A stretch of 32,000 bases of DNA, from assembly GCA_048882505.1 (NCBI GenBank), contig JBHLRO010000023.1:1-32000 (forward strand), in the 5' to 3' direction. The notes under the pieces are model-generated. The model ran no database searches and was not told the origin of the DNA. It worked only from the letters and a program-made list of their open reading frames with translations. Shown in pieces: positions 1 through 32,000 of the stretch (positions within the stretch are counted from its first letter, which is position 1; every line of letters starts with the position of its first letter). Both the position numbers and the translations under genes were made by a program. Origin of the DNA: Candidatus Thorarchaeota archaeon (GTDB lineage Archaea; Asgardarchaeota; Heimdallarchaeia; Hodarchaeales; Hodarchaeaceae).

Positions 1-285
1 TGTAGTGAGGGCTGACGCTATGATATCGCAGTCAACGAAACAAGGCAAGCTATGAGTATGATCGCTGTGTAGATGAGTTAGTGCTACATATCTTATATCA
101 TTCCCGAAAATCTCCCTTGTAATTCTTCTTATTGCCCTTGCTTCATTGATGTTCCTTCCACAATCAATCATTAAGCTACTAGAATCCAAATTTAGGACTG
201 CGATATTTGCGTGTCCTGGAAAGTACAAGATTTTCTCTGATAGTTGCGTAAAATCTGGATCCTCGATATTATCCGTTAGAATCAC
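1..285 (-). CDS. MBL-fold metallo-hydrolase (N-terminal part; runs off the left edge)
   Basis: Manual translation of the minus strand from GTG at 285: VILTDNIEDPDFTQLSEKILYFPGHANIAVLNLDSSSLMIDCGRNINEARAIRRITREIFGNDIRYVALTHLHSDHTHSLPCFVDCDIIASALTT. It has the MBL motifs 'IDCG' and HxHxDH (THLHSDH). The frame is open to base 1. The exact start codon is uncertain. Confidence 0.85.
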   Translation of the reverse strand, partial: MILTDNIEDPDFTQLSEKILYFPGHANIAVLNLDSSSLMIDCGRNINEARAIRRITREIFGNDIRYVALTHLHSDHTHSLPCFVDCDIIASALTT

Positions 286-310
286 CTCAGAAATAGATAG
301 AAATAATCCC

Positions 311-778
311 TTAGACTTCAAAACCTTCGCAGTGTTCGCACCCTTGAAGATTCTCCATGTCCATTTTGGCCCGATAAGCCTCAACCGCTGACTGCCCTGA
401 CTTAAGATGATTTATTTCTTTATCCAAATTGGTTGGTTGCATTACTGCGAGCCACCCCTGGTTATAAGGGGACCGGTTTAACAAATCGGCCTTCTCCAAG
501 ATTATCTCATTCGTATCGATGATGGTGCCAGATATGGGCGATTTGATTGGGCCCACCCACTTGTTACTCTCTATTAAGGTGATGGGGTCACCTTTTTTTA
601 ATACGACTCCAATTTGCTTGGGAGTTGCGTGCAGTACCGTTCCAGCCAGTGTTTGCCCTATATCTGTAATCCCGATAGTAACTGTTCCATTCACATTCTT
701 GCGAAGCCAGGTATCATCAGTCACGTTATAATATAGCTGACTGGGTAAAACACAATTGTGAATCTCTGCAAAAGACAC
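311..778 (-). CDS. GcvH-family lipoate-binding protein, LbpA-like subtype
   Basis: GcvH-type motifs TIGITD, SPISGTI and 'LLNRSPYNQGWL'. The lipoyl-lysine context is ESNKWVGP (LbpA-like ES-x-KWVGP rather than the GcvH ESVKA). There is an N-terminal Cys (HNCVLP) and a C-terminal GCEHC. GTG start. Confidence 0.85.
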   Translation of the reverse strand: MSFAEIHNCVLPSQLYYNVTDDTWLRKNVNGTVTIGITDIGQTLAGTVLHATPKQIGVVLKKGDPITLIESNKWVGPIKSPISGTIIDTNEIILEKADLLNRSPYNQGWLAVMQPTNLDKEINHLKSGQSAVEAYRAKMDMENLQGCEHCEGFEV

Positions 779-1027
779 TTTAATTCTACTCTGTTACCTT
801 ATATTACTTAGCTGGCTTGAAACGCTATTCGAAATAAATAGACTTTTCTCAGTGCACCATCCTTGACATGTAAAAGCACTTCTAATCCCATATCCTTGGG
901 TTTACCCAAAAGCGATTTATTCTACCATAATAACTTTATTCCATTATCGTTCTTACTCGAACAAGTCCCTTTTTAACCTAGTCATCTTCCCGTTTCTAAC
1001 TCTACATTAAATAGGAAAGTATGGCAC

Positions 1028-2131
1028 ATGACGGAAGTTTGGGGATTAGTCCAATTAAATGAGATTGCTTCACTTGAAACACAAACCGTGTGGCATGCAG
1101 CAGCGTTGACCAGACAGGAAACAAGATATGATAACATCTTGTTGATCGATTGGCCCAATCGGCCATTTGTTAGTGTGGGTTATCATCAGGATCCAAAAAG
1201 AGAAGTTGATTTAGCTGCCTGCGAACAAAGGGGATATGAGGTTTATCGCCGTGCGTGTGGCGGGGGCCAAGTTTTGCTGAACGGAGATCAGATCTTCTAT
1301 CACGCAATCACAAATCCTCAAAATCCCAAACTCAAAGGACGTACAATAGACTTTTACGAGAAATTGCTTCAACCAGTGGTTGCAACGTATCGGAATTTTG
1401 GCGTGGAAGCACAGTTCGCGCCCGTTAATGATATTGTTGCTGAAGGGAAGAAAATATCAGGAAATGGTGCTGCCACTTTAGGAGACTCTCGTATATTGAC
1501 AGGGAATTTTATCCTCTCTTTTCCTTCATCAGAGATGGCACAAGTTATGAGTGTACCCGATGAAAAATTCAGAGACAAGGTCGCAAAATCTCTGGAGGAT
1601 CGTGTAGGTAGCTTTGATTCTATACTAGGGAAAATTCCCGATAGAGAGAAGCTTATCGCTTCATATTTGGAAAATTTTCAATCCTATCTTGATGTTGAAT
1701 TCGAGAGAACTACATTACCTCAACCTACAAGAAAAAAGATGGCAGAACTAGATGTAATGTATGGTACGGAAGAATGGAAATTCGCAATAACTGGCCGTTC
1801 CTCATCGCTACGTGCCGTGAAAATAAAAGGAGGAATGTTTATATCAGAATCGTTGGTCAAAACGGCAGGTGGGCTAATCAAAGGCGTTTATGTTACAGAA
1901 AACAAAGTGATTGCTTATGAACCAAGTTTATCTGGTGATATTACCATAGAGCCTATGAACGGACTATCTTTAATTGAAAAAGATTTGAAAGGAACGTTGG
2001 TAAAGGCGGAGGAGCTCAAGAATGTAATCACGGAAACTACAAAGTCTTTTGACATGCCTGGAGTCACTGTGGATGATTTTGTTGATTTGACAATGAAAGC
2101 GGCGTTTTCTCATAAAGAAGCACGTGTTTGA
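1028..2131 (+). CDS. Lipoate:protein ligase (LplA family; catalytic domain plus C-terminal accessory domain, sLpl(AB)-like)
   Basis: VSVGYHQD...EVDL, RRACGGGQV, catalytic Lys in KKISGNGA, C-terminal 'KTAGGLIK' accessory domain. Divergently transcribed from the lipoyl carrier gene. Confidence 0.9.
   Translation: MTEVWGLVQLNEIASLETQTVWHAAALTRQETRYDNILLIDWPNRPFVSVGYHQDPKREVDLAACEQRGYEVYRRACGGGQVLLNGDQIFYHAITNPQNPKLKGRTIDFYEKLLQPVVATYRNFGVEAQFAPVNDIVAEGKKISGNGAATLGDSRILTGNFILSFPSSEMAQVMSVPDEKFRDKVAKSLEDRVGSFDSILGKIPDREKLIASYLENFQSYLDVEFERTTLPQPTRKKMAELDVMYGTEEWKFAITGRSSSLRAVKIKGGMFISESLVKTAGGLIKGVYVTENKVIAYEPSLSGDITIEPMNGLSLIEKDLKGTLVKAEELKNVITETTKSFDMPGVTVDDFVDLTMKAAFSHKEARV
2101..2131 (+). repeat. 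Imperfect direct repeat, copy 1 (last 10 codons of the ligase gene)
   Basis: GGCGTTTTCTCATAAAGAAGCACGTGTTTGA; 26/31 identical to 5213-5243. Confidence 0.8.
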
Positions 2132-2525
2132 TAGTTTCTGAGTTTCTATGGGCAATCAATTACTCAAAGTGCGATTCGGGGATGAACAAATAATGCACTT
2201 TAATCACATATAAACCTTTATTGGAAGCTGCAAACGAACTAGCCAAATTTCATGAAAAGAAGAGGTCAGTGATTAAGACTCCGTAGTAAGAATTCTCTCA
2301 GTAAGGATAACTAAAAGAAAAAAATGCGTAAAAGAATATCACATCGGGGAAAAAATTATCCCAAAAGTGGTTGTATTCAGATCGAAGCCTCAAAATAAAA
2401 AAAAAACAAAGCAACGGGATTACTTTCAAGTGAAACAGAGACAACATTAAAAATCAGAGTGAATAGAGCACCCATCAGGGCTAATACTTTATTAGCATAA
2501 TCTCGAATTAAGGGAGTCCTCGCCA

Positions 2526-2708
2526 CTAGATGGACCATCCTTCTTCCTCAAGAGGAATATTATCTTCATGTCGTAGATGAGAGACATCATTCATATAATT
2601 AATCATTTTTAGTAGAACATCAGTTACTAGTAGATCACGACCCTCTAATAGGTCTAAATTGGTATCATTGCGGAAATTCCCTACTTTGATTTTTATTATG
2701 TCCAACAT
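2526..2708 (-). CDS. Small hypothetical protein (~60 aa from ATG 2708; the ORF track starts it at TTG 2747)
   Basis: Only ORF over 60 aa in the 700-bp gap. It is co-oriented with and downstream of the surface-protein gene. No recognisable motif. Confidence 0.35.
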   Translation of the reverse strand: MLDIIKIKVGNFRNDTNLDLLEGRDLLVTDVLLKMINYMNDVSHLRHEDNIPLEEEGWSI

Positions 2709-2830
2709 AAGGTTTTTTAACCTTGGAGGTCTATTTTCTTTCGGCAAGTGGGTTTTTTTCTTGGTCTTCTCTCAAGTTCTATACCTTCGGGTGTGGAGAC
2801 CCGCTTTCATTTTCACCATCAATCATTAAA

Positions 2831-5089
2831 TTAAGATCTCAGTTGTTTTCGCTTGTAAACAATATAGGTACTTAAGAAGATTATCATAGCATAAAGTCCT
2901 GGGAATGCCCCAGATTCTGCATTAGTGGTTGTTCTTCCAGTACTGGACTCTGGTTCATTGGAGGTAGTTATGGTAGTGGAAGTCGTAGGAAGAGTCGTAA
3001 AATGGTTCGACGTGGTAATATCTTGAACTTTAATTATAGTGACTGTAACTGAGTCACTTACTTCTTTGCCAGACAGCTCATAAACGGTACAGGTGTAGTT
3101 GTAGAGACCGACTGGGAGATGGTCTACACCTATTGTGATGGAATTGCCATCCCAAGGTCCTCCTGCGACCCAAGTTCCATCACGATAAACCTGAAAACTA
3201 GCTGGGTCTGAACTTACTGGATACCAAGCAATATTATGTCCTAAGGATCCATAAATGTAGGTTACATCAGCAGGTTGATTAATAATATCAATAAGAATGC
3301 TTCTAGTTGCTGAATACCGTGTGTATGGATTAATCTCATTATCCATATCAATAGCTGATATTCTCCAGTACCAAGTACCCGGAGACAAATCATTTTGTAA
3401 AGTAAAAGAGGAAGCGGGTTCATCTATCCATATAGTAAATAAATCCGACGAATTAAACGTAGAAGAGGTATCGAGATGTAAATAATAGCTGCTCGCGTCT
3501 GGGAGATTCTCCCATTCAAGAGTAGGACGGTTGTTAAATGTACTATATCCGTCATCTGGTGATAGAAGATATGGAGGTTCAATATAAATGTAGCATTCAA
3601 AAGTAAGAGCGCCAATAATAGGGCTGCCTTCACCATCGGTGCTTCTTAATATCGCTTTCCAACGTAATTGTGATCCTAGAAGGGTGAATTGATGTGCTAA
3701 CCCTCCAGCTAGGTTAGCTTGTTCCCAATGAACACCCGCATCAGGAGAAAAATAGAATTCAACTGTTGTGTTTTCTTCAAGGAGGATGGAAAATACAGAG
3801 GAAGTAAGGTCTACCAGATAGAAAAACGCTGAACCGAGAGTCGAAACAATAATTGTAGATTGAGCGACAGCAACTGATTCATAATGGACTGCATCAAATA
3901 CCTCTAACGTTCTTCCACAAATTAAAATATAATCATCATGAGGATAATCGGGCAACCTATTATCCTTAAAAATAGAATAGAAATCACTCAGGATAGAAGT
4001 AGAGCTAAGGAGAACGGGATCTGAGGGATTATGCACATCAAACACCTGTAAGCCCCCCAAACCCCCATAACTATAAGCTATATACGCCAAGTTATCCTCA
4101 ACCCAGATTGCATGCGGGTTTGGAGAAGTAGTAACTATGGTTATTGGAAGAGGATTCGAAGGGGTAGCCACATCAAACACCTGTAAGCTGTGATTAATAT
4201 CAACGAAATAAGCAAAATCATGCTCGATAGATACAGCAATAGGTTTCCACCCCGTAGTATAGTTTACGACCAGATCGATGTTGGTGGGATCACTGATATC
4301 TAGAATTGAGAAGCCATTATATCCATCTGGTAAGTAGAGGTAATTCCCAGAAATGAACATTTCATTATCAAAAGATAATGTGATCATAGGAACTGGAATT
4401 TCATATATTGAGGATACTGATGGGGAGAGAGGGTCAGTGATGTTCATTGACGTAACTGCATAGGCTACGAGCTGAAAACCTGAATCTAAAATATAATCAA
4501 GTACATATATCCAATTCTCATCCCCTGAAATAACCATATCACCCATAAGAGTGACATGTGTGGAATTAGGATGTTTAGCAAGTGAACCTAATATTACTGG
4601 ATTAATGGGGTCAATCACATTTAGGATTATAAAATAACTGGAAAGACGCGTAATGTCTGGATAATAATTCGTTAAATACAAATACTCACTCCCAGCGACA
4701 ACATCAACGCAATTATTCAAAGATAGTTGGTTCTTTATTTGCGGAATCTTGGGATCGCTTATATCTAATATTTCCAGGCCAAAATTTTCTTCAGCAATAT
4801 AAGCATAATGATCCTTAATCGTAAAACCATTGGAAAAAGAATCAAGATCCACTGACCCTATTCTTGGGAACGTACGAGGTAAAGAGACCATTCCAGAGCC
4901 TTGTTCCCATCCCCACACAGTAGTATTTGCGAAATCCATATATGAGGTGGTCGTGAAATCTTCATCGAAAACCCATGAGTATCCACTCGCTTTCTGGATG
5001 TTTAACGGAGAGCTGGAGGCCCCCAAGAGGATAAGAAGTGAAAGCATAATCGGAATACTAATGAATTTGGTTGACTCGATAGGTTTCAT
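2831..5089 (-). CDS. Secreted/surface LVIVD-repeat beta-propeller protein with FN3/Ig-like domains, Ser/Thr-rich linker and C-terminal membrane anchor
   Basis: N-terminal signal peptide. Repeats GLEILDISDP, GFSILDISDP, SLQVFDVATP and GLQVFDVHNP. FN3-like segment 'PTLEW...GTWYWRISAID'. Ig-like module 'PADVTY..G..G.NI.W...GLYNYTCTV'. Thr/Ser run, then FPG + TM helix + basic tail KRKQLRS. Confidence 0.85.
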   Translation of the reverse strand: MKPIESTKFISIPIMLSLLILLGASSSPLNIQKASGYSWVFDEDFTTTSYMDFANTTVWGWEQGSGMVSLPRTFPRIGSVDLDSFSNGFTIKDHYAYIAEENFGLEILDISDPKIPQIKNQLSLNNCVDVVAGSEYLYLTNYYPDITRLSSYFIILNVIDPINPVILGSLAKHPNSTHVTLMGDMVISGDENWIYVLDYILDSGFQLVAYAVTSMNITDPLSPSVSSIYEIPVPMITLSFDNEMFISGNYLYLPDGYNGFSILDISDPTNIDLVVNYTTGWKPIAVSIEHDFAYFVDINHSLQVFDVATPSNPLPITIVTTSPNPHAIWVEDNLAYIAYSYGGLGGLQVFDVHNPSDPVLLSSTSILSDFYSIFKDNRLPDYPHDDYILICGRTLEVFDAVHYESVAVAQSTIIVSTLGSAFFYLVDLTSSVFSILLEENTTVEFYFSPDAGVHWEQANLAGGLAHQFTLLGSQLRWKAILRSTDGEGSPIIGALTFECYIYIEPPYLLSPDDGYSTFNNRPTLEWENLPDASSYYLHLDTSSTFNSSDLFTIWIDEPASSFTLQNDLSPGTWYWRISAIDMDNEINPYTRYSATRSILIDIINQPADVTYIYGSLGHNIAWYPVSSDPASFQVYRDGTWVAGGPWDGNSITIGVDHLPVGLYNYTCTVYELSGKEVSDSVTVTIIKVQDITTSNHFTTLPTTSTTITTSNEPESSTGRTTTNAESGAFPGLYAMIIFLSTYIVYKRKQLRS
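4034..4188. repeat. Exact 20-bp intragenic direct repeat (4034-4053 and 4169-4188)
   Basis: CACATCAAACACCTGTAAGC occurs twice, 135 nt (45 codons) apart. Both copies encode LQVFDV of adjacent LVIVD repeats. Confidence 0.85.
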
Positions 5090-5141
5090 TCTTCTACATA
5101 CAGCATTTAATTTTTGGTATTTTCTTTGATAGGCAATAGCC

Positions 5142-5158
5142 TATTTAAAGGTTTCTCG
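5142..5158 (-). promoter_or_regulatory. Putative archaeal BRE/TATA promoter for the LVIVD gene
   Basis: The minus strand reads CGAGAAAC-C-TTTAAATA, with the TATA element ~55 nt upstream of ATG 5089. Confidence 0.45.
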
Positions 5159-5212
5159 TTGTTCTGAGTCTTTTTTTGGTTCGATCTCAGGACTTCATGC
5201 GTTTTATGTAAT

Positions 5213-5243
5213 GGCGTCTTCACACAAAGAAGCTCGTGTTTAA
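5213..5243 (+). repeat. Imperfect direct repeat, copy 2 (intergenic remnant of the ligase 3' end)
   Basis: GGCGTCTTCACACAAAGAAGCTCGTGTTTAA. In the ligase frame it reads ASSHKEARV-stop versus AFSHKEARV-stop. Confidence 0.8.
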
Positions 5244-5421
5244 ACACCTTAAGGTCGGCTGGACCCAGTATTTGATTGTAGCTTTGATGACGACCTAACC
5301 TGAGATTCCACAGTCTTCTCTAAGTCTTTCCTTCTGCATTCTAGCTTCGGACGATTAAAGTTATAGCCACTTCCTACACTCGGAATTGCTCAATAGAGAT
5401 TATTTTCTCGATGCAACGACA

Positions 5422-6393
5422 ATGGCTAATATTCTGAGCAGACTTTTAAAATCAGAAAATCCTTCAATCGTGTATAAAACCCACGCATATCTGTTGGGAA
5501 AGGATCCACGTTCATCAGAATTGCAATCACTCCAAAATGAAATCAAATCATCAAGTTTTGTCCAACATCTTCTCTCAGAACGTGATTCTGAGGGTAAAAT
5601 CCCCTATCACCCATATAAAAAGTGGTTTGGGGCCCATTGGGTCTTATCTGTGATTGCAGACCTTGATTATCCAGAGGGGGATGAATCTCTCTTTCCTCTA
5701 AAAGAGCAAGTCTTCCAGTGGTTACTTTCTGAAAAGTATGAAAAGAAATATGCCCGCTTAATCAATGGTCGATATCGGAAATGTGCTTCAATGGAGGGAA
5801 ACGCCCTGTACTATCTTTTGAAATTGGGGTTGGAAGATGAAAGGGTTGAAATTCTGGTAGATAGGTTGAGACGATGGCAATGGGAGGATGGTGGTTGGAA
5901 TTGCGACAAAAATCCAGCAGCTCAGAATTCATCCTTTATGGAATCTCTTCTTCCGTTACGTGGTTTGAATCTTTATTCTCACCTCAAATCTGACGAGTTA
6001 TCAAGAGCTATGGCTAGGCGGGCGTCAGACATTTTCTTCAAACGTCACCTGTACAAGAGGCAACAAGATGGTCACATCATGCGAAAAGAGTTTGCCCAAC
6101 TATACTATCCGTACTACTGGCACTATAATATCCTTGTTGGCCTAAAAGTATTGGCAGAGGGAGGATTCTTACCTGATGAGAGATGTAAGGATGCCCTAGA
6201 CCTATTGCAATCAAAACAGCTCCCCGACGGAGGATTTCCTGCTGAAAGAAAGTATTATCAAGTTACTGACAATCTTAACAGGAGCGGAAGATCATTGGTA
6301 AATTGGGGAGGAACTGGCAAGAAACGTATGAATGAATTCATAACGGTAGATGCGCTTTATGTCTTGAAAAACGCAGGTTACCAGGCCAAATAA
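5422..6393 (+). CDS. Prenyltransferase/squalene-cyclase-like alpha-alpha barrel protein of unknown function
   Basis: QW-type repeats QWEDGGWNC and QLPDGGF. The likely start is ATG 5422; the ORF track uses TTG 5386. Confidence 0.65.
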   Translation: MANILSRLLKSENPSIVYKTHAYLLGKDPRSSELQSLQNEIKSSSFVQHLLSERDSEGKIPYHPYKKWFGAHWVLSVIADLDYPEGDESLFPLKEQVFQWLLSEKYEKKYARLINGRYRKCASMEGNALYYLLKLGLEDERVEILVDRLRRWQWEDGGWNCDKNPAAQNSSFMESLLPLRGLNLYSHLKSDELSRAMARRASDIFFKRHLYKRQQDGHIMRKEFAQLYYPYYWHYNILVGLKVLAEGGFLPDERCKDALDLLQSKQLPDGGFPAERKYYQVTDNLNRSGRSLVNWGGTGKKRMNEFITVDALYVLKNAGYQAK

Positions 6394-6457
6394 TAGTAAA
6401 AGTTTTGGTCTTCCCGTTATAATAGTGTATTTAGCTCATCTTTCTGATAATAAACCG

Positions 6458-6895
6458 CTAGACCAGCCATAAACTCTTCCAAGTAATTCCTTCGGTCAAG
6501 ATCATAGGGATTAAGATAAGTGCAGCTGTTATCGTATCTGTCATTGCTAGCAGTAAATATCCAGTTTCAATCCCAATCGTCAACCACGATAAAACAACAA
6601 GAAAAACGAAATCCAAACGTACAAAGCACGACCCGACTCCAATGAACGCAAGTCTTTTGACATCTTGAGAAGAAACCAATAGCAAATATCCTACCGCAAT
6701 AAGGAACAGACCAACAACGTGGCTATAGATTTCGGGATTCGGTTTGTTTATGCTCAATATAGGGGCGGTAAGATCAGGGAATAGGAGACTTACGCCAAGA
6801 ACTAAGTCGTAGATCCCACCGATTATAATTCCAATTCTCAAATAAGTGTCTTGATCAAATCTTTTCAATTCTAGTACCTCTGTTAGCCTTTTCAT
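6458..6895 (-). CDS. Small integral membrane protein (~4 TM helices)
   Basis: 145 aa with four hydrophobic segments; ATG start. Confidence 0.7.
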   Translation of the reverse strand: MKRLTEVLELKRFDQDTYLRIGIIIGGIYDLVLGVSLLFPDLTAPILSINKPNPEIYSHVVGLFLIAVGYLLLVSSQDVKRLAFIGVGSCFVRLDFVFLVVLSWLTIGIETGYLLLAMTDTITAALILIPMILTEGITWKSLWLV

Positions 6896-6999
6896 CTATA
6901 CTGAATGTCTTGGTGGTCAAACCATCACAATTTATAAGTCTTTGGACACCGTTTAAACGAAAATGGAAGTTGTCGGAAATTTCCCTCCTATGCGTTACC

Positions 7000-7818
7000 C
7001 TAGGGGGTATCTGTAGGATCCCAACTTGAAATATACCGAATGTTAAGCGTGTCCAATGCTTCCATATCTTCATTCGAGATAACAAAATCGAAAACTTCTG
7101 AGTTCTCTCGGATTCTTTTTGGATTCCCAGATTTGGGAATAACAATTACATCATGTTGGAGACCCCACCGAATCAGCAGCTGCGCGGGTGTTTTGGAATA
7201 TTTTGCTGCTATCGAACCCAATCGGGGATCATGAAGTCGATGCCCTTTTGTCAACGGGCTATACGCTTCTACCTCGATCGAATGATGTTTACAATACGAG
7301 AGGAGATCTTTCCTATAATGAAAGGGATGAAATTCAATCTGGTTGACAGTGGGACGGATGACACAATCCTGAAAAAGTTCCTGTAAGTGGTGAATCATAT
7401 AATTACTTACTCCTATTGCTTGGATCTGATTGGTCTCGTATAAGGATTCGAGTGCCCTCCAAGATTCCTTTCGTTTATCAGTCACTGGCCAATGAATCAG
7501 ATAAAGGTCGATATAGTCCAATTGCAGGAGTTGAAGACTTCTATCGAACGCTTTCAAAGTTTTCCGGAATCCGTGATCGCTATTCCATAATTTGGTTGTA
7601 ACAAAGAATTCCTCTCTCGGGATCTCGGATGTTCGAATCGCTTGACCGATTTCGCGCTCATTCCCGTAAAACGTGGCAGTATCAAGCAGTCGATAGCCGT
7701 TTTGGAACGCTTCATGCAACGCCGAAACTGCTGCTCTTCCTCTCAGGTTATACGTGCCCAACCCAAATATTGGCATTTTAATCTGATTGTTTAGAGTGAC
7801 GGTAGTCTTGATATCCAT
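7000..7818 (-). CDS. Aldo/keto reductase (AKR5/2,5-DKG reductase-like)
   Basis: FGLGTY, DTATFYGNE (catalytic Asp/Tyr), TKLW, DLYLIHWP, IGVSNY, IPKS. Confidence 0.95.
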   Translation of the reverse strand: MDIKTTVTLNNQIKMPIFGLGTYNLRGRAAVSALHEAFQNGYRLLDTATFYGNEREIGQAIRTSEIPREEFFVTTKLWNSDHGFRKTLKAFDRSLQLLQLDYIDLYLIHWPVTDKRKESWRALESLYETNQIQAIGVSNYMIHHLQELFQDCVIRPTVNQIEFHPFHYRKDLLSYCKHHSIEVEAYSPLTKGHRLHDPRLGSIAAKYSKTPAQLLIRWGLQHDVIVIPKSGNPKRIRENSEVFDFVISNEDMEALDTLNIRYISSWDPTDTP

Positions 7819-8049
7819 GCTTAATCAACCGTCTCAAGGAAGTTGAAAATTATTTACGTCCTCATTTAGTAGGATTCGTTATCAGAAAGTTTTATTCCGT
7901 CTCCAGGACAAAGCCTTCCTTCATTGAAATTAAATCAATGCCTTAAATCCTTAAAGATAGTTCGTAATGGCAATTCTTTCTCCCTTCTTAGAACGCTTTA
8001 TCCAATTTTATCCAAATTTCTTTGCTTTATACCCAAGAGGTGTCTCTGA

Positions 8050-8856
8050 ATGAGTTTAAAACCATTATTATTAATAGAAAAGGACGGATATACGGCTACA
8101 GTCTCATTGAATCGACCTGAAAAACGTAATGCCTTAAATACCGCCATGTTTGAGGCGATAGATGATGCCTTCACTTCTTTACAAATTGACCGTCACACAC
8201 GCATGGTTTTTGTAAAAGGGTGTCAATATGATAATCGAGAGATTTTTTCATCTGGCATCGGACATAGTTGAACTGGGCCAAGCTGTCCAAGAAACGAATT
8301 TGACAACCATAAAGCATTTCCAAACAATTGCCCAAAATTCGTTTAACAGGGTTGAAAAAATCGAAAAACCCACTATTGCATTAATTGATGGCTACGCTTA
8401 TGGTGCAGGTCTCGAACTGGCCCTGGCCTGTGATTTCCGGGTTATGACCGAAAATGCAAAGGTGGGCTTACTGGAGACCGCACTTGGGGTTATTCCAGAC
8501 CTAGGAGGAACAACACGCCTAGTTAAAATGCTAGGGACCAGCGCTACAAAACGACTGATAATGTTTGCAGAAAATTCTCAGCGCAAAGCGCTTTGAAATA
8601 TAATTTAGTAGATTGGGTTGTTCCGGAGGGAGAACTACTAGCCAAGGGCAAGGAACTTTCCGATAGGCTTTTGAGAAATGCTCCCCTTGCCATCGGGATT
8701 GCAAAGAGATTAATTGACCAAGTATATGGCCTTGATTTAGATCGGGGTTTACTACTTGAAAAACTTGCCCAACTAGAATTATTAAAATCTGAAGATATTA
8801 TAGAAGCCTTCATGGCTAATATGGAAAACCGAGAGCCAAATTTCAAAAGTGCCTAA
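8050..8856 (+). pseudogene. Enoyl-CoA hydratase/isomerase split into three ORFs by two single-base frameshifts (pseudogene or sequencing error)
   Basis: LNRPEKRNAL in ORF1, GAGLELALACDFR...ETALGVIPDLGG in ORF2, and LVDWVV...PLAIGIAKRLI in ORF3. Removing one G at 8260-8261 gives SSGIDIVEL. Adding one A to the run at 8571-8574 gives FAEKFSAQSALKYNLVD. The result is a contiguous ~268 aa crotonase. Confidence 0.85.
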
Positions 8857-8861
8857 CTCCC

Positions 8862-9491
8862 GTGGACCTATTATTGGATGGACATGAAATGAGACGCAGT
8901 GAGTTCGAGAGTACAAATCCAGAAGAATATCTGAAGATCATGGCGGTGGCAAACGTTGGACATCTTGGATTTGTTGACAGTGATGGTTATCCACGCATCG
9001 TTCCTCTTAACTTCGTACTAGTAAACGAGTGTATCTATTTCCACGGAGCCCAAGAAGGCGAAAAATTTGATCTCTTAAGGAAAGCTCCAAAAGTGACTTT
9101 TTCGGTGGATATCCCTTATTCCTTCATTCCTTCCTACTGGCAGAGTAAGAAATCAGCGAGTTTTGCAACCCAATTCTTTAAATCTGTCCACATTCGTGGA
9201 ACGGGATCCATTGTAATCGACATTGAGGAGAAGGCCGAGGTACTCCAAAAATTGATGATTAAGCATCAGCCTGAAGGAAAGTTCGTTCCAATAAACGTGA
9301 CTGAACGAATCTATAAAAGCGAGATAACGGGTGTTGCTGTTTACAGGATAGATCCAGTGGAAATTAGCGTCAAAATCAAATTCGGTCAGAACCTCTCTAG
9401 AAGAGTATTATTGAATATTATTGAGAGGTTACGTGAGCGTAACCAGGGAATGGATGCAGAAACAATTGCGGAAATAAAGAAAAATTGGTGA
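8862..9491 (+). CDS. Pyridoxamine 5'-phosphate oxidase-like flavin-binding protein (NimA/NimC-like)
   Basis: GHLGFVDSDGYPRIVPLNF, IYFHGAQEGEK, FKSVHIRG, KIKFGQN. Starts 5 nt after the hydratase stop. Confidence 0.85.
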   Translation: MDLLLDGHEMRRSEFESTNPEEYLKIMAVANVGHLGFVDSDGYPRIVPLNFVLVNECIYFHGAQEGEKFDLLRKAPKVTFSVDIPYSFIPSYWQSKKSASFATQFFKSVHIRGTGSIVIDIEEKAEVLQKLMIKHQPEGKFVPINVTERIYKSEITGVAVYRIDPVEISVKIKFGQNLSRRVLLNIIERLRERNQGMDAETIAEIKKNW

Positions 9492-9534
9492 CTCCTTCCA
9501 CAGGAGTACATATGGAGATTTTTAATTTTTCGTG

Positions 9535-9903
9535 TTAACGATCGGGTAAGCCCATCAGAGAGAGTTCATTTCCAGTCGGATCTTTAAAAAGACCCACAAC
9601 ACCCGTCATATCGCCATCAGTGTACTCAAATGCTTCCTTGGTGACTTGTCCACCCGCTGTTTTAACTTTCTCCAGGGTTTTTCTAACATCATTAACCTCG
9701 ATACCAACGTTCAGGCCCTTTGGGCGGGCTTTCTCGGTTTGAAAGAGATGAAACTCAGTAAACTCATTGAAATTGTACCAAATTCCACCTTTTGGATCAT
9801 CCATTACACGTGCTGGTTCCCATCCAAAAACGGATTCGTAGAACTTTTGAGCTTCTTTCAGATTGAGTACGGGGATTTCTACCCCAAGTCTTGGATTTTT
9901 CAT
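9535..9903 (-). CDS. VOC/glyoxalase family protein
   Basis: EIPVLNLKEAQKFYESVFGW and FKDPTGNELSL motifs. Confidence 0.9.
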   Translation of the reverse strand: MKNPRLGVEIPVLNLKEAQKFYESVFGWEPARVMDDPKGGIWYNFNEFTEFHLFQTEKARPKGLNVGIEVNDVRKTLEKVKTAGGQVTKEAFEYTDGDMTGVVGLFKDPTGNELSLMGLPDR

Positions 9904-9972
9904 AATAAGTTGCCGGAAACCTGTCCCCTTAATTTGCTAATCGTGCGAATTTAGTATTCGAATTGAAAAACC

Positions 9973-9999
9973 TCCAAAACGTTGGGGAGTGGTTTTGGA
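9973..9999 (-). terminator. Possible hairpin followed by a T-run downstream of the longin-like gene
   Basis: TCCAAAAC/GTTTTGGA 8-bp stem with an 11-nt loop, followed on the minus strand by GGTTTTTC. Confidence 0.3.
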
Positions 10000-10010
10000 T
10001 TTGGTGAGAA

Positions 10011-10026
10011 TTGCATTATAATGCAA
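10011..10026. promoter_or_regulatory. Perfect 16-bp palindrome, possible transcription-factor operator
   Basis: TTGCATTATAATGCAA is self-complementary and lies ~110 nt upstream of the VOC gene. Confidence 0.4.
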
Positions 10027-10049
10027 GTTCAGCCAATCCATTTGAGCCC

Positions 10050-10586
10050 CTAGATGGAGTATTTTGCATGCTCTTTGAGGAGCATCCAAATGGGTTTATC
10101 CTTCTTGTTCAGGGAACTAATTATATACAGAGGACATGCAGTTCCCAATTCGCATTCATCGTGAATTATATCAAAACCATGAAAAACGGGCATTAATGCG
10201 TTCTTAACAATGGAGTTACTGAATTCTTCGTTGAAGGCTCGGTCTACTATTGACCAATCTTTATCTGGATATTTTTGCTCTAGAAGAATTGAGATGGCCT
10301 GAAATAACGCGTCGAAGAGCTCCTCATTATGCAACTCTAACCCCAAGACAACGCTATGACATGAAGGGAGAGATTTAAAGAATTTTATGATTATATCTCC
10401 CATTTGCATTGATGAAATCGGTTGATTCCCACTAACCTTCCTTGACATGATCTCCAAAGAAGAGAGAAAACTTGTCAGTCTGGCCGTATCGGCAAAGAGA
10501 CTTGAACAAAACTCAGTATAACATTTGGCATAAATAGGGATCCCGTCCTCCCTGTAGATCAAAATAAAACGTAGAGTAGCTGGCAT
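10050..10586 (-). CDS. Stand-alone longin-like domain protein (Asgard type)
   Basis: Pattern FILIYREDGIPIY (beta-beta with G), helix RLTSFLSSLEIMS, then strands ISSMQMGDIIIKFF and VVLG. The same pattern is seen in the C-terminal domain of the GTPase at 25013-26065. Confidence 0.6.
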   Translation of the reverse strand: MPATLRFILIYREDGIPIYAKCYTEFCSSLFADTARLTSFLSSLEIMSRKVSGNQPISSMQMGDIIIKFFKSLPSCHSVVLGLELHNEELFDALFQAISILLEQKYPDKDWSIVDRAFNEEFSNSIVKNALMPVFHGFDIIHDECELGTACPLYIISSLNKKDKPIWMLLKEHAKYSI

Positions 10587-10631
10587 GGGAGTCCCTTTTT
10601 TTTTGGACCCAATTAGGGGATTGATTACGGG

Positions 10632-12368
10632 TTAGGACAGAACCTCATCACGAAGAACACGCCGAAGAACTTTTCCCACTGCGCTCATGGGGAGCTCATC
10701 TCGAAATTCAACCTCACGTGGCCTTTTGTACCCAGCCATCCGCGTCCTGCACCACTCTATAATTTCTTCTTCGCTAGCGCTAGCTCTATCACGCAGAACA
10801 ATATACGCTTTTACGTATTCGTTGCTAGGATCATTCTTTCGAGGCAGCCCTATCACCGCTGCGAGCTCAACTTTCGGATGTTCAAAGAGAATGTCTTCTA
10901 TTTCTCGAGGATAGGCTTTCAATCCGGATACATTTATCATGTCTTTTTTACGGTCGGTGATGACCGTAAATCCTTCCTCATCCAAATGACCAATATCTCC
11001 TGTTAAAAAAAAGTTTAATCCATCGATTTCACGGAAAACTGCTTCCGTTTGTTCTGGACGATTCCAGTATCCTTTAAAGATTTGCGGGCCAGCGAGGGCA
11101 ATTTCTCCATCCTCTCCTATTGGTAGCGCTGTCGTACCCGTCTCAAGGTCAACAATCTTTACTGAGGTATCAGGTATCGGAAAACCTACTGTTCCAAACT
11201 TTCGTAGGGCTTTGTCGGTGGGATTAGCATGGGTTTGAGGGGAAGTTTCCGTTAATCCATATCCTTCAAACACCACACACCCCGTTACTTCTTCGAATCG
11301 TTTAGCCAATTCGGGGGGAAGGGGGGCGGCACCCGACCCCACTGCCATTAACGAAGTCAAATCGTATTTGTCAATAAATGGGTGGCTGACCATCCCAGCC
11401 AGCAAAGTCGGTACCGCATGTAAAACTGTGGCTTTATGTTTTTGAATAGCAGCCAGCAAATCTGATAAGGGGGGGTCTCCTGTCCGGGGATCTGGGATTA
11501 CAATAACTGATGCAGCATGTTGAACTGCCACCAACATAGTAAGGGTCAAACCATATGAGTGAAACCAAGGGAGAGCCCCAACGAGAACCTCTTCTCTATA
11601 TCGATATCTCTGAGGTTCATCATTTTCTTCTGTTTGAATTTGGACGTACTCTGAGTGTTGCATAACGTTTGCGTATAGATTGTAATGTGATAACATTGCT
11701 CCCTTTGGGGTTCCAGTAGTACCGCCCGTATAAAGTATAAGGGCAAGATCATCTTTGGGAACGATGTCCACTAATGGAAGGTCTGGTTCCGTCATTTTAA
11801 TGACATCATCGTAAAAAATCGTGATATCCTCTTGATAAGTGGAACTTTGGGGAATCATCCCTAGAGAGGAACCCAAAACTTTCTTCATTTTAGGCAGAAA
11901 GCGCCTCACGCTGCAAACAACTACCTTTTCGACCTGTGTATCTTTTGCAGCCTTATAAGCCGTGGGAGTGTATTCCTTGTGATCCATACAGAAGACCATT
12001 CTTGCTCCTGAATCCCTTAATTGGAAGTTGAGTTCCGAGGCCGTATATTGAGGGTTGCAAGTTACCGCAACCGCGCCAGTTTGTAGAATACCGAAGAAAA
12101 TCGCGGGGTAATGAGGTAGATTCGGCAGGAAAATAGCGATTCGATCCCCCTTTTTTATTCCCTGCTTATGAAGGAATGTAGCAATTCGATCGGCATGATC
12201 TTTCGTTTCTGCAAAAGTGGTGACGCTGCCTTCAAACAGGAGGTAAGGGAAGTTGCCAGAAGCTGACGCAGTTTTATCAAGTAGACGGAAAAGCGGCTCA
12301 TTTGGATATTCTAGACTCTTTTTCACGGTTTTTGGCCATTTAAACAGATGCCATAGCTGATCTTCCAT
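10632..12368 (-). CDS. Long-chain fatty acid--CoA ligase (ANL adenylation family)
   Basis: YTGGTTGTPKG P-loop, EGYGLTETSP, TGDIGHLD, DRKKDMI, GKVLRR. The likely start is ATG 12368; the ORF track uses TTG 12377. Confidence 0.95.
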   Translation of the reverse strand: MEDQLWHLFKWPKTVKKSLEYPNEPLFRLLDKTASASGNFPYLLFEGSVTTFAETKDHADRIATFLHKQGIKKGDRIAIFLPNLPHYPAIFFGILQTGAVAVTCNPQYTASELNFQLRDSGARMVFCMDHKEYTPTAYKAAKDTQVEKVVVCSVRRFLPKMKKVLGSSLGMIPQSSTYQEDITIFYDDVIKMTEPDLPLVDIVPKDDLALILYTGGTTGTPKGAMLSHYNLYANVMQHSEYVQIQTEENDEPQRYRYREEVLVGALPWFHSYGLTLTMLVAVQHAASVIVIPDPRTGDPPLSDLLAAIQKHKATVLHAVPTLLAGMVSHPFIDKYDLTSLMAVGSGAAPLPPELAKRFEEVTGCVVFEGYGLTETSPQTHANPTDKALRKFGTVGFPIPDTSVKIVDLETGTTALPIGEDGEIALAGPQIFKGYWNRPEQTEAVFREIDGLNFFLTGDIGHLDEEGFTVITDRKKDMINVSGLKAYPREIEDILFEHPKVELAAVIGLPRKNDPSNEYVKAYIVLRDRASASEEEIIEWCRTRMAGYKRPREVEFRDELPMSAVGKVLRRVLRDEVLS

Positions 12369-12573
12369 AATTACCAAAACCTAAAACAAATGAAAGGTTA
12401 CCGCCCGTAATTTATGGCCCTTAAAAACAGTGGGTAAGAGAATGAAATGCTTCTAGATAGGTATATATCGTGGGTATTTGGCTAACTATCTATTGGGCAG
12501 ATATGGTTCTGAGGATTTAGATTTTTATTAAATCATTTGATAACTAACTTGAAGAATAGAATTCAAAAAACTC

Positions 12574-13527
12574 TTGCCTGAGCGGAAATTTATGCTTGGT
12601 ATTTCCTTTATTTCAACTGGCACAACTGCAACACAGACACCAGTGTTTGCGTCCATTGCATATGAAATGATAAAATATTGGATTAAAAACGAAGAGGATG
12701 CACAACCAGACTTCCCTATTGCTTGTGTTTTTGATTTTTCAAGCATGTACTCCACTCTGGAGTTTTTTGCGTCAGATAAAATACTAATGCGGATGGGGGA
12801 ACTCACCTCCCTGACGGAGGAAATGAGCGCTTCAGGTGAGCCTGATTGGTCCAAGTGTAGTTTTCCATCTAAGTTTGCTCATAAAGATACGAAATCACCG
12901 TTATTTTTTATAATCCCTCTTTTTCCGAGGGGAACCACAACATTATTGACGAAATCTGATGTTGTTGGACTAAACAGGCTTATATGGGAAATTTCCAGAT
13001 TAATTGAAAAGGAGGGGTGTAGATACCTTCTATACGATCTTCCGCCACTGGAAGTAACTATGAAAGTCCAAAGTAATTCATTTATTCCCGCATTATTGAA
13101 TTCCAACCTCGTTATTGGTGTTATTGACTGTAATAAGCCAAAATACGCAGAAGTAGCTCAGGAAATTCGGACTCTGCAAGGTTTTCTTCCCAAACTGGAT
13201 GTTGTGGCGAACCCTGGTTTAAAACTCAATGGTTTAATCCTTAACCAGGTATCCGAGAAGATTCTTTATGACCAATGGTTTGATCAAATTGAAGATGAAT
13301 TCTCAATACCCATTCTAGGGAAAATTAGCGAAGATCCACAATTCAGTAAGATTGCGAGCCAATTCCAACTCCCCACTATTGATTCGTTATTTAATCAGAT
13401 GAAATGCGCAAAAGATTTCCAATCTGCGGCCGAGACAATCATCCACACTTTGAACGAGCCTGCAAACATTCGGGAGGTTAACGAAAAACAACAGCAATAT
13501 CTAGAGAGTAATATCATCAATCTCTAG
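12574..13527 (+). CDS. MinD/ParA-like protein with a degenerate nucleotide-binding motif
   Basis: Ordered motif remnants ISFISTGTTATQT (Walker A position), VFDFS, YLLYDLPP (Walker B), LNGLILNQV and ILGKISEDPQF, typical of the MinD/ParA fold. Confidence 0.55.
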   Translation: MPERKFMLGISFISTGTTATQTPVFASIAYEMIKYWIKNEEDAQPDFPIACVFDFSSMYSTLEFFASDKILMRMGELTSLTEEMSASGEPDWSKCSFPSKFAHKDTKSPLFFIIPLFPRGTTTLLTKSDVVGLNRLIWEISRLIEKEGCRYLLYDLPPLEVTMKVQSNSFIPALLNSNLVIGVIDCNKPKYAEVAQEIRTLQGFLPKLDVVANPGLKLNGLILNQVSEKILYDQWFDQIEDEFSIPILGKISEDPQFSKIASQFQLPTIDSLFNQMKCAKDFQSAAETIIHTLNEPANIREVNEKQQQYLESNIINL

Positions 13528-13538
13528 AGGAGTTTATA

Positions 13539-15935
13539 TCATTTGGGACGATAGGTCTTTTTGAGTCGTGATCGAAACTTGGATACATCTAAATCTTCAT
13601 TTGTTATTATGCCGGAACTTACTCGTAGCTTAGGGACGATCAGTCCCTTGACTTTGCTTTGAAAGTCCACGACATCTTCATCGCGAGCAATGATGTCCAG
13701 AAAGCGTTCTTTATCTAGGTTTAATTGCTGAATTAGCTCATCGATACTCTGAGCTTCATGTAATTGGTTTAAAACCTCTTCTGCTGAAATACCTGTTGTA
13801 AAACTTATTCTCTGTGCGATTTTTTCCACGTTAGTCCCGGATGCTATTCGTATTAACTCATCAGTTGCCAAGCGCTTTCCTGTTAAATTATATATGGCTT
13901 CTCTGAGGCGATCTAGATCTCCCGCTTCAACCATAATGGTATCCATCTGAGCGGGTGAAACTACAATACCTTCACGTTGAAGGGCTTCAGACAAAACTGA
14001 TTGGTCAGGAAACAATCGAGATCTGAACTTAACGGCAATGTTCCGAATCCGAACTTGTTGTGCTTTTATGTATACTCCTGAAAAGGATACCAATATTATC
14101 AAGGTTATGATCAAGCCAATCCATTTGAGTGTATTGAATTCTTCGGTCAGTGGTACATATTCCAAGACTTTACTAGTCTCTACAATCTGTGTTGTTATAA
14201 ACGTTGATTCATATCTGGTTTCCTCACTAAAACCAAAGGCCGCGGGCTGTTTATAGGCATCAAAATACCCTTCGTCACAGTCGACTCGGAAATTTAAGTC
14301 TCCTTCAAATAACACGGGATTAAGAAGTGTAATATTAAGAACGAACGAAACCGTTTGTTTAATCGATAAATTCTCCACCACCGATGGCGTCCAGGAATAG
14401 GTGACGTTTTCGTGGACAAGTCCAATTAAACTTGGAGTGATATTATGAAAAGAAAACAATGGATTCTTATTAGTTACATTCAGTTCAAAGTAAACAGAAT
14501 TGTTTGCAGAATTTGTTTCGTTCTTAACGTTGTCTATGGTATAAAGGATCTTGGCCTCTCCAGGCAATTCTCCTTTCTTTAATTCAGTAACTGATTCGAT
14601 AAAGATAGGTGGATTGTAGGAAGAAATTCGTGCTTTTATGAGCTCTCCTGATGGTGGTACCCCCGCGGCTGTGACATTAAATTGCCATGTACCGTTCGCT
14701 GGGAAATCAATGACCATTGATTTTGGAAATTTATCTGAAATAATTATGACATTTTTCGGGATTTGCCCCCCGTTTGAGGGGACGCTGAATATGGAACCAT
14801 TTGGCTGCCTGATAGAAAGATTAAAGCTAACTGATGTATCATTCCAATTTAGGTCATACTTCAATTTTCTTATACTACTGTTAACATTTGGGGAAAAGAT
14901 CTCTTGGGAGCCGTTTGCTGTGATAACCGTATTATTCTGATAATCGAGTTCAACCCAGCCTGAGGCCCCATCTTTGGCCTTCAAGAAACTTTCTGAAAGA
15001 CTTAAAGTATCGTTTCCCCAAAAAAAGTCACCATTCGTTCCAAAGGTCTCATTAAGAGAAATCCCCCTTAGAAACTCCTCGTCATACAATAATGTTGTCC
15101 CTCTAACACCAACACTATAGATTTTTACCCCGTTTTCCCTCGCTACCTTGATCGGGCTTTGCGAGTAGATGAATAACGGGTTATCATCAGTTGAATCGTT
15201 TTGGCTAAACAATTCAAGGTAATTTGGCAATCCATCCGCATCCGCCCATGGTCCAGATTGATGCTCACCGTCTGTTAGAAGGATAATGGATTTTAATGTA
15301 GGGACATTTCTTTGCGTATTTTCATTAAGAAGCACTTCGAGCGATTTATTTAGACCGGCCCATATGTCTGTGCCACCACCGGTCCCAAGAGATTGAACTT
15401 CAAGAGAAATGTTTTCAAGATGAGATGAATTGCTAACAAAATTTAAATCGGTATCAATTTCAGCGTCATCCAGCCAGTTATAGTCGTAAGTAGCAGTTTG
15501 AAACGATGTAAGGGCCACACGGTCTTTCACTAAATATTCCCCGTTAGATAGGACAATCCGATTCGTTTGGTTTAGCAGGTCAAGTAGTCTTAGAATTGCT
15601 GCCCTTGTAATGTCCATCTTCCCCCCGCTCCCCATGCTTCCTGATTCATCTACACATATCACAATGTCCGAATCTATAAGGGAAGGTGGAGGTTGAGACG
15701 CAAGAAAGATAGGATCACCTGCAGAAAGGTTTACCTGAACGGGCGTTTCAACAATAATGGGGGTTGTTATCTCAACTTCGGATTCTCGTTCAATCTCAGT
15801 TTCAATCTCTATCGGAGGTAAAGCTGTAAACACGAATAGAGGGACTGTTATTGAGGCTGCTATTAGTAGTGCAACCACCCTCCGATTATTCTTAATCGCT
15901 TCCCTGTAATAATTTAGATTATGGAAGGATTTCAT
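13539..15935 (-). CDS. Membrane-anchored VWA-domain protein with Ig-like region and C-terminal cytoplasmic helical domain
   Basis: N-terminal TM helix. Intact MIDAS (DESGS, GGGTD, LLTDG). Beta-rich region, second TM helix (WIGLIITLIILVSFSGVYI) and a ~170 aa charged tail. Confidence 0.85.
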   Translation of the reverse strand: MKSFHNLNYYREAIKNNRRVVALLIAASITVPLFVFTALPPIEIETEIERESEVEITTPIIVETPVQVNLSAGDPIFLASQPPPSLIDSDIVICVDESGSMGSGGKMDITRAAILRLLDLLNQTNRIVLSNGEYLVKDRVALTSFQTATYDYNWLDDAEIDTDLNFVSNSSHLENISLEVQSLGTGGGTDIWAGLNKSLEVLLNENTQRNVPTLKSIILLTDGEHQSGPWADADGLPNYLELFSQNDSTDDNPLFIYSQSPIKVARENGVKIYSVGVRGTTLLYDEEFLRGISLNETFGTNGDFFWGNDTLSLSESFLKAKDGASGWVELDYQNNTVITANGSQEIFSPNVNSSIRKLKYDLNWNDTSVSFNLSIRQPNGSIFSVPSNGGQIPKNVIIISDKFPKSMVIDFPANGTWQFNVTAAGVPPSGELIKARISSYNPPIFIESVTELKKGELPGEAKILYTIDNVKNETNSANNSVYFELNVTNKNPLFSFHNITPSLIGLVHENVTYSWTPSVVENLSIKQTVSFVLNITLLNPVLFEGDLNFRVDCDEGYFDAYKQPAAFGFSEETRYESTFITTQIVETSKVLEYVPLTEEFNTLKWIGLIITLIILVSFSGVYIKAQQVRIRNIAVKFRSRLFPDQSVLSEALQREGIVVSPAQMDTIMVEAGDLDRLREAIYNLTGKRLATDELIRIASGTNVEKIAQRISFTTGISAEEVLNQLHEAQSIDELIQQLNLDKERFLDIIARDEDVVDFQSKVKGLIVPKLRVSSGIITNEDLDVSKFRSRLKKTYRPK

Positions 15936-16152
15936 CCTAGTAAGGTAGCTCCACGATCTTTACACTATGAAATTCATCGACCCCTACTATAAAAGTTCCC
16001 TAATCCCGATGGTGAAGTTCCAGATTAATTAACCATTTGTGCGATTTCGATAGATGAGCAATATACGGGAATCGGCAATTTAAATGATGAATCGCCTTCG
16101 AGTATTCTAACGATCAAAGTTCTAATGAATACAAAATCGAGGCCGTAAATGG

Positions 16153-18036
16153 TTATGTTGAAAGGTTGGCCCATTCTAGATCGAGTTCTTGGAGTTTCTC
16201 GATGGTAGGAATCCCATTATTATTCCATCCACGATATTCATAGTACGCATCCAGTAGCGGTTCGAGGTTAACCACCTGACCTCGAGCCGGGCCATCAGAT
16301 AGGGGTTCTTCAAGCAGGCGCGGAGGGAGTGTATCTTCAGTTCGAGTCAGGCCTTCCCTGTTGTTCCATAATCGTTCCAAATTGTAAATCCTTTCACCCG
16401 TTCTTCTGAAATCCTCTTCTGAAAACTCTTCCCCAAGAAGAGCGGCAATTAAAACGGCCCAATCATGCCCCGTGAGCACCATTCCCATGAATTTGCAACC
16501 AGATAACGCATCAAATACTTGAAAAGCGTCCTCGAATTGTTTTAGTACCAAAGCATCGTTAGTATTCTCTGTTAGGTCATCTCCTAGTTCGGCTTCCTCG
16601 ACAATAAGAAATGGCAAGGAAAGGAAAGCTGGACCCTCAATAAAGGCGGTCATGTGATCGCCACCTCTATTAGCGACAGCATATGCCAATCCTGTAACTT
16701 TTGAAGCTCTAGGATCATAGGCAGGGAGTTCAAGACCCTTAACATTCATGGCAAACTTTTCCGCTCCGTTACCTAATTCCAAGGCGCATAATCGCGATCC
16801 TTCAGCAAGGAAATCTCCTATCCCTTCACGCTTAGCAATCTTGTGAAGCAGATCTAGAACCAACCCGCCGTCTCCAAATCTTATTTCGAGGTCACCGGTT
16901 TTTTCTTTGGATAAAATCCCTCTCTCAAAAGCTTCCATGGCAAATGCAATTGTCCCTCCTGCAGAGATAATGTCGAGACCATACTCGTTGCAAAGGAATT
17001 GAGCTTTCGTGATGACTTCAAGGTCATGAACCATACACATAGACCCCAGAGCGCCCAGAGCCTCATATTCTGGGCTTTCACCGCGTTCCTTTTTCCCCAT
17101 TCCCTCTAGTTGTATGTCTGAAATTCTTCCGCAAGCAATGGGGCATGCGTAACATGCCTTACGTTCCACCAGGATATTTTCATTAATGGCCTCTCCATTG
17201 ATTTCCTCGGAATGTTCATTGACCCCAAGTTGCCAATTTCGAGTTGGAAATCCGCCCCGTTGGTTCACTAAATCGAGAACTCCCGCGGTTCCATACACTT
17301 CCAAGGTCATTTTGAGTAAGGACTGGTTTACCCAGTCTACTCGCTTCTTGGCTTCTTTTCGATAATGTTCCTGTTCGGCCACGTCAATTTTTATTTTTCC
17401 TCTACAGGCTATCGCCTTTACTCGTTTAGCCCCCATGACCGTTCCTACTCCGCATCGACCTGCTGCGCGACCCCAGTTGGCATCTTTGACGTCATTCATA
17501 ATCGCTGCATACTTAACTAGATTTTCACCTGCGGGACCAATGCAGGCCACGTTGAAATCTTCACCCAATTCCTTGTGAATGGTTTTTGTTGTCTCGGATG
17601 TTATTTTTCCCCAAAGATGCGAAGCATCTCTCAATTCGGCATTTCCTTCATCCAAAACAAGCATGACCGGTTTTGCTGATATACCCTCAAAGATTATCCC
17701 ATCGAATCCTGCACGTTTCAGATCTCGTCCCCAGAAACCGCCGCTATTTGCCTGTCCCCATAAACCGGTTAACGGGGATTTCGTTACCACTGAAAACCTA
17801 CCTGTACTTGGACTCGGTGTTCCAGTAAGCGGGCCCGTCATGAAGATTAATTTGTTATCAGGGCCAAGAGGATCGGTATTTGGAGCTACCTCGTCATATA
17901 GGTATTTGGTCGCTAGTCCTGCGCCCCCTAAGAAGTTACGTAACGTTTGTTTGTTGGGAAATTCTTCAGTGATAGTTCCTAATGTCAAATTCACTCGCAG
18001 GATTTTACCCATGTATCCGTACATCATATTTTTCAC
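16153..18036 (-). CDS. aor: Tungsten-dependent aldehyde:ferredoxin oxidoreductase family enzyme
   Basis: GYMGKILRVNLT, KSPLTG...ANSGG, GRAAGRCGVGTVMG, CYACPIAC, NEYGLD, SGCKF and YYEYRGW motifs. Confidence 0.95.
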   Translation of the reverse strand: MKNMMYGYMGKILRVNLTLGTITEEFPNKQTLRNFLGGAGLATKYLYDEVAPNTDPLGPDNKLIFMTGPLTGTPSPSTGRFSVVTKSPLTGLWGQANSGGFWGRDLKRAGFDGIIFEGISAKPVMLVLDEGNAELRDASHLWGKITSETTKTIHKELGEDFNVACIGPAGENLVKYAAIMNDVKDANWGRAAGRCGVGTVMGAKRVKAIACRGKIKIDVAEQEHYRKEAKKRVDWVNQSLLKMTLEVYGTAGVLDLVNQRGGFPTRNWQLGVNEHSEEINGEAINENILVERKACYACPIACGRISDIQLEGMGKKERGESPEYEALGALGSMCMVHDLEVITKAQFLCNEYGLDIISAGGTIAFAMEAFERGILSKEKTGDLEIRFGDGGLVLDLLHKIAKREGIGDFLAEGSRLCALELGNGAEKFAMNVKGLELPAYDPRASKVTGLAYAVANRGGDHMTAFIEGPAFLSLPFLIVEEAELGDDLTENTNDALVLKQFEDAFQVFDALSGCKFMGMVLTGHDWAVLIAALLGEEFSEEDFRRTGERIYNLERLWNNREGLTRTEDTLPPRLLEEPLSDGPARGQVVNLEPLLDAYYEYRGWNNNGIPTIEKLQELDLEWANLST

Positions 18037-18171
18037 CGATCTTGAAATATAAATAAATCAGGGTGTTGTAAGCCAAGTGATCAATGCATTAATCTTAATT
18101 GCGGTTGATGATAAGGAAAGGCCTTATTTAAAACAATTACGAGGCGCTTTTCAATCCTTGATGAGTAACTT

Positions 18172-18615
18172 ATGCTTTTGAATCTAATGGAATTGATCCA
18201 AATGGTTATGTTTCCAAGTGAAGAGTGGGTAAAACTGTGGGTAAAGACCCTCAACGAGTATGAAGCCTATCAACGAGCGGCCGAAACGTGGGAAGGTGAT
18301 TTTTTATTTATCCTTGAAGCAGATGCAGGATTGGAGGAAACCATTGTGCTATATTGCGATCTATGGCACGGCAAATGCCGACGAGCCTGGATGGTAACGC
18401 CAGAAAATCCCGCTCCGGATAATGTGGAGTTCGAATATAGGGGACCTTACGGAAATTGGGTGAAATTGCTACAAGGTGAGATTGGACCAATCAAAGGTCT
18501 ATTGCAACAGAAGTTCAAGCTTAAAGGCAATATGGCAAAGGTTATGAAAGCCACAAAGGCAGCATTGGAATTAGTTAAATCTACCACCTTGGTTGAAAAT
18601 ACAGAGTTTTTTTAG
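18172..18615 (+). CDS. SCP2 sterol/lipid-carrier domain protein
   Basis: FPSEEWV...YQRAAETWEGDF and W..LLQGEIGPIKGLLQQKFKLKGNMAKVM pattern. The true start may be a downstream Met. Confidence 0.85.
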   Translation: MLLNLMELIQMVMFPSEEWVKLWVKTLNEYEAYQRAAETWEGDFLFILEADAGLEETIVLYCDLWHGKCRRAWMVTPENPAPDNVEFEYRGPYGNWVKLLQGEIGPIKGLLQQKFKLKGNMAKVMKATKAALELVKSTTLVENTEFF

Positions 18616-18633
18616 GATAGAAGAGAGACGAAT

Positions 18634-19815
18634 ATGTGGAGTTTTACGAGTCCTAGACACATCATTCTGGGAGAGGACGCTCTTGAATATTTATCACTTA
18701 GGCGTTTCGAACATGCTTTCGTGGTTACTGATCCCATCATGAGAGAATTGCATCTTGATACCCTTACTAATCGACTAAATGGAACCAAGATAACTGTGTT
18801 TGATAAACTACCTAAGGGCGAGACGACTATTCATACAGTTCGGAATGGAGCCAAAAAACTTGCAGAAGCGGAACCTGATGTCATTATTGCACTAGGAGGC
18901 GGATCGGTGATGGATGCAGCCAAAGGAATGTGGGTCATGTGGGCAGACCCTGGCACAGATATCGGAGCATTAAATCCTCTTGAACCTATTCATTTACGAA
19001 AAAAAACTAAGGCAGAACTGATAAACATACCCACAACCTCTGGAACAGGTTCCGATGTGACCTGGGCCGTTGTGTTACAAGATACCGACGAAAAATTGAA
19101 AATATCCCTTGCTAATCGTGAGCTGGTGGCGGATATTTCTATTCTCGATCCAGGTCTCGCCGCGACAATGCCCCCGCATATGATAGCGGGAACGGGATTT
19201 GACGCGCTGTGTCACAGCATCGACGGATATTTGTCAACTTGGCAGAACGACTTCAGTGACGCTCTCCTACGTCACGCCTTCAAGTTAGTATGGGAAAACT
19301 TGACTGAGGTTTATGAGCGAGCAGCACGAGGGGATCCAATCGATCCAAAAGCGAGGGAAAAGTTACACCATGCGGCGACTATGGCTGGTTGGGGTATGAG
19401 TAATTCACAGATCATTTTAACTCACTCATTGGCTCATGCTTTGGGGGGGGTTTTTAGACTCCCTCATGCGTTATTGGTAGGGGCCTCTGGTTGGTATTCA
19501 CTGATGTTCAATCGAGAAGTGGCTGCGAGACGAATTGTTGAATTAGCAGAAATTGTTAAAACACATGCTTCCAATCAAGAAGAGACTGTTATAGATTTTA
19601 TAGGCGATTTCAAGGCAAAATTGATCCAATGTCACCTTCCGATCTCTTTAAAAGAGATGTCAATTTCACGTGAATCTTTTGAGCAGAATTTGGAAATACT
19701 GGTCATGAATGCACTTAATGACACTGGATCTTTATCTAATCCCCGTGAAATTCAGTATCAAGATGTGGAAAGGATTTTCCACTGTATGTGGGATGGAAAT
19801 CCCGTTGAATTCTAG
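18634..19815 (+). CDS. Iron-containing alcohol dehydrogenase
   Basis: LGGGSVMDAAK, IPTTSGTGSDVT, DALCHS and HSLAH...PH metal ligands. Confidence 0.92.
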   Translation: MWSFTSPRHIILGEDALEYLSLRRFEHAFVVTDPIMRELHLDTLTNRLNGTKITVFDKLPKGETTIHTVRNGAKKLAEAEPDVIIALGGGSVMDAAKGMWVMWADPGTDIGALNPLEPIHLRKKTKAELINIPTTSGTGSDVTWAVVLQDTDEKLKISLANRELVADISILDPGLAATMPPHMIAGTGFDALCHSIDGYLSTWQNDFSDALLRHAFKLVWENLTEVYERAARGDPIDPKAREKLHHAATMAGWGMSNSQIILTHSLAHALGGVFRLPHALLVGASGWYSLMFNREVAARRIVELAEIVKTHASNQEETVIDFIGDFKAKLIQCHLPISLKEMSISRESFEQNLEILVMNALNDTGSLSNPREIQYQDVERIFHCMWDGNPVEF

Positions 19816-19938
19816 ATTGAACACGATCGATTCTTATCCTTTACTTCAAATGGGCAGCGCTTGTCGGCACCTTTACGATCATGAGATTAACCCAATGATA
19901 ATTTAATCACTTGCTTCGATAGTAAATAAATTCCTAAT

Positions 19939-21132
19939 TCAATAAGCTGTCTCGAGAATTCTGAATAGCGCTTTTTGGTCTAGCTCAATTGGATTATACC
20001 TCATACTTGAGGTTCTTTTAGCTTTTTCAACGAGACTGGGGAAATCAGAGGTGTCAATTCCTAATTGAGACAACGTTGGGATATTCAGGTCGCGTCCCAT
20101 GTCTTTAATAAAACTGACAAGGCCCATTAAGAGATCCGCTTCAGATGCAGAAAATTCAGGGAGGAGGGCCTTGGCCAGGAGTAGATACTTGGTTAATAGG
20201 GTATTACTATTTGGAATGCTGCTGCGTGTTATTTCCTGTAAATTTGTTTCGATCACTGGCCCGAGAAGAGAAGCACAAATCATGCCGTGAGGGATATCGA
20301 ATCCTCCCATCGGGGAGGCGAATCCATGAACCGCGCCAAGCCCCGCATTGGCTAGGCATATGCCACTGAGGAGTGAAGCATATAACATATCAGAACGTGC
20401 TTGAAGATCTTTGCCATCCGTATAGGATCTTACCAATGATTTGCGAACCTTCTCTATCCCAGCTAACGCGAGCGTATCTGTCAAGGGATGGGCATGTTTC
20501 GAGGTAAAGGCTTCCACCAATTGCGTAAACGCATCCATTCCGCAAGATGCCGTTACTGAAGGCGGAACAGACGTCAAGATGATTGGATCGAGAACCGCCA
20601 ATTTTGGTATAAGTAAAGGGCTGCGTATACTTGCCTTAAGTTCTTCATCTCTAGCGTGGATTACTGCGTTCTTTGTAACCTCACTCCCAGTTCCAGCAGT
20701 TGTCGGGATAGCTATAAACGGTAATGGTGATTTTTCTACTTTGGAACCTTTTCCAATGACTTCCATATAATCGCGAGCAGATCCCCCATTGGTGGATATC
20801 CCTGCGACAGCTTTTCCTGTGTCTATGGCACTACCTCCTCCCATCGCGATGACGCCGTCTGTACCGAGTTCCCTTACTTTAGTGACACAATCATCGATGA
20901 ATTGAACAGTGGGTTCCCCTTTCACGATTTGAGTTTCCAAAACCATTCCCTTGTCAATCACATCGTCAAAAAACGAACAATTCTCCCTTGCCGCCTGAAT
21001 GGCACTTGTGCTTCCAACCAGAAGGAATTTGGTTCCGTAATCAGGAAGGATATTACTCATGTCGTTTAAACGATGTACTCCAAAGATAATTTGAGGGAGA
21101 GACAGGAGTTCAAACTGCATAAAAAATCCCAA
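19939..21132 (-). CDS. Iron-containing alcohol dehydrogenase
   Basis: MGGGSAIDTGK, IPTTAGTGSEVT, DAFTQLVE, GAVHGFA...PHG. Confidence 0.92.
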   Translation of the reverse strand: MGFFMQFELLSLPQIIFGVHRLNDMSNILPDYGTKFLLVGSTSAIQAARENCSFFDDVIDKGMVLETQIVKGEPTVQFIDDCVTKVRELGTDGVIAMGGGSAIDTGKAVAGISTNGGSARDYMEVIGKGSKVEKSPLPFIAIPTTAGTGSEVTKNAVIHARDEELKASIRSPLLIPKLAVLDPIILTSVPPSVTASCGMDAFTQLVEAFTSKHAHPLTDTLALAGIEKVRKSLVRSYTDGKDLQARSDMLYASLLSGICLANAGLGAVHGFASPMGGFDIPHGMICASLLGPVIETNLQEITRSSIPNSNTLLTKYLLLAKALLPEFSASEADLLMGLVSFIKDMGRDLNIPTLSQLGIDTSDFPSLVEKAKRTSSMRYNPIELDQKALFRILETAY

Positions 21133-21137
21133 TGATA

Positions 21138-21458
21138 TTATCTGGCTTGAAATGCGTCGTTTTTCTTTGGAAATATCGGGGAATGAATGACTCCTTCACG
21201 ACTTCTTGCCATCATCGTCTCTACCTTCTCTCGCCACTTCAAATAGTGGGTGGTAGTTTTATGTTCTGCACTTGCGTCTTCGTCAGTGAAGACCTCATAT
21301 AGGAAAAAACGGTTTGGATCAGTGTCACACTCTAAGAAATCAAACCTAAGATTGTTCGGTTCCTCCGTACGTGTACTCTGGGCATTTTCTATTGTGGCAG
21401 TAATGAACTTGTCCCTATACTCTGGTTTGATGTAAATAGTAACACAAGCAATAAACAT
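21138..21458 (-). CDS. LsrG-like/ABM-family (putative quinol monooxygenase fold) protein
   Basis: EEPNNLRFDFL...RFFLYEVF.DEDA...HKTTTHY pattern. The likely start is ATG 21458, preceded by an AGGTGA SD-like site. It ends 5 nt before the ADH start. Confidence 0.85.
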   Translation of the reverse strand: MFIACVTIYIKPEYRDKFITATIENAQSTRTEEPNNLRFDFLECDTDPNRFFLYEVFTDEDASAEHKTTTHYLKWREKVETMMARSREGVIHSPIFPKKNDAFQAR

Positions 21459-21584
21459 GAAATCACCTGGGATTTGATTGCTTCGTAAAGGCAAAATTGC
21501 AGATGTTCGGAGGGGTTTTAAAATTTTAACCCATATAACAACTAGCCGACTGTTTAATCTATAGAAAGTTCAGGTGAAACCCAT

Positions 21585-21968
21585 ATGGTAAATGAGGACC
21601 TACTTCGCCAACTCTTCGTCAAGAAATCCCTTAAAAACAATCCAGATGGCTTTGAATGTCAGATGAAGAATTCCTTGAGCGATGCTACAATAGTGGCACC
21701 CCTCAAAATCGTTTTGAGTAGTGAGACAATCGGTAAGGAGACGTACAAAGACTTTACGATTGAATTGGGAGAATCAACGATTCATAATCAAGAGATTTCT
21801 GAACAGAGGCCCGCTCCCTTTGTCGTTGGTAGTTTGGCGACCCTAAAATTCAAGCGTACAACCTCTTTGCCATCAGATAAGTATAAAATCAGATTTGTGA
21901 GACTTTTGACTGAAGAATACGGTGATATCCCCTTCACAATGAAGGAAAGAATCCGAGACAAGATCTAG
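21585..21968 (+). CDS. Hypothetical beta-rich protein
   Basis: 127 aa with ATG start, preceded by an AGGTGA SD-like site. The pattern 'LFVKKSLKN..DGF...MKN.L..ATI' resembles a small archaeal domain family recalled from memory; function unknown. Confidence 0.7.
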   Translation: MVNEDLLRQLFVKKSLKNNPDGFECQMKNSLSDATIVAPLKIVLSSETIGKETYKDFTIELGESTIHNQEISEQRPAPFVVGSLATLKFKRTTSLPSDKYKIRFVRLLTEEYGDIPFTMKERIRDKI

Positions 21969-22008
21969 GGATTATCCATTCATTATTCAATGAGATAGGC
22001 GAGAATAG

Positions 22009-23376
22009 ATGCCCGATCAAGACCGACTCTTCTCAGACCAGGAAATCCTTTCCTGGATTAGTGATATATCAGAAAAGGAAATCAATAACGCTGCGAAACA
22101 CAGTCTGGTCCCCTTTTATCCACAATTGCTAGTTTCTGGAACGGGGCCTTATCTAGAGGATAGAAGTGGAAAAGAATACCTTGACTGTACTTCCCAAGCT
22201 TGGACATGTAATATAGGATTTTCAAATCCTGATGTGGCGTTTGCAGTTAGTACGCAGTTAAAGAGGTTGATTCACGTCCGTTATGGTTTCCCGACGATCC
22301 CTAGACTTAAATTTATGGAGAAGTTCATTGAAATCACTCCTGAAAATCTCAATAAGATTGCGGTGAATGCTATGGGCGGGGGCGCATCCATCGAAGCCGC
22401 CTTGCGACTAGCCATGATTAATAAGCCAGGAACAGACCATTTTTACACCTATACTAGAGGTTATCATGGTGCATCGCTGGCCACCATGACTCTATCTACC
22501 CGTTTCTCAGGGGTAACAAGATTTAGACCATGGGGATTTGATCGGGTTTCCAAGCTACCATATCCCTATTGTTATCGATGTCCTATGGGGCAGGAGGAGG
22601 AAAAGAAATGCCATTTAGAATGTCTCGAAATGGCTAAGCATCTCATAGAGTATGGATCCAAAGATAGGGTATGCGGAATCCTTATGGAGCCTATGCAGGC
22701 CCCTGGAGGGCATATACCAACCCCAAAAAGGTATATGCAGGAACTCCGGAAATGGACAGAAAAACATGATATTCTTCTGATATGGGATGAAAGCCAGTTA
22801 TTCACACGTATTGGCCATTGGTTCTCATCGGAATGGTATCAAGTTGTTCCTGACATTACCTGTATAACAAAAGCAATCGGTGGTGGCCTTCCTATGGGAG
22901 TGACAATAGCCCGAGACGATTTGAAAGGATTTAATGCGGCCGAGGAACATAGTACCTTTGGAGGAAACCCTCTAATGTTTGCTTCCAGTTTGGTATTTCT
23001 CCATTACGTAGAAAAAGCTAATCTTCTTGAGAACGCTCGAAAACAAGGCGAATACATAACCTCGCGTCTTAAGGAATTACAGGAGAAATATGACGTGATC
23101 GGTGATGTTCGTTGTCCTGGATTATTTATTGGAGTTGAATTAGTTAATGATCCTCAAACTAGGGAACCTGGGAATGGGCTGGCAACCGATCTAATAGAGG
23201 AAGCCATGACCCAAGGAGTGATATTTGGACATATGGCTCCAATCAGTACTGATACTGGCAAATTATTCCGTAATGTTGTGAAAATCAAGCCCCCCTTAAT
23301 TATCAACCGAGAGGAATCCGACCGGATTTTGGAAGTTTTTGAGAGTTCCTTAGAGGAAGCGATTGACTATATGTAG
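22009..23376 (+). CDS. Class III PLP-dependent aminotransferase-family enzyme
   Basis: YLDCTSQ, GYHGAS, EPMQAPGG, WDESQ, PLP lysine in TKAIGGGLPMG, STFGGNP. Confidence 0.93.
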   Translation: MPDQDRLFSDQEILSWISDISEKEINNAAKHSLVPFYPQLLVSGTGPYLEDRSGKEYLDCTSQAWTCNIGFSNPDVAFAVSTQLKRLIHVRYGFPTIPRLKFMEKFIEITPENLNKIAVNAMGGGASIEAALRLAMINKPGTDHFYTYTRGYHGASLATMTLSTRFSGVTRFRPWGFDRVSKLPYPYCYRCPMGQEEEKKCHLECLEMAKHLIEYGSKDRVCGILMEPMQAPGGHIPTPKRYMQELRKWTEKHDILLIWDESQLFTRIGHWFSSEWYQVVPDITCITKAIGGGLPMGVTIARDDLKGFNAAEEHSTFGGNPLMFASSLVFLHYVEKANLLENARKQGEYITSRLKELQEKYDVIGDVRCPGLFIGVELVNDPQTREPGNGLATDLIEEAMTQGVIFGHMAPISTDTGKLFRNVVKIKPPLIINREESDRILEVFESSLEEAIDYM

Positions 23377-23393
23377 GTTCGGTGAGCAATTGT

Positions 23394-25001
23394 ATGAACG
23401 AAAATGGTGTTTTTCTAGCTTATGATTTAGGAACGACCGCAACGAAGTCCGTACTGGTTTCTAATGAGGGAAGATTTCTCCAATCGGAGGTCGAACAATA
23501 TGAAACCTATTATCCGATGAAAGGATACGCAGAACATAATCCCGAGGACTGGATGCGGACTATAACTGCTACAACGAGACGTTTATTAGAAGATTCGGGA
23601 ATAGGGCCCGAAAAAATTAAGGCGGTGACATTCTCAGCACAAATGCAAGGATTGCTCCCTATCAATCAAGATGGAATGCCGCTAACGAATTGTATGATCT
23701 GGCTAGATGCTAGGGGTGCTGAATTTATTAAAAAAATATGGCCCTGGCCAAGGATTATGGGCTATAATCCATATCGGTTATTTAGAAAATTCCTGAAGAT
23801 AACTGGAGGGGCTCCTGGATTGTCAGGTAAGGATCAGATTCCAAAAATCATTTGGTTAAAAGAAAAGCACCCCGATATATATGAACAGACCTACAAGTTT
23901 CTTGATGTAAAGGACTATGTGATATACAGGCTAACTGGAGAAATTGCAATAAGTACTGACTGCGCATATGTTTGGTGGTTGATGGATACGCGTAAGGACA
24001 GATCAGGCAAGCCCAGAAATGAATGGTCCGAAACGTTGTGCAAGATGTATGGGATCGATACAGCAAAGCTGCCTGATATTCGAAGGCCCTCTGATCGGAT
24101 TAGTGATAAAATACTCTCAAACGTTGCAGCTGATCTGGGATTATTGGAAAAAACACCTGTAATATGTGGAGCGGGCGATATGACGACAGCTGCCGTGAGC
24201 TCCGGGGCAGTTATGGATGGTGAGCTACATTGTCAAATCGGGACTAGCGGTTGGGTCGCTGGACACGTTTCTAAACGTAAAGTGGATATCTCCCACTACA
24301 CAGGGTGTGCAGGAAGCGCTTTTCCTGATGATTATTATCTTGTGACCGGCCATCAGGAGATTGCGGGAGCCGCCCTTGAGTGGGTAAAGAACAAGATTCT
24401 ATATTCAACCGATGAGCTTCGTCGAAGGGAATCTAAGGCAATCTACGAAATTTTTGATGAATTGGTTCAGGATTGCGAACCTGGGGCAAAAGGAGGCGGA
24501 GGAACGTATCTCATGTTCGTTCCCTGGCTTGCGGGGGAACGTAGTCCTCTGGATGATGAAAACGTTCGAGGCGGGCTTATTAATCTTTCTTTAGATCATG
24601 ATCGAAGGCATATATTACGTGCCGTGTTTGAGGGGGTCGCCATGAACACCCGATGGGCATTAGAAACTGTCGAAAGCCTCTATAATCCTGTAACTTCGCT
24701 ATCCATAATTGGAGGTGGAGCTAAGTCAACAGTCTGGTGTCAGATATTCGCTGATGTCCTGAATCGAACGATCCATCGTGTCGAGGAACCTCAAGAAGCT
24801 GGTGCCATCGGTGCGGCTTTACTAGCAAAGATGGCCTTGGGAGATATTAAAGAAATCGCTGAAATCAAACAGTACTGCCATTACAAGGACAGTTTTACAT
24901 CTAATCCGAAACATAGGGAGTTATATGATAGACTCTTTGCCGAGTTCAAAAACCTGTATAAAAAAACCCGATCGTGGTTTGCTGGGATGAATGGGCATTA
25001 A
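23394..25001 (+). CDS. FGGY-family carbohydrate kinase (xylulokinase-like)
   Basis: YDLGTTATK, FSAQMQG, IWLDARG, GAGD, IGTSGW, PWLAGERSP, GGGAKS. The start is either GTG 23382 or ATG 23394. Confidence 0.93.
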   Translation: MNENGVFLAYDLGTTATKSVLVSNEGRFLQSEVEQYETYYPMKGYAEHNPEDWMRTITATTRRLLEDSGIGPEKIKAVTFSAQMQGLLPINQDGMPLTNCMIWLDARGAEFIKKIWPWPRIMGYNPYRLFRKFLKITGGAPGLSGKDQIPKIIWLKEKHPDIYEQTYKFLDVKDYVIYRLTGEIAISTDCAYVWWLMDTRKDRSGKPRNEWSETLCKMYGIDTAKLPDIRRPSDRISDKILSNVAADLGLLEKTPVICGAGDMTTAAVSSGAVMDGELHCQIGTSGWVAGHVSKRKVDISHYTGCAGSAFPDDYYLVTGHQEIAGAALEWVKNKILYSTDELRRRESKAIYEIFDELVQDCEPGAKGGGGTYLMFVPWLAGERSPLDDENVRGGLINLSLDHDRRHILRAVFEGVAMNTRWALETVESLYNPVTSLSIIGGGAKSTVWCQIFADVLNRTIHRVEEPQEAGAIGAALLAKMALGDIKEIAEIKQYCHYKDSFTSNPKHRELYDRLFAEFKNLYKKTRSWFAGMNGH

Positions 25002-25012
25002 ATTCAAAGTTG

Positions 25013-26065
25013 CTAATAACTTGAGGGAGTGGTTACAATACCAAAATCAGAAGGATATTTTAAGGTTAGATAGGTCTTTATTTCACTCTCGTCGATAAGT
25101 TCCATAACTTGAGAAGGAGAGGGGATTCTTACTCGAATCCAGTTCAGAAGGTCCTTCCCAATCTTAACACTCTTCCTGATGGAATCTGACTCATCGACAA
25201 TCAATATCACAGAAAAGTCTGATTCTTCTACTCTTACAAGTTTTAGATTATCAGATACTTCATTAGATCCTGCAATTTCGCTTTTTTTCATCAAAATTTC
25301 GCGTATTCCTGCTCCTAGTGACGCTTGCGCAAACATATTCACGGCCGAAAACATGCTTGTCAAGAGAGACGGGTCATAATCCGTTTTACCTTCAAGGGAG
25401 GCGCTACTGCCTACCATCAATCCTGAATCTGTCTGATAGACAACCACATTATGAATATTGACATTAGGAAGAATTATCTCTCCTGTTAACGTCTCGATTA
25501 GCCAATCGAAGGCCTGATATACATTCGAGCCCGTCTTGGCTGACATATGAAAAATGTTGACTGCTCTGAATCTTCCCTTGTTCTGAATCTCATATAAATC
25601 AAAATTATCAAGTAAAGTAACGTATGGATCGACCCCGCTTAGGTCGGCCTTGTTTGCAGCAATGAGTAACACTGCGTTTTCCTTAATATAATCAAGGGCA
25701 TCATACAAGGCTTCTTTGCTAGAATAGAAACTTGCCGGATTGGATGTATCAATAACAAAAACGACCGCATCAGATAGTCGTAAATAATTTTCCCAGATCA
25801 CACGAAAAGACTCTTGGCCTGCGAGATCGAATGCCTGAAAACGAACATCCCTATATGTGAAGCTGTCTACATTCAAGCCAAGGGTACGATGCTGGTTTGC
25901 GAAAAATTCGCCTGTCCGTAATCGATGTAGGATGGTGGTCTTCCCTGCAAACGCTTCGCCCACAAAAGTAATAGTAATCTGTTCTTCACGGGGAGTTTTT
26001 TCTTCTACTTCCGCCCCTTTCTTTTCTTTCTTATGCCTGCCTAGAAGTCTCTTTATGATAGACAT
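25013..26065 (-). CDS. Arf-like small GTPase fused to a C-terminal longin-like domain
   Basis: G1 GEAFAGKT, G2 RTLG, G3 DLAGQ, G4 NKAD, G5 SAK. The C-terminal ~150 aa read HNVVVYQTDSGLMVG...DPSLLTSMFSAVNMFAQ...IREI...LVRVE...VILIVD. Confidence 0.9.
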   Translation of the reverse strand: MSIIKRLLGRHKKEKKGAEVEEKTPREEQITITFVGEAFAGKTTILHRLRTGEFFANQHRTLGLNVDSFTYRDVRFQAFDLAGQESFRVIWENYLRLSDAVVFVIDTSNPASFYSSKEALYDALDYIKENAVLLIAANKADLSGVDPYVTLLDNFDLYEIQNKGRFRAVNIFHMSAKTGSNVYQAFDWLIETLTGEIILPNVNIHNVVVYQTDSGLMVGSSASLEGKTDYDPSLLTSMFSAVNMFAQASLGAGIREILMKKSEIAGSNEVSDNLKLVRVEESDFSVILIVDESDSIRKSVKIGKDLLNWIRVRIPSPSQVMELIDESEIKTYLTLKYPSDFGIVTTPSSY

Positions 26066-26548
26066 ACATGAGTCTCCTTACATTAATCTAACGAACTACG
26101 GATTTCCGGCAACATTCAGGAGCGGAGAGAATTATTTCTTGTTGTGAAAGCGGTCGCCCGTTACGATATTCCCAGTTTTATAATAAAAGGCTATCTCGAG
26201 AATCCGTCCCATAGTTCGAAAAACTGATGGGAATAATCATTCAAAGGCTGGACAGAACATTAATGAGGATGAGGAATTAGATTAGGCTACTTGAGAAGAG
26301 AAAAATAGGATAGATTAGTTTTTATAACGGCCCTATAGAACGGTCAATGGCTGTTTTATTATTTCAATTAATTAAGTTTAATCTTACTATACCTGTAAAT
26401 CTAGTAAGTGAGAAAAATATCTAGGGCAAAATAGAACTAGTAGTTCGACCAATGCCATTACTGGTCTGGATAAAGAATAACGAAGATAAATCCATAGGTT
26501 TTCTATGCGGAAAATCTTTCGATTGCTGACTCACAAAGATTCCTGGAG

Positions 26549-27760
26549 TTAATAGGTCATCCACCACCCGATATTCAAGATCAGTCCAAACAATCCTGCC
26601 AAGATCATTGATATCACCCAAACAATCGGCTTTAGCTCGTGTTTTGCGATTGTAAACGCCAGAATAGGATACGTTGGAAAGGAGAAGGTGAGAAACCTTG
26701 CTAGATTTCTACCTGATGCGACGATACCTACGCCAAGAAAACCACTGAAAAACAAAACGGCAAGGGATAGAAGGTTTTCCATTTCTGAAATCGAACTCAT
26801 TTTGAATCGCTGATAAAACAAAATTAAAGAGGCAATTCCCAATCCAAGCGAAACCAGAACAGTACCAAACAATAAAAATTCAAACCATACATTTGAAGTC
26901 AACAACCAAGACAAATAGTCTGGAAACCAGGCAAATGGAAATGTTATGACCCCATTGGATGCATAGGGTTCCCAACCCTGGTATACAGAAATTTCACGCG
27001 TAAGAGGTAACCAGAAATTCCCAGAATAAAGCCAGGCGGCTATATAGGAGATGAACCCTATAACAAACATTGCACTTGTCACTATTATTCCCCAAAAGAC
27101 TCCTCGCAGTGATAACAAGTCCTTCTTGACATAATATAGAATTAGGATCAAGGTACCTAATACGAAAAAGGCCCCGTTATAACGTAAGGCGAATGTCATC
27201 GAGGCGCTAATTCCGGCAAAACCGAATTTTCCCCGATCCAAGAAATGCCAGGTTAATGATTGATAGAACAAAAAAAGTATTTCGGGAGCAGGTATAAGCA
27301 AATATGGGCTATAAAGAACCAAATCCGTTATCAATATGAGGAGTATAGCTTGATCAAAATTAAGGTTCAACTTTTTTACATAGAGAGAGTATAAAAGGCA
27401 GAGACTAAAAAAAGAAGCGAAAAACTGTACGATCAAGACCGAAATAGTCAAGGCATCTGCTATGGGTAAAAAAATCGACAGTAGCGCTAGTCCAGGGATG
27501 TAATGAAGACTCGTACCTAGCAATACGTGTGGGAACCAGGGAGGGTAATTTAGCGTGTTTGAAATATACAATTTAGAATCATTGTGAGACCCTGGGGCCC
27601 AAAATGAGGAAAGTAAATCTGTTTTGAAGAAAACAAGCGCCAAAAGATAAAGAAAAAGAAAGAAGAATGCATGAGAAAAAAAAATCACCCAATATGGCTT
27701 GGCTTCTAGAAATTGGATCCTATCGCGAATTCTACCTGGTGTTTCGGTAAATTTTGACAC
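26549..27760 (-). CDS. Polytopic membrane GT-C-fold glycosyltransferase (PIG-V/PMT-like mannosyltransferase)
   Basis: About 10 TM helices, first-loop NDSKLY (DxxxY), PAPEILF and LRYNG motifs. Confidence 0.65.
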   Translation of the reverse strand: MSKFTETPGRIRDRIQFLEAKPYWVIFFSHAFFFLFLYLLALVFFKTDLLSSFWAPGSHNDSKLYISNTLNYPPWFPHVLLGTSLHYIPGLALLSIFLPIADALTISVLIVQFFASFFSLCLLYSLYVKKLNLNFDQAILLILITDLVLYSPYLLIPAPEILFLFYQSLTWHFLDRGKFGFAGISASMTFALRYNGAFFVLGTLILILYYVKKDLLSLRGVFWGIIVTSAMFVIGFISYIAAWLYSGNFWLPLTREISVYQGWEPYASNGVITFPFAWFPDYLSWLLTSNVWFEFLLFGTVLVSLGLGIASLILFYQRFKMSSISEMENLLSLAVLFFSGFLGVGIVASGRNLARFLTFSFPTYPILAFTIAKHELKPIVWVISMILAGLFGLILNIGWWMTY

Positions 27761-27788
27761 TTTAAATCCCCCAATCAGCGTTTAATTC

Positions 27789-28850
27789 CTAGTGACTATC
27801 CAAGAAGTACGGAAGGTTTCGTGATCTCTGCTGTTCTTGCAAAGACAGTGTTTTTTTGTAATATTCTATCAAAGGAAGGTTAAGGCGTAAATCTCGAACG
27901 ACAGATTCCAATACTTCCATGTTTTGCTTTTCCCTTTTTGAGAACTTAAAACCGCTTTTCTTATACAACTCCTCGGGAGGGGTCATATCAGTTAATTCCG
28001 CCAAAATTTTAACCGCTAATTCTAAGTGTGGTAACATAATGACTCGCGAAGGAACATACTTAGAACTAAGGATCTTTTCTGCCATCAGATTCTTCCGAGG
28101 AAACCTCTCATAACCATATCCTATTTTTCCCAAAATCCTTGCCGCAGCCAAGGTTGTTCCTGATCCCAAAAAGGGATCCAGAACTGTCACCCCTCCTGAA
28201 AGCATCATACACTTTATTGGAACTTCCAAAGGGAAGGGAGCATCATGTCCTTTCTTTATAGTTGCTCCCGTGGTTCGAGAATACGGGATAAACCATACGT
28301 TGCCAGCATCACGAAGATCCTCGTCACCATAACGTCCAATATTCGATTTGTCGGCATATGGAATGCCAATTACTTTGGGATTTAACGTGTACTTCTTCCT
28401 ATCTTTCACTAGGACGTAGATGTTCTCAAAAACGTTATTTAACCTTTTATTACCTCCTGAAGGAGTATAGTGCCCTTTCCCGAAAATAGATTTTATCCAA
28501 ATAATGGTTTGAATCCGAATAAATCCAGATTTAACTGCGAGCTCTACAACTCTTTCGCTAAGGCCTTGCGTTGAAGCTGAGTCCCCGATATTCAGGAAAA
28601 ATACTCCAGATGATGAACAGACTCTGAAACATTCATTCCACACATTGGTTAAAAACCCGAAATACTCATCCATAGGTCGATCATCATTGTAAGCGTGTCC
28701 CTTGTCATCTGAATAGATTTTAGAAAGATTGTAAGGAGGAGAGGTTATGATCGTGGAAATTGAGTCCGATTTGATCTCGTTCATATTCTCTGAACTTTTG
28801 TAGTATACTGTTTGGCTATCAAACTTGTCAAACTCGGTCATCCAGACCAC
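27789..28850 (-). CDS. Site-specific DNA methyltransferase (N4-C/N6-A, beta class)
   Basis: Motif IV TSPPYN precedes motif I VLDPFLGSGTT; HDAPFP is also present. Confidence 0.93.
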   Translation of the reverse strand: MVWMTEFDKFDSQTVYYKSSENMNEIKSDSISTIITSPPYNLSKIYSDDKGHAYNDDRPMDEYFGFLTNVWNECFRVCSSSGVFFLNIGDSASTQGLSERVVELAVKSGFIRIQTIIWIKSIFGKGHYTPSGGNKRLNNVFENIYVLVKDRKKYTLNPKVIGIPYADKSNIGRYGDEDLRDAGNVWFIPYSRTTGATIKKGHDAPFPLEVPIKCMMLSGGVTVLDPFLGSGTTLAAARILGKIGYGYERFPRKNLMAEKILSSKYVPSRVIMLPHLELAVKILAELTDMTPPEELYKKSGFKFSKREKQNMEVLESVVRDLRLNLPLIEYYKKTLSLQEQQRSRNLPYFLDSH

Positions 28851-28976
28851 TGACTCTCAGATCATCGTTTGTGGTTTTATAGTTTTCTCATTCCTAAATT
28901 AAGGACTCGTCTCTGATCCTAGAAGTAACGTCCCCCTCCCCTCGCTTTATCCCTTGATTTACTTCATGATGGCATC

Positions 28977-29408
28977 CTAAAACTTGTCTCTAATCATGAT
29001 GAAATAGATGATAAGGAGAAATGTTACTATTGGACCAACAAGGAAATCCCAGGCACCCACCTGAGCAGCGGTTAGGAGGAAATTAATGTCTAGAAGGTAA
29101 CTGATACCATTCAGTACATAAAGCACCAAATCGACCGCCCAGGCCCATTGTTTCATCATCCAAAGTCCCCTACCTATTAGAAATATCAGTAAACCAACAA
29201 TGATAAAAACGATTCCAACGAATTGTATAATGGCCCCGATAACAGTGAAGAAAGGTTCCCAGGCCGGAGGAAGATTGTCGAGGATTGCTTGGCCTACTGT
29301 AAAGATAAGGATGGTATATAGAACTCCAGCCAAAATTGCTAATGCACCAAACAGCATTTGGAGTACACTGATGATCGAAACTAGTAGTGGACGATCTTTC
29401 TTGGCCAT
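28977..29408 (-). CDS. Small integral membrane protein (~4 TM helices)
   Basis: RPLLVSIISVLQ...GRGLWMMKQWAW pattern; strongly hydrophobic. Confidence 0.75.
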   Translation of the reverse strand: MAKKDRPLLVSIISVLQMLFGALAILAGVLYTILIFTVGQAILDNLPPAWEPFFTVIGAIIQFVGIVFIIVGLLIFLIGRGLWMMKQWAWAVDLVLYVLNGISYLLDINFLLTAAQVGAWDFLVGPIVTFLLIIYFIMIRDKF

Positions 29409-29569
29409 CTTTATAGGACCTCACATGATAACGGTTCAAAAGAACGCGAAAAATAACCAACTTCCTTTTACACTTAAGATTTTTCTTCCGTTTGTGTTAT
29501 TACCTCCCACGTGGTTTTTTACCCTTTCTCGGAAAAAACCTTACTCCTGACCAAAATGATGGTGGAAGA

Positions 29570-30895
29570 ATGGCAAACCTAATCGGTATCAGACGAGAAG
29601 ATAAAAACAAGTGGGAAAGAAGAACACCCATTGTCCCAAATGACGTGAAAACACTAATAGAAGAGCAAGATTTGGATTTCGTAATCCAGTCATCCACAAT
29701 AAGGGCATACACTGATGATGATTATAGAAGAACAGGCGGCCGAATTTCATCCTCTATGGATGATGCAAATGTCATCTTTGCGATCAAGGAAATCCCAATC
29801 CCTCTTTTGGAACCTGAGAAAACCTATATCTTCTTTTCACACACGATTAAGGGCCAAAAAGGCAACATGCCTATGTTACGGCACATTCTCGACACGAAGG
29901 CCACTTTGATTGACTATGAGAAGATTGTAGATGAAAGAGGGTTTCGTCTTATTTATTTTGGAAATTATGCAGGGTACGCAGGGATGATCGAAACATTATG
30001 GGGATTTGGACAACGTATCAAGGTAAAAAAGGGGCTCGAAACTCCTTTTCTGAAGTTACGCCATACCTACGAGTATGGGGGTCTTGAAATCGCAAAGGAA
30101 GCGGTTTCTAGGCTTGCTAACCAGATTAAGGAAGAAGGGATAGATGCCGACCTAATTCCTTTGGTCATTGGATTTGCAGGATATGGAAATGTGTCCCAAG
30201 GCGCACAAGCTATTTTGGATCTCTTTCCCGTTATTGAAATCCAACCTATCGAACTGCAGGATTTCTTCTTAAAGGGTGAGTTCTCATCAAATCACTTGTA
30301 CAAGGTTGTTTTCAAGGAAGAACACATGGTTACACCTAGGGGCGATTTTCCCTTTAATCTCCAGGATTATTATACCTACGGACGGGAGAAATATCAAGGA
30401 ATGTTTCACGAATATTTCCCCTATCTATCAATTCTGATTAATGGCATTTATTGGTCCGATAAATACCCCAGATTATTAACAAGAAACTTTCTAAAGGATC
30501 TGTTTTCCTCCAAGCGGGATATAAGATTACAAGTAATCGGTGATATTTCTTGTGACATCGAGGGAGGGATAGAGGCAACCGTAACAACAACAAAGCCAGA
30601 TAATCCGTTTTTTGTGTACAATCCAATTACCGGTGAAGCCAAATTGGGTTTGGAGGGAGACGGGATACCCATCATGGCAGTCGATAATCTTCCATGTGAG
30701 CTCCCTCATGAATCTTCCACCAATTTTTCCAAAACTCTAAAACCATTTATCCCCATTATCTCTTCTGCGGATTACACCAAACCATTTGATGCCTTGGATT
30801 TACCCCCAGTAATCAAGGATGCGATTATTGTTCACCAGGGTCGTTTAACTCCAAGGTATGCCTATTTGGAAGAAAACCTCTCTCAAATAAAGTAA
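29570..30895 (+). CDS. Lysine-ketoglutarate reductase (LKR domain of AASS; saccharopine dehydrogenase, L-lysine-forming fold)
   Basis: IGIRREDKNKWERRTPIVP, FFSHTIKGQ, LIDYEKIVD, GNVSQGA, DISCD and AVDNLPCELP. The likely start is ATG 29570; the ORF track uses GTG 29492. Confidence 0.9.
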   Translation: MANLIGIRREDKNKWERRTPIVPNDVKTLIEEQDLDFVIQSSTIRAYTDDDYRRTGGRISSSMDDANVIFAIKEIPIPLLEPEKTYIFFSHTIKGQKGNMPMLRHILDTKATLIDYEKIVDERGFRLIYFGNYAGYAGMIETLWGFGQRIKVKKGLETPFLKLRHTYEYGGLEIAKEAVSRLANQIKEEGIDADLIPLVIGFAGYGNVSQGAQAILDLFPVIEIQPIELQDFFLKGEFSSNHLYKVVFKEEHMVTPRGDFPFNLQDYYTYGREKYQGMFHEYFPYLSILINGIYWSDKYPRLLTRNFLKDLFSSKRDIRLQVIGDISCDIEGGIEATVTTTKPDNPFFVYNPITGEAKLGLEGDGIPIMAVDNLPCELPHESSTNFSKTLKPFIPIISSADYTKPFDALDLPPVIKDAIIVHQGRLTPRYAYLEENLSQIK

Positions 30896-31027
30896 GGTTA
30901 CTATAATAGTTATGATGTAGTGAAAAAAACTTCTTTTACTTGTTGGAAAGTTCGATTTTCGTAAATAGCAGTAAATTGACTATACGAGATTTGGTATTTG
31001 TTTCAGATGTGTTTTAATATAAGATAT

Positions 31028-31033
31028 AGGTGA
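31028..31033 (+). promoter_or_regulatory. Shine-Dalgarno-like site
   Basis: AGGTGA ends 5 nt before ATG 31039. Confidence 0.55.
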
Positions 31034-31038
31034 AGAAG

Positions 31039-32000
31039 ATGAAACATGTATTAGTTTTAGGAGCAGGAATGGTAGCTGGCCCACATATTCGCTACCTTTT
31101 AGACCATGGATTACACGTTACAGTTGCGAGTCGAACATTGACAAAAGCGGAAGCTCTGGTAGGTGATCATCCCAATGGGGTTGCTAAAAAGTTTGATATC
31201 ACGAAGGATGCTGATAAATTAGACCCCCTAGTTCAGGAATGCGATCTCGCTGTATCTCTTTTGCCTTATATTTATCATGTACAGGTAGCAAAAGTTTGTC
31301 TCAAATATAAGAAACACATGGTAACCACCTCATATGTATCGCCCGAGATGAAAGCATTAGATTCTGAAGCCCGTGCGGCAGGGGTGATATTATTGAATGA
31401 GATCGGAGTCGATCCAGGTATCGATCATATGAGTGCTCAACAAATTATTGACCGGGTTCACGATCAAGGGGGGAAAATCCTCTCATTCAAATCCTATTGT
31501 GGCGGTCTGCCCGCTCCCGAGGCCAATACGAATCCGTGGGGTTATAAATTGAGCTGGAGTCCTCGCGGGGTTATCCTCGCAGGTAGAAATGCCGCAAAGT
31601 ACAAAGAGGACAGCAACATTGTTGATATTCCTGGAGAGGATCTCTTTGACCAGAATTTTCCCTATCCTGTTGATGGAGTTGAAGGGGAGTATGAAGCATA
31701 TCCTAATAGAGATTCTACACCATATCTAAACATCTATCAGATTCCAGAGGCCGAAACGATTTTTCGAGGTACAATTCGAAACGCGGGTTGGTCGAGAGCC
31801 CTTAAGAAGGTGGCTGAAATCGGGTACATGGATATAGAGGAACGAGAATATCCCCCTGGATTCACTTATGCTGATTTGACTGCACGCCTGCTAGGTAGTC
31901 AGGATCTTTCACAGGTAAAGTCAGATTTTATTCAATATTTCGATCTAGATGAAGAAGATGATATAGTAAAACGATTTGAATGGATGGGTCTGTTCAATGG
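31039..32000 (+). CDS. Saccharopine dehydrogenase (glutamate-forming; SDH domain of AASS/Lys9-like), truncated by the right edge
   Basis: Manual translation gives MKHVLVLGAGMVAGP...VSLLPYIYH...TTSYVSPEM...LNEIGVDPGIDHMSA...SYCGGLPAPEANTNPWGYKLSWSPRG. The frame is open to the window end. Confidence 0.95.
   Translation, partial: MKHVLVLGAGMVAGPHIRYLLDHGLHVTVASRTLTKAEALVGDHPNGVAKKFDITKDADKLDPLVQECDLAVSLLPYIYHVQVAKVCLKYKKHMVTTSYVSPEMKALDSEARAAGVILLNEIGVDPGIDHMSAQQIIDRVHDQGGKILSFKSYCGGLPAPEANTNPWGYKLSWSPRGVILAGRNAAKYKEDSNIVDIPGEDLFDQNFPYPVDGVEGEYEAYPNRDSTPYLNIYQIPEAETIFRGTIRNAGWSRALKKVAEIGYMDIEEREYPPGFTYADLTARLLGSQDLSQVKSDFIQYFDLDEEDDIVKRFEWMGLFN

Follow-up and report, generated by a model that had tools for sequence, protein, structure and literature searches.

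A surface-protein gene inserted in the 3′ end of a mosaic lipoate ligase gene of an Asgard archaeon, with the resident gene tail left behind as a direct repeat

The window analysed here is the whole 32,000-nucleotide stretch at the start of contig JBHLRO010000023.1, part of a metagenome-assembled genome (MAG) of 83 contigs, hereafter G000; its close relative is the genome G016. Near the left end of the window, a lipoate-protein ligase gene and a gene without Pfam family, hereafter gene X, lie on either side of a block, hereafter the cargo, whose main gene runs in the opposite direction and encodes an LVIVD-repeat protein (Table 1). This protein starts with a hydrophobic segment of the signal or transmembrane type and, as read from its sequence, ends in a Thr/Ser-rich linker followed by a PGL–hydrophobic–KRK anchor; the putative export and anchor signals, together with the Pfam score, mark it as a probable surface protein. 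The candidate TATA box upstream of its start codon suggests that the cargo brings its own promoter. An alternative, bacterial reading with a sigma-70 promoter, an SD site and a Leptospira-like source was dropped, because the homologues carry Heimdallarchaeota or Asgard names and bacterial promoter logic is inapplicable. The cargo further holds a small putative open reading frame (ORF) and a degenerate RNA-like element at 2752–2806 for which Rfam has no family. This inventory agrees with the preliminary description, which had put an LVIVD surface gene, a promoter of its own and a small ORF into about 3.08 kb, the promoter being a call from the letters alone.

LVIVD is the only Pfam domain in the cargo, in line with the earlier remark that the block holds no integrase, and Pfam finds no recombinase or transposase domain in 27 ORFs of the window (all 24 of at least 110 aa and three shorter ones). 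The window contains no tRNA gene and no Rfam match that could mark an attachment (att) site in a tRNA or another known RNA, and the cargo ends show no convincing terminal inverted repeats or transposon-like target duplication. One 15-nt inverted match, between 2088–2102 and 2801–2815, was judged to be chance.

Table 1 Features of the ligase locus (positions in the window)
Feature	Position	Strand	Remarks
GcvH/LbpA-type lipoyl carrier gene, resident flank	311–778	−	Pfam GCV_H 109.5 bits; 80–92% identical to G016
Lipoate-protein ligase gene (LplA/sLpl(AB)-like, 367 aa), intact but mosaic	1028–2131	+	Pfam LplA-B_cat 117 bits
Probable left (homologous) crossover	1253–1276	+	Inside codons of the family-invariant ACGGGQV motif
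Repeat copy 1, functional ligase tail (..AFSHKEARV, TGA), donor type	2101–2131	+	Continuous with donor-type ligase 3′ part
Cargo, 3,081 nt, GC 0.382	2132–5212		Absent from G016 and the JGI relative
Small ORF, putative, 60 aa from ATG (73 aa from upstream TTG)	2526–2708	−	No Pfam match
Partial, degenerate copy of an RNA-like element conserved in the genus	2752–2806	−	25-nt core identical in other species
LVIVD-repeat surface protein gene, 752 aa, GC3 0.327	2831–5089	−	Pfam LVIVD (PF08309) 81.8 bits, cut-off 20.2
Candidate archaeal TATA box, TTTAAATA	5142–5149	−	53–60 nt upstream of the LVIVD ATG
Repeat copy 2, displaced resident ligase tail (relic)	5213–5243	+	G016/JGI homology resumes at first base
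Gene X (324 aa, no Pfam family), ancestral ligase neighbour, resident	5422–6393	+	86% identical to G016

The last 31 nt of the ligase gene, copy 1, recur in direct orientation just past the cargo as copy 2, 3,112 nt further on (start to start, with 3,081 nt in between). The two align without gaps at 26 of 31 positions; mismatches fall at repeat positions 6, 10, 13, 22 and 30, and the longest identical runs common to both are 8, 7 and 5 nt. Both copies terminate in a stop codon, copy 1 reading AFSHKEARV and copy 2 ASSHKEARV, and four of the five differences are silent (TCT/TCA, CAT/CAC, GCA/GCT and TGA/TAA), the remaining one changing Phe to Ser. Beyond the repeat, alignment finds no similarity, neither leftward of the two copies nor past their stop codons. 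The repeat is thus confirmed as the preliminary description gave it: a 26/31 match ending at the stop, silent in four differences out of five. Its rough estimate had been about 0.01 chance matches per window; in simulation, none of 25 second-order Markov shuffles of the window yielded a direct match of 26/31 or better. The real window has two, the second lying within the internal repeats of the LVIVD gene. That the repeat is not a product of chance follows from its edges, which coincide to the base with the insertion breakpoints against the relative. Further copies of the 31-mer, a possibility raised earlier, did not turn up: the genome has no third one within 3 mismatches.

Compared with the functional tails of relatives, copy 1, the one in use, is the outlier, with 5 of 31 bases different from G016 and 6 of 31 from the JGI relative. 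Copy 2 matches these tails at 29/31 (G016) and 28/31 (JGI), with synonymous differences only. Its frame is intact, and the junction creates an ATG (5211–5213) that opens an 11-codon frame, MASSHKEARV-stop. This second tail is no gene; the ligase itself is intact.

The ligase is followed directly by gene X in G016 and on JGI contig L049, and the same adjacency is present in three more distant lineages (L059, L060 and L061), which makes the empty site ancestral. Homology to G016 ends at the ligase stop at 2131 and picks up exactly at 5213, and no G016 DNA matches 2132–5212. An empty site also exists much closer to G000: a contig from an independent metagenome, X2, joins 2100 to 5213. Its right side differs from the window at 1 of 510 bases (5213–5722), 5 letters (GGCGT) are shared at the joint, and the 51 letters on the left were placed on the window ligase at 2050–2100 with a threshold of 90%. 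The same run also contains filled-form contigs. Given this single difference in 510 bases downstream, the gain is recent and still polymorphic, the LVIVD gene having been acquired lately and at the strain level. The comparison supports the insertion of a 3.1-kb block in the 3′ end of the ligase gene, the incoming DNA providing a substitute tail and the resident tail being left as a direct repeat. Empty-site alleles had been anticipated and are now present in assembled DNA; the phrase ‘old integration or recombination scar’ is right about an insertion scar and wrong about its age, as the X2 contig and the intact frame of the relic, with two synonymous differences from the relatives’ functional tail, testify. 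No circular 3.1-kb joint was seen among the assembled contigs, which drop rare forms, and a search of shorter proteins with the partial X protein of the X2 contig found none above 74% identity.

Could the cassette instead be ancestral and deleted in the relatives, or might the repeat be due to chance or to a chimeric assembly? At species-neighbour distance, just one close genome and one short contig have the empty site, and G000 is itself a fragmented MAG. Nevertheless, the ligase–X adjacency is found at three depths, in five lineages altogether, a relic dating back to the species splits would not keep a 29/31, synonymous-only match, and the shuffled windows produce no such match. A separately built contig of run X1 covers positions 1–5650 at depth 26 and agrees with the window throughout, another contig, from X2, crosses the left junction, and the repeat copies share no 31-mer able to mislead a de Bruijn assembler. 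We therefore regard this explanation as very improbable.

The ligase gene is a mosaic. Its identity to G016 is 0.955 over 1028–1273, the resident-type 5′ part, and 0.696 over 1274–2131, the donor-type 3′ part, with third-position identity dropping from 0.90 to 0.42 between the two. Three-taxon informative sites divide 58/5/8 in the 5′ part, 58/81/134 in the 3′ part, where G000 is the outgroup to G016 plus JGI, and 148/73/35 in gene X; the maximum chi-square reaches 179, whereas permutations give 25 at most. Differences from G016 are sparse up to 1267 (11 in 240 nt) and dense from 1276, so that the change falls at the codons of a motif, ACGGGQV, that is invariant across the alignment of the ligase family. 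The donor-type sequence thus starts some 830 nt before the repeat, and foreign DNA is not limited to the stretch between the repeat copies. Base composition follows the same division: GC3 is low in both the ligase 3′ part (0.322) and the LVIVD gene (0.327), and higher in the ligase 5′ part (0.413), gene X (0.389) and AKR (0.432); G016 has 0.413 in its own ligase 3′ part, and the G000 genome has a mean of 0.378 (sd 0.036). Overall, the cargo is unremarkable in tetranucleotide composition (85th percentile). To the right of the cargo, the first 60 nt or so past copy 2 are not G016-like (informative sites 4/8/13); these are diverged resident DNA and not cargo, since the empty-site contig has the same sequence.

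Protein, DNA and metagenome searches found no donor genome that carries the ligase–LVIVD arrangement. The protein search gave one close LVIVD homologue only, P0122 on JGI contig L050 (76% protein and 82% DNA identity), which lies at a different locus; its upstream neighbour is different, with no homologue in G000 or G016, and the contig ends 21 nt past the stop. In metagenomes, the ligase alignment retrieved no more than two contigs, both truncated (62–68%), and the DNA of 400 genomes of the phylum contains no match to the cargo except one weak hit of 219 nt.

Similar tail displacement recurs in G000 at an SDH, an aldehyde dehydrogenase, a helicase and an SMC-like gene; for the first three, G016 shows the empty site. 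At the SDH locus, a resident 5′ part gives way to a donor 3′ part at about C23:31547; 10.7 kb of cargo follow, and after them a resident partial SDH copy that is 93–100% identical to G016 from the junction on. This event duplicated 222 nt of recipient DNA, and it must be very recent, as the two copies differ at one base (221/222). At the helicase locus, the last 850 nt or so of the gene are mosaic, and the functional tail and the relic are mutually closer than either is to G016 (15 sites versus 6 and 7). The SMC-like locus carries four stacked relic tails, three of them with one left edge; here the divergent copies are the relics, not the functional tail, and G016 has a different cargo. Owing to these tail relationships at the helicase and SMC-like genes, one simple mechanism does not fit every locus. 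All relics have open frames and an excess of synonymous differences. Inserts range from 1.8 to 10.7 kb across loci and often encode surface proteins, but the ‘exchangeable slot for surface proteins’ of the preliminary description is too narrow: elsewhere the cargo comprises, among others, a homing endonuclease, a glycosyltransferase-like protein and a methyltransferase. The idea of an exchangeable slot does suit one of these other loci, the SMC-like gene with its four stacked relics. The aldehyde dehydrogenase locus has LAGLIDADG_2 (54 bits) and HTH domains; the ligase cargo has no homing-endonuclease gene. Loci on contigs C31, C5, C6 and C53 from the self-BLAST screen are left out of the confirmed set, the comparison with G016 being complex or one-sided for C31 and C5.

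The reading that we favour, at about an even chance of being correct, is a single import from a related archaeon, with homology at the left end and illegitimate joining at the right end. The donor would be a related but distinct Heimdall-group archaeon in which an orthologous ligase gene was followed by the LVIVD gene, and one piece of its DNA, roughly window positions 1270–5212, would have replaced resident DNA without any integrase. On the left, homologous recombination would have occurred inside the ligase gene, within the invariant ACGGGQV codons (1253–1276); on the right, where the incoming end had no homologous partner, an illegitimate joint would have formed 31 nt upstream of the resident stop. 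The ligase gene would now end in the donor 3′ part, including copy 1, and the last 31 nt of the resident gene, never replaced, would survive as a dead tail before gene X. The differences between the copies would then represent the divergence of two orthologous tails under coding constraint in separate lineages rather than the decay of a duplicate. A joint arrival of the ligase 3′ tract and the cargo is probable: the donor-type tract, which starts within a conserved anchor gene, runs directly into the cargo and is as low in GC3. At 5212/5213, resident DNA resumes abruptly, apparently a far joint free of homology. The enzymology may have been homology-facilitated illegitimate recombination (HFIR), or break-induced copying in which the template switched back to the chromosome.

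Two separate events would also produce this arrangement. An older homologous replacement would have made the ligase mosaic, and a later piece of 3,112 nt, made up of a 26-nt replacement tail with stop, the 3,081 nt of cargo and the 5-nt GGCGT overlap, would have entered the tail alone, through recombination that was illegitimate or guided by short homology, or through a trans-acting recombinase. The empty X2 contig fits this order of events, as its left 51 letters could be placed on the window ligase at 2050–2100 and de Bruijn logic permits as little as one difference among them; should they prove identical to the window, the cassette would have moved without the ligase tract. The maximum chi-square tract, which extends beyond copy 2 to about 5438, and the non-G016-like 60 nt past copy 2 point the same way. 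However, two events need the very edge of the insert to mimic the 31-nt tail in register, a placement for which there is no mechanism, and leave as coincidence that the donor-type tract adjoins the cargo and shares its low GC3. Moreover, the mosaic 3′ part adjoins the cargo at the SDH and helicase loci too. On balance, we consider two events rather unlikely.

The low identity to G016 on both sides of the cargo (1304–2131 and 5213–5412) would be explained if the whole tail–cargo–tail array had been built earlier in another lineage and had come in through two-sided homologous recombination, with crossovers near 1270 and at about 5300–5440. The helicase locus, where functional tail and relic group against G016, is consistent with such an import. 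We give it little chance, since the strain-level empty-site contig has the same sequence at 5213–5722 (1 difference in 510), which makes this DNA resident with or without the cargo, and since the SDH relic is of the resident type from its first base; an array built beforehand only moves the origin of the duplication elsewhere.

Both e14 and phage 21 integrate in the 3′ end of the Escherichia coli icd gene and supply a replacement end. The ligase locus resembles them: a substitute end, differing mostly at silent sites, keeps the gene whole, and the tail that it displaced persists as a repeat. A site-specific cassette of this kind would have the ligase tail as its att site, mimicked by its own attP, would be inserted and excised by an integrase encoded elsewhere, and would make the locus an exchangeable slot. 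Much of what such integration predicts is present: an in-frame replacement tail, the classic outcome at the 3′ end of a gene; an empty site in relatives; filled and empty forms in one metagenome, with the empty joint at the left edge of the repeat; and, at the SMC-like locus, a stack of four tail copies that share their left edge, with other cargo in G016. But e14 and phage 21 encode an integrase, use an identical core and confine the foreign DNA between the att sites, none of which applies here. Pfam finds no recombinase in the cargo or in the 27 ORFs scanned across the 32-kb window; the would-be attL and attR agree at only 26 of 31 positions, in identical runs of no more than 8 nt; donor sequence extends about 830 nt beyond the left copy of the repeat; and there is no third copy in the genome. 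Across loci, the junctions lie 31 to 1,046 nt before the stop and share no motif, as judged from eight analogous junctions elsewhere and with the left edge of three SMC relics as the exception, a pattern unlike that of one recombinase. A circular junction is likewise missing among the contigs, although these drop rare forms. The earlier proposal that the end of the ligase gene serves as an att site is accordingly not upheld, and we think an integrative cassette improbable. Campbell-type single crossover within the 31-nt tail was rejected too: the identity is too short and too low, and the upstream donor sequence would be left unexplained.

It is equally improbable, in our estimation, that Asgard archaea of this group have a dedicated, integrase-free exchange of cassettes at the 3′ ends of conserved genes in which the tail itself is the recombination site. 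Cassettes would then loop out and re-enter through tail copies and stack into arrays. The SMC-like locus would fit, given its stacked tail copies with the same left edge, their intact frames and the other cargo in G016, and the filled and empty ligase forms in one metagenome would be the two states of the slot.

Scars of this type are already known, and what is new is their documentation in an Asgard archaeon. The closest precedent for a single import is HFIR in transformable bacteria, which, as two accounts describe it (PMC5361080 and PMC3240628), combines a homologous anchor at one end with an illegitimate joint at the other and needs no mobility genes; the first of these cites de Vries & Wackernagel 2002, Prudhomme et al. 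2002 and Meier & Wackernagel 2003 as its sources. As in HFIR, the donor tract at the ligase locus starts inside a gene, the switch on the right is abrupt and a piece of the recipient gene is left over. Experimental demonstrations of HFIR are confined to bacteria and small inserts, whereas here it is proposed from a comparison of genomes, for an Asgard archaeon that is uncultured; over the replaced tract the donor differs by about 30%, and the inserted blocks measure 1.8–10.7 kb.

C-terminal displacement with arrays of orphan 3′ ends is also a property of Rhs, CDI and T6SS effector–immunity loci (Jackson et al. 2009; Kirchberger et al. 2017, PMC5361080). There, too, a conserved 5′ part gains a new 3′ end with cargo, the old end is pushed downstream and relics stack, as the four tails at the SMC-like locus do. 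These are, however, polymorphic toxin loci under diversifying selection, in which the displaced piece is a functional module, whereas the anchors here are ordinary metabolic or housekeeping genes (ligase, SDH, aldehyde dehydrogenase and helicase), the replacement tail specifies an almost unchanged peptide, and cargo and anchor gene are unrelated.

The elements described in Asgard archaea, HeimV/HeimM and the aloposons, integrate at tRNA sites and have mobility or replication genes of their own (PMC8813620). Together with the elements of Atabeyarchaeia (PMC11529989), they share with the ligase cassette the host group and acquired blocks that include very large surface-type proteins; the ligase cassette, in contrast, sits in the end of a protein gene and lacks mobility and replication genes. 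The ligase locus and at least three others (SDH, helicase and aldehyde dehydrogenase) thus represent an integrase-free route of gene gain, in which recombination is anchored in an ordinary conserved gene, the anchor turns mosaic and a dead gene end stays behind. Relic tails are easily searched for and show the direction and rough age of each gain, which at the ligase is still polymorphic in nature. The uptake of foreign genes by Asgard archaea bears on models of the origin of eukaryotes.

Insertion with long target duplication (Nobusato et al. 2000; Furuta et al. 2010, PMC2853133) is similarly integrase-free and leaves direct repeats of more than 30 bp, which both align to one and the same target in the empty genome and often overlap the 3′ end of a gene; the screen for it kept no archaeal case (PMC2853133). 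The ligase locus, with a 31-bp repeat whose two copies align to one target in the empty genome and with no mobility genes, agrees in this with the criteria of Furuta et al. 2010. Long-target-duplication repeats are, however, near-identical copies of the target (for example 44/46 or 47/47) and the cargo encodes restriction–modification systems, whereas the ligase repeats agree at 26/31 and copy 1 is of the donor type. The strict definition fits only the SDH event, whose duplication of 222 nt of recipient DNA (221/222) also sets it apart from simple HFIR on one chromosome copy; for this event, a Campbell-type crossover is possible if the incoming circle already had resident-type sequence.

The 3′ end of the lipoate ligase gene is present twice, as two 31-mers identical at 26 of 31 positions, the first being the functional tail of the gene and the second a displaced, intergenic relic. 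Both copies are in frame and close on a stop codon; all but one of the five differences are silent, the exception changing Phe to Ser. Similarity ends at the stop codon, with none to the right of either stop and none to the left of either copy. The positions of the copies and the 26/31 match agree with the preliminary description; the interval contains the LVIVD gene accompanied by small ORFs, without a recombinase. A direct match of this quality occurred in 0 of 25 Markov-2 shuffles of the window, and a search at up to 3 mismatches and by short-word BLAST returned no third copy in the 4.3-Mb genome, a metagenome-assembled genome of 83 contigs and 94.6% completeness. Homologues of the ligase carry the names Heimdallarchaeota, Kariarchaeaceae and Hodarchaeales, and the window also encodes an Arf-like GTPase; the genome is that of an Asgard archaeon. 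The sequence of the LVIVD protein, with a hydrophobic segment at its N terminus and a Thr-rich C terminus ending in a PGL-hydrophobic-KRK arrangement, suggests an anchored archaeal surface protein. Relative to its closest homologue, P0122 on a metagenome contig (L050:1804-4746), it is missing approximately 228 amino acids, corresponding to two Ig-like repeats, so the number of repeat domains differs among alleles. The right junction also creates an ATG just before the relic, giving an 11-codon frame, MASSHKEARV-stop (window 5211-5243).

Coordinates of the features discussed (G000, this genome; C-numbers, its contigs; L-numbers, loci compared; G016, closest species representative; minus, minus strand)
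Feature	Location	Description
Ligase 5′ part	window 1028-1273	G000–G016 nucleotide identity 95.5%, third-position identity 0.90
Ligase 3′ part	window 1274-2131	G000–G016 nucleotide identity 69.6%, third-position identity 0.42
Repeat, copy 1	window 2101-2131	functional ligase tail
LVIVD-repeat gene	window 2831-5089 (minus)	752 aa, within the 3081 nt separating the copies; other ORFs there small only
Repeat, copy 2	window 5213-5243	relic
SDH locus	window 31030-32000, on to G000:C23:43129 and G000:C70:1-2585	saccharopine dehydrogenase
Aldehyde dehydrogenase locus, L087	G000:C2:360202-363650	last ~105 nt recur 1.9 kb downstream, 85% identity, in frame
Helicase locus, L088	G000:C2:115799-119923	archaeal DEAD/Hel308-type; 60-nt tail repeated 1.9 kb downstream, 90% identity
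SMC-like locus, L089	G000:C7:1848-12347	four relics of the last 84 nt at 5661, 8106, 9569 and 12267
Possibly exchanged stretch	G000:C31:19206-22057 (L090 3207-6058)	adjoins RibD_C gene
25-nt core	window 2752-2806 (minus); G000:C1:170014-170038; L062-L067	AGAACTTGAGAGAAGACCAAGAAAA
Gene X	window 5422-6393; L004, L049, L059, L060, L061	~310-345 aa, follows ligase

The empty-site allele sought in relatives exists: in G016 the ligase directly adjoins the homologue of gene X, and in a base-level alignment homology runs through the ligase stop at 2131, breaks, and restarts exactly at 5213. The site is also empty on the JGI metagenome contig L049 (ligase 76% identical), and three more distant lineages (ligases 56-58% identical) have an X-sized gene immediately after the ligase, so the empty site is ancestral. 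Among the genomes and contigs searched, the cassette occurs only in the lineage of the window, that is, in its own genome and in near-identical contigs of the public metagenome runs X1-X3. With public contigs placed on the window, run X1, the probable source, covers 1-5650 in one contig with zero differences. Run X2, from a different study, contains pieces of the filled form, including the left junction (1939-2393) in one contig with zero differences and three further contig pieces inside the cargo, as well as one contig of 561 nt running from 2100 straight into 5213, with 51 bases on the left, 5 (GGCGT) that fit either side, and 1 difference over 510 bases on the right. At strain-level identity, then, both the filled and the empty form are present. 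The relic differs from the functional tail of G016 at 2 of 31 positions, all synonymously, and from that of the JGI sequence at 3 of 31; such few synonymous changes agree with a working gene end until very recently and hence with a recent insertion. The scar, first taken to be old, is recent instead. Across the aldo-keto reductase region (window 6613-7995), contigs of X2 and X3 are only ~92% identical to the window and have variants in common, which indicates a second related population co-occurring in two studies.

The ligase gene itself is a mosaic of DNA of resident, G016-like type and DNA of presumed foreign, donor type, set in flanks with a mean identity to G016 of ~86%. When the JGI sequence is added as third taxon, G000 pairs with G016 at most informative sites of the ligase 5′ part (58 versus 5 and 8) and of gene X (148 versus 73 and 35); in the ligase 3′ part the counts are 58, 81 and 134, making G000 the outgroup. 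A two-breakpoint maximum chi-square scan reaches 179, against a permutation maximum of 25. Differences from G016 are few up to 1267 and dense from 1276, which places the switch within the stretch coding for the invariant ACGGGQV motif. It is in locally conserved stretches of this kind that recombination of diverged sequences would be expected to resolve. GC3 is 0.322 in the ligase 3′ part and 0.327 in the LVIVD gene, and 0.413 in the ligase 5′ part, 0.389-0.474 in the resident flanks and 0.413 in the ligase 3′ part of G016 (genome mean 0.378, s.d. 0.036). Since the donor-type tract abuts the cargo and the two have the same low GC3, we infer that they arrived together.

The proposal that the gene end serves as an att site does not hold up. 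None of the 27 ORFs of the window that were scanned, among them all 24 with 110 aa or more, encodes a recombinase, the longest identical run common to the copies is 8 bases, and foreign sequence reaches ~830 nt outside the repeat; together these argue against site-specific integration. The reading we favour, at about even odds, is that this recent scar stems from an import anchored by homology on the left and joined illegitimately on the right. The 3′ part of a donor ligase, with its stop codon and downstream neighbour, would have replaced resident DNA from ~1270 to 2100, and the right end would have joined 31 nt upstream of the resident stop, leaving the resident tail over. The repeat would stop at the stop codon where synteny between donor and recipient ends, and the silent differences would represent divergence between orthologues rather than decay. 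The first ~60 nt past copy 2 do not group with G016; because the empty allele has the same sequence, they may be read as resident, fast-diverged intergenic DNA. Protein, metagenome and phylum-genome DNA searches found no donor genome. Two separate events, with the cassette moving apart from the ligase tract, are unlikely given the contiguity and common composition of the two, and would be the case if the 51 left bases of the X2 empty-site contig equalled the window exactly.

By self-BLAST of the genome, other genes too have a second copy of their end in non-coding DNA 0.8-12 kb downstream. The relics keep open frames, and at the aldehyde dehydrogenase and SMC-like loci the differences are mostly synonymous. 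G016 has the empty form of both the aldehyde dehydrogenase and the helicase locus. At the former, the cargo is a single gene for a LAGLIDADG homing endonuclease with several HTH domains, a free-standing homing endonuclease bringing a spare gene end. The helicase gene is mosaic over its final ~850 nt, and the cargo behind it encodes, on the opposite strand, a 492-aa PMT_2-like membrane protein; functional tail and relic group with each other here, against G016. The SMC-like locus forms a stacked, variable slot, its relics, all with open frames, spaced by cargo of unrelated kinds (methyltransferase, YdjM, NosD/beta-helix); the corresponding site in G016 contains relic tails of its own and cargo that differs in part. 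In G000 the relics, rather than the functional tail, are the divergent copies, and three of them have a common left edge, which is what a site-preferring or loop-out/re-entry process would produce. This, like the grouping at the helicase locus, sits awkwardly with the favoured import. No common motif was found at the junctions of the analogous loci, and a dedicated slot mechanism at gene ends seems quite improbable. One stretch, next to a RibD_C gene with a second copy of its 173-nt tail 3.5 kb downstream, is 96-97% identical to G016, compared with ~86% over window 9-7955, the only G000–G016 baseline measured, and has the appearance of a recent exchange between these species.

A further case with the architecture of the ligase locus is the saccharopine dehydrogenase (SDH) gene (31030-32370), of resident type to ~31547 and then of donor type (65-83% identical to G016). 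Behind it lie 10.7 kb of cargo that G016 does not have, with a 1396-aa beta-propeller/Ig-like ORF, a 933-aa ORF, a rhodanese and a GC-rich patch. C70 is the continuation of C23, the two contigs being linked by the assembler's 77-nt overlap, and an exact 31-mer at the C23 end is the SDH repeat cut by the assembler. Past the cargo lies a partial second SDH copy that starts abruptly at gene nucleotide 296 and is resident, at 93-100% identity to G016 from the first base onward. The copies differ at 1 base over the first 222 nt, so this event is very recent.

The closest mechanism described is homology-facilitated illegitimate recombination (PMC5361080 and references cited there), and the closest genomic pattern is the 3′-end displacement in Rhs, CDI and T6SS loci (PMC5361080). 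Insertion with long target duplication comprises integrase-free inserts with repeats >30 bp, often over gene ends; those repeats are near-identical, and the screen retained no archaeal case (PMC2853133). The SDH event falls within that definition, whereas the ligase event does not. In outcome the ligase scar resembles what e14 or phage 21 leaves on integrating into icd, but three defining features of such integration are absent here. Asgard elements that have been described insert at tRNA sites and bring genes of their own (PMC8813620). This kind of scar is thus already known; what is new is to see the route documented at several loci of one Asgard archaeal genome, with one event still polymorphic in nature.

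The 25-nt core within the cassette recurs without a mismatch between genes in several species of the genus. Elsewhere it lies in a unit of ~95 nt with a G-rich 5′ part, an inner hairpin and an 11-bp closing stem with compensatory changes; the window copy is partial. No Rfam family matches this unit, which is likely an undescribed small RNA. Gene X, present after the ligase in every lineage examined, matches no Pfam family. It is a conserved but unnamed companion of ligases of the sLpl(AB) type, and the two genes adjoin TusA, DsrE and Hdr/ETF-like genes in distant relatives.
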